Below are positions 1 through 32,000 of a stretch of DNA of 32,000 bases, in pieces. The first letter of the stretch is position 1; each line of letters starts with the position of its first letter. This DNA comes from Nitrosococcus oceani ATCC 19707. Its GTDB lineage: Bacteria; Pseudomonadota; Gammaproteobacteria; Nitrosococcales; Nitrosococcaceae. Location: assembly GCF_000012805.1 (NCBI RefSeq), contig NC_007484.1, positions 2,430,001 to 2,462,000 on the forward strand. The letters are read 5' to 3'. Position numbers and translations under genes: made by a program. Under the pieces are notes generated by a model. The model was not told the DNA's origin and did no database searches. It was given only the letters and a program-made list of their open reading frames with translations.

Positions 1-30
1 CAGTAGCCGTTTACGATCAATTTTTCTCAT
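1..30 (-). CDS. possible 5' end of a CDS running off the left edge (MRKIDRKRLL...)
   Basis: Minus-strand ATG at 30..28, in frame and open to position 1. A G-rich AGAGGGG motif lies just upstream (rc of 33..39), with short spacing. Only 10 codons are visible. Confidence 0.25.
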   Translation of the reverse strand, partial: MRKIDRKRLL

Positions 31-150
31 GTCCCCTCTAGGTATCAATTCGTATCCTGGAAGAATTTTTATTCTAGTTAAGCGGGCGATCCGCTAACAA
101 AGCCAAATATGATCTCTTTTTTTATATTAAGCGGTCAAGTTAAATTACCC

Positions 151-993
151 TTAACAGAGCCGAGAGTCATTTAACTCTTTGTCTAGCATTCTCAACTCTG
201 CTTCGGAAAATCCAGCCCGCAACCGCGCTTCACGATGCAGGGGACCACGGGTTTTGCCCTTGAAATAGCCATTCACTAAATCACGAAACGTAGTCTCGGC
301 ATTAAGTTCACGACTCTCACATAGGTAACGAAACCAATGGGAACCAATCCCAACATGGCCCACCTCGTCGCGCAAAATAATTTCAAGGATTAAAACTGCC
401 CGCAAATCCCCCGCTTGTTGCAGCCGCTCTATCATGCCGGGAGTAACATCCAATCCTCGTGCTTCTAGTACACGGGGGACAAGGGCCATGCGCACTAAGG
501 GGTCATGAGCCGTCTTTTGCGCCATCTCCCAAAGGCCGTCATGGGCTGGGAAATCCCCATATTCATGATTCATCGAATGCAAGTGATCCTGAAGGAGGCA
601 AAAATGATAAGCTTCTTCCAGTGCAACCTGCACCCAATCATCATAAAATTCCCCAGGCAAATCATGAAAACGGCAAACGGCATCCCAAGCCAAATTAATT
701 GCATTAAATTCAATATGAGCAATGGCATGAATTAATGCCGCCCGTCCCAAAACCGTGGTAAGTTTACGGCGGGGAAGCTCCCGCGGCGCCACTAGCGATG
801 GCCACACAGGACGGCCGGGAATATCAGGCAAGCAACTCTTGGGAGGAAAACCAATCTGCAAGCATCCAGCTTTCCAAAGCTGCGCCACATCGCAGGTCAC
901 CTTGGTTTTTTCTTCCGGATCACAAACTTTCAAGCAATGTAAAGCTGCTTCGCCAAGGGTTGCTTTTCCCCATACTAGAGGCATAATATCCAC
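151..993 (-). CDS. ferritin-like DUF455 family protein
   Basis: 280-aa ORF. Its histidine/glutamate-rich helices (AIAHIEFNAINLAWD, EEAYHF, RDEVGHV) match my memory of DUF455/ferritin-like di-iron proteins. GTG start at 993 is preceded by GAAGGA; an alternative ATG lies at 984. Confidence 0.7.
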   Translation of the reverse strand: MDIMPLVWGKATLGEAALHCLKVCDPEEKTKVTCDVAQLWKAGCLQIGFPPKSCLPDIPGRPVWPSLVAPRELPRRKLTTVLGRAALIHAIAHIEFNAINLAWDAVCRFHDLPGEFYDDWVQVALEEAYHFCLLQDHLHSMNHEYGDFPAHDGLWEMAQKTAHDPLVRMALVPRVLEARGLDVTPGMIERLQQAGDLRAVLILEIILRDEVGHVGIGSHWFRYLCESRELNAETTFRDLVNGYFKGKTRGPLHREARLRAGFSEAELRMLDKELNDSRLC

Positions 994-1153
994 TTTTATC
1001 CTTCAACTACCCCACCATTTTACTCGCTTCTTCACCTAAGAGAGAGTATCATTTATTCCGTTTACCCGCTTCGCTGCCAGGCTAGCATTCTGTGCCTCTA
1101 ACAAAGTACTCGCGGAAATTCCATGTTTTTCTAATCACTAGCGATAAAAGATA

Positions 1154-1669
1154 ATGATACGACCCAGTGCTTTTAGCTACGAAGATCTCTTACAATGCGG
1201 CCGCGGCGAAATGTTTGGTCCCGGCAATGCTCAACTGCCTATGCCTCCCATGTTAATGTTTGATCGCATTACTTATATTAGCGATGAAGGTGGCGCTTTC
1301 GGCAAGGGAGAAATTAATGCTGAAATGGAAATCAAGCCTGACTCGTGGTTCTTTAATTGCCATTTCCCGAGCGACCCCGTGATGCCAGGTTGCTTGGGCC
1401 TGGATGCCATGTGGCAGCTCTTGGGCTTCTATCTTGCATGGCGCGGTGGCCCTGGCCATGGTCGCGCCTTAGGTTCAGGAGAAGTGAAATTCACAGGCCA
1501 GGTCACCCCTAAAAATAAATTGGTTACCTACCATATTAATCTCAAGCGCGTGATTATGCGCAAGCTAGTTATGGGCATTGCCGATGGCATTATGGCGGTG
1601 GATGGCCGGGAAATCTATCTCGCTAAAGATCTTCGGGTCGGCCTGTTCGTCTCAACGGATTCGTTCTAG
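1154..1669 (+). CDS. fabA: 3-hydroxydecanoyl-ACP dehydratase/isomerase FabA
   Basis: The 171-aa product aligns along its full length with remembered E. coli FabA ([46 protein letters not shown]). Confidence 0.93.
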
Positions 1670-1843
1670 CATTTTACCATCTAAGCCTTTAAAAAGGCCT
1701 TCAATTACTTAATGCTCATTGCAATTCTATCGCATCATTTGTATTTTGTGATGTATTGCACACCGTCTCCTGCAATATGGAATTATAAGAGCAGTACTGG
1801 CTGAAACCATACAATTTAGTAATTTCCATTGCTGCAGGTACCC

Positions 1844-4207
1844 ATGATGGCGACAAACGTCCATTACCTTGATGCCTCACCCACAGGGGCCGATAAACAA
1901 ACACAGTTTCCGGCTCACCAAATTACCGAGCGCCTTTGTTCTCAAACACTCGAGCAATTTAAAATTCTTATCGAGGATACCTTTGGAGCAATTGACGATA
2001 TTTTTTTCAAGCGGGCCGAGAAAGCAATAAATAATAGTGAGCAATCTGCCTACCTAGATGGCATGCGCCTAGTACGAATGCAGCAAACAGCTATCAAACG
2101 CACCTTTCTCAATGACATCAGCAGCCGCTTTGATAAATTTCTCGAACAACCACTCCCTGCCCCAGTAGAAAAGTCGGTTAAGCCTGGCTTCATTGTTCCT
2201 GATGGGCTTTCACTAGTAGAGGATAATCAACTAGAAGAAAGCTTAGCTCTTACCGGCATGGTTGCCAGAGCAAGAACCTGTTTCTCGCTGCCCTTATCTC
2301 AATTAGAAACTCGCCTAGCTTTTCTTATTAATCGCAAAAGTATTGATTCACATTCCAATTCCGTTGACCCTGAAATAATCGCTAACGCCTTTGATGGAGC
2401 CATTCGAGATCTCGAGCTTTCTCTCGAGAATAAACTTATTATTTTTAAACTCTTCGACCAGCATCTAATAAGTCATGTTGGAGAACTCTATAAAAAATTG
2501 AACCTGCTTCTCATCGATGCCGATATATTAGCAGAGTTTGCGCAAAACCCCTGGCTCCATCATCAGCAAAATCAAAAAAGAGAACACATAGGCAGCGCCC
2601 ATCTGCTTAATACCCAGGAGCAAGGTCCAACGGTAACTTCATGCCCATCAGCGGTAAACGCAAATACTGGTCCCTTAGATTTATTTCAATTAATGCAGCA
2701 GTTCTTGAATGCTTCTGCCTCATTCAAACATATTCAACACGATACTCCACTTGTATGCGAGGAACATCAACCTGCTTGGAACGCGGAAAAGCTGATTAAC
2801 GCTTTGTCAACGGTCCAAAATAAGGTCGAAAAGGAAGAAAAGGCATCGCTAAATTCCCCTCCCTCTTACCTTAACAAGGATAATCTCAAGCAACGAATTA
2901 TCAGGATAATCAAGCAATCCTCGTCAGAACAAAAATTAGAGAGCTTCGGTCGCAACGAAGATAATGTAATCGATATTGTCGGTATGCTGTTCGATTTTAT
3001 CCTTGACGACCAGGGAATACCGGATACTATTAAAGCGCTGATTGGGCGACTCCAGATTCCAATGCTCAAGGTAGGTATCCTGGACAAAACTTTCTTTAGC
3101 AAAAAGCAGCATCCAGCACGGATGTTATTGAATGACCTAGCAAGAGCAGGAACAGGATGGAATGAAGATGATTCCATAATCCAGCAGGGAATTTATGCTC
3201 AAATGAAGCATACCATCAACCGGATTCTCAATGAATTCGATGACAATATTTCAATTTTTGTGGAACTCCAGAAAGAATTTTCAGAATTTCTTAGCGCAGA
3301 GCAGAGTAAAACAAAAATTATTGAAGAGCGTACTCAGCAAGCTGAAGAAGGAAAATCCCGAGTTGCAGAAGCACATATTCAGATACAAAAAGAAATAGAG
3401 ACTCGCGCCCAGGTCAGTAGATTACCCGAAACGATGACCGCTTTGCTGCATCAAGTTTGGTCTAAAATTCCACTGCTCGCCTATCTCAGAGAAGGACCTA
3501 ACAGCAAGGATTGGCAACAAAACATAGCCACCCTCGATAAATTAGCCTGGACGCTAGTTCCTAAACAGACAGGAGAAGAAAGAAAAAAACTTCTAATCAC
3601 TATACCAGGTTTACTGCAGGAACTACGCCTCGGTTTTAGTCAGGTGCAGTGCAATCCAATGGATACCGTACGGTTTTTCAAAACCCTGGAGGCATGCCAT
3701 ATCAGTTGCATTCGCGCCTCATCTCACAGGGATTCCCATTTTACCGAAAAACAGATAACAACTGCGACCAACTCCAAGCATCTAACCCTAAATGCAGACC
3801 AATCAAAACCGGCTCTTTCTCCTAGGGATCAACCTAATTCTAGATCGAGAGAAGAGACTCATGATATTCCACTTTCTTCGCCCATCAAACAGAAAAGCGG
3901 CCCTCCCTCTCCTGAAAAGGATAAATATCTGCAGGAATTAGCGGCTGTACCTCTCGGAAGTTGGTTTTTATTCACCCATCCCAAAAAGCAGAAACGCCGT
4001 GGAAAACTTTCCATTCGGATCGCTGGAGGCGGCAATTACGTTTTTGTCAACCGTGCGGGCGCCAAGATACTGGAGCAATCCGCTTCGGATCTTGCACAAG
4101 GAATGCGGCTAGGCCATATTAAAATACTGGCTGACGACTTAATCTTAGACCGCGCCCTAGACTCCGTTTTAAAGAGCCTCCGTCAAATGCACGATAGTTT
4201 GTTATAG
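1844..4207 (+). CDS. DUF1631 family protein
   Basis: The long ORF is listed from TTG 1829; the first ATGs are at 1844/1847. The N-terminal pattern (DDIFFKRAEKA..NSEQSAYLDGMRLVR) and C-terminal pattern (GSWFLF....RGKLS......YVFVNRAGAK) fit my recollection of DUF1631. The function of this family is unknown. Confidence 0.75.
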   Translation: MMATNVHYLDASPTGADKQTQFPAHQITERLCSQTLEQFKILIEDTFGAIDDIFFKRAEKAINNSEQSAYLDGMRLVRMQQTAIKRTFLNDISSRFDKFLEQPLPAPVEKSVKPGFIVPDGLSLVEDNQLEESLALTGMVARARTCFSLPLSQLETRLAFLINRKSIDSHSNSVDPEIIANAFDGAIRDLELSLENKLIIFKLFDQHLISHVGELYKKLNLLLIDADILAEFAQNPWLHHQQNQKREHIGSAHLLNTQEQGPTVTSCPSAVNANTGPLDLFQLMQQFLNASASFKHIQHDTPLVCEEHQPAWNAEKLINALSTVQNKVEKEEKASLNSPPSYLNKDNLKQRIIRIIKQSSSEQKLESFGRNEDNVIDIVGMLFDFILDDQGIPDTIKALIGRLQIPMLKVGILDKTFFSKKQHPARMLLNDLARAGTGWNEDDSIIQQGIYAQMKHTINRILNEFDDNISIFVELQKEFSEFLSAEQSKTKIIEERTQQAEEGKSRVAEAHIQIQKEIETRAQVSRLPETMTALLHQVWSKIPLLAYLREGPNSKDWQQNIATLDKLAWTLVPKQTGEERKKLLITIPGLLQELRLGFSQVQCNPMDTVRFFKTLEACHISCIRASSHRDSHFTEKQITTATNSKHLTLNADQSKPALSPRDQPNSRSREETHDIPLSSPIKQKSGPPSPEKDKYLQELAAVPLGSWFLFTHPKKQKRRGKLSIRIAGGGNYVFVNRAGAKILEQSASDLAQGMRLGHIKILADDLILDRALDSVLKSLRQMHDSLL

Positions 4208-4251
4208 GATATAACTCTAGTTTAAAATTTACGGGAAAAATTGAGTATCAT

Positions 4252-6753
4252 CTACAGAGTATAAGCCGGGATTTTTTCCAGTTTCCAAATATCAGCATTA
4301 TATTCCTCGATGGTGCGATCAGCAGAAAACTTACCGCTTGCAGCAGTGTTGAGAATACTCATACGAGTCCAACGTTCTTGATCGCGATAAGCTTCCGCAA
4401 CCCGGCGCTGACTATCGATATAGCTCCGAAAGTCGGCAACTGTCATCCATGGATCCTGCGGGCTACGCAGTGAATTCAGAATAGGATTGAAGATCCCTGG
4501 CTCAAACTGATTGAAATGACCGCATTCAAGCAAATGCATCACCCGTTGTAGCTCTTCATCACCAGCAATAACCCCATTAGGATTATAGTGCTGGCGTGCC
4601 GCTTCCACCTCTTCAGCCGTTAGTCCAAATAAGAAGAAATTTTTATCACCCACCTCCTCACGAATCTCGATATTAGCACCATCTAGCGTACCAATAGTAA
4701 TGGCACCATTCATCATGAATTTCATGTTACCGGTACCAGACGCTTCCTTACCAGCGGTAGAGATTTGCTCTGAAAGATCGGCTCCAGGGCAAATAATTTC
4801 CATTATTGAAACCCCATAGTTAGGCATAAAGAAGATTTTGAGGGCACCATCCGTTTTCGGGTCATTATTGACTACATTTGCAACATTATTAATTAATTTA
4901 ATAATTAATTTTGCCATCCAGTAACCAGGGGCTGCCTTTCCACTGATCAGCATGTAACGAGGAACCCAGTTTTCCATGTCCCCTCGCTTGATCCGATCAT
5001 AGAGATGAATGATATGCAGGATATTCAACAACTGTCGCTTATATTCATGAATACGTTTTACTTGCACATCAAATAAAAAATGAGCGCTGGCTTGAATACC
5101 CTGTTGGACCTGAAGAGCGAGCAGCCGTTTCTTGTTTTCATGTTTGATGCTATGCCATCGAGCACAGAACTCTGGATTTTCCGCATAGAGAGAGAGCCGG
5201 CGAAGTTGACTTAAATCAGTAATCCATTCCTCTCCAATGGTCTCAGTAATTAAACCTGCTAAATCAGGATTGCATTTCGCCAACCAGCGTCGAGGAGTCA
5301 CCCCATTAGTCTTATTATTAAATTTATGCGGCCAAAGTTGATAAAAATCATAAAATAATCCGTGCTTAAGTAAATGGGTATGCAAGGCAGCAACCCCATT
5401 GACCGAGAAGCTGGCAACGATGGCAAGATGGGCCATACGCACCTGCGGGTTCTCTCCTTCCTCTATAATAGACATCCGCGCCTGCAACGCAGTATCTCCC
5501 GGCCAACAACGCGCAACCTCAGTTAAGAAACGAGCATTGATTTCATAAATAATTTCTAAAAGGCGTGGCAACAGAGAGCCAAACATACTCACTGGCCATT
5601 TCTCCAGAGCTTCCGGCAGCAGCGTATGATTAGTATAGGCTACGGTGCGACTTGTAATTTCCCAGGCGTCGTCCCACCCTAGTCCATGCCCATCCATTAG
5701 CAATCGCATCAATTCCGGCACCATGCAAGTAGGATGGGTATCATTAAGCTGGAAGCAGTTTTTCTCTGCAAATTGGCTAAAATCCTCGCCACGACGCCGC
5801 ACCCAATCGCGCAGAATATCCTGTAAACTTGCTGAAGCCAGAAAATACTGCTGGCGCAGACGGGTTTCCTTACCGAGCTCCATCGCATCGTTAGGATAGA
5901 GTACCATGGTAATATTTTCGGCGGCATTTTTTGCTGCGACGGATTCTGGATATCTTCCAGCATTAAATTCTCCTAGATCGAAAACATCAGTCGCCTCAGC
6001 TTTCCATAACCGTAAGGTATTGACCGTATCATTACGATATCCCGGAATAGGAATATCGTAGGGCACCGCAAGTACATCATGGGTGTCGACCCAACACATG
6101 CGCCAGCCTCCGCAGCCATCATCCATATATTCAGTATGGCCACCATATTTGACTCTTTGCGTATATTCCGGTCTTTCTAACTCCCAGGGGTTCCCATCCC
6201 GAAGCCAGCGGTCGGGCTCTTCTACCTGATACCCATTGTCAAATTCTTGCCGGAACATGCCGTACTCATAACGCAAGCCGTATCCCATAACGGGAAGCTG
6301 CAAAGTTGCGCAGCTGTCCAGAAAGCAAGCAGCCAAACGTCCCAAGCCTCCATTGCCCAAACCGGCATCATGCTCTAACTCTGCCAATCCCTCCAAATTT
6401 AAGCCATACTCCTGCAAAGCAGCGCTCAACTCATCCTCAAGCTCTAAGTTAAGCGTGGCATTGCTCAGGGAGCGTCCTAACAGATATTCCATGGAGAAAT
6501 AATATACCCAAGGACAGCGGCTCTCATCATAAGCGCGCTTAGTATTTTTCCAACGTTCCATCAATCGATCACGAACGGTGAGCACCAGCGCAAAATACAA
6601 ATAATGCTTCGATACGCAGCTTTCGTCACGCCCCAGAAAGCGGCCGAAATAGCCCTTGTAATCTTCGGCTAAACTCTTCCTGTCCATCCCCAGCGGCGGC
6701 AACCCTATGAGCTTGGATAGGGATATCGTGTTATAAAGGTACCGTTTTGACAT
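4252..6753 (-). CDS. glgP: glycogen/maltodextrin phosphorylase
   Basis: 833-aa ORF with the phosphorylase PLP-lysine motif EASGTGNMKFMMNGA. The family-typical regions (RLAACFLDS, LPEALE) are also present. Confidence 0.93.
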   Translation of the reverse strand: MSKRYLYNTISLSKLIGLPPLGMDRKSLAEDYKGYFGRFLGRDESCVSKHYLYFALVLTVRDRLMERWKNTKRAYDESRCPWVYYFSMEYLLGRSLSNATLNLELEDELSAALQEYGLNLEGLAELEHDAGLGNGGLGRLAACFLDSCATLQLPVMGYGLRYEYGMFRQEFDNGYQVEEPDRWLRDGNPWELERPEYTQRVKYGGHTEYMDDGCGGWRMCWVDTHDVLAVPYDIPIPGYRNDTVNTLRLWKAEATDVFDLGEFNAGRYPESVAAKNAAENITMVLYPNDAMELGKETRLRQQYFLASASLQDILRDWVRRRGEDFSQFAEKNCFQLNDTHPTCMVPELMRLLMDGHGLGWDDAWEITSRTVAYTNHTLLPEALEKWPVSMFGSLLPRLLEIIYEINARFLTEVARCWPGDTALQARMSIIEEGENPQVRMAHLAIVASFSVNGVAALHTHLLKHGLFYDFYQLWPHKFNNKTNGVTPRRWLAKCNPDLAGLITETIGEEWITDLSQLRRLSLYAENPEFCARWHSIKHENKKRLLALQVQQGIQASAHFLFDVQVKRIHEYKRQLLNILHIIHLYDRIKRGDMENWVPRYMLISGKAAPGYWMAKLIIKLINNVANVVNNDPKTDGALKIFFMPNYGVSIMEIICPGADLSEQISTAGKEASGTGNMKFMMNGAITIGTLDGANIEIREEVGDKNFFLFGLTAEEVEAARQHYNPNGVIAGDEELQRVMHLLECGHFNQFEPGIFNPILNSLRSPQDPWMTVADFRSYIDSQRRVAEAYRDQERWTRMSILNTAASGKFSADRTIEEYNADIWKLEKIPAYTL

Positions 6754-6899
6754 GGAATATTATCGCCCTTGGGGGTTAGTTAAGCATGACATCGACTACA
6801 CCGGCCTTCCCTATTCACCGGTTGATAACCAATATCCCACCACCAACCTAGCACCCGTTACTTTTAAATATAAGTAGGGAAAGGTAGGCTTAAAAAAGG

Positions 6900-8987
6900 T
6901 TATTCGTTTCCAATTGCCTTTACACTCAAACGGACTCGGCCTTGTTTATCTACTTCTAAAACCTTAACACGAATGACATCACCTTCGGATAACTTATCGC
7001 TCACGTTCTTTACCCGCTCGGCTGAAATCTGCGAGATATGGAGCAAGCCGTCTTTGCCAGGCAGGATGGTGACAAAGGCTCCAAAATCCATCAGCCGGGA
7101 GACCCGCCCTTCATAGATTTTACCCACTTCCACATCAGAAACGATCTCTTCCACCCGGCGCTTAGCTTCTTGACCATCCGCCTTATCTGCGGAAAAAATC
7201 TTCACCGTTCCATCATCCACAATATCAATCGTAGTACCCGTTTCCTCGGTAAGCGCCCGAATGGTTGCGCCCCCTTTACCAATTACATCACGAATTTTTT
7301 CTGGATTAATTTTGAACACAATCATGCGTGGAGCATATTCGGACATCTCTTGACGTGGGGTAGAAATAATCTCATTCATTTTCTGGAGGATATAAAAACG
7401 GCCTTCACGCGCCTGGGACAGAGCTGTCCGCATGATTTCCTCGGTAATACCGTCAATTTTAATGTCCATCTGCAAGGCCGTGATTCCTTTCTCTGTACCC
7501 GCTACCTTAAAATCCATATCACCAAGATGATCCTCATCGCCGAGGATATCACTCAAAACAGCGAAGCGATCCTTCTCCTTGATGAGTCCCATGGCAATGC
7601 CCGCAACCGGCGCCTTAATAGGAACCCCCGCATCCATTAGGGAAAGGCTGGTGCCACACACTGTTGCCATGGAGCTAGAACCGTTAGATTCGGTAATCTC
7701 AGAAACCACCCGAATGACATAGGGGAAACTTTCCTCATCCGGAACCACTCCATTCAAACTGCGCTTAGCTAGGCGGCCGTGGCCGATTTCCCGGCGCTTA
7801 GGAGAACCAACGAAACCCGTTTCTCCGACACAATAGGGAGGGAAGTTATAGTGCAGCATAAAACGCTCCCGGCGCTCCCCTTCAATAGCATCAATCACTT
7901 GAGCATCACGTTCAGTGCCCAAAGTTGTTGCCACCAAGGATTGAGTCTCGCCGCGGGTGAAGAGAGCTGAACCATGAGTCCGAGGTAACAGTCCAGTGGA
8001 AATATTAATAGGCCGAATAGCCGTAGCATCACGGCCATCGATACGTTCCCCTCCAGATAGAATCTGCTCACGCACTAAGCGCTTTTCCAAAGCGCCAATG
8101 GCCTCTAGCACCTGCTCTCGACTCCACCGAGAATTCTCCTCGGGTACCAGGCTTTCAACAATGGAATTCCGTAATTCCGCCAAGCTAGCCTGCCGCTCTT
8201 GTTTCGAACGTATCTGATAGGCTTCTTGCGCGCGGGCCTCTCCAACTTCCTGGACAGCCGATTTCAAATCTTCTTCTTCAATGGGAGGTTTCCAATCCCA
8301 AGCAGGTTTTCCAGCTTCCTCCGCTAGTTCTCGAATAGCCTGGATTACCACTTGCATTTCTTGGTGAGCAAACATGACGGATCCCAGCATGATTTCCTCA
8401 GGCAGTTCTTGAGCCTCGGACTCAACCATCAACACCGCCTTTTCCGTTCCCGCAACTACCAAATCAAGCGCTGATTTTTCCATCTGGCCCAGCGTTGGAT
8501 TGAGCACATACTGGCCGTCAATATAGCCGACCCGGGCTGCCGCAATGGGCGTAGTAAAAGGGATTCCAGAAAGCGCCAAGGCGGCGGAAGCACCAATGAG
8601 GGAAGGAATATCAGGATCATTTTCACTATCTGAGGAGATAACCGTTGCAATTACTTGCACCTCATTAATGAAATTTTTAGGGAATAAGGGCCTCAGTGGA
8701 CGATCAATTAGCCGGGAAGTCAGCGTTTCCTTTTCAGTGGGCCTTCCTTCACGCTTAAAAAAACCTCCTGGAATTTTACCAGCAGCATAGGTTCTTTCCT
8801 GATAATTGACTGTCAATGGAAAAAAATCACGCCCCTCAGCCGCTTCTTTCATTCCCACTACCGTCACCAACACAACTGTTTCACCATAGCGGACAACAAC
8901 AGCTCCGCTAGCCTGGCGCGCAATACAACCGGTCTCAAGAACTAAGGAGCGATCACCGTACTCGATTACCTTTTTAATGGGGGTCAC
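6900..8987 (-). CDS. pnp: polyribonucleotide nucleotidyltransferase (PNPase)
   Basis: 695 aa containing two RNase PH domains, KH ([10 protein letters not shown]) and S1 ([18 protein letters not shown]). GTG start at 8987 has AAGGAA upstream. The gene lies downstream of rpsO, as in the canonical operon. Confidence 0.95.
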
Positions 8988-9107
8988 ATTTATTTCCTTA
9001 CACTAAATAGCTGGGAAAGAGGGATAACCAACCGCTCCGCAGCCTCACCCATAAAAAGCGGCTCAGCTACGATAGCGATGCATAGATTCTGATCGTTTGG
9101 AGAGTAG

Positions 9108-9377
9108 CTAGCGGCGCAATCCAAGCTTGTTAATTAAAGTACGATAACGATCTAAATCTTTTTTCTTCAAGTAGTCCAATAGCTTACGACGTTGCCCCAC
9201 AGCCCGCAGCAACCCCTGGCGCGAATGATGATCATGGGTGTGTTGCTTAAAATGACCGGACAGCTGAGTGATGCGTTCCGAAAGCAGGGCGACCTGCACT
9301 TCCGGTGAACCCGTGTCATTAACAGAGCATTGATGTTCCTTGATAACTTGTACTTTTCTTTCACTGCTTAAGGACAT
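9108..9377 (-). CDS. rpsO: 30S ribosomal protein S15
   Basis: The listed ORF is 109 aa, but the internal ATG at 9377 gives the canonical 89-aa S15 (MSLSSERK...GLRR). A GGGGA SD-like motif lies about 8 nt upstream of that ATG. Confidence 0.92.
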
Positions 9378-9436
9378 ATTTTCATTCCCCATTCTGGCTT
9401 TTAGCTGATACCGGCTGGCTACCTGATAGATTTTCA

Positions 9437-9466
9437 ATTTTACTCATAAATAAGATCCCCTAACAA
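9437..9466 (-). promoter_or_regulatory. candidate sigma70 promoter for rpsO
   Basis: Minus-strand TTGTTA (9466..9461), an 18-nt spacer, then TAAAAT (9442..9437), in the truB-rpsO intergenic region. This is a motif match only. Confidence 0.3.
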
Positions 9467-9502
9467 TAATGAGTCACCAAAAAAACCTCTAACCCCTATA
9501 AA

Positions 9503-10429
9503 TTAACCGCTCTGACTGAAAATCAAACGGCGCGGAGCAATACGTCCATCCTCCGTAATCCGCCCTACTCCAAAAAATCCCTTGCCACACTCTATTAAAC
9601 GAACCCAGCCTTCGCTTGGAGCTTGCGGAACCCGTACCGATTGCCCCTGCCGCAGATAGTAGGCTAAATCGGCGATTAGATTTACTGCAGGCCAATCCGC
9701 CAAAATTTGCCCTACGGGTAACAGCAAATTTCCGAGTGCCTCAACATTCGTCTCGGCTAGCATTTCCAGCTCCTCCAGAGAGATCATATCCGAAGCACCA
9801 AAAGAACCGACTTGGGTACGGCGCAGCGCTATAACATGGGCGCCGCATCCTAGCGCCCGACCGATGTCTTCAGCCAAGGTACGAATATAAGTTCCCTTAG
9901 AGCAAAAGACCTCAAACCCTAGCTCATTATTAACTAATTCCGTCAATTTAATGGTATGGATAGTCACCTGGCGAGATTTGCGCTCCACTTCAATTCCTTG
10001 GCGGGCAAGTTTATAGAGCCGCTGGCCCTGGTGTTTAATCGCCGAATACATGGGAGGCACTTGCTCTTGCGGGCCAGAGAAGCCGGACAAAAATTTCGCC
10101 ACCTCGTCCCTATCTAACTCGTTGACAGGATGGGTTTCTAGCACCTCGCCATCAGCGTCCCCAGTGGTAGTCACTACGCCGAGACGGCACATCACCTGAT
10201 AACGCTTATCGGCTTCTAGCAAAAACCCCGACAGTTTAGTTGCCTCCCCCAAACAAATTGGCAACAATCCATTTGCAAGAGGGTCTAGACTGCCTGTATG
10301 TCCTGCTTTTCGGGCTTGGTAAATCTGCTTAACTCGCTGCAGAGCACCATTAGAGCTGATGCCTACGGGTTTATCCAATAGGAGCATTCCGTGAATATCC
10401 TGGCCTTGAAAGCGGCGTTGTTTCTTCAT
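9503..10429 (-). CDS. truB: tRNA pseudouridine(55) synthase TruB
   Basis: 308 aa with the HGMLLLDKPVGISS and GHTGSLDPLA catalytic-Asp motifs. Its position between rbfA and rpsO is conserved. Confidence 0.93.
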   Translation of the reverse strand: MKKQRRFQGQDIHGMLLLDKPVGISSNGALQRVKQIYQARKAGHTGSLDPLANGLLPICLGEATKLSGFLLEADKRYQVMCRLGVVTTTGDADGEVLETHPVNELDRDEVAKFLSGFSGPQEQVPPMYSAIKHQGQRLYKLARQGIEVERKSRQVTIHTIKLTELVNNELGFEVFCSKGTYIRTLAEDIGRALGCGAHVIALRRTQVGSFGASDMISLEELEMLAETNVEALGNLLLPVGQILADWPAVNLIADLAYYLRQGQSVRVPQAPSEGWVRLIECGKGFFGVGRITEDGRIAPRRLIFSQSG

Positions 10430-10471
10430 CCTTGTATTACGTTCTTGAGCACTAACTAAAGGGAGAGGGGA

Positions 10472-10855
10472 TTATTCGGTTGAATTGTCTGATTCACCGT
10501 CTGTTTCTTTCTGAACCGCTTTATCAATAAGCGCACTTAGGCGCCTACCACGCTCGATGGAGTCATCATAAACAAATTGCAATCGTGGGATAACTCGTAA
10601 CTCCACTCGCTGACTTAAACCATGCTGGAGAAATCCGGCCGCCTTATTTAAAACCGCTAGCTGCTCCTGAGTATCTTCCTCTTTCCCTAGAAAAGTAACG
10701 TAGGCTTTAGCCTGTCTAAGGTCCGGTGATACCCTCACATGAGAAACGGTAACTAGCTTTACTCGAGGATCCTTTAGCTCCTCCTGGAACAGGCGAGCCA
10801 ATTCTCTTTGCAATAGCTCACCCACCCGGCGAGCGCGAGAAAATTCTTGACTCAT
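10472..10855 (-). CDS. rbfA: ribosome-binding factor A
   Basis: 127 aa with an RbfA-like N-terminus (RVGELLQRELARL, DPRV..VTVSHVRVSPDL). It starts 9 nt after the infB stop. Confidence 0.9.
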   Translation of the reverse strand: MSQEFSRARRVGELLQRELARLFQEELKDPRVKLVTVSHVRVSPDLRQAKAYVTFLGKEEDTQEQLAVLNKAAGFLQHGLSQRVELRVIPRLQFVYDDSIERGRRLSALIDKAVQKETDGESDNSTE

Positions 10856-10864
10856 ATCCTTTCG

Positions 10865-13402
10865 TTATAAAGCGGGCTCTTTTCTTACTCTTTCATAAAC
10901 TTCAATCTGGTCCCCCACTTTAACGTCCTTATAATCCTTGACGCCAATACCACATTCGGTGCCTGCCCGAACCTCCTGGACATCATCTTTAAAGCGACGC
11001 AAGGATTCTAGCTGGCCTTCAAAAACGACAATGTTATCGCGCAGTACACGGATAGGATTATTGCGACGCACGCTACCCTCAATCACCAAGCAGCCCGCAA
11101 TAGCTCCCAGCTTAGGTGAGCGAAATACGTCATCTACCCGGGCCAAGCCAATGATTTCTTCCCGGTACTCAGGGTCTAGTATACCGATTAAAGCCCCTTT
11201 TATTTCATCAATAGCATTATAGATTACACTATAATAGTGTAAATCAATCCCTTTTTCAGCAATCAGACGGCGTGCCGCCGCATCCGCTCGAACGTTAAAA
11301 CCGATAATCACGGCGTTAGAAGCAACCGCTAAATTAACATCTGTCTCATTAATACCCCCGACACCCGCAGCGACAACCTTAACCCTCGCCTTATCAGTAG
11401 AAAGTTTAGTCAAGGAATCGGAAAGAGCTTCAGCGGATCCTTGCACATCGGCCTTAATTACGAGATTAAGCGCTCTAATTTCTCCTTCTTCCATCTCATT
11501 GAACATATTCTCAAGCTTGGCAGACTGCTGCCGCGCCAGCTTAACTTCCCGTTCTTTAGCTTGACGATGCCCAGCAATTTCCCGCGCTCTACGCTCATCC
11601 GGCACCACCACCGCCTCATCGCCCGCATTGGGTGTCCCCGACAAACCTAGAATTTCTACCGGTGTTGATGGTCCCGCTTCTATTATCTCTTGACCTCTTT
11701 CGGTAAGCATGGCCCGAACCCGACCGGTTTCCACCCCACTGAGAAGAATGTCGCCCTTACGTAAAGTACCACTTTGCACTAATATTGTAGCTACCGGACC
11801 GCGCCCCTTATCCAACCGGGATTCGATAACAACACCGCGAGCAGGCCCTTCAGCAGATACCTTAATCTCCATTACTTCAGCCTGAAGCAAGATAGCTTCA
11901 ATTAGATCATCAATTCCCTCCCCAGTCTTAGCTGAGACATTGACAAACTGAGTATCCCCTCCCCACTCCTCGGTAATCACATCGTGATTAGCAAGCTCTT
12001 GCTTGACCCTATCTGGATCGGCATCAGGACGGTCAATCTTATTAACCGCCACAACAAGTGGCGCGCCTGCTGCACGAGCATGCTGAATAGCTTCCACAGT
12101 CTGTGGCATAGCGCCATCATCTGCGGCAACCACCAAAATAACAATATCGGTGACTTTAGCCCCCCGTGCGCGCATCGCAGTAAAAGCTGCATGGCCTGGA
12201 GTATCAATAAAAGTAATCTCACCTTTATCCGAACGCACCTTATAGGCGCCAATATGTTGGGTAATGCCTCCTGCCTCAGACGTGGCAACCTTAGCTCGCC
12301 GGATATAATCGAGCAGCGAGGTTTTGCCATGATCCACATGGCCCATAATAGTAACCACTGCAGCCCGTGAAACCTGCCTACTTACTTCCTGTTCAGCTTG
12401 GACCAACTCTAACTCAAGCGTATTTTCTTGTAAGCGCTTAGGCTTATGACCCATTTCCTCCACGACGATGGTCGCCGTATCTTGATCTAAAACCTGATTG
12501 ATAGTTGCCATAATACCCAATTTCATTAGCGCTTTAATCACTTCAGCCGCCTTCACCGACATTTTTTGAGCTAACTCGGCAACAGTCATCGTCTCGGGAA
12601 TAGAGACATCATGCACGATAGGCGCCGTTGGTCTTTCGAATCCATGCTTAGCTGCGGGTGCCGCTTTTTGGGGCCGAAATTTTTTACGTTTACTGGTACC
12701 GGCCTTGCCAGGAGCTATGTGTAACTCTTTGCGGCCAAACTTAGTTCCCCGTTGTTTTTGCTCAGATTCCCTATCCTCGGAGCGAAACCGAGGTTTCGCC
12801 TTCCGGCTAGCAGGCTTTTCCGTTCTAGCTGGTTCCAACCCGTTCTTTGGTTTTTTTTCCACATCAAGACGGCGCTTAACCTGAGCTTCGGCCTGGCGCT
12901 TGGCTTCCTCCTCAGCGGCCTGGCGCTTGGCTTCCTCCTCAGCGGCCTGGCGCTTGGCTTCCTCCTCAGCGGCCTGGCGCTTGGCTTCCTCCTCCGCTAT
13001 AAGCCGCGCTTCCCGTTCTTGTTGCGCCTGAACTCCTGCCTGCGCCTCTTCTTCCTCTCGCTGGCGTTCCGCTAAACGCTCTTGCTCTAGTATCGCGCTG
13101 CGCTTAATGTAGGTACGCTTTTTACGCACTTCAACATTGACTGTCTTAGAACGCCCTCCCCCCGCATTCACTTGAATCTCGCTATGACTCCGACGATTTA
13201 GAGTAATTCTTTTAGGCGTTGCAATCTCTACGCTAGCGCCATGGCTATGCCTCAAGTACCTCAACAGCTGCAACTTTTGCGCTTCTGTAATCGCCGCATC
13301 CTCCCGGTCGACCCCAATGCCCGCTTCGCGTAGCTGCTCAAGCAAGCGACCGACAGGAGTGCCGACCACATCGGCTAGCTGCCGTACGGTTACCTCACTC
13401 AT
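10865..13402 (-). CDS. infB: translation initiation factor IF-2
   Basis: 845 aa with the GTPase motifs [17 protein letters not shown] and NKID. The ATG overlaps the nusA stop (ATGA at 13399..13402). Confidence 0.96.
12890..12997 (-). repeat. 4 x 27-bp in-frame tandem repeat inside infB
   Basis: The plus-strand unit ggcctggcgcttggcttcctcctcagc occurs four times head to tail; the last copy ends ..ctccgc. It encodes (AEEEAKRQA)x4 in the IF-2 N-terminal region. Confidence 0.95.
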
Positions 13403-14919
13403 TGCCGCTCCTCCGTTTCTTCATCCTGTTTCTCGCTAACAAACCAGGACTCTCGTGCTGCCATAATGAGACGAGCAGCTTTCTCTCTGTTCATCCCCTC
13501 GATCTCCATGAGTTCATCCACCGCCTGCTCCGCCAAATTTTCTTTAGTTACAATACCTTTGCTGGCCAGTGCAGAGGCTAATCCATGGTCAATCTCTTCC
13601 ATGTCCAATAATTCCTGGTCTAGCTGTACGGTCTCAATAGTCTCTTCATTAGCAATTGCTCGAGTAAGAAGAACGTCACGGGCTCGATTACGTAGTTCCT
13701 GAACGATTTGGGAGTCAAACTCCTCTATAGCAAGAATCTCTTGTTCCGGCACATAGGCCATTTCTTCGATACTAGAAAAACCTTCATGTACTAGGATAGC
13801 CGCCACTTCCTCATCCACATCTAACTGTTCCATAAACATCTGCTGGAGCGACTTTGCTTCGCTTTCACCTTTTTCTTCTGCTTCTTGTTCCGTCATTACA
13901 TTCAACTCCCAGCCGGTCAGCTGGCTAGCCAAACGTATGTTCTGCCCTCCACGGCCAATAGCTTGAGAGAGATTCCCCTCGGCCACAGCAACGTCCATGC
14001 TATGGCGCTCCTCATCAACCACAATAGAGGCGACCTCTGCTGGCGCCATAGCATTAATTACAAAGCGCGCAGGATCTTCGTCCCAAAGCACGATGTCCAC
14101 TCGCTCACCAGCAAGCTCATTCGACACAGCTTGAACTCTAGAACCCCGCATGCCCACGCAGGCTCCTACCGGATCAATACGAGTTTCATTGGTTTTTACG
14201 GCAATTTTAGCCCGAAGGCCTGGATCCCGAGCAGCACCCTTAACTTCAATACGATTCTCGTTGATTTCAGGAACCTCTAACTTGAACAACTCAATGAGAA
14301 GCTCCGGGGCAGTCCTGCTAATAACTAGTTGAGGCCCTCGCCCTTCAGCTCGTACTTCCTTAAGATAGCCTCGCAATCGATCTCCTGGCCGGACTGCCTC
14401 ACGAGGTATCATCTCTTCTTGAGGAACAATACCCTCGGCATTGTCTCCAAGATCCAGAATAATGTTGCCACGATCCATGCGTTTAACCACCCCCATGACC
14501 ATCTCTTTAATCCGGCCCCGGTAGGCTGCAACAACCTTAGCCCGTTCCGCCTCCCGCACCTTTTGAACAATCACTTGTTTAGCGGTTTGAGCAGCAATAC
14601 GCCCAAATGCTATCGACTCCATGGGTTCTTTCACAAAGCCACTCACTTCGGCGTTAGGATCCCGTTTGCACGCTTCGCTCAAATGCATCTGGCGCTCTGG
14701 CGCATCCAATTCTGCCTCATCCTCGATAACTTCCCAAGACCGAAAGGATTGGTAATCGCCCGTTGTTCGATCAATGACGACCTGCACTGCAATATCCTCT
14801 TGATAACGCTTGCGAGTCGCCATCGCCAGAGCCGCCTCAATCGCCTGGAAAATGACTTCCTTGTTTACGCCTTTTTCATTGGAAACAGCGTCTACTACCA
14901 TCAGAATTTCTTTGTTCAT
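13399..14919 (-). CDS. nusA: transcription termination/antitermination factor NusA
   Basis: The product starts [18 protein letters not shown] from the ATG at 14919, with GAGGG upstream; the listed TTG at 14931 is less likely. S1/KH domains and C-terminal acidic repeats are present. Confidence 0.95.
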
Positions 14920-14944
14920 TGCCGCCCTCAAGCTAGCTCCGTCC

Positions 14945-15400
14945 TCAACATTCTGGTACTAACCGCGCTTTTTTAATGCCTTCTAGTGGCAATTCAAACT
15001 CCTCTCCAGCCACTAAAATAACCACGCGATCACCACGAATTCCCCGCAGTAAGCCTTTAAATTCGCGGCGCCCGTTTAGCGGTTTGCTCAGAGTGATAGA
15101 TGCCTCCACTCCCGTAAAACGCTTGAAGTGCTCTTCCGTAAATAATGGCCTATTCAGCCCAGGGGAAGAAATTTCAAGAGTATACGCTGACGCCATTAAC
15201 TCCTCTACATCTAGTAGGGCACTAATTTGATGGCTTGCTCGCTCACAGTCGTCTATCGTTATTCCAGATGGAGTATCAATATATATACGCAAAAGAGCCC
15301 CTTTGCCTACCGATGATAAGCGCTCTACACCTACCAATTCATAGCCAAGAGCGGCCACCACTGGTTCTACTAATTCGCTAATTCGTCTATCGCCCCACAT
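14945..15400 (-). CDS. rimP: ribosome maturation factor RimP
   Basis: 151 aa immediately upstream of nusA. RimP-like motifs are present ([26 protein letters not shown]). Confidence 0.9.
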
Positions 15401-15412
15401 ACTGACAGAAAT

Positions 15413-15432
15413 AAAAAAAGGGCCAATGGCCC
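15413..15432 (-). terminator. hairpin plus U7 (attenuator/terminator) just upstream of rimP
   Basis: Minus-sense GGGCC-AUU-GGCCC is followed by UUUUUUU (plus-strand A-run at 15413..15419). It lies 13 nt upstream of the rimP ATG. Confidence 0.5.
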
Positions 15433-15479
15433 AATTTTAATAATAACACCCTTCAAGGTTAGCGAGCGCCATATACGAC

Positions 15480-15500
15480 AAAACCCCGATTTCGGGGTTT
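15480..15500 (-). terminator. intrinsic terminator/attenuator downstream of tRNA-fMet
   Basis: Minus-sense AAACCCCG-AAAU-CGGGGUUUU, flanked by an A tract and a U tract, about 14 nt after the tRNA 3' CCA. Confidence 0.6.
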
Positions 15501-15513
15501 ATCGTTTAAAACT

Positions 15514-15590
15514 TGGTAGCGGGGGCAGGATTTGAACCTGCGACCTTCGGGTTATGAGCCCGACGAGCTGCCAGACTGCTCCACCCCGCA
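15514..15590 (-). tRNA. metY: initiator tRNA-fMet (anticodon CAU)
   Basis: The reverse complement reads tgcggggtggagcagtctggcagctcgtcgggCTCATAAcccgaaggtcgcaggttcaaatcctgcccccgctacca. It is near-identical in layout to E. coli tRNA-fMet: three G-C pairs closing the anticodon stem, an unpaired 1:72 position and an encoded CCA. The location upstream of rimP-nusA-infB is the same as for metY. Confidence 0.93.
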
Positions 15591-15612
15591 TCTGTAACCT
15601 CGATATTTCTAT

Positions 15613-15641
15613 ATGATATCTAATAGAGAAAGCGCTTTCAA
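15613..15641 (-). promoter_or_regulatory. candidate sigma70 promoter for metY operon
   Basis: Minus-strand TTGAAA (15641..15636), a 17-nt spacer, then TATCAT (15618..15613), about 23 nt upstream of the mature tRNA 5' end. This is a motif match only. Confidence 0.4.
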
Positions 15642-15709
15642 GCTATATTAAGTGGATGCTAAAAACCGTGTTAAGCAAAAAAGCTGAATTGATAGTTACA
15701 TCCTTTAAC

Positions 15710-16030
15710 TTTGGGGTTTCACCATGACTAATTTCAATTTTGTTCCTACAAAATCTTATCAGCCTGGAGAATTCGCGCTTCAATGGGTGCCTTGGGCTGG
15801 CCATGACTTAGCGCGCAAGGCCCTCAGTTTGGTATCACCCTCCACGCGCATTACTTTCCTTCCTACTGAGGGTAGGTCGCGCTTGTGGCAACGGGAAAAT
15901 CATAGCGCGAATTCATGGCAAAACGCAAGTAACCTGGCCCTCGCGCTCGACGCGCCGTTGCACTTTTCGCCTGTCTGCAGCAGACAGGCGGACACGCACA
16001 GGCAGGCAACCTCGCTAGGGGGTCATTAAA
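15710..16030 (+). repeat. modular leader repeat, long form (copy A); carries the listed 101-codon ORF 15724..16029
   Basis: The 5' 40 nt (15710..15749) match rc(22803..22842) at 34/40, and every mismatch is a transition. The 3' module has a 19/19 identity (15990..16008 vs rc 22772..22790), a shared cctgtctgc and a similar G-run tail. Confidence 0.75.
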
Positions 16031-16048
16031 CATCCATGCTTAATTCCA

Positions 16049-16933
16049 ATGAAAACATCTGTTGAACAGCTCATTAAACAAACATCAGAACTCCTGGAAC
16101 GCCTTGAAAATTTGCTGCCGGCTCAGGCACCAGAGCCCGAGTGGGAGCGCTCGGTTGCCTTCCGCTGGCGCCGCATCCACCCACGGGATCCTGGCCACTT
16201 AGAAGCGGTTCCCCATACCCATAACATTCAATTGAACGAACTCCGTGGTATTGAAACGCAAAAGCGGCAAATCGTTCAGAACACCACTCAATTCCTCTCT
16301 GGCTTACCAGCTAACAACATCCTTCTCTGGGGCGCCCGCGGCACCGGCAAATCCTCGCTGATTAAAGCATTGCTCAATGCCTTCTCCAGCCAAGGCCTGC
16401 GTCTTATCGAGGTCGATCGGCACGAATTGCTAAACCTGCCTGATATTGTCGCGCTTACTTCCCATCGCCCGGAACGCTTTATTCTATTCTGCGATGACCT
16501 CTCTTTTGATGCTAACGATCCTAGTTATAGAGCACTTAAGGTCGTACTCGATGGTTCCGTTAGCGCCACACCAGAAAATGTCCTAGTCTATGCTACCTCT
16601 AACCGCCGCCACTTATTGCCCGAGTACATGGAAGAAAACCAACAAAGCCAGTTAGTAAAAGGGGAAATTCATCCCAGCGAAGCGACGGAGGAAAAAATCG
16701 CGCTTTCTGATCGATTTGGTCTCTGGTTATCCTTCTACCCTTTTGATCAGCAAAGCTATATCGAGATCGTCAGAGCCTGGCTCGATTATTATGGCGTCAC
16801 TCCTGAACTAAGGGAACAGGCCACCGAGGCTGCCCTCCAATGGGCTTTGCTGAGAGGCTCCCGTAGTGGCCGTACCGCATGGCAATTTGCTCGTGATTTC
16901 GCCGGCCGTCACAAATTCAGCAATGCTCCTTAA
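16049..16933 (+). CDS. DUF815-type AAA/P-loop ATPase
   Basis: 294 aa with Walker A GARGTGKSSLIKA and Walker B-like ILFCDDLSF. Length and pattern fit the DUF815 ATP-binding family. Confidence 0.8.
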   Translation: MKTSVEQLIKQTSELLERLENLLPAQAPEPEWERSVAFRWRRIHPRDPGHLEAVPHTHNIQLNELRGIETQKRQIVQNTTQFLSGLPANNILLWGARGTGKSSLIKALLNAFSSQGLRLIEVDRHELLNLPDIVALTSHRPERFILFCDDLSFDANDPSYRALKVVLDGSVSATPENVLVYATSNRRHLLPEYMEENQQSQLVKGEIHPSEATEEKIALSDRFGLWLSFYPFDQQSYIEIVRAWLDYYGVTPELREQATEAALQWALLRGSRSGRTAWQFARDFAGRHKFSNAP

Positions 16934-17005
16934 GCCCTCTCCTCCAAGGTTTTGGAGATTGGCCGCAATCGCCTATACTAAGGTGCTCAAAGTAAAAGCT
17001 TCAAT

Positions 17006-18205
17006 ATGACAAATCCTAATCTCGATCGGCTTCAGCCTTATCCCTTCCAGCGCCTGGCCCAGCTGATAAGGGAAATCATTCCGCCACCTTCAAAGCCTCC
17101 CCTTGCGCTTTCTATCGGCGAGCCCAAGCACGCTACGCCTAACTTTATCGTCGAAACACTCGTCAGTCACTTACACGGCTTAGCCACCTATCCCACCACC
17201 CGGGGAATAGCAGGCTTTCGAGAAGCCATTGCTGCCTGGTTAACACAACGATTTCATTTGCCTACTGGGGCAGCTGATCCTGAACGGCATATCCTCCCTG
17301 TCAATGGAACCCGCGAAGCCCTATTCGCCATTGCTCACTGCGTAATCGATTCTAGCCGAGCCCCTTTAGTAGTCATGCCCAACCCCTTTTATCAAATCTA
17401 TGAAGGGGCCGCTTTGCTGGCCGGTGCTCAACCCTATTATATTAACTGTACTGCCGAAAACCGTTTTATCCCTGATTATCGGGCTGTACCTCAGCAGGTG
17501 TGGCAACGCTGCCAGCTGCTTTATCTTTGCTCTCCTGGCAACCCCACCGGCGCGGTCTTAGATCTGGAAACACTCGCCGCCCTTATTGAGCTGGCCCAGC
17601 GTTTTGACTTTATTATCGCTGCGGATGAGTGCTATTCCGAAATATACTTAGATGAAAGCAATCCTCCACCGGGTCTATTGCAAGCCGCCATCCACATTGG
17701 CTTAGATGATTTTCGCCGCTGCTTAGTATTTCACAGCCTCTCCAAGCGCTCTAATGGACCTGGACTACGCTCCGGTTTTGTCGCTGGCGATGCTCACCTC
17801 ATCGAACAATTCTTGCGCTACCGCACCTATCATGGCTGCGCTATGCCCCCCGCAACGCAAGCCGCCAGCATGGCTGCCTGGAATGATGAGCGCCATGTGA
17901 TAGAAAATCGCCACCGCTACCGAGAAAAATTCGCTGCAGTTCTCGAAATCCTAGGCTCTGAAATTTCCTGCTCGCTACCCAAGGCAAGTTTTTATTTATG
18001 GCCGGAAACTCCGATTCCCGACACTGATTTTGCCCAGCAGCTATATCAGCGAGAAAATATTTTGACTCTTCCCGGACGTTTTCTCGCCCGGGAGGCCCAC
18101 GGCACCAACCCCGGAGAGCAGCGAATCCGCTTGGCTCTCGTCGCACCCCTAGAGGAATGTGTTGAAGCCGCGTGGCGGATCAAAAATTTTGTAAATGCCC
18201 TGTAA
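17006..18205 (+). CDS. dapC: succinyldiaminopimelate transaminase (class I aminotransferase, DapC type)
   Basis: 399 aa with the N-terminus LDRLQPYPFQRL typical of DapC and the PLP-lysine motif SLSKRSN. It lies directly upstream of dapD-dapE. Confidence 0.82.
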   Translation: MTNPNLDRLQPYPFQRLAQLIREIIPPPSKPPLALSIGEPKHATPNFIVETLVSHLHGLATYPTTRGIAGFREAIAAWLTQRFHLPTGAADPERHILPVNGTREALFAIAHCVIDSSRAPLVVMPNPFYQIYEGAALLAGAQPYYINCTAENRFIPDYRAVPQQVWQRCQLLYLCSPGNPTGAVLDLETLAALIELAQRFDFIIAADECYSEIYLDESNPPPGLLQAAIHIGLDDFRRCLVFHSLSKRSNGPGLRSGFVAGDAHLIEQFLRYRTYHGCAMPPATQAASMAAWNDERHVIENRHRYREKFAAVLEILGSEISCSLPKASFYLWPETPIPDTDFAQQLYQRENILTLPGRFLAREAHGTNPGEQRIRLALVAPLEECVEAAWRIKNFVNAL

Positions 18206-18228
18206 AATTATACTAATGGAGTAAGGTA

Positions 18229-19050
18229 ATGAATGATTCTCAAGCAATTATTGAAGAAGCTTTTGAGCGCCGCGCTGAAATTAGCCCTCGCAAAGCAGAA
18301 ACCCTGGTCAAGGATGCGGTGGAAGAAGCATTACACCTGCTTGATACGGGCGAAGCCAGGGTAGCAGAAAAACAAAATGGCGAGTGGATAGTCAATGAGT
18401 GGCTTAAAAAAGCCGTTCTTCTCTCGTTCCGATTATCGGACAACGTTTTTATAAAGGGGGGTTATACCAACTATTTTGATAAAGTTCCTTCCAAGTATGC
18501 TGATTACAGCTCACGGGACTTCCGCCAGGATGAAGTTCGCATCGTGCCCCCAGCTTCCGTGCGTAAAGGCGCTTTTATTGCGCCCAGCGTCGTGCTAATG
18601 CCCTCTTACGTCAATATCGGCGCCTATGTGGACCGGGGAACCATGGTAGACACTTGGGCCACTGTGGGCTCCTGCGCCCAAATTGGAAAAAATGTCCATC
18701 TTTCTGGAGGCGTGGGTATTGGCGGGGTATTAGAGCCCCTACAAGCCAAACCCACCATTATCGAAGATAACTGCTTTATTGGCGCCCGCTCTGAAATCGT
18801 GGAAGGGGTCATTGTAGAGGAAGGTTCAGTGATTTCCATGGGCGTATTCATTGGCCAAAGCACCCGAATTTATCATCGGGAAACGGGTACCATCAGCTAC
18901 GGTCGTGTCCCCGCCGGCTCAGTGGTTGTACCAGGCAATCTACCTTCTCAAGACGGTAAATATAGTCTTTATTGCGCCATTATTGTCAAACAGGTCGACG
19001 AAAGAACCCGTAGCAAGGTCGGGATCAATGAACTCCTGCGGAATATATAA
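18229..19050 (+). CDS. dapD: tetrahydrodipicolinate N-succinyltransferase
   Basis: 273 aa, collinear with remembered E. coli DapD ([60 protein letters not shown]). Confidence 0.95.
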
Positions 19051-19089
19051 ATTTCTAAGACCTTTCCCTTTAGCAGCTACGGAAACTTT

Positions 19090-20220
19090 ATGTCGGCTAC
19101 CCTAGAATTAGCAAAAAGGCTGATCGCTTGCGCCTCGATCACCCCCCGTGATGCCGGCTGCCAGGGACTACTAGCCCAACGTCTCCTAGCCCTTGGTTTC
19201 CAGGGTGAGCAGATGAATTTCGGGGAAGTGGATAATATCTGGCTGCGGCGAGGCCAAAAACCACCGCTTTTTGTTTTCGCCGGTCATACCGATGTCGTCC
19301 CCCCAGGACCACCCGACAAATGGCTGACTGATCCCTTTACGCCTGAGGTTCGTAATGGCCTGCTTTATGGCCGCGGCGCCGCTGATATGAAAGGTAGCCT
19401 TGCTGCCATGGTGACCGCCTGTGAGCACTTTATTAACGTCCATTCAGACCACGCCGGGTCCATCGCTTTTCTACTCACCAGTGATGAAGAAGGTCCGGCA
19501 ATCAATGGCACTATTAAAGTAGTAGAAACGCTACAAGCCCGAGGCGAAAAAATCGATTACTGCCTGGTAGGAGAACCCACTAGCCAGAAACAAGTTGGAG
19601 ATATGATCAAAAATGGCCGCCGGGGTTCGCTGGGTGGCCGTCTAATTGTACGTGGAATTCAAGGGCATGTGGCTTACCCTCACTTGGCCGATAACCCCAT
19701 ACATAGTCTAGCACCGGCGCTAGCCGTTCTATGCGCTCAAACATGGGATCAGGGCAATAAAGATTTTCCCCCCACTACCTTTCAAATCTCAAATATTCAA
19801 GGGGGAACGGGAGCAACGAATGTCATTCCAGGGGAGGTGGAAATCCTGTTTAATTTCCGCTATTCCACGGAAGTTACCCACCAGCAGCTACAACAGCAGA
19901 TGGAGGAAATATTATCCCAACAACGCTTGAACTATGAATTAGAGTGGACCCTCTCTGGCAAACCTTTCCTCACCGCGCCAGGAAGTTTGATGACGGCGGT
20001 TTCTCAAGCAGTACGGGGCATCACCGGGATTGATGCAGAATTTTCTACAACTGGCGGTACCTCGGATGGAAGGTTTATCGCTCCCACCGGGGCCCAGGTC
20101 GTGGAACTTGGCCCTGTCAACGCCACCATTCACAAAGTCAACGAATGCGTTGCTGTAGCAGATCTGGAGATACTATCCCGAATCTACAGCCGCATATTAG
20201 AAATATTACTTACAGAATAG
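19090..20220 (+). CDS. dapE: succinyl-diaminopimelate desuccinylase
   Basis: 376 aa in the M20 peptidase family, with DapE-like motifs ([25 protein letters not shown]). Confidence 0.93.
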
Positions 20221-20261
20221 AATCTCGCGGAAATTAAACAGGCCACTTCTCAGAGTAGAGA

Positions 20262-21308
20262 TTATTCCCTGTGCCCCTTCTCAGGAATTCCTAATATCCC
20301 CGCGTGGAAGGCCTCGATTTCCAACAATAAGTCGTTTCGACAAACATCCCCCTGGAGAAACAAAGCCGGCACCCTGCCACCGAAACGTCGCTGTAGACAT
20401 TGGACAATAGGTTCCATCTCCACACCCTGACGTAAGTAAACTTTCAGCAAACTCAATTCATCGAGCGATTGGATCTCTAATCCATGCAGACGCCGCGCAT
20501 TATCCGCCAGCGATTGCAAGTTACTGAGCGTTTCATCAAGCTGGGCTAGCGGGTTGCCCACATGTCGAGTTTCATGTCCAACGATGCTAGCCGTCCCAGA
20601 AATATAGAGGTGGGCCTCAGCACCCCAAGGTTTTAATGTAGCGCGGGAGAAAGATGGACTGCGGGGAGCATAATAGGATGGGTAGCGGAAGGCGCTCACT
20701 TGGCGCGGATTTTCTAGCCGAAAGCCAGGCTCGAGTGCTGCTAGAAAATAAATTAGCGTTCGGGAAGTACGGGTTCCCATAGCGGTGGCTGCCACTAGAT
20801 GACGCTCAAAATCCGGAGTCGTCTCTAGGATTCGATGCCGCCCTAAGCAAAAGGCCCGGTAGCGCTCTAGCCCATCTTCCTCCCGGTGAATATCCGATAG
20901 ATAGTTCCATGTCCGCAATAAATAAGGATAACCTAGGCGCTTCTGACAGGCTAAAATAGCCCGATAGGCATCATAAGTGGCTTGTTCCATCCCTGGAACC
21001 CGACCTCCTTCAAATTGTAAGCAGCCAAATAACACCGCATCGGTCCGGCTATACCAGACTTCTCCCGCATAGCCTGTTTCCGGAGGATAGGGAACACGCC
21101 AAACTTCCAGGGTAGAGTCGCCACCTAGCTCTGGCAATCCTACGGTTACCAAACATGGCTCCTTGAGCTCATTCTCTCGATCGAAAGAAATAAGCGCCAA
21201 GAGATCCTCTTCGTTCAAGAGGGTTTGAAGATGAGCCGCATTCTCGTACCTTACCTGAAACGGGGTATCAAGCCAGCCAGATACCCGTTGCCGGCGGTTA
21301 TTTTCCAT
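20262..21308 (-). CDS. FkbO/Hyg5/XanB2-family chorismatase (chorismate to hydroxybenzoate-type hydrolase)
   Basis: The family-typical motifs RTWNYLSDI and ISGTASIVGHETRH (YjgF/RidA-like fold) are recalled from FkbO/Hyg5/XanB2. I prefer the ATG at 21308 (MENNRRQ...); the listed TTG at 21344 would overlap the upstream gene by 7 nt. Confidence 0.7.
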   Translation of the reverse strand: MENNRRQRVSGWLDTPFQVRYENAAHLQTLLNEEDLLALISFDRENELKEPCLVTVGLPELGGDSTLEVWRVPYPPETGYAGEVWYSRTDAVLFGCLQFEGGRVPGMEQATYDAYRAILACQKRLGYPYLLRTWNYLSDIHREEDGLERYRAFCLGRHRILETTPDFERHLVAATAMGTRTSRTLIYFLAALEPGFRLENPRQVSAFRYPSYYAPRSPSFSRATLKPWGAEAHLYISGTASIVGHETRHVGNPLAQLDETLSNLQSLADNARRLHGLEIQSLDELSLLKVYLRQGVEMEPIVQCLQRRFGGRVPALFLQGDVCRNDLLLEIEAFHAGILGIPEKGHRE

Positions 21309-21337
21309 GAACGCCCTGGACCCCAATCCCAGACCAG

Positions 21338-22513
21338 CTACCAAGCCGCCCGGGCGGCTCTCACGGCAACCCCTGACTCGATACTGGCCCCCAAATCATG
21401 AAGCACCGTCTCCAAAGCCCCCAAAAAGATCAGTACATTGCGCGGATTAGAGCCATAACCCATCAGACCAACACGCCAAAGTTTTCCCGCCATTTCACCT
21501 AAACCCGCCCCAATTTCCAAGCCATATTCTTGCAGCAGCCGGGCGCGCACTGCAGCATCGTCAACACCCGCCGGGATAGTGATTGCATTGAGCTGGGGAA
21601 GTCGCTCCTTTTCCTTGACTGCAAGCTGTAATCCCATTGCTTCAATACCCGCCCGCAGGGCTTGATGATTACGCTGATGGCGCTCCCAAGCATTTTCCAA
21701 ACCTTCTTCCTGCAAAACAACCAACGCCTCATGGAGTCCATAAAGAGCATTAATAGGCGCGGTGTGGTGATAAGCACGCTTGCCATCCCCTCCCCAATAA
21801 CCCATTACCAGACTCAAATCGAGAAACCAACTCTGTACTTTGGTTTGTCGAGCCCGAATTCGCTCAATAGCCCGCTCGTTAAAACTTACTGGCGATAATC
21901 CGGGGGTACAGGAAAGACATTTCTGGCTCCCGGAATAAATGGCATCGATGCCCCACTCATCTACCTTCACGGGACTACCCCCAAGCGATGTCACCGTATC
22001 CACTATCGTTAAGCAACCGTGGCGACGCGCTATTTCCACGAGCGTCTTCGCATCGGAACAAGCGCCGGTAGAAGTTTCCGCATGGACAAAAGCCACTACC
22101 TTAGTATCTGGATGAGATTTAAGAGTTTCTTCAAGCTTATTGGGATCTACAGCTGCACCCCAAGTATCCTCCACGAGGACAGGGATCGCGCCACAACGCT
22201 CGGCATTTTCCTTCATCCGCCCACCAAATACGCCATTTTGGCAAATGATAACCTTATCGCCCGGCTCCAGCAGATTCACAAAACAGATTTCCATCCCCGC
22301 ACTGCCTGGCGCGGAAACAGGGAAAGTCAGTTCGTTTTTGGTTTGAAAAGCATATTGCAGGAGAGTCTTCATTTCATCCATCATGGCAATAAAGACTGGA
22401 TCTAAGTGGCCTATCGTTGGCCGGGACATGGCCTCAAGAATACGGGGATTCACATCGGACGGGCCCGGTCCCATAAGAATACGGGCGGGAGGATGAAAGG
22501 AAGTAATAGACAT
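21338..22513 (-). CDS. class V aminotransferase (serine-pyruvate / alanine-glyoxylate aminotransferase family)
   Basis: 391 aa with N-terminal MGPGPS and the PLP-lysine motif SGSQKCL. AGGAG lies 6 nt upstream of the ATG at 22513. Confidence 0.85.
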   Translation of the reverse strand: MSITSFHPPARILMGPGPSDVNPRILEAMSRPTIGHLDPVFIAMMDEMKTLLQYAFQTKNELTFPVSAPGSAGMEICFVNLLEPGDKVIICQNGVFGGRMKENAERCGAIPVLVEDTWGAAVDPNKLEETLKSHPDTKVVAFVHAETSTGACSDAKTLVEIARRHGCLTIVDTVTSLGGSPVKVDEWGIDAIYSGSQKCLSCTPGLSPVSFNERAIERIRARQTKVQSWFLDLSLVMGYWGGDGKRAYHHTAPINALYGLHEALVVLQEEGLENAWERHQRNHQALRAGIEAMGLQLAVKEKERLPQLNAITIPAGVDDAAVRARLLQEYGLEIGAGLGEMAGKLWRVGLMGYGSNPRNVLIFLGALETVLHDLGASIESGVAVRAARAAW

Positions 22514-22750
22514 GGGTTCTCCTCTAGAAAATAATGGTTATTACGAATTTGGGTCAGGCTAGCAGTATCCCAGCAGAACGGATAATGAGTGGCCACTTAC
22601 TCGTCCCCTCTTAAAATACCGGAGAGTCGCTTCGGTGAAAAAACAGTTTAATTCCCCTGCCTCAAAAATTATCCTGCTCTCTACCTGGTAACAAGGCTCA
22701 ATAGTCTACCGAGGATGGTGAGAAATACCAAGTTAGCCCCAGCTCCTCAC

Positions 22751-22842
22751 TCAAATGCCCCCCAGTGAGAGTGCCTGCCTGTGCGTGTCCACACGCAGAC
22801 AGGTAGGAATAAAATCGAAATCAGTCATGGCGGAACTCCAAA
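22751..22842 (-). repeat. modular leader repeat, short form (copy B); contains a 25-codon mini-ORF 22751..22828
   Basis: The minus strand reads tttGGAGttccgccATGactgatttcgattttattcctacctgtctgcgtgtggacacgcacaggcaggcactctcactggggggcattTGA. It is homologous to both ends of copy A and encodes MTDFDFIPTCLRVDTHRQALSLGGI. Confidence 0.75.
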
Positions 22843-22879
22843 TATAATAGCGTGGCCTCAATCCCAGAGTTCAGAACAA

Positions 22880-22908
22880 GGCGGAAAAAGCCGCCTGCTT
22901 TTTCCGCC
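22880..22908. other. strong 11-bp-stem hairpin in the ORF-free gap
   Basis: ggcggaaaaag-ccgcctg-ctttttccgcc forms a perfect 11-bp stem. The loop sequence ccgcct can alternatively pair with aggcgg at 22879..22884. Confidence 0.6.
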
Positions 22909-23465
22909 TTGACTTACAAATCCCCCTACCAACTACGCCCGACTGAAATCGGAAGCTTATAACTCTATACCCCCAGTCCTTAAGTTAAGATCAACCCATG
23001 CCATTATTGGTCATCATAAGTGGCTCCGCTGATATAACCGCTAACCCGTTGGGCTAATTGACCCATCTGTGTAGGAGGTTGTTATTGCACGACAGCCCCA
23101 TTGTATTAGCGTTAGCCTGGTAACCAAGTTGCTTTTCGATGTGGCTGGTCGCTCGCAGACAGCCTAAAAGTGACAGTATTTTTTGCGCAAACTGTTTGCC
23201 GCGATAGGGCGTCTCAGGACAATTTTATTTTGCCAAATACCCAACAATTGCGCTTCCTTCTCTGATTTTACCTGGAAGAAGCGCCGGCAGAAATCTGCAA
23301 AACTTTTTGCGAGGTGTCTCCTGGGCCAGAAAAACGGCTAATTATTTCTATCCCGCAATCGTTGAATGCCTGGCCAATGCATGTAATGCTTGGCGTGTAC
23401 GCAAAGGTAGCCATGTGTAGCCTAGGGAGAGGCGATTCTTGAATTCAGCAGATAGAGGATATTCG

Positions 23466-24236
23466 ATGAACAAACTTTCCAAGGTCACCGAGGCGGTGCG
23501 CTGCCATGCAAATGGAGCCTGGCTTCTGGCTCTTTTGACTGGTGCGCCGGGCAGCCTAGGGGCGGCACTGATAACACCCACCGATCTGGACGGGCTAGCG
23601 CTCGGTGCAATGATCGCCGGGCCGGTTGGACCCGAAGTTGAGACGACCTTTGTCGATACCACAGGCAACGGCATTGGCGATCTGAGTAGCAGCGTATCCT
23701 GTCCGTCGGGTTTTGCATCCTGTGTCCCGTCGACCAATCCGCCGGGCGCCCTCTATACCTATCAACACGCGATCACTCCCGGGATCGACTTGCCTAACGA
23801 TCCACCGTTTCCCTCCCCCAGTACAGTCCTCGCCTTCGACGGCGCTGATCGATTCAGCCTGGGATTTCCCGCAGCTGGATTTGTCGGTATCGCCGGCTAC
23901 AGCTTCTCCGATGCCGATTCGGTGCTGGTAGCAGGGACAAGTATTATAATTGAATATCTGCCCGACAATCGCTTAGAGTGGCGGTTGAGCCCGGGTGCTG
24001 GTTGGGATACTGGCGAGACTATCCGCTTCTTCTGGCAGACCACCCAGCCGCCAAGTGGCCCGGGAGGCCAATACACCTTAGGCTCAACCATGACCGGCAC
24101 CGCAGCCGGCCCGCAGCCAATCCCGATCGCTACCGTCCCCTCGCCCGCGACTTTCGGGTTACTAGCAAGCGGACTATTGGGTATGTTCGGTATTTATTGG
24201 AGAGCACCGAAACCTATAAAGCGCACGGAGCGGTAA
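23466..24236 (+). CDS. secreted protein with PEP-CTERM-like sorting signal
   Basis: The ATG at 23466 is preceded by AGAGGA; the listed TTG at 23439 is less likely. The N-terminus is signal-like (AWLLALLTGAPGSLGAA). The C-terminus reads VPSPATFGLLASGLLGMFGIYWRAPKPIKRTER, i.e. P-x-P, a hydrophobic helix and a basic tail. Confidence 0.7.
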   Translation: MNKLSKVTEAVRCHANGAWLLALLTGAPGSLGAALITPTDLDGLALGAMIAGPVGPEVETTFVDTTGNGIGDLSSSVSCPSGFASCVPSTNPPGALYTYQHAITPGIDLPNDPPFPSPSTVLAFDGADRFSLGFPAAGFVGIAGYSFSDADSVLVAGTSIIIEYLPDNRLEWRLSPGAGWDTGETIRFFWQTTQPPSGPGGQYTLGSTMTGTAAGPQPIPIATVPSPATFGLLASGLLGMFGIYWRAPKPIKRTER

Positions 24237-24336
24237 AAACCCTCAGGGTTGCAATCTAACTAATCGCTACGCAAATTTGCTGGGCTGACAAGGGGCGAGG
24301 TTGCACCTATCCGCAATCAATTATGACGAACGCCAA

Positions 24337-26991
24337 CTAGGCATAATTAACATAAATCCAGCCTTTCCTAACCAGCCATTTCTCAACTTCCACGGCAACA
24401 AACACTACCACAGGCAAGACAAAACAAAGCGCCAATTCCCCCATGGATAAGGGAGCCGTTCTAAAAATAGGATTCAGAAATGGCAGGTAAATCACGGCTA
24501 ACTGTAAAGCTACCGTAATTGCCACGGCCCCAAGCAGCCATGGGTTACTCAAAAGGCCCTGGGTAAAGAGGGATTCTTTCTCCGAACGAATAGCCAGCAC
24601 ATGAGCCAATTGACAGAAAGTCAAGACAGTAAAAACCATGGTTTGCCAGTGGGCGGTGCCACTATGATAAGCCCAAGCTTGGGCCAAGAGAGATAATCCG
24701 CCAATCAGCAGACCCACCCAAAGCATATGCTGCCACATGCCATGGGCGAAAATACTTTCATTGGGGGGACGGGGAGGACGCCGCATAATTCCCCGTTCCT
24801 GAGGTTCTGCGGAAAGGGCCAGGCCGGGCAGACCATCCGTCACCAAGTTGATCCAAAGAATTTGGATGGGCACCAAAGGCAAGGGCAAGCCCAGAAAGGG
24901 AGCAAGGAACAAAGTCCAGATTTCTCCTGAATTACTGGTCATCGTATATCTGACAAATTTGCGGATATTATCAAAGATACGGCGTCCCTCCCGCACCGCA
25001 CTCACGATGGTGGCAAAATTGTCATCGAGCAACACCATATCGGCCGCCTCTCGGGCCACATCGGTTCCCTTCCGACCCATGGCCACTCCGATTCCGGCCC
25101 TTTTTAAAGCAGGCGCATCATTGACGCCATCACCGGTCATGGCTACAAACTCTCCTTGATCTTGCAACGCCTTCACAATCCGGATCTTTTGCTCCGGGGT
25201 GACCCGCGCATACGTTCTTATTTGCCTCACCTGATGGGCAAAATCTTGGGCTGGGATTTGCGCCAAATCTTGGCCCTTGATCACCAAGCCATCTTCCTTA
25301 TCAATCCCCAATCGAATAGCAATAGCCCGTGCAGTTCCTGGATGATCTCCCGTAATCATTACCGGAGTAATGCCAGCCAAGATGCAATCAGCCACCGCCC
25401 TAGGGGCTTCTTTACGAGGAGGATCAATTAAGGCCACCAACCCCAGAAAGACGAGATCCTTTTCCAGGATTTCAGGTGCCCATTCCGTCGGGATGTTTTC
25501 AAGGAACCGGTATGCCATGGCAAGCACTCGATATCCTTGCTCCGCAAGGCGTTCTGCTTCCCTAAGCAGAGTTCCTCTATCTACTACGGTAATCTCATCA
25601 GCCATTTGCATCCGGGAGCAACGGGACAAGATTTTCTCTGGCGCTCCCTTGATAAAGGCAATCGCTTCGCGCTCTGAGACTCGGTGCACAGTCATCATCC
25701 GCTTACGTTCGGAATCAAAAGGGATATCGCCTATACGGGGTAATTTCTTTTCCAGGGACTGCCGCTTATAACCCGCCCTATGGGCTGCCTGATAAAGGGC
25801 GACCTCCGTGGGATCTCCTCGTACGCCCTGCTCTTTATCAGACACTACCTCATTACAGAGAGCCAAGGCTTGGCCTAGCCGATTCCAAGGAGGAGATTCG
25901 GAAGCCATCGGTGGAATTTCACTTTGATACTCGCCAGCTACCCAAAAACCCTCTGCAGTCATCCTGTTTTCAGTAAGCGTGCCGGTCTTATCAGTGCAAA
26001 TATAGGTCACCGAACCAAGCGTTTCCACGGCGGGCAAACGACGAATTAAAGCATTACGCCGACTCATCTTACGGGCCCCCATAGCCAGAGACACAGTGAC
26101 AACCGCAGGTAAAGCTTCCGGGATGGCCGCCACCGCTAGGCTCACTGCAGTTAGAAACATCAAGACCCCTTCTTCGCCCCGCAGCAGGCCAGTGACAAAA
26201 ATGATCCCGCAAACCATAAGCACGCCAACAGCTAGCCTCTGCCCAAAGTGAGCCAAACGTTGCTGGAGAGGCGTTTTAACGGCTTCCTCTTGCTGTAACA
26301 GGGTGGCGATCTGACCCAACTCAGTCTCCATACCGGTCGCCACCACTACACCTGTAGCGCGTCCATGGCTGACGAACGTTCCCTTATAAGCCATATTAAA
26401 ACGGTCCCCCAAGGGGGCTTCATTTTCGCTCAGAGCTTCGGGGATTTTCTGAATGGCTTGAGACTCGCCCGTAAGCGCCGCCTCATCGATTCTGAGATTC
26501 GATGTTTTCAAAAGGCGAAGATCCGCCGGGACCACATTACCCGCTTCTAGCAACACAATATCGCCCGGCGCTAACTCAGTAGCCGGTATGGTTTGAATTT
26601 CCCCATTTCGGCACACTTGGGCATCAGGCGCCGCCATCCTTCTCAGAGCAGCAACTGCTCGTTCCGCGCGATATTCCTGAATAGCGCCAACGATAGCATT
26701 CAGTACCACAATCACTACAATTGCAATGGCATCCCGAGGTTCACCGACAATACCCGAAACGACCGCTGCCACGATCAGGACGATAACCATAAAGTCTCTG
26801 AACTGACCTAAAATCATGCGCCATACAGAACGCCGAGCAGCTTCTTGGATAGCGTTTTTGCCGTGAGCTACCAGCCTTTCCCTGACCGTTTCCAAGGCCA
26901 ATCCCCGCTCTGGATGAGTGCCTAATCGCTGCAAAACTTCCTCTGAGTCTCGGGTATGCCAGCATTGCCCTTCTAAAGCATCATTATTCAT
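24337..26991 (-). CDS. P-type (P2, Ca2+/Mg2+-ATPase-like) cation-transporting ATPase
   Basis: 884 aa with motifs TGES, IPEALP, ICTDKTGTLTENRM, MITGDHP and MTGDGVNDAPALK. An N-terminal Cation_ATPase_N-like segment is present. Confidence 0.92.
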   Translation of the reverse strand: MNNDALEGQCWHTRDSEEVLQRLGTHPERGLALETVRERLVAHGKNAIQEAARRSVWRMILGQFRDFMVIVLIVAAVVSGIVGEPRDAIAIVVIVVLNAIVGAIQEYRAERAVAALRRMAAPDAQVCRNGEIQTIPATELAPGDIVLLEAGNVVPADLRLLKTSNLRIDEAALTGESQAIQKIPEALSENEAPLGDRFNMAYKGTFVSHGRATGVVVATGMETELGQIATLLQQEEAVKTPLQQRLAHFGQRLAVGVLMVCGIIFVTGLLRGEEGVLMFLTAVSLAVAAIPEALPAVVTVSLAMGARKMSRRNALIRRLPAVETLGSVTYICTDKTGTLTENRMTAEGFWVAGEYQSEIPPMASESPPWNRLGQALALCNEVVSDKEQGVRGDPTEVALYQAAHRAGYKRQSLEKKLPRIGDIPFDSERKRMMTVHRVSEREAIAFIKGAPEKILSRCSRMQMADEITVVDRGTLLREAERLAEQGYRVLAMAYRFLENIPTEWAPEILEKDLVFLGLVALIDPPRKEAPRAVADCILAGITPVMITGDHPGTARAIAIRLGIDKEDGLVIKGQDLAQIPAQDFAHQVRQIRTYARVTPEQKIRIVKALQDQGEFVAMTGDGVNDAPALKRAGIGVAMGRKGTDVAREAADMVLLDDNFATIVSAVREGRRIFDNIRKFVRYTMTSNSGEIWTLFLAPFLGLPLPLVPIQILWINLVTDGLPGLALSAEPQERGIMRRPPRPPNESIFAHGMWQHMLWVGLLIGGLSLLAQAWAYHSGTAHWQTMVFTVLTFCQLAHVLAIRSEKESLFTQGLLSNPWLLGAVAITVALQLAVIYLPFLNPIFRTAPLSMGELALCFVLPVVVFVAVEVEKWLVRKGWIYVNYA

Positions 26992-27225
26992 AATAAGTAA
27001 AAGCTAGATATAGCGTTACCAAATGGATGCCGCCGCCAATCCCCATTCCAAACTATTCCGAATAAAGTAATGAGCAAGGGTGATTGGGTGGTGGACGATA
27101 GGAGAGTGATCGTAGAATATAAAATAAAAAAGGGGGACCTCAAACTACATCAAGCAGAGCTCCTCAACGAGGTTAACAACCTTTCTCTGCTAACGGGCAG
27201 ATCGTCACTTTCTTCTGCACACTAA

Positions 27226-27253
27226 CCTCCCCCATGCAGGTAGGGATGAAACC
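27226..27253 (-). repeat. possible degenerate relic of the leader repeat (copy C)
   Basis: The minus strand reads ggtttcatccctacctgcatgggggagg. This resembles the copy A/B pieces ggggtttca, ttcctacctg and the G-run tail. It sits in the ATPase leader in sense orientation, but the match is short. Confidence 0.35.
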
Positions 27254-27326
27254 GCTTATCCGCATTAAAAAAATTTTTTCTACCCCGCTCTCCTTAATTT
27301 ACGATTAAAACCTTCTCGGTAGCATT

Positions 27327-27524
27327 CTATCTTGCTGGTTTTATCTTTCTAAGATCCTTGTTTTTGTTTATAGTGGGGTTAACGCTTTTCATTCTTATAT
27401 TTCCTGGGATGCTTCTACCGCAATTTTCTTTTTGTTCCGATACTGCCTTTACCTTCTCCAGCTCGGTATATAATTGCCTTAATTCAGCACAAAGCTCATC
27501 TATAAGATCCTCGTTTTTAGTCAT
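27327..27524 (-). CDS. hypothetical small protein (65 aa, predicted helical/charged)
   Basis: The ATG at 27524 is preceded by a strong AAGGAGG with a 5-nt spacer. I recognise no homolog. It lies in an AT-rich patch; one 60-nt line I counted was 37% G+C. Confidence 0.45.
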   Translation of the reverse strand: MTKNEDLIDELCAELRQLYTELEKVKAVSEQKENCGRSIPGNIRMKSVNPTINKNKDLRKIKPAR

Positions 27525-27620
27525 TTCTTCCTCCTTGTTCTCTATTTTCCAGCACCACGCTAGCTAGAAATCTAAAAAAAACTATATTTTTATATTCGAT
27601 TGCAAATAGAGCGATATTAA

Positions 27621-28496
27621 ATGGATAGCATAAATAACCACAGAAATAAACTTCTAAGATTGTTTCCGGCCCCGGTAGAATCCGTAACGCTAAAGGGGCT
27701 TTATCTCAATCAGCAATTACATAAATTAGGAACATCTTCACAACCCTTTGTCTATAGTAATTTTATCACTAGTCTGGAGGGCCGGATTTCATTAGAACAC
27801 CCACAGAAGAAAACGTTTGTTGTTCCAAAAGCAATTGCTAACCCCCGTGATTGGCGCTTATTTCAAGAATTAGCCGCCCAAGCAGATGTGCTGCTTACCA
27901 GCGGCCGTTACATTCGTCAGCTCGCCCAGAATATAGCCCAGGATATCCTGCCAATCAGCGAGCAACCTGCTTATGCAGATCTTATCCAATGGCGCCAGTC
28001 GCAAGGCCTTGCTCCCCAGCCCGCCATTGTAATAGTGAGTGATAGCTTGAATATTCCTATTCCCGAGACATTGTTAAATGCTAATCGCCCCCTTTATGTT
28101 GCCACTGGCTCAGAAGCAAACTGGCTCCGGGCCCAGGAACTCAAAGCGAAAGGAATTCAGGTAATTATGGCAGGTACGGGATTGCTCGTGGAAGGTCAAA
28201 AGCTGATCGCGGCGCTGGGACAAGAAGGATTTACCACCATTTATTCAGTTGCTGGCCCTGGCGTTTTAAAAACATTATTAGCGGCTCAAAGGCTTGATCG
28301 CCTCTATCTAACCCATGCTCTGAGAATACTAGGCGGGGAACCTTTTGACATTTTGGTGGAAGGCGAACAGCTTGACCCACCCGCGGACTTCAAGCTCCAT
28401 TCCCTTTACTACGATGCGGTAGAGGAGGAAAAACCTGGTCAGATATTCGGCGTTTACGAATCCGTGGTTAGCAAGATGCCAGGAGACAAAGGCTAA
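27621..28496 (+). CDS. RibD C-terminal domain (DHFR-like reductase) family protein
   Basis: 291 aa with SLEGRIS (cf. the SLDGRIA motif of RibD_C) and a GPGVLKTLL glycine-rich segment. No obvious SD precedes the ATG. Confidence 0.65.
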   Translation: MDSINNHRNKLLRLFPAPVESVTLKGLYLNQQLHKLGTSSQPFVYSNFITSLEGRISLEHPQKKTFVVPKAIANPRDWRLFQELAAQADVLLTSGRYIRQLAQNIAQDILPISEQPAYADLIQWRQSQGLAPQPAIVIVSDSLNIPIPETLLNANRPLYVATGSEANWLRAQELKAKGIQVIMAGTGLLVEGQKLIAALGQEGFTTIYSVAGPGVLKTLLAAQRLDRLYLTHALRILGGEPFDILVEGEQLDPPADFKLHSLYYDAVEEEKPGQIFGVYESVVSKMPGDKG

Positions 28497-28523
28497 AAAA
28501 GTATCCTCTTCCCCCCTAACCCC

Positions 28524-29204
28524 TTACCATTCCACCACTGCTTTGAGAGGAAGATGATCGGAGGCCACCCGCGCCAGCGAGGAAGTCTCTACTTCCATGG
28601 CTAATAAACGTTGGTAGCCGTGGAGCCAAATCCGATCAAGCGTAAGGATGGGATAGTAAGCAGGAAAAGAAGGAAGATTCGAAAAACGGCCAAATTCACC
28701 CCGTAGCCGATGCAAGCTCCGGCTCCAAGGCCACCACTCGTTGAAATCTCCCATGAGCACCGTACGCTCTCCATCTGGGGTAAGCCCCAAGCCGAGTAGC
28801 TGCTGAACTTGAAAGCTGCGTTCTCGCGCACTCAGTCCTAAATGGGTGGCTACTACCCGTATTTTTTGCCCTTGCCATTTGAGATCTACATCAATAGCCC
28901 CCCGCGGCTCGCGCCGAGGGATGCTTAGTTCATGGCGCTGAATCTTAAGCAATTCCGCGTGCGTTAATAAGGCATTACCATAACGCAGTGAACGCCGTAG
29001 AAATATTGGCCCAGGAATAGCCATTAACCCAGTTTGATGAGCAAGATAATCCAGCAAATCTTGACCCTTTACCGAGCGATGTTCAACTTCTTGCAAAGCA
29101 AGCACATCGGCCTTGAGGGAACGGATTACAGAAGCTGTCCGGGCAGGATCGAAACGGCGGTCCGTGCCAATACAACTACTGATGTTATAAGTCACAAACC
29201 GCAT
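28524..29204 (-). CDS. endonuclease/exonuclease/phosphatase (EEP) family protein
   Basis: 226 aa with EEP motifs: N-terminal YN...D...LALQEV, GDFN, and C-terminal SDHLPL. Confidence 0.8.
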   Translation of the reverse strand: MRFVTYNISSCIGTDRRFDPARTASVIRSLKADVLALQEVEHRSVKGQDLLDYLAHQTGLMAIPGPIFLRRSLRYGNALLTHAELLKIQRHELSIPRREPRGAIDVDLKWQGQKIRVVATHLGLSARERSFQVQQLLGLGLTPDGERTVLMGDFNEWWPWSRSLHRLRGEFGRFSNLPSFPAYYPILTLDRIWLHGYQRLLAMEVETSSLARVASDHLPLKAVVEW

Positions 29205-29217
29205 TAAATATTAGTCT

Positions 29218-29976
29218 TTAGGTTTTTTCTTTTCTTTCGTCTTTCTCCCGCCGCAGCCAATACCTCCCAAAAGTGGTAATAGCAAGCAGCAAGAAACCCA
29301 ATAAAATCACAAAAACAAAACTGAGTATCCCAGGCTTATGCAAGGCAGCTATTAAACCCTCGACAAAGAAAACCATAATAAATATTCCAGGCGCCATCCC
29401 AAGCAGCGAGCCAATGAAATAATCCCGAATTTTAATGTGGGAGGCACCAGCTACAAAATTGATTATAGTAAACGGCGCCAACGGTACCACCCGAAAAAAG
29501 ATTACAGCCAGAATTCCCTGCTGGGATAACTTCTCGCTAAGCCAATGAATACGCCAGCCAACCCATTGACGCACGATATTTTTTCCCACTGCATAACCAA
29601 CAGCATAAGTTGCCAAAGCTGCGCTCAGAGCCCCCATCAGCGCATATATAAATCCTGTCACCGGACCGAATATCAAAGCGGTTGCCACAATCATTGCGGA
29701 CAAGGGAAAAACAATCAGGCTTCCGAGGACAAACCCCATCATCACCCCCACGCCTCCTAGCGGGCTGGCGGCCAAGCCTTGCGCCCAAACTGCTAATTGT
29801 TCAGGCTCTAACCACTCTGACAGCGGAGTCCAGCACCAAGCCAACCCTAGGCCAAGCAGTAATATTATGAATATTCCCAGGAAAGCTAATTTACGCTGTC
29901 TTATTGAGCGATTGGAATTATTGGTTGGGATCTGATGTTTGGAGCCAATAAGAATTTTTGAAACCAAATATAACAT
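29218..29976 (-). CDS. TVP38/TMEM64 (DedA-related) family membrane protein
   Basis: 252 aa, multi-pass and hydrophobic, with the family-typical segment RVVPLAPFTIINFVAGASHIKIRDYFIGSLLGMAPG. Its stop is 13 nt upstream of the EEP gene, so the two are probably an operon. Confidence 0.78.
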   Translation of the reverse strand: MLYLVSKILIGSKHQIPTNNSNRSIRQRKLAFLGIFIILLLGLGLAWCWTPLSEWLEPEQLAVWAQGLAASPLGGVGVMMGFVLGSLIVFPLSAMIVATALIFGPVTGFIYALMGALSAALATYAVGYAVGKNIVRQWVGWRIHWLSEKLSQQGILAVIFFRVVPLAPFTIINFVAGASHIKIRDYFIGSLLGMAPGIFIMVFFVEGLIAALHKPGILSFVFVILLGFLLLAITTFGRYWLRREKDERKEKT

Positions 29977-30128
29977 CCTCCCGATATAGCTATCTTAACG
30001 TGAGTTAATCTCACTCCCTTAGTCACGATGAGACTAAGTTGCGACGAGTAGGTTCAAATGGCAGCAGAAAATTTATTCAAAGTTTCACCATAACAAACAG
30101 GAATATTTAACCTGGCTTCCACACCTGT

Positions 30129-31484
30129 TCACCACAGTAGCCAGGCGGTGACAAAGTAAAGCAATAGGGTTACCCCTGCTACGCTCAAGGCATAGGGAAG
30201 CTGGGTTTGAACGTGCTCGAGATGATCACAGCCTGCTGCTAATGAAGAAATAAGGGTAGTATCAGAAATGGGAGAACAGTGATCGCCGAAAACTCCACCC
30301 CCCAAAAGAGCAGACAGAATAAAGGCCGGGGGTAACTCGGCAGCCTGGGCAAGAGGTAAAGTAATTGGAATCATTATCCCAAACGTACCCCATGAGGTGC
30401 CCGTGGTAAAAGAGATCAGCCCTGCTACGATAAAAACTAATACTGGAATAAAGGGAGGAGGTAGTGACGGTTCTACTATTTGAGCCACGAATTCCCCCGT
30501 TCCCAGAACGCCCATGCTAGCGCTCAAAGCAAGAGCCAACAATACTGTGGTGACTACCGGCAAGAGTTTCCCCATTCCCTCAAAGCCTAACGTAATAAGC
30601 TTCTGATGGGAATAAACTCTATCTTTAAGTAATAAAATATAGGCCACTAGAGTAGCCAAAGCCGTGCCCCAAAAGATGGCGCTTGATCCTGAACCTGCCA
30701 ACAAATCGCCATTCCCGGTATAGCCGAGGAAGAACAAAACGGCACTCACCATAATCAGCAGCGGCAACCACATGTACCTTGCCCTCGTAGGGGCAATATG
30801 TTCTTCTTCAAGATCTTCTTCCCGGCGCGTTTCTGAATACTGTAGCGGCCCATAAACGCGATGTGTGATGGCGGTATAAAAAACCAAAGCTAAGGTAATA
30901 ATGGCATAAAAATTAAGTGGTATACTCATTACTAAAATAGCAATAGGCTCAGCAAATCCCTGCTCCGTCAACAACCCCAGTAAATAGGCACCCCACCCAT
31001 TGAGTAATATCAAGATAGACACTGGCGCACAAGTCGAATCCACAAAGTAAGCTAGTCGGGCGCGGCTCATCTGAAACTTATCGAATAATGGCCGTGACAG
31101 TATCCCCGCAACCAGCATACTCATATTACTCTCGATAAAAATAACGATTCCTATGAAAGCAGTGAGGAGTCCCACACGGCGTGGTGTCTGCGTAAAACCC
31201 GCGCTAGTTAGCACTTGAACACAAGCGCTGACTCCACCTGACTGATTCATATAAACCAATAACGCTCCCACTAGTATACTGAACAGCAGAATTTGGGTAT
31301 TACTCTCGCTTTGAAATACAGCGGTAATACGCTCTAATAATCCGATAAACCCCAGAACAGGATTATTTCCAGCGAGCAAGATTTCGGAAAAATATAGAGC
31401 TACTAGCAGAGAGAGAATAACTTCCCTTTTCCATATTCCTATTAAAATCGCTGCCAATGCGGGGAGTAAAGTTATCCAGCCCAC
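30129..31484 (-). CDS. NhaC-family Na+/H+ antiporter-like transporter
   Basis: 451 aa, highly hydrophobic with about 11-12 TM segments. The overall pattern resembles the NhaC family. The assignment is from memory only. Confidence 0.6.
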   Translation of the reverse strand: MGWITLLPALAAILIGIWKREVILSLLVALYFSEILLAGNNPVLGFIGLLERITAVFQSESNTQILLFSILVGALLVYMNQSGGVSACVQVLTSAGFTQTPRRVGLLTAFIGIVIFIESNMSMLVAGILSRPLFDKFQMSRARLAYFVDSTCAPVSILILLNGWGAYLLGLLTEQGFAEPIAILVMSIPLNFYAIITLALVFYTAITHRVYGPLQYSETRREEDLEEEHIAPTRARYMWLPLLIMVSAVLFFLGYTGNGDLLAGSGSSAIFWGTALATLVAYILLLKDRVYSHQKLITLGFEGMGKLLPVVTTVLLALALSASMGVLGTGEFVAQIVEPSLPPPFIPVLVFIVAGLISFTTGTSWGTFGIMIPITLPLAQAAELPPAFILSALLGGGVFGDHCSPISDTTLISSLAAGCDHLEHVQTQLPYALSVAGVTLLLYFVTAWLLW

Positions 31485-31526
31485 AACATCCTCTAAAAAA
31501 AGAAGATAAATAAAACAAACTGTTAC

Positions 31527-32000
31527 CTATATCGCGTGTTCTTCTTCAGGTGGCGGTGTCTGCTCTAGGGATCGGAATAAATCCTGTAATTCTTTCGCAA
31601 AGCCTTCCAGCTGTTTTTGAATTTCAGGAAGTTCCGCTTTTAGTTTCTCTTCGATAGACTTTAACTCACGCTGGACCTTGGGCAAGGATCGTTGTAATTC
31701 GTCGAGAGATTGACCAATTTTGTTTGAAAACTGTTCAGTCATAGCTCCAAAATTTTCTAATGCCTGTGCTAGTTCACTCGCCTCAGAGAGCATTTTTACG
31801 GTCTCATCATAGCGCACCTTCCAACGACCGTTTTCCTTGGCGAGCACAGTGTCAAGGGGTACGGTCACCGGACGTTCATTGCTTACAGTCACAGTAGTTT
31901 CAACCCAAGATTTCTCTCCATCAATAACAATTTTACCTAATTTGAAATTAGTAATAGGCAACAAAGAAGATATTAAATCTTCTTTGTTTAAGGATTCTGT
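31527..32000 (-). CDS. hypothetical protein, 5'-truncated by window edge (small beta-rich domain plus C-terminal coiled coil)
   Basis: The reading frame stays open from 31964 to the right edge (..TESLNKEDLISSL-LPITNF..), so the listed TTG start is probably internal. The C-terminal half has heptad-like charged repeats. Confidence 0.55.
   Translation of the reverse strand, partial: TESLNKEDLISSLLPITNFKLGKIVIDGEKSWVETTVTVSNERPVTVPLDTVLAKENGRWKVRYDETVKMLSEASELAQALENFGAMTEQFSNKIGQSLDELQRSLPKVQRELKSIEEKLKAELPEIQKQLEGFAKELQDLFRSLEQTPPPEEEHAI

Follow-up and report, generated by a model that had tools for sequence, protein, structure and literature searches.

The window, a stretch of 32,000 nucleotides from Nitrosococcus oceani ATCC 19707, contains two related intergenic sequences, here called copies A and B. 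Copy A lies between tRNA-Met and the DUF815 gene of the DUF815–dapCDE block, and copy B lies in the interval between a P-type ATPase gene and an aminotransferase gene; each is co-directional with the gene that follows it. The homology reported in the earlier note was reproduced. The 5′ module of A (15710–15749, opening with tttggggtttcaccATGactaa) and the reverse complement of the corresponding module of B (22842–22803) are identical at 34 of 40 positions, and all six differences are transitions. In both copies, cctgtctgc is followed by GGACACGCACAGGCAGGCA and a similar tail. This exact 19-mer was found at 15990–16008 on the plus strand and at 22790–22772 on the minus strand, which are the only two sites in the window, and in none of 100 shuffles. 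The blastn E-values for the two shared modules were 5e-7 and 6e-6. The perfect palindrome gcctgtctgc-a-gcagacaggc was also present in copy A at 15969–15989, and the stop codon of the 101-aa ORF in this copy was confirmed to lie 19 nt ahead of an ATG at 16049. The reading frame of A is kept in B as MTDFDFIPTCLRVDTHRQALSLGGI followed by a stop. The 3′ limit of copy A lies further out than previously placed. Homology among copies reaches ...TTCCAA at 16049, so the element touches the DUF815 start codon. The features of both copies are listed in Table 1.

Table 1. Features of copies A and B in window coordinates. RE, right end; LE, left end; IS, insertion sequence.
Feature	Position	Strand	Description or basis
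Copy A	15711–16049	−	~340 bp; very probably a full-length non-autonomous derivative of a tnpB-only IS; nhmmer five-copy profile, E 7e-108
Copy A ends	RE 15711; LE with TTGGA motif 16049	tnpB-sense = minus	Ten-copy alignment
"Young-type" RE module	15711–15894	−	Polymorphic between N. oceani strains
Putative TnpB guide-RNA (omega/reRNA) scaffold	15711–15870	−	Stops at the RE boundary, ...GAAACCCCAA
101-aa ORF	15724–16029	+	Antisense to the tnpB remnants; no Pfam match
RAGATH-18-like core (GUGGAG ... UGAAGC around two stems)	15772–15848	−	Rfam RF03064
tnpB C-terminal codon remnant	15823–15873	−	Similar to ...TVGRTGSDARGGVHKPE; tblastn of L004 TnpB residues 406–422
LE remnant including first tnpB codons	15895–16044	−	Old part common with N. 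watsonii and N. wardiae; homology to IS LE
GC hairpin module in LE remnant	15969–16009		Palindrome 15969–15989 plus the 19-mer
TTGGA (plus strand TCCAA)	16045–16049	−	LE outer-edge motif, candidate target-adjacent motif; TTGRA in 10 of 12 copies or ISs
Copy B	22753–22841	+ (tnpB-sense)	Probable mini-derivative: RE-terminal 40 nt, GC hairpin and LE fragment
Copy B, LE fragment	22753–22771		~20 nt
Copy B, GC hairpin	22774–22803
Copy B, RE	22802–22841		40 nt

The two copies belong to a larger family. Fetched loci and contigs are designated here by L numbers, with a letter suffix for a copy within a locus. In a protein search, the 101-aa ORF matched 14 "hypothetical proteins" and nothing else; all belong to N. 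oceani, N. watsonii, or N. halophilus, and no homologue was found outside Nitrosococcus among 5.8 billion proteins. These relatives show 51–91% identity and have the first ~80 residues in common, whereas their C-termini are unrelated and run into the flanking DNA. At least 11 distinct variants of the ORF occur in N. oceani. An nhmmer profile of the DNA around the ORF relatives revealed additional, uncalled copies in the flanks (e.g., L003 5285–5772 and L004 18092–18409). Ten long copies from the fetched loci were aligned, and partial copies were located in addition. The alignment of the long copies defines a basic unit of ~320 bp, extending from TTGGAGTTTCGCCATGACTGA... to ...ATCCATG(N6-7)YTCCAA. 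The density of the flanking copies, about one per 25–30 kb, suggests dozens or more per genome. In addition, three Logan contigs (L013–L015), whose position 1 corresponds to window position ~15921, all end inside copy A at 128 nt upstream of the DUF815 ATG; breaks of independent short-read assemblies at such a place are the expected signature of a multi-copy repeat. None of the 275 pattern matches to the ORF alignment in a public genome collection was confirmed, and the only four matches there to a degenerate 21-mer from the 5′ module were chance ones in unrelated MAGs, the collection evidently being without searchable Nitrosococcus genomes. Metagenome scans with exact patterns gave no matches.

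One of the uncalled copies, L003 5285–5772 on the minus strand, has its interior replaced by a 50-aa ribbon–helix–helix-like ORF (5400–5552; weak Pfam matches to RHH_5 and DUF6364), upstream of which lies the palindrome TGTTACcataaattgaatGTAACA. This ORF may be a passenger gene within the element.

The earlier note had offered three readings of the element: a cis-regulatory leader RNA, a leader peptide, or an ERIC/MITE-like repeat. The orientation and integrity of the copies bear on the first two. A leader RNA or attenuator that precedes operons in the sense direction and includes a leader peptide accords with the position of copies A and B, with the short distance from the ORF stop to the DUF815 ATG, and with the sense orientation to the next gene of 7 of the 10 copies examined (A, B, L003b, L004b, L017, L018, and L019). 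The other three (L001a, L003a, and L004a) are antisense to both neighbors. Each has a 3′ gene end on one side (those of an epimerase gene, rplS, and a PEP-utilizer fragment) and the 5′ end of the following gene on the other; even L018 sits between two co-directional genes. The sense orientation noted for the leaders thus holds for A and B but not as a rule. Likewise, the DUF815 start indeed has no SD, but this is not special to copy A, as the start of the N. wardiae orthologue also lacks one and lies 95 nt from the element. The ORF is disrupted by frameshifts, premature stops, or a missing start in L004b, L017, L016, and L011A, and both the conserved structure and its G-U asymmetry (see below) favor the minus strand. 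Rfam at gathering thresholds returned tRNA only, with no cis-regulatory match in the window. A cis-regulatory leader is accordingly highly improbable, and the placement of the copies ahead of operons is incidental.

It is just as improbable that the ORF represents a genuine family of ~100-aa small proteins, as annotated in the GenBank records, with B as a mini-paralogue. In its favor, the copies conserve the ATG and the ~80 codons at the start, B retains the frame, and six of the ten long copies in the alignment have it open, a proportion that counts against an accidental frame; however, the copies that came from the protein search were selected for open frames. Purifying selection and a frame intact in all copies would be required of such a family. 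Instead, the variable sites (23/26/34 of 81 per codon position) show no significant skew, four copies carry the disruptions described above, the C-termini enter unrelated flanks, and neither a Pfam match nor a homologue beyond the genus was found in the searches above. The same absence of a codon-position signal and the same broken frames speak against the leader peptide. The ORF is an accidental open frame antisense to the functional strand.

The origin of the repeat became apparent from locus L004. This locus contains a gene for a 427-aa TnpB (11276–12559; Pfam OrfB_IS605), situated between diverged homologues of both repeat ends. The homologue of the 3′ part of the repeat stops 7 nt short of the tnpB ATG, and that of the 5′ part takes in the final 70 nt of tnpB and continues for 85 nt past the gene. 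A second tnpB at an unrelated locus (L020, 3001–4284), encoding a TnpB with 85% amino acid identity to the first, shows the same arrangement, except that the 3′ part of the repeat enters the ORF. The outer ends of both elements, CGTTGAAGGA... and ...GCAAACTCCAA, are identical, and the flanks beyond them are unrelated; these shared boundaries at two unrelated loci with diverging flanks therefore mark the ends of a tnpB-only IS of ~1.46 kb. The 3′ ends of the two ISs are nearly identical (99% over 201 nt) although their TnpBs differ more. In the repeat profile, positions 197–308 match 110 nt up to or into the tnpB start (LE and first codons), and positions 3–169 match the tnpB 3′ end (last codons) and RE. 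The LE of L001a is 86% identical to the IS LE. In a tblastn search, residues 406–422 of the L004 TnpB matched the same place on the reverse strand in seven long copies (six of the young type and copy A), each single match being weak (E 0.003–0.27).

The outer boundaries of the repeat are thus those of the tnpB IS, and the homology of both ends indicates that the repeat is an internally deleted, MITE/PATE-like tnpB element. The first ~10–15 and the last ~23 codons of tnpB are kept, and the gene is deleted from about codon 10–15 to about codon 400. No functional transposase or nuclease gene is present in the repeat copies, as expected of a gene-less derivative, and the multi-copy dispersal in varied contexts and orientations is as expected of a non-autonomous element of the IS200/IS605 superfamily. 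An alternative is that an independent repeat is the favored insertion target of the tnpB IS, so that the apparent IS ends are the halves of an interrupted repeat. IS200/IS605 elements do insert at specific motifs, and repeat halves do flank tnpB in L004 and L020. Nevertheless, a separate IS left end would have nowhere to lie, as the repeat-like LE approaches the tnpB ATG to within 7 nt in L004 and enters the ORF in L020; the repeat-homologous DNA takes in the last 23 tnpB codons; the two ISs at unrelated loci share exactly the outer boundaries of the repeat; and the right-end part has the guide-RNA-like structure expected of a tnpB element. We consider the insertion-target explanation very unlikely, if marginally less so than the two readings discussed above. 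Of the three original readings, the ERIC/MITE-like repeat is the one borne out, and the match of both ends to an IS terminus is what the earlier note had named as fatal to a regulatory role.

We conclude that copies A and B are very probably Nitrosococcus-specific non-autonomous transposable elements of the MITE/PATE type, presumably mobile and with ends placed to within ~7 nt, derived from a tnpB-only IS of the IS200/IS605 superfamily. The TnpB protein scores above the cut-off of the NCBIfam guided_TnpB model. Its score with IS200_TnpB is 355 bits (equivalog cut-off 425) and with IS607_TnpB 177 bits (cut-off 350). An IS607-type element was considered and rejected on the basis of the latter score and because a serine-recombinase tnpA was not seen next to either IS. 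Among solved structures, ISDra2 TnpB (8H1J/8BF8; E 1e-70) is the nearest relative. No transposase gene is linked to the IS in L004 or L020, and no tnpA is adjacent to either.

The target motif of ISDra2 is TTGAT. By likeness to it, the TTGRA sequence at the LE edge of the repeat is a candidate target or TAM motif. In copy A, the last base of this motif is the A of the DUF815 start codon. Flanking direct repeats were not seen in the aligned copies. A 6-bp subterminal hairpin occurs ~25 nt from the RE end, as GCTTGT/ACAAGC in the IS and TTTTGT/ACAAAA in the repeat. The LE hairpins are imperfect, and the energies of the subterminal DNA hairpins are no different from those of shuffles. Y1 TnpA genes were found in an IS605 in L001 and as a fragment in L017, the ends of which are unrelated to the repeat; the L001 IS605 was therefore dismissed as the parent.

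The L001 IS605 (~7040–8700) encodes Y1 TnpA and a 373-aa TnpB and has the end hairpins CTGCCTGCTTTAGCTGGCAG and CCGTCTGCTTTAGCTGACGG. A solo hairpin at L020 1494–1532 is nearly identical to these end hairpins, and its arms loosely resemble the nested GC hairpin of the repeat.

In TnpB elements, the guide RNA (omega RNA or reRNA) is encoded over the tnpB 3′ end and RE, and the guide is taken from the flank (PMC10055086, PMC11061315). The part of the repeat whose homologue in L004 and L020 consists of the final 70 nt of tnpB with 85 nt of RE lies at this expected location, in tnpB sense, and was examined on the minus strand. In copy A, it contains a match to RAGATH-18 (RF03064) that covers the whole model (positions 1–71 of 71; E 5e-5) and scores 34.6 bits, which falls short of the 44.9-bit gathering score. 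The reRNAs of IS607-type TnpBs have RAGATH-18 as their core, and in them ~60–64 nt of conserved 3′ flank precede the guide (PMC11061315). The distance from the core to the element end in copy A is 60 nt. No RAGATH-18 match was found in the IS right end, nor in the other repeat copies in a larger search. Because of the score below the gathering threshold, the absence of a match in the IS RE, and the closer fit of TnpB to the IS200/IS605 model, we do not class the core as a member of RAGATH-18.

A minus-strand alignment was made of seven young copies including A, two old copies (N. halophilus and N. wardiae), and the IS right end. The RNAalifold consensus comprises 31 pairs, 10 of which have changes on both sides, compared with 3.5 ± 1.4 in shuffles (0 of 500 reached this number), a difference that draws on only ~3 independent lineages and on a structure predicted from the same alignment. 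Consensus pairing holds in 94.7% of cells, and in 32–40% in slid controls. The minus-strand consensus has 39 G-U cells, so the opposite strand, which carries the ORF, pairs worse (84.5%). The fold of the copy A minus strand alone is not more stable than those of shuffles (z −1.07). The conserved structure, with its compensatory changes, is thus on the strand opposite to that of a sense-oriented leader RNA. As expected for a tnpB derivative, the predicted minus-strand RNA resembles a TnpB guide-RNA scaffold; by analogy with characterized elements, the putative guide of copy A would derive from the flank below 15711.

The putative scaffold shares features with two known TnpB systems. As in ISDra2 (IS200/IS605), the closest solved natural TnpB, the guide RNA would be encoded over the tnpB 3′ end and RE, and TTGRA resembles its target motif. 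The Nitrosococcus parent ISs differ from ISDra2 in lacking tnpA, in their IS200_TnpB score of 355 against the cut-off of 425, and in the RNA core, which is RAGATH-18-like rather than the ISDra2 scaffold. The full-length 71-nt match, the k-turn-like GUGGAG/UGAAGC boxes, and the distance of ~60 nt from the motif to the element end, at which the guide starts, resemble instead the IS607 TnpB reRNAs (Ren et al. 2024, PMC11061315; RF03064). In contrast to the IS607 cases, the motif scores 34.6 against 44.9 bits, the 177-bit IS607_TnpB score is lower than the IS200/IS605 score, and no serine-recombinase tnpA was seen. Furthermore, 97.8% of the RAGATH-18 reRNA cases are from Firmicutes (PMC11061315), whereas Nitrosococcus belongs to Proteobacteria.

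The sequence gcctgtctgc...caggcaggc, which contributes to the match between A and B, is outside the basic unit. It is an optional GC hairpin insertion of 19–41 nt that is not present in most copies. In A, L011A, and L003b it lies close to the 3′ tail, and in L017 of N. watsonii directly after the 5′ module; other forms of the GC hairpin occur in L019 and L017. The hairpin at 15969–16009 is missing from the orthologous copy A loci of N. watsonii and N. wardiae and, being confined to N. oceani, entered copy A later. The switch-like geometry that had been proposed for the palindrome does not survive this distribution. In the perfect palindrome, the GTGC of the usual hairpin is replaced by AGCAGACAGGC, which looks like a templated quasi-palindrome correction. 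The DNA hairpin of copy B has a z-score of −2.96. A genome-wide REP-like family was also considered for the GC hairpin but is not supported; within ~200 kb the hairpin was found only inside repeat copies. The only two similar hairpins outside copies are both in L020, and one of them (1853–1880) looks like an ordinary terminator.

In N. wardiae and N. watsonii, a diverged copy occupies the same site as copy A, with tRNA-Met on one side and DUF815 on the other. Judging from these sequences, copy A is an old insertion that probably predates the separation of N. oceani, N. watsonii, and N. wardiae. The LE edge adjoins the DUF815 ATG in N. oceani and N. watsonii, with 95 nt between them in N. wardiae. 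The window is 100% identical to N. oceani GCA_007990675.1, whereas two other N. oceani sequences (L011 and L012) have at this site an old-type module with 48 extra nt in place of the young-type RE module. The megablast alignment of the window with L011 and L012 breaks exactly at 15710/15895, in DNA that is otherwise ~99% identical, and the left break is the element end. This exchange of part of copy A between strains ~99% identical indicates that the family was recently active or recombining. One reading is that a young copy inserted beside the old copy A and that the two then recombined.

Copy B is present in N. oceani strains and absent from the matching place in N. watsonii and N. wardiae, which is rearranged or within a larger indel; N. 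watsonii homology resumes at 22743 beside copy B. No clean empty site was found for the repeat, including for copy B in the rearranged regions of these two species. The LE junction of copy B coincides with the A-type hairpin position and its RE junction with the L017-type position. The match of the junctions to two hairpin positions gives the appearance of recombination between the hairpin modules of a doubly marked copy, and copy B may have arisen in this way, a candidate parent not having been found among the copies. Copy B has neither the RAGATH-like RNA core nor the LE terminus and is therefore dead.

The interval from the P-type ATPase to the aminotransferase (window ~22745–24300) is ~1.4 kb longer in N. 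oceani than in N. watsonii. The extra DNA, with copy B at its edge, holds a 265-aa ORF (23439–24236) that has no Pfam match.

Here, we propose how the family may have arisen and persisted. A ~1.46-kb tnpB-only IS would have lost nearly the whole of tnpB, leaving the ~320-bp element with LE, the terminal codons, and RE. Copies would then have spread by a transposase acting in trans, and the genome does have Y1 TnpA genes. Where the scaffold is intact, copies may be transcribed into guide RNAs, the guide being the DNA that flanks the right end. With these guides, resident TnpB nucleases could act in trans and cleave sites from which the element has been lost, and recombination would restore the element. 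Copy A presumably came to adjoin the DUF815 start in the oceani/watsonii lineage, acquired the GC hairpin afterward, and received the young-type RE module last, in this strain. Copy B would be an inactive remnant that lost everything between the two hairpin insertion points.

A more far-reaching version may be sketched as speculation, and we think it rather unlikely. The family would consist of dozens of orphan guide-RNA genes with guides set by their flanks and serviced in trans by a few intact TnpBs. The ~28–31-nt GC hairpin (AC..AC in L017 and GC..GC in A) would be a second, tiny mobile palindrome that drives deletions such as that in copy B, and the RE swap in copy A would be the footprint of TnpB-stimulated recombination.

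Pneumococcal BOX and enterobacterial ERIC sequences are dispersed, intergenic repeats that occur in either orientation, are modular, and have long and short forms. The Nitrosococcus repeat shares these traits. To our knowledge, the BOX and ERIC families have no demonstrated parent IS, whereas both ends of the Nitrosococcus repeat map onto a tnpB IS. A closer counterpart is provided by PATEs, gene-less elements whose omega RNAs, often still encoded, are served by TnpB in trans (Meers et al., PMC10055086). Like the Nitrosococcus repeat, the PATE-like elements of Geobacillus stearothermophilus are gene-less, keep the LE and RE of tnpB ISs, and coexist in many copies with tnpB-only ISs; an omega RNA gene is often retained, and the elements depend on TnpA and TnpB in trans (PMC10055086). 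The Nitrosococcus repeat differs from them in lineage and sequence, in its 5′ and 3′ codon remnants of tnpB, in the nested optional GC hairpins, and in that a cognate TnpA was not identified. No description of the family was found in the literature on Nitrosococcus repeats, MITEs, and insertion sequences, the original genome paper lying outside that search. Gene-less tnpB IS derivatives that keep omega-RNA genes have already been described (PMC10055086), and the Nitrosococcus family is new within that kind.

The assignment has consequences for annotation and for the study of TnpB. About a dozen "hypothetical proteins" of Nitrosococcus should be re-annotated as repeat, and the leader-RNA reading is removed. 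In N. oceani and N. watsonii, all of the sequence ahead of the DUF815–dapCDE start codon is now contributed by an old copy. Gene-less elements that keep a putative guide-RNA scaffold beside several intact tnpB genes offer a test case for the use of guides in trans and for the homing of non-coding elements.

Several further observations were made at the loci studied. On the minus strand of L004 (7425–7654), a sub-threshold Rfam match to HEARO, an IscB-associated omega RNA, scored 38 bits (gathering score 83) and may be a remnant of another RNA-guided-nuclease element. On the minus strand of L020 (3034–3111), antisense to the tnpB 5′ part, a SymR-antitoxin-like Rfam match reached 39 bits against a gathering score of 61; this sub-threshold match is probably due to chance. 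In the window itself, 54-nt tandem repeats were found inside the IF2 gene (12889–12994, within infB, 10865–13402, minus strand), and the length of IF2 differs between strains and species (845, 863, 883, and 884 aa).

Follow-up and report, generated by a model that had tools for sequence, protein, structure and literature searches.

A short open reading frame in Nitrosococcus oceani very probably lies on a dead fragment of a TnpB-derived non-autonomous transposable element

Results

A short open reading frame between a terminator-like hairpin and an aminotransferase gene

The window analyzed here is a 32,000-nt stretch of the Nitrosococcus oceani ATCC 19707 genome (NC_007484.1, positions 2,430,001 to 2,462,000); positions are those of the window unless a genome coordinate is given, and the features are collected in Table 1. 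On its minus strand an ATG (22828-22826) opens a frame of 25 codons, MTDFDFIPTCLRVDTHRQALSLGGI, that is closed by a TGA (22753-22751), and a GGAG at 22839-22836 lies 7 nt 5′ of the ATG, exactly as an earlier note on this DNA had described. That note had compared the short frame (copy B) with a longer one (copy A) on the plus strand, which starts MTNFNFVPT and ends DTHRQATSLGGH-TAA, again as reported. The similarity of the two is far above chance, an 18-mer common to both having two occurrences in the window vs 0.02 expected, and it proved to be that of a family of about 60-68 loci genome-wide.

Copy B lies 35 nt 3′ of a terminator-like hairpin. On its other side a promoter-like TTGGTA-17 nt-TAGACT precedes a gene that a Pfam match identifies as a class-V aminotransferase. 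The motif was not called by a consensus promoter scan (8/12 matches); it is conserved in four species, as seen in alignments with the sister species G003, G004 and G005, and is probably the promoter of the aminotransferase gene, in which case copy B would lie in an untranscribed spacer. All three sister species keep the gene and its leader, and copy B is absent from the orthologous locus in each. These observations bear directly on the idea that copy B encodes a working peptide of 25 residues, a leader or regulator that would belong to a family whose ends are conserved and would control the aminotransferase operon downstream. The GGAG, the ATG and a short ORF co-directional with the downstream gene are what such a peptide would be expected to show, and a second copy lies upstream of another operon. 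However, copy B sits 5′ of the conserved promoter-like motif and 3′ of the terminator-like hairpin, and three sister species have the same gene and leader without it.

Two further features of the window may be recorded here. A sub-threshold match to the rimP leader (42.5 bits vs 47; 15234-15353, minus strand; L001 1234-1353) sits between tRNA-Met (15514-15590) and rimP-nusA-infB-like ORFs, and five tandem 27-nt repeats (12862-13023) lie inside an 845-aa ORF that is probably infB (10865-13402, minus strand).

Table 1. Features of the two copies and related loci. Positions are those of the window unless preceded by a genome or contig label.
Feature	Position	Strand	Basis or remark
Mini-ORF of copy B	22751-22828	-	ATG in element terminus, TGA in host flank
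Copy B, internally deleted, left-end-truncated gene-less element of PATE/MITE type, 88 nt	22754-22841	-	Alignment with short forms; terminus search
RE terminal module TTGGAGTTCCGCCATGAC...CCTAC	22803-22841	-	Other strand corresponds to last 39 nt of guide-RNA (omega/reRNA) scaffold
30-nt hairpin module CTGTCTGCGTGTGGACACGCACAGGCAGGC	22773-22802	-	13 genomic copies, all in this element family
Left-end remnant ACTCTCACTGGGGGGCATT	22754-22772	-	Terminal AACATCCATGTTTAATTCCAA(N)G missing
Terminator-like G+C hairpin	22879-22896		Context, just upstream of copy B
Promoter-like TTGGTA-17 nt-TAGACT	22703-22731	-	3′ of copy B; precedes class-V aminotransferase gene (21338-22513)
Copy A, complete 341-nt element	15711-16051	+	Same family as copy B
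101-codon frame of copy A	15724-16029	+	Inherited from open frame of family consensus
RAGATH-18-like guide-RNA scaffold core in copy A	15772-15848	-	Opposite the ORF; RF03064, model positions 1-71
Hairpin instances	22773-22802; 15966-16010; G000:C1:161663, 1121293, ~1686560		
tnpB-bearing parent elements	L034/L031 (G000:C1:478309-479822); L036, L054, L055, L059, L060, L063, L074		
Metagenome loci with patchy antisense stop depletion	L146, L118, L101, L110, L127 and others		

The small elements share both ends with a tnpB-bearing insertion sequence

A BLAST search with copy A against its own genome (3,481,691 + 40,420 bp, 50% G+C) returned 91 HSPs at about 68 loci, with 57-66 left termini in 3.5 Mb. 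The copies are dispersed and have sharp common termini in unrelated flanks. One end of the element reads TTGGAGTTTCGCCATGAC... and the other ...GGGGGGTCATT(C/A)AACATCCATGTTTAATTCCAA(N)G, and between them the element is modular, with an ATG-side end module, a middle part, another module and a hairpin that is optional, before the terminus on the far side is reached. No target duplications are visible at the copies, and the conserved ...TTCCAA(N)G on the side of the left end (LE) makes the exact boundary and motif ambiguous.

At C1:478309-479822 both ends of the small element enclose an ORF of 384 aa on the opposite strand, with Pfam matches to OrfB_IS605, Cas12f1-like_TNB and HTH_OrfB_IS605, that is, a TnpB. 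Further tnpB-bearing copies occur in the genome at 95%, 85% and 83% identity, and in these too both end modules flank tnpB. Because the ends enclose tnpB on the opposite strand, the ATG-side end is the right end (RE) of the transposon read antisense; in the full insertion sequence (IS) the RE terminus is 91 nt past the tnpB stop. The LE of the parent carries a ribbon-helix-helix gene of 52-55 aa that is divergent from tnpB (RHH_1, 22.0 bits vs a cut-off of 20.5), and the second module of the small elements consists of the last 9 codons of this arc gene plus the LE. Judged by their sequence, the small elements of ~340 nt are thus the two ends of a TnpB/Arc insertion sequence, gene-less and of the PATE/MITE type: an RE that would carry a guide-RNA scaffold on the tnpB strand, joined to an LE that includes the 3′ end of the Arc-like gene. 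The terminus with GGAG and ATG, read antisense, would be the 3′ end of the guide-RNA scaffold together with the cleavage end of the transposon, and the similarity of copies A and B at the mini-ORF ‘C-terminus’ is that of sub-terminal LE sequence. The earlier note had suggested that, if translated, the copies would be leader peptides whose ends are invariant and whose middle varies. The invariant ends are the two transposon ends, and the varying part is the remainder between them. A search of Pfam with the 101-aa frame of copy A and with a 527-aa antisense product gave no match. Two intact genes for Y1 TnpA (Y1_Tnp) are present in the genome, and this candidate enzyme may mobilize the family in trans.

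Several further sequence features were seen around copy A and its parents. The RE-terminal GAGTTTCGCCATG (15711-15726) is complementary to CATGGCGAAAC in the LE, at the arc 3′ end (15905-15920), and it also pairs, in 15 of 16 positions, with the codons that specify LEFGHA close to the 5′ end of tnpB (L031). In the conserved terminus CCAATG of copy A, the final three bases (16049-16051) are the start codon of a DUF815 ATPase gene (16049-16933). In G004 the DUF815 ATPase gene has its own ATG and an element lies ~125 nt upstream; in G005 a 5′-truncated element of another subfamily abuts the ATG of the same gene.

A probable guide-RNA scaffold opposite the open frame of copy A

The reRNA/omega-RNA scaffold that serves IS607-type TnpBs has RAGATH-18 at its core, and about 60 nt of 3′ flank precede the guide (Cell Res 2024, PMC11061315). 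Copy A matches the RAGATH-18 model over its full length with 34.6 bits (E 5e-5), below the gathering score of 44.9, and the best match genome-wide, at 36.2 bits, is also below this threshold. The distance from the match to the terminus of copy A is 61 nt, the geometry published for TnpB reRNAs. Besides copy A, three small copies gave sub-threshold matches, as did two further tnpB genes at their 3′ ends, and in the full IS a diverged version of the scaffold overlaps the tnpB 3′ end. The matches share the tnpB strand and lie about 60 nt from the element end, level with the 3′ end of tnpB or beyond it. No match to RAGATH-18 was found in copy B. At the gathering threshold Rfam returned only the tRNA in the whole window, a permissive Rfam search of 16 other loci returned nothing, and the RE of the full IS gave noise and no RAGATH-18. 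An assignment of the family to IS607 was considered and not adopted, as no serine-recombinase TnpA lies beside tnpB; the genome has two resolvase-domain genes, neither of which adjoins a tnpB. Since the small element shares the ends of the IS and keeps the guide-RNA scaffold, copy A is PATE-like.

Copy B is an internally deleted and truncated member of the family

A terminus search placed the end of copy B at genome position 2452841. Copy B aligns base for base with two short forms of the family (C1:801683 and C1:1191766) up to ...GGGGGGCATT and diverges right after CATT, so that the last ~24 nt of the element's left end are absent. Its RE terminus recurs within 2 mismatches in about 57 genomic copies with unrelated flanks. 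The earlier note had read the size difference as a roughly 220-nt insertion in copy A. This is mistaken, as copy A is one uninterrupted frame of 101 codons and it is copy B that is derived, by internal deletion. The sequence that follows the break, TGAGTGAGGAGCTGGGGCTAACTTGG..., is orthologous host DNA in an element-free sister species, and the TGA of the mini-ORF is therefore not element sequence; in G005, which lacks the element, it corresponds to a TGAG. Lacking the last ~24 nt of the LE, copy B is no longer mobilizable, whereas copy A and the two other short copies are complete at both ends. The homology to G005 ends exactly at the truncated end of copy B (22743-22754) and the upstream neighborhood differs; copy B may mark a rearrangement or deletion junction.

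The 30-nt hairpin of copy B, CTGTCTGCGTGCGGACACGCACAGGCAGGC, occurs 13 times in the genome, always inside the TnpB-derived small-element family and at two alternative sites: after ...TTCGC in the LE part (9 copies) or after ...CCTAC in the RE part, where AAAAC... follows (2 copies). The short form, in which CCTAC, the hairpin and ACTCTC adjoin, is represented by three copies, copy B among them. A deletion between two 30-nt hairpins at the alternative sites could generate such a short form of ~110 nt, and copy B would be a short form minus the last ~24 nt of the left end. A hairpin of ~30 nt was seen nested at three sites in all, the LE site, the RE site and, in reverse orientation, the RE of a sister-clade IS.

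As single-stranded DNA the hairpin of copy B folds with -9.6 kcal/mol (z -2.3). Across copies, hairpins of differing sequence occupy the one LE site, and all fold well; structure is kept at this site and sequence is not, which is constraint at the level of the nucleic acid. We considered and rejected the hairpin as the transposon's own sub-terminal hairpin, given tnpB-bearing copies without it and its alternative sites. With unrelated hairpins filling the same LE site elsewhere, the ~30-nt hairpin resembles a tiny palindromic insert in its own right. A stable fold, kept while the sequences at the site differ, would also suit a cis-regulatory hairpin, whether terminator, attenuator or protein-binding site, that the host has co-opted for the neighboring genes. 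MITEs have been co-opted by hosts in other bacteria, for example Correia elements. However, no T-run follows the hairpin, the autonomous IS copies do without it, which makes it an add-on of some small copies, and the locus works without copy B in the sister species.

Small copies carry no coding-type constraint

Whether the short frames are constrained as coding sequence or as nucleotides had been left undecided, and a comparison of codon-position substitution patterns over the genomic copies had been proposed. Among 37 ungapped copies the 16 terminal bases are 2.5% variable, vs 14.8% for the next 23 bases, and variability summed by codon position (1/2/3) is 1.51 / 1.19 / 0.70, that is, third positions are the least variable, the reverse of what a leader peptide would lead one to expect. 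The same 37 copies encode 24 different 9-residue N-termini. From the ATG, the ORFs of the small copies run for 13 to 134 aa and have many different ends; the hairpin is read in all three phases, and no two of 10 copies end alike. Stops interrupt the ATG frame in all but 5 of 23 complete small elements. In 21 long copies we counted 17 stop-creating substitutions where 21.9 would arise at random, and 10 indels, of which 7 are frameshifting. Stops and frameshifting indels thus accumulate at about the neutral rate in the small copies.

The stop codons that had appeared to coincide (taa/tga) are not homologous. The TAA of copy A is element sequence and lies in CATTAAAC; the majority of copies show CATTCAAC at this place, which contains no stop. 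The TGA of copy B belongs to the host flank. In one of the two remaining short forms an additional G is present and the frame continues past the element, and the other has TCA where copy A has TAA. A conserved peptide with a conserved stop is not what these copies share, and the leader peptide again fares poorly.

The conservation of the SD-like GGAG and of the ATG was correctly observed, and extends to nearly all copies. Its cause lies elsewhere: both are kept because they fall inside the near-invariant 16-nt RE terminus. Moreover, sister-clade elements that lack the ATG and the antisense frame still keep the terminal ...AAACTCCAA (GGAG antisense; CTCCAA on the tnpB strand), and the ‘SD’ is therefore explained by the transposon end. 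Copies with frameshifts or stops in this frame, or without ATG and SD, had been named beforehand as the sign of nucleotide-level conservation; frameshifts and stops are indeed common and neither the stop nor the C-terminus is conserved, but ATG and GGAG persist in nearly all copies. For copy B and the other small copies, then, these tests favor the nucleotide side of the question. For the family as a whole translation from the ATG may still take place, since the frame of the tnpB-bearing parents, described below, appears to be selected open.

The orientation of the copies relative to neighboring long ORFs is unbiased (33:24, 30:27), and they occur in all kinds of contexts. This lack of bias gives no support to a leader role, nor to an anti-polarity role, at the small copies.

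An element-long antisense frame is free of stops in most tnpB-bearing parents

In the full IS the frame that starts at the RE ATG runs for 509 codons, codon-aligned antisense to tnpB, and exits the element at the LE. We compared parents from four species of the genus (76-100% TnpB identity, 79-83% nucleotide identity to L034); these congeners were reached through a genome search, a contig search having returned only relatives at 38-40%. In nine of the 11 end-to-end IS copies the ATG frame contains 0 stops along 1314-1516 nt, and the other forward frames of the same copies have 15-32. The two exceptions look decayed, one having an ATA start and the other frameshifts in tnpB. This pattern is what one would expect if the GGAG and ATG of the RE are a genuine start and the antisense frame of the parents has been selected to be stop-free for the transit of ribosomes, not for a protein. 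A possible benefit of such transit is that host transcripts reading into the element would stay translated and so escape Rho-dependent termination (polarity). The ORFs of copies A and B would then be decaying vestiges, maybe translated when transcribed, which is compatible with copy B being a dead fragment.

The codon usage of tnpB points in the same direction. The tnpB genes of the Nitrosococcus clade contain 0 TTA, CTA or TCA codons vs about 8-11 expected, those of sister clades contain 2-17, and genome-wide these three make up 3.2% of codons. Codons ending in A are otherwise normal in the clade's tnpB (10% in four-fold families, 48% in two-fold families), and at its four-fold sites divergence amounts to 0.3-0.9 substitutions per site. 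Synonymous codons alternate in 19 of 24 conserved Leu columns, and TTA or CTA is never among them in intact copies. The absence of the three codons despite this synonymous variation and four-fold divergence favors selection for transit. The amino acids of the antisense frame are not conserved: their identity is 55-66% vs 80-88% for TnpB, third-position changes dominate, and the position pattern of tnpB is normal (3rd >> 1st > 2nd). Only the openness of the antisense frame is kept; its amino acids are unconstrained. Furthermore, the non-coding LE has frame-shifting indels between copies, yet each copy has 0 stops in its own ATG frame, vs 1-8 in the alternative register, and the sister clade that lacks the antisense frame also lacks the RE ATG. 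Both are as expected if ribosomes are to pass from one end to the other. A search of the literature brought up no relevant account of antisense ORFs within tnpB or IS elements, which is weak evidence either way.

Antisense stop depletion recurs, patchily, among distant TnpB relatives

Of 80 metagenomic relatives, 16 showed antisense stop depletion in a gene-internal test, most strongly one with 0 stops observed vs 18.7 expected at 44% G+C. The depletion is scattered over at least 8 separate places on a tree of 105 TnpBs, and its distribution takes at least 8 changes to account for. It is patchy among distant relatives, in that close sisters can have 0 stops vs 19 expected, or 20 vs 20. An unrelated IS605 in the same genome (G000:C1:427671-429380; tnpA + tnpB, 34% TnpB identity) likewise has a codon-aligned antisense frame of 570 codons over both genes, with 0 antisense stops vs 12.2 expected. 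Recurrence on the tree and in an unrelated element again speaks for selection for transit. On the other hand, the depletion test flags 27 of 1192 long ORFs in the genome, one of them an ordinary leuC-like gene. The null is accordingly liberal, and for the coding part codon-level selection on the sense strand could produce the same signal. Elsewhere among the depleted clades the frame begins close to the tnpB stop and not at the end of the element, with no clear SD in evidence, which does not fit a start in the RE. Nor do the small copies, with neither frame protection nor an orientation bias, behave as if transit mattered to them.

Discussion

Our data make it very probable that copy B is a dead remnant of a non-autonomous transposable element and not a gene. 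Several observations count against this: an ATG and a GGAG with good Shine-Dalgarno spacing occur in almost every copy, the family consensus is open in the ATG frame and in no other, and the RAGATH-18 match stays short of the Rfam gathering score. Moreover, with the parents' frame seemingly held open by selection, ribosomes may start at the RE ATG whenever the strand is transcribed, in copy B as elsewhere. Copy B itself is an ordinary element of a known kind; what its PATE-like nature does not explain is the element-long antisense frame of its parents.

For that frame, selection for ribosome transit is plausible but unproven. We take seriously the idea that the RE motif is a genuine start and that the frame is kept open for transit, although on balance the points set out above tip slightly against it. 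More tentatively, we suggest that some TnpB insertion sequences, those of the Nitrosococcus clade behind copies A and B among them, carry an antisense frame that makes no protein of use, kept open by selection from an SD and ATG in the RE through the guide-RNA region, tnpB, arc and the LE, and gained and lost repeatedly; its most likely use would be against polarity or in tuning tnpB and the guide RNA, and the mini-ORF of copy B would be a fossil start. If so, this would be a new way for a transposon to burden its host less or to control its nuclease, and a constraint to respect when tnpB genes are recoded. That copy B acts as a co-opted cis-regulatory hairpin for its neighbors is quite unlikely. 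The leader peptide is largely refuted, and we reject it as having hardly any probability left.

For annotation, we recommend that ORFs beginning MT(D/N)F(D/N)F..., together with their ‘SD’ and hairpins, be masked as TnpB-derived PATE repeats and not recorded as small proteins or leader peptides. This family accounts for many of the ‘conserved intergenic modules’ in Nitrosococcus.

Small mobile repeats that ribosomes can read through, with a consensus open in one frame, are familiar from the Rickettsia palindromic elements (RPEs) and other MITEs. RPEs sit in frame within host genes; in contrast, the Nitrosococcus copies lie between genes, come with an ATG of their own and undergo neutral decay.

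The parent IS resembles the IS605-family transposons that carry Arc (ribbon-helix-helix) genes (bioRxiv 10.64898/2026.09.24.754181; 10.1101/2023.11.20.567912) in that its RHH gene of 52-55 aa is divergent from tnpB. These two papers do not mention an element-long antisense frame. Unlike the Arc transposons, copy A keeps only the last 9 arc codons, and copy B none.

The scaffold is like that of the IS607-type TnpB reRNA (PMC11061315; RF03064), with a core GUGGAG ... UGAAGC..GAA about 60 nt 5′ of the RE terminus on the tnpB strand, and the guide would be flanking DNA. It differs in that the family scores below threshold (34.6 vs 44.9 bits) and in that the motif of the full IS is not entirely 3′ of tnpB but overlaps its end. 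Unlike IS607-type elements, no tnpB here has a serine-recombinase TnpA beside it, and the conserved flank on the LE side is ...C-N-TTGG, not AGGAG.

Also close are the PATE-like minimal non-autonomous elements of the IS200/IS605 family, which keep an omega RNA (Meers et al. 2023, PMC10055086). Like these, the family described here is gene-less and multi-copy, has an LE and RE in common with tnpB-bearing elements of the same genome, and would retain its guide-RNA scaffold on the RE side for use in trans; its copies are dispersed with sharp termini, their ends are those of a gene-bearing IS, and they have no conserved coding capacity. Unlike PATEs, the family carries the tail of an Arc-like gene in its LE part and an extra 30-nt hairpin nested at alternative sites, and copy B, deleted and truncated further, has just 39 nt of the scaffold.
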